Source: Clostridia bacterium (GTDB taxonomy: Bacteria; Bacillota; Clostridia; TANB77; CAG-508). From it: 64,000 nt of DNA. Below the pieces are notes generated by a model. That model was not told the DNA's origin, searched no databases, and saw only the letters and a list, made by a program, of their open reading frames with translations. Positions 1 to 64,000 of this stretch are shown in pieces; the stretch's first letter is position 1, and each line of letters begins with the position of its first letter. Made by a program: the position numbers and the translations under genes. Where the stretch lies: the NCBI GenBank assembly GCA_022796855.1, contig JAAWJM010000001.1:114585-178584 (forward strand). Reading direction: 5' to 3'.

Positions 1-48108: not shown

Positions 48109-50319
48109 ATGAGAATAGGGGATATAATTTCGTTATTTAAGGAATATGCTGTTTTGGGATTGATGGCAATTGTATTATGTGGAGTGTTGTTTTTTGTAGG
48201 GTACAAAGTGGTGTACCAAAAGATGATGAAAGGGACAAAGACGATTTCAAAAAGGAAAATGGTGTTATATGGAATTACAGTTTTGTATGTAGTGGTTGTG
48301 TTGGGAGCTGTATTTTTAAACCGTGGAAACTTATATGGAAGTGTGAATTTTGATTTGTTTAGTTCGTATAAAGAAGCATATCATAAAATGGAAATATCGC
48401 TATTTCGAAATATTGTTTTAAACATGTTGTTATTTGTGCCTTTTGGGTTTTTGTTACCATTTTATAGTGAGAAGTTTCAAAAAGTATATAGAGTTGTTTT
48501 GATAGGTTTATTAAGTAGTGTATTGATTGAAACCTTGCAATATGTGACAAAAATAGGAATTTTTGAAATAGATGATATTTTCAATAATACCATAGGGATA
48601 TTAATTGGAGTTTGTGTTTGGAAAATAGGATATTGCGTGTATAAAAAAGAAAAATATCAATTTATTTTAGGGTATATATTACCTATGGTAATTGTAATAT
48701 TAGGATTTTTTGGCATGTACATAGTCTATCAAAACCAAGAATTAGGAAACTTACCCTTTGAATATAATGCAAAAGTAAATATGAAATCGGTTCAACTTGA
48801 AAATAAAGGAAAGCTATCGAAAACAAGACAATTAAAGGATATTTACTATATTACCTCATTAACAGAGGAGCAAACAAGAAAAAAAGCAGATATGTTGTTT
48901 TCAAAATTAGGTACCAAAACTGAGGAAAAAGATATTTACGAAAATACCGCAATTTATTATTCACAAGACCGCAAGTATAGCATTTGGATTGAATTTCAAG
49001 ACGGAAGTTATTCTTATACCGATTATTCCCATTTTGGAAAAGAAAACCTAAAAAAGAAATCAAAGGCGAGTAAAGAAGAAGTGCAACAGGCATTGGAAAA
49101 ATTAGGAGTGGTTATTCCAAACGATGCTATTTTTAAAGAAGAGGAAAATGGATACCGTTTTTTGGTTCCTATGCAAATACAAGAAAATACCATACAAAAT
49201 GGGGATATTACCTGTTCATATTATGAGGATGGTAGTATTCAAAAAATGAACAATAATTGTATTACATATGACAAGGTAAAAGAAAAACAAATTATAAGTG
49301 AGCAAGAAGCTTATGAAGAAATTGTAAAGGGAAGATTTCAATATGATGAGCATTTCATGGGAAAACTTGAAACAATGGTAGTAGAAGATGTGAAATTAAG
49401 CTATGAATTAGATACCAAAGGATATTATGTACCAATATATGTATTTCAAGTAAATATCAATGGACAACCCCAAAACATCGAAATAAAAGCAGTTGCTAAA
49501 GAACCAAAGGAAGTTGACCTTATAGCAGGAGAGACAATGGGAGAAATAGAAATTATAGCATATCAAGGGACTTTTTATGCAAAAGGAGTTGTGGTAAGAC
49601 CAGAGGAGGAAAAAGTAACGATAATGCCGACTGTTTCAAACGAGGAGTATCGATATGAAGAAAATTTCTATTATGAAAATATGCAAGTTACAAATTTGAA
49701 ACAAGGACAAGAAGTAAGAATAAGATTTCATTACCGAAATGTAGGGGGCGATTATTTACATGAGCCTGTTATTGAGAAAGTAGAAATTATAAATGAACAG
49801 ACTGAAATACAAATACCAAGAGATATCTTAGTTAAAGCCTATAGTTCAGAAGATAAGGTATCGGTTGCCATTTGGCAAGAAAAAAGCAATACCGAAAAAT
49901 TAGAAGCGACTATAACCGATAACAATGAGTTAAAATACGATTATTCCCTTATGGAATATCACATATATCGTTATAATCCGACACCAACCAAAACAGAAAT
50001 TACTTACACCGAAGAGGGTGCAAGTGTTGCAGGATATGACCCATGGCCAGAAGTTGAAAGAATAGGCAATGCGTCTACACAAAATCAATATACGATATCT
50101 CAAAATGGTGAGTTACCAATTACATTAAATTGGAAAGAAGTTTACGGGAAGCTAAAAGAAGGAAAATACAAACTAACGCTTGCTACCGTAAGTGCGAAAA
50201 GACAGAGCATTCTAAATCCAAACCTTAGCGATTATCCATGTGATGGGATTGTGATTGATATAGAATTTACAATTGACGAGAATGACAAAATAACATATGG
50301 GGAAATAAAAGTAAGGTAA
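48109..50319 (+). CDS. VanZ-like membrane domain fused to a large extracellular region
   Basis: VanZ core (LNMLLFVPFGFLLPF...ETLQYV...GIFEIDDIFNNTIG), then about 520 aa of unknown domain. Confidence 0.7.
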   Translation: MRIGDIISLFKEYAVLGLMAIVLCGVLFFVGYKVVYQKMMKGTKTISKRKMVLYGITVLYVVVVLGAVFLNRGNLYGSVNFDLFSSYKEAYHKMEISLFRNIVLNMLLFVPFGFLLPFYSEKFQKVYRVVLIGLLSSVLIETLQYVTKIGIFEIDDIFNNTIGILIGVCVWKIGYCVYKKEKYQFILGYILPMVIVILGFFGMYIVYQNQELGNLPFEYNAKVNMKSVQLENKGKLSKTRQLKDIYYITSLTEEQTRKKADMLFSKLGTKTEEKDIYENTAIYYSQDRKYSIWIEFQDGSYSYTDYSHFGKENLKKKSKASKEEVQQALEKLGVVIPNDAIFKEEENGYRFLVPMQIQENTIQNGDITCSYYEDGSIQKMNNNCITYDKVKEKQIISEQEAYEEIVKGRFQYDEHFMGKLETMVVEDVKLSYELDTKGYYVPIYVFQVNINGQPQNIEIKAVAKEPKEVDLIAGETMGEIEIIAYQGTFYAKGVVVRPEEEKVTIMPTVSNEEYRYEENFYYENMQVTNLKQGQEVRIRFHYRNVGGDYLHEPVIEKVEIINEQTEIQIPRDILVKAYSSEDKVSVAIWQEKSNTEKLEATITDNNELKYDYSLMEYHIYRYNPTPTKTEITYTEEGASVAGYDPWPEVERIGNASTQNQYTISQNGELPITLNWKEVYGKLKEGKYKLTLATVSAKRQSILNPNLSDYPCDGIVIDIEFTIDENDKITYGEIKVR

Positions 50320-50396
50320 AAACCACATTCGCTATTTGTGGGGTGTTAATTTATAGACAAATTTGTTACTTTATAAAAAAGAAAGGAGCAAATAGT

Positions 50397-51545
50397 ATGG
50401 ATGTAATTAAAATTGGAAAATTTATCGCGGTAAAACGTAAGGAGAGAAAATTAACGCAAGAACAATTAGGGGAAAAATTGGGAGTAACTTACAAAACAAT
50501 TTCAAGGTGGGAAAATGGAAATTATATGCCAGATATTTCTTTGTTACAGCCGTTAAGTGAGGAATTGGGGGTTACGCTAAATGATTTACTCAGTGGCGAA
50601 ATGGTTGCAAAAGAAGAGTATCAAGAGAAGTTAGAAGAAAATATGGCAAATACGATTGATTTTACCACTAAAAAAGTAAACAAAAAAAATAAGACTATTG
50701 CACAAATGATAATTTCCTTTGGAATTGGACTAATTTTTATGGCATTTACGATAGTTCCAGAACAAAGCAGTTGGGGAAGTATCTATGCGGTAATTGGAAT
50801 TTTAATTTCCTGTGTAGGAATTTTCAAAATCGTCAAAGAAGTATCATACCAAAAAAGAATTGCCATTACTTTTGGCTATGTTGTTTTGGCTTTTGTTCTA
50901 TTACTTGGAATTGATTATGCAAATGTACAGATAAACCAAGTACCACCAAGATTTTCGTATTTGATTGAAACAGGGGACAAAATGATGATTTATCATTCAC
51001 CATTTTGCAATGTGTATCGTATCAATCGAAATACCAAAAATGAGTATTATATTGTTGATACGAAAAAACAATATACGAGCGATACAGTTCCGATAACGCC
51101 ATTTAACCGAGAGAAATCTGGAATTGACAATATTCTTCAATATAAAAATAAGTATATTGGGAATAACAGTAATGCTAGCAATCTAGTCGGAAAGCTACCG
51201 CTTTCGGAATATGGGTATGTGATTGAAATTGATTCCGAAAAGTTAGGCTTAAACATTCACTATCATGTAACTGATTGGTATATTAACGAAAACCACTATT
51301 TAGAAAAAAGCCTATTATATAATACTGTATCAATTTTTTCGCTAATTGATAATGTACAAAAAATTACCTTCAATTTCAGTGGCAAATCATACCAAGTAAC
51401 CAGAAAACAAATAGAAGAACACTACCCAAACTATAAGGAAATAGTAGGAAATGGGATTGATAAAGAAAAGTTTAATCAATACGTAGAAAACAAAATGAAT
51501 GATGAGGAATTTGTGCAAAAGACATTCCGAGAGATATTTGCATAG
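50397..51545 (+). CDS. XRE-type HTH membrane protein with DUF4825-like C-terminal domain
   Basis: IGKFIAVKRKERKLTQEQLGEKLGVTYKTISRWENG. TM helices. YIGNNSNASNLVGKLPL motif. Confidence 0.7.
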   Translation: MDVIKIGKFIAVKRKERKLTQEQLGEKLGVTYKTISRWENGNYMPDISLLQPLSEELGVTLNDLLSGEMVAKEEYQEKLEENMANTIDFTTKKVNKKNKTIAQMIISFGIGLIFMAFTIVPEQSSWGSIYAVIGILISCVGIFKIVKEVSYQKRIAITFGYVVLAFVLLLGIDYANVQINQVPPRFSYLIETGDKMMIYHSPFCNVYRINRNTKNEYYIVDTKKQYTSDTVPITPFNREKSGIDNILQYKNKYIGNNSNASNLVGKLPLSEYGYVIEIDSEKLGLNIHYHVTDWYINENHYLEKSLLYNTVSIFSLIDNVQKITFNFSGKSYQVTRKQIEEHYPNYKEIVGNGIDKEKFNQYVENKMNDEEFVQKTFREIFA

Positions 51546-51906
51546 GGCAAGAAATTGTTGGTAAATTTTGATTTTATGTAAAATCTTACATCGCCTATTA
51601 GCGAAGAGAACACAATAATACCCTCAGATTTACTTTTAAAAGAGATTTGTAAATCATTAAATGATTCACGATATAATCTGTGGGAGACTTCTTGTGATGT
51701 GTGTTTCGAAATGCTCGAAGCATATAGCAAAGATATTGACAAGATTTCTTTAGAAGATTTAATTGAGGCAATGCAGTAGGCAGCATTTACAAGGGCGGGT
51801 AGGAATTCTTACCTGCTCCTTATTTATAAGGTTTTGCATGGAAGAAGAAAAGTGTCTTGACTATAATTTATAATTTGCTAAAATAGGTATGAGGAGGAGA
51901 GGGAAA

Positions 51907-52791
51907 ATGAGGTTAAGAACACATAAAAATTTAAAAGAAATTAGGAATGATGATGGGTTTGAGAATAAGAAATTTAAGTATTATAAGGGGTTATGCGAGC
52001 ATATTACTTCGGATAAGAAATTAAATGAACGTTATGAGAGGGAATTGATTGATTATTTAGAAAAAGATAGTGGATTAGAGTTATATGACTTAGTGGAAAG
52101 TATTGAGAGGGACAACCCTTATGAGAATGGTTTTGTGATAAGGGAAGATTTTAGAAAAAAAGATAGAGAAACATTAGAGAAACAGGAATTGGTAAAAAAT
52201 AAGTTTTGTGAGAAGTCTAGTCAAAGTAAAGTGAATGATTTAGAACCGATGATACAAAGAAATATTATTTTATCTGGACAATATAATGATATTTTAGGTA
52301 TGCCAATTTATTATGAGTTTCCTTGTAATAAAGGAGATAAAAGACCAATTGATTTAATTACGTATGATAAAAATAGTAATACGGTATATTTAGTGGAATT
52401 AAAAAAGTGTTCAGCAAGTGAGCGTGAAAAAATAGAAAATAATGATGAAAAAGAAAGTGAAGAGTTGTTTCTAAGAGCAGCTTTTGAAATAAGCACATAT
52501 TATAGCTTTTTTACACATTTAATTCAAAATTCCAAAGAAGATTGTGCAAGAGTAGAAGAAGCTTTTTACTATGTTAGTGGACAAAAAATCGATTTACATT
52601 CTAGTAAAATAAAAATAAAAAAAGCCATATTAGCACCAAAGCGATTATTTGAAGATGTATATACGGATAAATTGAAAAAATTAATGAAGGAGTACGAGTG
52701 TTTTTGGATTGAGAGAAAGAGCAATATTGAAACCTTAAAAGACTATACAATTAATACAAAAGAACAACTTTTTAATATTAAAAGAATATAA
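51907..52791 (+). CDS. hypothetical protein with PD-(D/E)xK-like motif
   Basis: PIDLITYDKNSNTVYLVELKK fits D-x(n)-E-x-K. Start may be 51889. Confidence 0.5.
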   Translation: MRLRTHKNLKEIRNDDGFENKKFKYYKGLCEHITSDKKLNERYERELIDYLEKDSGLELYDLVESIERDNPYENGFVIREDFRKKDRETLEKQELVKNKFCEKSSQSKVNDLEPMIQRNIILSGQYNDILGMPIYYEFPCNKGDKRPIDLITYDKNSNTVYLVELKKCSASEREKIENNDEKESEELFLRAAFEISTYYSFFTHLIQNSKEDCARVEEAFYYVSGQKIDLHSSKIKIKKAILAPKRLFEDVYTDKLKKLMKEYECFWIERKSNIETLKDYTINTKEQLFNIKRI

Positions 52792-52843
52792 GAACCTAAC
52801 CTACCACAACATTGTAATATTTACAATACTAAAAACTAATTTT

Positions 52844-52920
52844 ATTGCAAAAGCCTTACAAAGCCTTGCAAAAAAGCCCCTTTAACAAGGGGGCTGTCCA
52901 CGAAGTGGACTGGGGGTTCT
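52844..52920. repeat. third copy of the MITE-like arm (same family as 6679-6892)
   Basis: TTGCAAAAAAGCCCCTTTAACAAGGGGGCTG-TCCACGAAGTGGA-CTGGGGGTTCT, with a different but still self-complementary internal hairpin. Confidence 0.7.
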
Positions 52921-53129
52921 AATAACGAAAAAATAAGCCTAAGTGTTTCTACATTTAGGATTATTTTTGTGACAAGGAAAAACAGACTATAGAAACTGGA
53001 ATAAAATGTAAAAAATCAAAACTATACTCCTACAGCTACAATGGATTTCTCGGTTTTTGCTTTCTGATAACATTTTCAAAATCAATATGTTATAATAAAT
53101 AAAAAGAAAATTTAAAGGAGGAAAATAAT

Positions 53130-54215
53130 ATGTTTGATGAAGTAAAAAGACAAGCACTAAGTAGAGCACATTTGCTATATGGAGCAAATCCACTACCCAA
53201 GGAAATACAAGAAAGGTTAGACTTAGAATTGGGTTCTATTAAATCCAATGGATGGGATAGCGTTTATGTAATTGCTAGAAAATTAGCAGACAAATCGAGG
53301 AAATATGGCTATATGACAGGATTTAGAGGTTGTATTGGTAGCTCATTGGTTGCCTTTTTGATGGAAATAACGCAGTGTAATCCCTTACCACAAAAGTATT
53401 ATGGTTTTAATATACCATTTGAAACATTTGCAGGTGTGGATTTTAACAAAGAATTAGATATTACTCTCAATGTAGCATACGACATTCATAAGGAGATTTG
53501 TGAATACTTAGATGAATTGTTAAAAGAAGAGGGAATTGATAAAAATGGTGGCGATATAGACCAAAGTAATGGCATTTATAATTTTAAAAGAACCATAGTA
53601 TCAAAAGAAGGAAAGAAGTTAGCCACTATCAATATTGTATCCCATAAGTTGCTTATGCCATTAAAGGAACTATGCCAGTTAACGAAGCATTTTCCACGAT
53701 TGATACGACCAGACGAAGATGTTAGGGAAATAGTCGACTTACTGATAAAAGAAGAATTTTATATTCATATAAATTTAGAAAGAGTATTAGATATTATATC
53801 AAAGATAGAAATAGACACTTTCGAAAAATTGGTTATTTTACAAGGACTGCTATATGCAGCTGTCACGGATAATTGCATAGGAGATATACTTCTAGCAAGA
53901 ACATCAGACCTATCACAAATCATTTCTCATAGAGATGATATCATGATATTTTTAATGCAAAAAGGAATTGATAGAGTGACAGCTTATCATATTATGGAAA
54001 GTGTAAGAAAAGGAAAAGGAACTACCGAAGAAATGGATGATATTATGCGAGAGAAGAATGTTCCAGATTGGTATATAAAGATATGTAATCATATAGATTA
54101 TTTATTTCCCAAGGCACACAATGTTGGGTATGCCATATTGGAATATCAGTTAGCATGGTATGGCATTCATTATCCAGAAGAATATGCAAAAGTAATGGAA
54201 AAGTGGCGAGTATGA
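53130..54215 (+). CDS. PolC-derived protein (compacted palm/fingers remnant, catalytic DxD lost)
   Basis: Own AAAGGAGG RBS. GFRGCIGSSLVAFLMEITQCNPLP, NIPFETFAG, LDITLNV (PolC has DIDLNF), HRDDIMIFL, IMESVRKGKG, VPDWYI, YLFPKAH. Confidence 0.7.
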   Translation: MFDEVKRQALSRAHLLYGANPLPKEIQERLDLELGSIKSNGWDSVYVIARKLADKSRKYGYMTGFRGCIGSSLVAFLMEITQCNPLPQKYYGFNIPFETFAGVDFNKELDITLNVAYDIHKEICEYLDELLKEEGIDKNGGDIDQSNGIYNFKRTIVSKEGKKLATINIVSHKLLMPLKELCQLTKHFPRLIRPDEDVREIVDLLIKEEFYIHINLERVLDIISKIEIDTFEKLVILQGLLYAAVTDNCIGDILLARTSDLSQIISHRDDIMIFLMQKGIDRVTAYHIMESVRKGKGTTEEMDDIMREKNVPDWYIKICNHIDYLFPKAHNVGYAILEYQLAWYGIHYPEEYAKVMEKWRV

Positions 54216-54230
54216 TAGAGGAGGTATTAG

Positions 54231-54563
54231 ATGAGCGATTTTGAAAAAGAAGTAGAATATCTTCTTCATTTGATAAAAAATAATATAAACATAGTAACCA
54301 CGAATAAACCAGAGGGAATATCAACCGAGGAATTAGTATTTTTTAATTGGAATATGAGCAAAAATGGACAAGAAATAGTAGTATACAATCAAGAAAAGGA
54401 TGTAGTCTATGATATAGTAACAAAGAAAATAGAAACATCCGAATTTCAAAAGATAAATAAAGAGGAGATATTAAACATAATTAAGTTAATGAGTTTATAT
54501 GGGAATAAAGAAATAAGTTTTAACAACATGATAAAACGATACAAGGAGGAAATGGGGATATGA
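54231..54563 (+). CDS. hypothetical protein
   Basis: GGAGG RBS. ATGA overlap with the next gene. Confidence 0.55.
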   Translation: MSDFEKEVEYLLHLIKNNINIVTTNKPEGISTEELVFFNWNMSKNGQEIVVYNQEKDVVYDIVTKKIETSEFQKINKEEILNIIKLMSLYGNKEISFNNMIKRYKEEMGI

Positions 54564-55010
54564 ATATTACCGATTATGACAAAATCCAATTAGAATTTGA
54601 AGAATTTGGTATTATGCTTCCGAAGAGTATTATTGAAAAATTTGAAGTAAATAAGGTAGAGCAATTGATAGAAGCAAAATATAACCCAGAAGATGAATAT
54701 GAAGAATATCTTGTAATTAATCGAATATTAGCAGAAAAATTTTGGGAAAAAGAAAGTTTGAACAAATTCAAACGGAATATTAAGGGAAGGTTCATGGGGA
54801 CATCTATTTTTACTAGATGAAAATGAAAATCCATGTTGTAGTTTTACAGAATGCATTAGTCAAAATAACATATACAGTATTAATATTTATAAGGAAGATA
54901 AGCTAATAGAGAAATATTCTACCGTATGGAGTAATACTCAATTTGAAAATGAATACCAAAAAATTGGAATCACAAAGGAGAAAATTATCATTCGTATAAA
55001 GGAATTATAG
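54560..55010 (+). CDS. hypothetical (possibly SUKH/SMI1-like) protein, +1 change at in-frame CGG 54773
   Basis: ...ESLNKFK-G-ILREGSWGHLFLLDENENPCCSFTEC...IIIRIKEL. The zero frame stops 15 codons after the CGG; the +1 frame runs 78 codons to 55010. Confidence 0.6.
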
Positions 55011-55108
55011 AAAAAGAGTAATTTAAAAATCACATATACCTTCGAGCCAAAAGAAGTTTCGATTGAAAATATAACTATAAAGCGAAGTAAGAAAGGAAGA
55101 GATTTTAG

Positions 55109-56293
55109 ATGCTAGAAATTAAAACCTATGGTGGAGATAAAATTGGTGGATGTGTAACGGAAATTAGCAGTAAAACAGCTAAGATTATATTCGATTATGG
55201 AACCAATTTAGATGGAACAAAACAAATAGAAATAGAAGGATTAACCAAAGGAGATTCCAAAGTGAATGCAGTATTTATATCACATTATCATTTAGACCAT
55301 ATTGGAGAGGTAAGCAATATATTAGAAGAAATACCAATTTATATTGAAGAAACCACCAAAAAACTATATGATATTATTTGTGATTTTAGCGGTAAGCCAA
55401 GAATAGAAGCAAAAACATTTCGATTTGGACAAGTGCTAGAAGGAAAAGAATTTGGAGATGTTAAAATAACACCATATCGAGTAGACCACTCTGCTTACAA
55501 TTCTACAATGTTTGTCATAACCGATGAAGAAGAAACTGCACTTTATACCGGTGATTTTAGAGATAATGGGTATACAGGTGGTGCCCTTATTCCAACATTA
55601 AAGAAAATTGGAAAGGTTGATTATTTGATTACCGAAGGAACGAATATTGGTAGTAAATCTCATATTCTTGAAAAAGAGGAAAGTTTAGTAGAAGAATTTG
55701 CTAATATTGCTAGAGAATATAAGCAAGTATTTGTATTAATGTCCTCTTCTAATATTGATAGAATTACTACAATGTTAAAAGCCTGCAATCAAACAAAACA
55801 TATCCTAATACAAGACATTTACATGGCACATTTAACAAGTTTCATACAAAAAGAAGATAAGAAAAATATACCAAATCCAGTTACCTTCGATAATGTGATG
55901 GTATATAAGCCACGATATATGAAAAGGAAAAAGGACGAATTTCGAAAGCAATATCTACAAAGTTTTCAAGGCAAAAATAAAAGCTCCATGCTATATAAGC
56001 CATTTATGATGAACATTCGAACCAGTATGTTAGAAGATTTAGAAATGTTTGAATTTAAAGGAGATATTCTTACCAATGCGTGCTTGGTATATTCTATGTG
56101 GGGAGGTTATAAAGAAAAAGAAGAAATACAAAACTTCCTAAAAAGAGTTCAAGAATTAGGAATAACCGTAATCCAGAAAGACATTCACACATCTGGACAT
56201 GCTAGTGAAGAATTAATAGATGAGGTAAAAAAAATAACAAGTCCCAAAAAAGTTTTTACCATACATACGAAAGAAACAGAAGAGAGTGTTTAA
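55109..56293 (+). CDS. MBL-fold beta-CASP-type hydrolase (RNase J-related, short form)
   Basis: SHYHLDHIG motif 2. C-terminal IHTSGHASEEL...VFTIHT, as in beta-CASP motif C. Confidence 0.75.
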   Translation: MLEIKTYGGDKIGGCVTEISSKTAKIIFDYGTNLDGTKQIEIEGLTKGDSKVNAVFISHYHLDHIGEVSNILEEIPIYIEETTKKLYDIICDFSGKPRIEAKTFRFGQVLEGKEFGDVKITPYRVDHSAYNSTMFVITDEEETALYTGDFRDNGYTGGALIPTLKKIGKVDYLITEGTNIGSKSHILEKEESLVEEFANIAREYKQVFVLMSSSNIDRITTMLKACNQTKHILIQDIYMAHLTSFIQKEDKKNIPNPVTFDNVMVYKPRYMKRKKDEFRKQYLQSFQGKNKSSMLYKPFMMNIRTSMLEDLEMFEFKGDILTNACLVYSMWGGYKEKEEIQNFLKRVQELGITVIQKDIHTSGHASEELIDEVKKITSPKKVFTIHTKETEESV

Positions 56294-56303
56294 AAATTGA
56301 AAA

Positions 56304-57509
56304 ATGATAAAATTTGAGAAGAAGGATAATAAAATGAAATTATATTTGGTAAAGGTTGAAATGTATGACTATACAGAAGAGGGAATTGTATTTTTTGACC
56401 CAGAGTCAAAATGTAATATATATCGTGATTTTGAACAAGCAAGACAAGCAGGAATACAGGACTTATCTACAAGAATAAAAGACATGGAAAAAGGTACTAA
56501 TTGCTCCTTTTTGGAGATGTTAAAAGAAGAGAAAGTAGATTATAGTTTTCATATTATTCAAATTGATGATTTATCGTATGCAGAAGAATTTGATGTGAAG
56601 TATGATGACTTTCATAGTGAAAGGTATCATTATTTAGAGCCTACTCATAAAGTGTACGAGTTAGATGAAACGGGAAAGGTTATTAGAATAAACTATGAAT
56701 ACCGATATAAAAATGCATTTTGGGAAGCCCAAGAGACCATCCAATTATATCCAGAAGATTTGGAAGAGGGGGCAAGTGAAAAATTTAAAATTGGTGATAT
56801 TGTAAAATTAAAACATGAAATAGATTATGGGTATATAGATGATAATGTAGATAGAATTTATGTGGTTAGGTGGTTACCAAGAAAATTTAATGGGGAAAAA
56901 TATTTTGAAAATACGTATGCATTAGTATCTCTTTATGAAATGAAAAATGAATGGGGAAATAAGGAGTTATTTACATATGAATATTTTGGGCATGATATTG
57001 AAAAATACACAGGAGTGATTGAAAAAGACTCCGAATATAACTTACTAAGTAAAATTGTAAAAGGAGATATTTGTGTAAGTTATGAATATTGGACCAAGAT
57101 TAAAATAGGAATGTTACCATTAACAAAAGAAACTCTTCGAAAAGAAAATGGAGAAGAGGGGGATGATTGGGGTTTTTACTCTACCGAAATTGGACCGAAA
57201 CGCACAGGGTTAAACGTAAGTGTATTTCCAAAGAAAAATATATTTGGAGAAAATATAAAAGAATGCTTACCTAAAATCCGTATTCAGAATGAACGAAATA
57301 ATTATGAAGATACATTTAGTATAACATTAGAAGAAGAACCAAAAGTTGTGATTGGGGAAAATAAATTATCCAAAGAAGATTACCAAAAGGTTTGTGAGTT
57401 TGTAAGAAAAAATTTAGAAATCTTAAAAAAACATTTTGACCCCAATAATGAATTTGATGATGATGAATTATGGGAAGCACTGAAAGAAAATGGGTCAATT
57501 CAAATTTAA
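56304..57509 (+). CDS. hypothetical protein
   Basis: 401-codon ORF in the same operon-like array. No family recognised. Confidence 0.55.
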   Translation: MIKFEKKDNKMKLYLVKVEMYDYTEEGIVFFDPESKCNIYRDFEQARQAGIQDLSTRIKDMEKGTNCSFLEMLKEEKVDYSFHIIQIDDLSYAEEFDVKYDDFHSERYHYLEPTHKVYELDETGKVIRINYEYRYKNAFWEAQETIQLYPEDLEEGASEKFKIGDIVKLKHEIDYGYIDDNVDRIYVVRWLPRKFNGEKYFENTYALVSLYEMKNEWGNKELFTYEYFGHDIEKYTGVIEKDSEYNLLSKIVKGDICVSYEYWTKIKIGMLPLTKETLRKENGEEGDDWGFYSTEIGPKRTGLNVSVFPKKNIFGENIKECLPKIRIQNERNNYEDTFSITLEEEPKVVIGENKLSKEDYQKVCEFVRKNLEILKKHFDPNNEFDDDELWEALKENGSIQI

Positions 57510-57521
57510 GGAGGAAATGCA

Positions 57522-57638
57522 ATGGGATATTATGTTATAAAAAAACTAGCACCAAAGATATTCGAAAAAGCAAAGAAAAAAGCAGAAGAAAATGAAATGA
57601 AGAAACAAGAAAAAAAGAAAGAAGATAAAAAGAAATAG
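57522..57638 (+). CDS. 38-aa Lys-rich micro-protein
   Basis: AAGGAGG RBS 7 nt upstream. Tightly packed between neighbouring genes. Confidence 0.4.
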   Translation: MGYYVIKKLAPKIFEKAKKKAEENEMKKQEKKKEDKKK

Positions 57639-57643
57639 GAGGA

Positions 57644-57967
57644 ATGGCGATGGCTACAACGAATGAGTATATTGAATACGTATGTGAACAAATAAAAGGA
57701 ATTGGAGAAATACGTTATAAAAAAATGTTTGGAGAGTTTATGGTATATGTAAATGATAAACCAGTTATCATTGTTTGTGATAATGTACCTTTTGTAAAAA
57801 AGTTAGATTGTATTGAAGAAATGATGAAACAAGCTGAAGTAGGGTGTCCATATAAGGGGGCAAAAGAGCACTATGTATTAGATATTGATAATCCAGAGTT
57901 TTGTAAAATGGTAATATTGGAAGTAGAAAAAGTAACACCAGTACCAAAGCCTAGGAAAAAGAAATAG
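57644..57967 (+). CDS. TfoX N-terminal domain protein
   Basis: YKKMFGEFMVYVNDKPVIIVCDN pattern. Confidence 0.7.
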   Translation: MAMATTNEYIEYVCEQIKGIGEIRYKKMFGEFMVYVNDKPVIIVCDNVPFVKKLDCIEEMMKQAEVGCPYKGAKEHYVLDIDNPEFCKMVILEVEKVTPVPKPRKKK

Positions 57968-58111
57968 ATTTTATATATTTTCTTTTAAACATAAAGAGAA
58001 AAAGGTTAAGAAATAATTGTGAAAAGTATAGATTTTTATAGAAGCATGGGGTATAATAAAAAGAAATAAATTAAAAAAGTTATACTTAAACAATAGGAGA
58101 GTGATAATAGA

Positions 58112-58387
58112 ATGACTTATGAATTTGCTAAATATCCTGATGGAACATTAGGAGTATTTTCAAGTATTGGAAAAAAAGAAAATGGTGAAGAGTATATCCG
58201 CATTACTTTTGAAAGACCGATGGAATATGGGTTTGATACGTATGTTATTGAACTTCCAAGTTATGAAGTTGTGTTAGAAGACGGAAATTATTCTAATGAA
58301 GAAAAAGAAACATTTCTTAAAATTGTTAAAAATGGTGCATCTTTCTTTTTTAAATATGCACGTTTAGGAGGATTAGAAATTGCCTAA
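58112..58387 (+). CDS. hypothetical protein
   Basis: GGAGAG RBS. Overlaps the DUF4160 gene start. Confidence 0.5.
   Translation: MTYEFAKYPDGTLGVFSSIGKKENGEEYIRITFERPMEYGFDTYVIELPSYEVVLEDGNYSNEEKETFLKIVKNGASFFFKYARLGGLEIA

Positions 58388-64000: not shown

Follow-up and report, generated by a model that had tools for sequence, protein, structure and literature searches.

DNA polymerases of the C family are regarded as large, essential replicases. The window analysed here, a stretch of 64,000 nucleotides, encodes a 361-aa protein, designated mini-PolC, that resembles part of PolC, a protein of about 1,430 aa. Its locus raises the question of whether such a product is a broken replicase or a functional molecule in its own right and, in the latter case, what it might do.

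The mini-PolC Gene and Its Relationship to PolC

The mini-PolC ORF occupies positions 53130-54215 (+), starts with ATG, and has its own RBS 8 nt 5′ of the start codon (AAAGGAGG, 53114-53121, +, read from the sequence), exactly as the initial annotation had it. It is separated from the upstream gene by a terminator-like hairpin (52938-52959, +) and preceded by a promoter-like ATAACA-18-TATAAT site with a TG-extended −10 (53067-53096, +); this site is no more than a fit to the consensus, and promoter-like sites are not more numerous in the region than in shuffled sequences. The upstream gene (51889-52791, +) is a variable neighbour and probably a separate transcription unit; its 300-aa product carries a candidate PD-(D/E)xK-like motif (PIDLI...VYLVELKK), picked out by eye, and shows homology only to the protein encoded upstream in locus L021 (3e-9).

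The motifs originally quoted as PolC landmarks are all there, although the first reads RLDLELGSI and not RLELELGSI; it is joined by GFRGCIGSSLVAFLMEITQCNPLP, NIPFETFAG, LDITLNV, HRDDIMIFL, IMESVRKGKG, VPDWYI, and YLFPKAH. Pfam PF07733 is matched at 4e-21 (76 bits vs a cutoff of 23.9) and PF17657 weakly (15.6 bits vs 22), while the NCBIfam PolC model PRK00448 matches at 2.8e-71, split over three stretches. The protein stays under the NCBIfam equivalog cutoffs of NF001688 (240.6 vs 873 bits) and TIGR01405 (219 vs 1043 bits). In the PDB, it matches Geobacillus kaustophilus PolC (3F2B, E 9e-50) over the palm and fingers only. The AF2 model (pLDDT 81, pTM 0.81) aligns to PolC in Foldseek with query-normalised TM scores of 0.75-0.77, including 0.77 to 3F2B, and the N-terminal palm helices, GS loop, NIPFETF segment, two palm strands, and fingers O-helix superpose on those of PolC (3F2B/3F2C; E. 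faecium 9QPC). The relationship to PolC, checked by profile and by fold, is clear and lies far beyond chance.

Domain Loss and the Degenerate Active Site

Alignment to the PolC HMM bears out the loss of the Zn finger, PHP, exonuclease, OB, and thumb modules proposed from the sequence. The missing parts comprise (i) the Zn finger (uncovered HMM positions 890-927), (ii) the thumb (978-1062), and (iii) the PHP, Exo, OB/NTD, and C-terminal segments; mini-PolC begins at the palm and ends at HMM position of about 1275 of 1420. Its alignment with 3F2B skips chain residues from about 510 to 536. No PHP or RNase_T domain is found in it by Pfam, and both the C-terminal HhH duplex-binding region and the clamp tail (HMM consensus end QLSLF) are absent. 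With a pI of 5.7, mini-PolC is acidic, like the same region of genuine PolC; since it also lacks the thumb, HhH, and OB elements by which PolC holds DNA, it is unlikely to bind duplex DNA stably by itself. Charge and pI were also considered as discriminators between functional hypotheses and gave no separation.

The catalytic aspartates had been described as lost, which holds for the second and third but not for the first. The degenerate catalytic strand L109-D-I-T-L-N-V115 (53454-53474, +) corresponds to P-D-I-D-L-N-F of PolC, and the alignments show the described change of DIDLNF to LDITLNV, in which D110 is retained and T112 stands at the second Asp. In the strand I167-N-I-V-S171 (53628-53642, +), corresponding to L-D-I-L-G of PolC, N168 takes the place of the third.

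The elements that surround an incoming nucleotide have fared differently. The loop R66-G-C-I-G-S-S72 (53325-53345, +), aligned to GSRGSVGSS of PolC, is presumably the triphosphate-binding GS loop of the C-family palm; G67 and S72 occur in all 21 non-redundant compact relatives described below and G70 in 19. The fingers remnant (residues 223-352; 53796-54185, +) aligns to 3F2B chain residues 753-883 (E 6e-26) and holds RDD (268-270), ESVRKGKG (290-297), WYI (314-316), and the O-helix Y324-L-F-P-K-A-H330. In the E. coli enzyme, where the catalytic triad is D401/D403/D555, the O-helix bears the steric gate H760, the counterpart of H330 (PMC8485763). In E. faecium PolC, which has catalytic D972/D974, the base and inhibitor pocket is formed by Y1274, F1276, and H1280, corresponding to Y324, F326, and H330 (PMC12592400), while Y242 of mini-PolC stands where the E. 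faecium enzyme has H1185.

Retention of these pocket aromatics, Y242 in place of H1185 included, is what a decoy or dominant-negative mimic of PolC would lead one to expect. Such a protein would imitate the active-site cleft of PolC and soak up something aimed at it, e.g., a phage-encoded inhibitor, a toxin, or an analogue of a nucleobase or nucleotide, or it would compete for a partner; as a competitor, it would slow host or rival replication. Most active-site variants of dnaE could not be cloned, which their authors attribute to dominant-negative toxicity (PMC8485763), and the small, tightly coupled ORF downstream of mini-PolC could be a regulator or antidote, with toxin-antitoxin pairs lying close by. 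However, the known PolC inhibitors of the base-pocket class pair with the template DNA that the polymerase holds (PMC12592400), and mini-PolC has no DNA-holding domains. Nucleotides are too abundant for their stoichiometric sequestration to be plausible, and the clamp-binding C-terminal tail has gone along with every other plausible partner-binding module. This last point disfavours the replisome-binding decoy put forward initially, and the mimic as a whole is quite unlikely. The sensor that had been offered alongside it comes close to the explanation preferred below.

Integrity of the Gene and Purifying Selection

Mini-PolC is under purifying selection, with dN/dS values of 0.13-0.36 in six pairwise comparisons, even at dS of 0.4-0.8, and a reading frame that is unbroken in seven orthologues. 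A tblastn search of the 64-kb window, using as queries five PolCs that are complete or nearly so together with a shorter ORF of PolC type, reveals no further polC parts. The sole real match is 53136-54212, and the others have E >0.02 and fall in unrelated ORFs; those at 3236-3406 and 24-185 are chance matches, involving an ORF without a family match and a flavodiiron-like ORF. A split or disrupted polC is thus rejected on account of flanks free of other polC parts, the dN/dS values, and the intact orthologue frames. Locus L027, a genuine split polC, provides the contrast. The initial proposal of an exapted stand-alone PolC-derived protein, as opposed to a disrupted replicative gene, is upheld by the PolC homology, the lack of leftover pieces in the window, purifying selection, and the existence of a conserved compact family.

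A related possibility is that mini-PolC has no function and is a decaying leftover, either of a duplicated polC or of a polymerase from a mobile element. Its massive domain loss and missing catalytic residues would fit decay, and other genes look split, namely asnB and a HEPN gene in L001 (the window or its near-identical relative). This possibility is scarcely credible and already contradicted by the intact frame in all orthologues, by the low dN/dS at substantial dS, by some 40 positions that remain at least 90% conserved at identities down to 35%, by conserved operon partners, and by cleanly bounded, in-frame domain deletions. As the compact family described below shows, the core of PolC made up of palm and fingers can persist alone, without catalysis, under selection.

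The fingers half of the gene has a history of its own. A mosaic patch (53649-54248, +), located by sliding identity, is 65-87% identical to L012, while its flanks are 98-100% identical. Within mini-PolC, dS is 0.82 for codons 171-361 vs 0.15 for codons 1-170, with omega of about 0.27 vs 0.18. Because dS is high and omega low, the divergent half is best explained by recombinational import of a divergent allele and not by positive selection. Another mosaic patch, at 56354-56803 in the gene for a 401-aa acidic protein discussed below, diverges from L001.

A Family of Compact PolC Derivatives

The orthologue search uncovered a conserved family of compact proteins of 330-412 aa, with identities to mini-PolC down to about 35%. 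A literature search found no published description of a compact PolC-derived family, and the family is, as far as that search goes, undescribed. Two systematic surveys excluded fragments or truncated sequences, so a family of this kind would have been filtered from at least parts of those analyses.

Of the 21 non-redundant compact members, 12 have Asp at the first triad position, 1 at the second, and 6 at the third. The second Asp is lost in 20 of 21, its substitutes being T, A, N, V, G, K, and I, and the first is Y, V, or N in eight. P0150 is the sole member that keeps all three, although it is compact and has no thumb; given this triad, part of the family may be catalytic. By comparison, G67, S72, E98, W314, P327, and A329 are invariant (21/21), R268, D269, K328, and Y324 are found in 20, and H330 in 19. 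Conservation in the GS loop, RDD, and the O-helix P-K-A-H motif reaches 90-100%, against a mean top-residue fraction of 0.51 over all positions. This pattern sets the nucleotide pocket apart from all remaining functions of the polymerase and makes mini-PolC a natural minimal system for studying how C-family enzymes recognise nucleotides, also in the pocket at which PolC antibiotics are aimed.

Could the remaining acidic residues support some chemistry? A residual nucleotidyltransferase or other nucleotide-modifying enzyme, working on nucleotides or 3′ ends without a thumb and using, for example, D110 together with E98 or D269/D270, would account for the retention of D110 in 12 of 21 members, for the near-invariance of E98 and D269, and for P0150. 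The palm has the Pol-beta-like nucleotidyltransferase fold, and Foldseek gives weak matches to Cid1 and Pol lambda. Nevertheless, the near-universal replacement of the second Asp by chemically unrelated residues and the Y, V, or N found at the first in eight members make such an enzyme very improbable, and active PolC conserves E98 and RDD to the same degree, residues that are not known to be metal ligands there.

In a tree, the compact forms fall among longer PolC-like proteins (600-950 aa) that are truncated at the C-terminus. Since the two are interleaved, compaction probably occurred repeatedly, and the reduction of PolC to a compact form appears to have happened several times. The truncated proteins share several traits with mini-PolC: (i) P0121 (733 aa), P0169 (920 aa), and P0024 (612 aa) end at the same point, just past the FPKAH...YP.EF helix, (ii) many carry the same Zn-finger deletion, e.g., P0121 with 'NPLPKKYKGFDIPFETLAG', (iii) they outscore canonical PolC on the mini-family profile, and (iv) P0024 adjoins the same type of metallo-β-lactamase-fold gene (MBL) as mini-PolC does. 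Unlike mini-PolC, they keep PHP and thumb and mostly the D-D-D triad, so that polymerase activity may survive in some. These longer proteins are likewise undescribed, and part of the set may reflect incomplete gene calls. In P0220 (a partial domain) and P0169, a DnaQ-like N-terminus, read from the sequence, is fused to the mini-PolC-type core. PolC hits of about 600 aa with a D-D-D triad and a Zn finger were also considered as a core-only polymerase family and are likely artefacts; P0066 (L027), the example that was checked, comes from a poor assembly and is a host polC broken up by frameshifts.

Operon Partners and Genomic Context

The gene order in the window subfamily suggests a likely operon of mini-PolC, d110, (d86), an RNase J-like β-CASP nuclease, and (a 401-aa acidic protein). 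The d110 ORF (110 aa; 54231-54563, +) starts 16 nt past the mini-PolC stop, and its homologues lie immediately 3′ of mini-PolC in L002, L021, L023, and L030 (phmmer 6e-14 to 4e-34). A homologue search found only four relatives of d110, which has no family in Pfam, NCBIfam, or PHROG, and its AF2 model, built from four sequences, is unusable (pLDDT 57). The d86 ORF (86 aa; 54560-54820, +) overlaps the d110 stop and has a homologue at the same position in L030 (4e-30).

The nuclease gene (55109-56293, +) encodes a 394-aa β-CASP MBL protein that is recognised by Pfam Lactamase_B and has its HxHxDH motif as HYHLDH. Among PDB entries it comes closest to EF2904, RNase J, CPSF73, and Apollo, and it matches the NCBIfam RNase J family TIGR00649 at 4.6e-17, under the cutoff of that family. 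Homologues of this nuclease accompany mini-PolC relatives in L002, L023, L028 (the 612-aa relative), and L030, and both d110 and MBL homologues lie beside mini-PolC in the window/L001/L012, L002, L023, and L030. An ancestral linkage of polC to a β-CASP gene, prompted by L027, was rejected, as the MBL of L027 is unrelated to the module MBL and other polC loci have none. The last gene of the likely operon (56304-57509, +) encodes the strongly acidic 401-aa protein (net charge −26); like the 300-aa upstream protein, it has no match in PDB, Pfam, or NCBIfam, and in L030 the MBL gene is followed by fragments with homology to it. RNase_T genes are present in L001 and L002, DnaQ-type exonucleases being an occasional addition to the operon.

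The nuclease partnership is not universal: the loci of subfamily B and those of P0047 and P0070 are without an MBL. Subfamily B has instead the order DnaB_C, DnaB_C, DnaG-Toprim, mini-PolC, conserved in L005-L007, L032, and L033, with differing recombinases downstream.

Across the family, mini-PolC genes occupy variable, horizontally exchanged, often integrase-bearing regions, several lying near integrases, a resolvase, toxin-antitoxin pairs, and SIR2, Macro, or ADP-ribosylglycohydrolase genes. The window's own mini-PolC locus has no integrase, and the GC profile of the window shows neither a distinct mini-PolC locus nor an island. PADLOC-DB 2.0 yields only marginal matches for mini-PolC and its operon partners (E 0.001-0.01), and PHROGs gives no specific phage assignment for mini-PolC and its neighbours. 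Compact relatives are absent from INPHARED phages, PLSDB plasmids, and IMG/VR. The INPHARED and PLSDB matches are all about 1,400 nt long, indicating full-length polC, and BFVD matches are limited to polymerases of at least 800 aa. The early suggestion of a phage-derived factor accordingly finds no backing in INPHARED, PLSDB, or IMG/VR.

Proposed Function

The reading preferred here, tentatively and with somewhat less than even confidence, is that mini-PolC is a pseudo-polymerase, i.e., a core unable to polymerise DNA that selection has kept as a non-catalytic, ligand-binding subunit gating one or more partner nucleases. The old active-site pocket would hold a dNTP/NTP or a primer 3′ end without performing chemistry, and the ligand-bearing protein would target or gate the nuclease(s) on replication-type nucleic-acid substrates. 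Together they would most plausibly serve the establishment of the carrier element or conflict between elements, as defence or counter-defence. The pocket assignment is supported by the almost invariant incoming-nucleotide residues across the family (GS loop, RDD, K328, H330, Y324, and F326), whose conservation could in part reflect a folding constraint inherited from PolC.

The gene order of subfamily B suggests a different partner. Mini-PolC could serve a helicase-primase encoded by the element as an adaptor without catalysis of its own, for example by holding the 3′ end of a primer made by the DnaG-like primase of the element and passing it to the host polymerase, or by aiding replisome assembly at the element origin. 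The downstream recombinases and a DUF5906 primase-type gene within the L023 island agree with this role, and the kept pocket residues would fit recognition of a primer terminus. In the window subfamily, however, the nearby genes encode nucleases and neither a helicase nor a primase, no origin or initiator was found near the window gene, and mini-PolC lacks every PolC module with a known or likely role in binding DNA or replisome partners. The adaptor is a possible, if unlikely, alternative to nuclease gating.

The pseudo-polymerase reading can be extended to an unrecognised mobile-element conflict system, an idea that is unlikely as it stands. A dead PolC sensor would license a β-CASP nuclease, and sometimes DnaQ, and the module would have arisen several times over as PolC-like polymerases carried by elements were miniaturised independently. 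The fossil active site would read the dNTP pool, an unusual nucleotide, or the 3′ end at a replication fork, and the licensed RNase J-like nuclease would degrade or process nucleic acid of invaders or competitors. The links to RNase J-like and DnaB/DnaG genes provide testable ideas on the ways in which replication or nucleic-acid turnover is manipulated by the mobile elements of gut Clostridia.

Comparison with Other Polymerase Derivatives

A polymerase homologue without catalytic residues that is maintained as a non-catalytic subunit has precedent (PMC12926913). The ImuB type belongs to a polymerase family unrelated to that of mini-PolC and shares with it the logic of catalytic residue loss combined with purifying selection. 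ImuB retains a motif that binds the clamp and a C-terminal region that binds partners. In mini-PolC, d110, and d86, inspection by eye finds no QLxLF-type motif, and the mini-PolC locus has no ImuA or DnaE2-type neighbour; across the family, the neighbours are nucleases or DnaB/DnaG, in contrast to the polymerases or RecA-like partner of the ImuB-like arrangement. A second parallel is offered by the PolX-like proteins of Actinobacteria, homologues of PolX1 without the polymerase domain (PMC12926913). Both they and mini-PolC are stand-alone remnants of multidomain polymerases, with the difference that PolX-like proteins have kept PHP and lost the polymerase, whereas mini-PolC has done the reverse.

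Gene structure and homology to PolC

The mini-PolC gene (53130–54215, + strand) encodes, from an ATG start, a 361-aa PolC-derived protein comprising palm and fingers, and has its own ribosome binding site as initially annotated (AAAGGAGG, 53114–53121, +, 8 nt before the start). A TG-extended TATAAT promoter-like site (53067–53096, +) and a terminator-like hairpin between the upstream ORF and mini-PolC (52938–52959) are no more than matches to a consensus, and this AT-rich region has promoter-like sites no more often than shuffled sequence does.

The PolC motifs quoted in the initial annotation are all found in the product, the first reading RLDLELGSI, and the proposed relationship to PolC is borne out by profiles and predicted structure. 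Pfam PF07733 matches residues 8–204 (E 4e-21), the Pfam fingers model PF17657 matches weakly, and the NCBIfam PolC equivalog matches in three stretches (E 2.8e-71; 240 bits, below the cutoff of 873). In the PDB, the PolC of G. kaustophilus (3F2B, E 9e-50) and that of E. faecium (9QPC) match best; in the alignment, residues 3–96 correspond to the N-terminal part of the palm, 88–140 to the catalytic strand with the Zn-finger insert skipped, and 223–352 to the fingers. An AlphaFold2 model built with 16 family sequences is confident (pLDDT 81, pTM 0.81) and superposes on PolC with a query-normalised TM of 0.75–0.77; a structure search with it ranks DnaE second after PolC, other Pol-beta-like nucleotidyltransferases being marginal only.

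On a reference HMM of 44 full-length PolCs, two palm segments, the third palm strand, and the fingers are covered, with zero coverage of NTD/OB, PHP, Exo, Zn finger, thumb, and the C-terminal 145 positions, in agreement with the annotated Zn-finger deletion and absence of PHP, exonuclease, OB, and thumb. The Pfam domain that marks a Pol III alpha core is present, and the attributes of a functional PolC (triad, thumb, PHP/Exo, C-terminal modules, a score above the equivalog cutoff) are lacking.

Catalytic residues and nucleotide pocket

The PolC strand P-D-I-D-L-N-F is replaced by L109-D-I-T-L-N-V115 in mini-PolC, and L-D-I-L-G-H by I167-N-I-V-S-H; the catalytic triad therefore reads D110, T112, and N168, with one of three Asp retained. 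The earlier claim that the catalytic aspartates are lacking holds for the second and third and fails for the first. The triad positions correspond to catalytic D972/D974 of E. faecium PolC (PMC12592400) and to D401/D403/D555 of E. coli DnaE (PMC8485763).

Across 21 compact members, non-redundant at 70% identity, Asp occupies triad positions 1, 2, and 3 in 12, 1, and 6 proteins, respectively, and D-D-D is complete in P0150 only. G67, S72, E98, W314, P327, and A329 are invariant (21/21), R268, D269, Y324, and K328 occur in 20/21, H330 in 19/21, and F326 in 18/21, the mean top-residue fraction across all positions being 0.51. We take the GS loop to be the triphosphate-binding palm loop of C-family structures. 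H330 occupies the position of the steric-gate histidine H760, which lies on the fingers O-helix and touches the sugar of the incoming dNTP (PMC8485763), and Y324, F326, and H330 match Y1274, F1276, and H1280, the nucleobase/inhibitor pocket of E. faecium PolC (PMC12592400).

In short, the family appears to have lost the chemistry and kept the substrate pocket. The alignments demonstrate that canonical three-Asp chemistry would be impossible in mini-PolC and that the residues of its predicted nucleotide pocket are kept; the protein may be described as a new form of C-family polymerase homologue, reduced and probably non-catalytic. A residual enzyme that would employ other acidic residues is very improbable. 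P0150 (355 aa) is thumbless with all three Asp present (PDFDFNL, KIDILGH), and might be a minimal C-family core with its chemistry retained.

Family and origin

Orthologues do exist and form a compact protein family: a word-indexed search returned relatives of 334–374 aa at identities as low as 34–36%, and a profile search run exhaustively over 1.8 billion representatives brought in further compact members of 331–412 aa. The best non-compact matches to the mini-family profile are proteins of 600–950 aa that are not canonical PolCs and stop where mini-PolC stops, just past the FPKAH...YP.EF helix. P0121 (733 aa) consists of PHP, palm, thumb, and fingers with D-D-D intact, its Zn finger already deleted and the junction sequence nearly identical to that of the window protein. 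P0169 (920 aa) has a DnaQ exonuclease added N-terminally, P0132 (707 aa) keeps PHP and thumb with both strand Asp lost, and in P0220 (502 aa) part of a DnaQ-like domain is joined to a core without a thumb.

A neighbour-joining distance tree of these divergent sequences, computed on 335 shared columns, places the 22 canonical PolCs in a single clade and scatters the compact forms at several points among truncated long forms, some of which may be incomplete gene calls. Bootstrap support is 99% for P0237 plus P0160, 84% for the P0022 group plus P0123, and 76% for P0198 plus P0169; the window's subfamily, defined as relatives at at least 47% identity, receives 99%, and its link to P0121 only 16%. 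This scatter suggests repeated independent compaction inside a clade of PolC-like accessory proteins. The family appears to be undescribed: literature searches turned up no account of PolC remnants consisting of palm and fingers alone, and a 2026 survey removed strongly diverged or truncated sequences ahead of phylogenetic analysis (PMC12926913).

Selection and mosaicism

A tblastn search with five PolCs, complete or nearly so, and a shorter PolC-type ORF, all from the comparison loci, matched only 53136–54212 and found no further polC parts in the window; two weak extra matches were dismissed as chance. Reading frames are intact in every orthologue, whether its genome is near-identical or more distant, and pairwise dN/dS is 0.13–0.36 (dS up to 0.83). 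Together these results rule out a broken or split polC, and the lack of polC parts in the flanks and the dN/dS uphold the initial view of an exapted rather than truncated replicative gene. Judged from codon evolution, mini-PolC is selectively maintained, and a decaying remnant is scarcely credible.

For contrast, the fragmented polC of comparison locus L027 consists of an 818-aa N-terminal part, a 606-aa core, and an adjacent 59-aa HHH_6 piece, a layout quite unlike the mini-PolC locus. The ~600-aa "PolC" with an intact active site at L027 5315–10003 is a fragment of a frameshifted host polC in an assembly of low quality; on this one checked case, other ~600-aa PolC entries should be treated cautiously in a census of short PolCs.

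Compared with L012, the window is 98–100% identical in the flanks and 65–87% identical at 53649–54248, the fingers half of mini-PolC. In mini-PolC, dS is 0.82 in the divergent half and 0.15 in the first half, with omega ~0.27 and ~0.18, respectively; the high dS at omega ~0.27 therefore indicates that a divergent allele recombined in, with purifying selection ongoing. A second mosaic patch (56354–56803), relative to L001, shows 76–88% identity within a 98–100% background (dS 0.48, omega 0.37) and covers the N-terminal third of the downstream 401-aa protein, which is strongly acidic (net charge −26).

Genomic neighbourhood

The window's block is syntenic in L001, L011, and L012, from the same or a sister species (L011 and L012 are labelled uncultured Clostridium sp.). 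In the window's subfamily, a homologue of the downstream gene d110 directly follows mini-PolC in five independent contexts, and a homologous metallo-beta-lactamase-fold gene (MBL) comes next in four of them; in the fifth, L021, the contig edge falls inside d110. L030 also has homologues of downstream gene d86 and the 401-aa gene, and the 612-aa relative P0024 is accompanied by the same MBL. Given its HxHxDH motif, its best PDB matches (RNase J, CPSF73, Apollo), and its NCBIfam match (RNase J beta-CASP family), the MBL is most likely a nuclease, not a cyclic-nucleotide phosphodiesterase.

A second subfamily (36–40% identity) always follows DnaB_C (170 aa), DnaB_C (231–249 aa), and DnaG-Toprim (245–248 aa) genes as the last gene of the operon and is followed by recombinases (L005 6012–9053; L006; L007; L032 453–2228; L033 2954–5995). 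The proteins of this operon are all domain-reduced versions of replisome proteins. Operon structure links mini-PolC to an RNase J-like nuclease and, in other loci, to a helicase–primase pair. For the latter setting, a role as replication adaptor for element-encoded DnaB/DnaG can be envisaged, albeit an unlikely one. Other members adjoin a resolvase with ADP-ribosylglycohydrolase, Macro, and SIR2 genes, or DUF932.

The blocks of L002 and L023 lie in small islands that also contain an integrase, DUF3560, a DUF5906 primase-type gene, and a divergent HTH repressor-like gene; no integrase and no compositional signature mark the window's own locus. The suggested phage-derived origin finds no backing, as searches of curated phages, plasmids, BFVD, and IMG/VR yielded no compact member, and the carriers look like integrative islands rather than recognised viruses or plasmids.

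DnaQ-type RNase_T genes lie within the block in L001 (one) and L002 (two) and are absent from the window. L001, 97–99% identical to the window, has two additional reading frames at 14393–15081 (window 57509–57644), one of 38 aa and one for a DnaQ-type RNase_T exonuclease of 186 aa, which are situated between the 401-aa gene and a TfoX_N-like gene and are missing from the window; window segment 58000–59400 is missing from L012; insertions and deletions are therefore abundant downstream of the operon. The upstream 300-aa protein (51889–52791) and its L021 homologue have in common a PD-(D/E)xK-like pattern without database support (IDL...13 residues...L[VI]E[LM]K), which suggests a putative nuclease. 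A conserved 202–203-aa gene (phmmer 1.7e-83) lies directly downstream of, and convergent with, the 610–612-aa PolC-like P0024 and P0025 in L028 (9812–10423, −) and L031 (4836–5444, −).

Proposed function

The evolutionary pattern is clear and a real finding; the mechanism is still a proposal. Mini-PolC would act as a non-catalytic binder of a nucleotide or primer 3′ end and may serve its partners as a recognition or gating subunit, a reading that we put forward tentatively. The protein is acidic, as is the same region of real PolC, and thumb, HhH, and OB elements are absent, so stand-alone DNA binding is disfavoured. A PolC decoy or dominant-negative mimic, among the specific roles guessed at first, is improbable because neither the clamp-binding tail nor any other candidate module for partner binding remains. 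In logic, the preferred recognition or gating subunit is comparable to ImuB, an inactive polymerase of the Y family that persists as a subunit, and PolX-like proteins are its mirror image (PMC12926913); in both cases the fold family and partners differ.

Other features of the window

Asparagine synthase (3606–5040, −) is split into two overlapping ORFs (3606–4334 and 4318–5040), likely by a frameshift, pseudogenization, or sequencing error. A nucleotidyltransferase/HEPN toxin–antitoxin-like pair lies upstream (about 43596–44400; L001 335–1074); the HEPN part may be disrupted in L001, where gene calling splits it into short ORFs of 52 and 91 aa. An ORF6N-domain protein is encoded at 2170–2802, such domains being typical of phage antirepressor-like proteins, and an 872-aa UvrA-like ABC protein, shorter than canonical UvrA, at 7250–9868.
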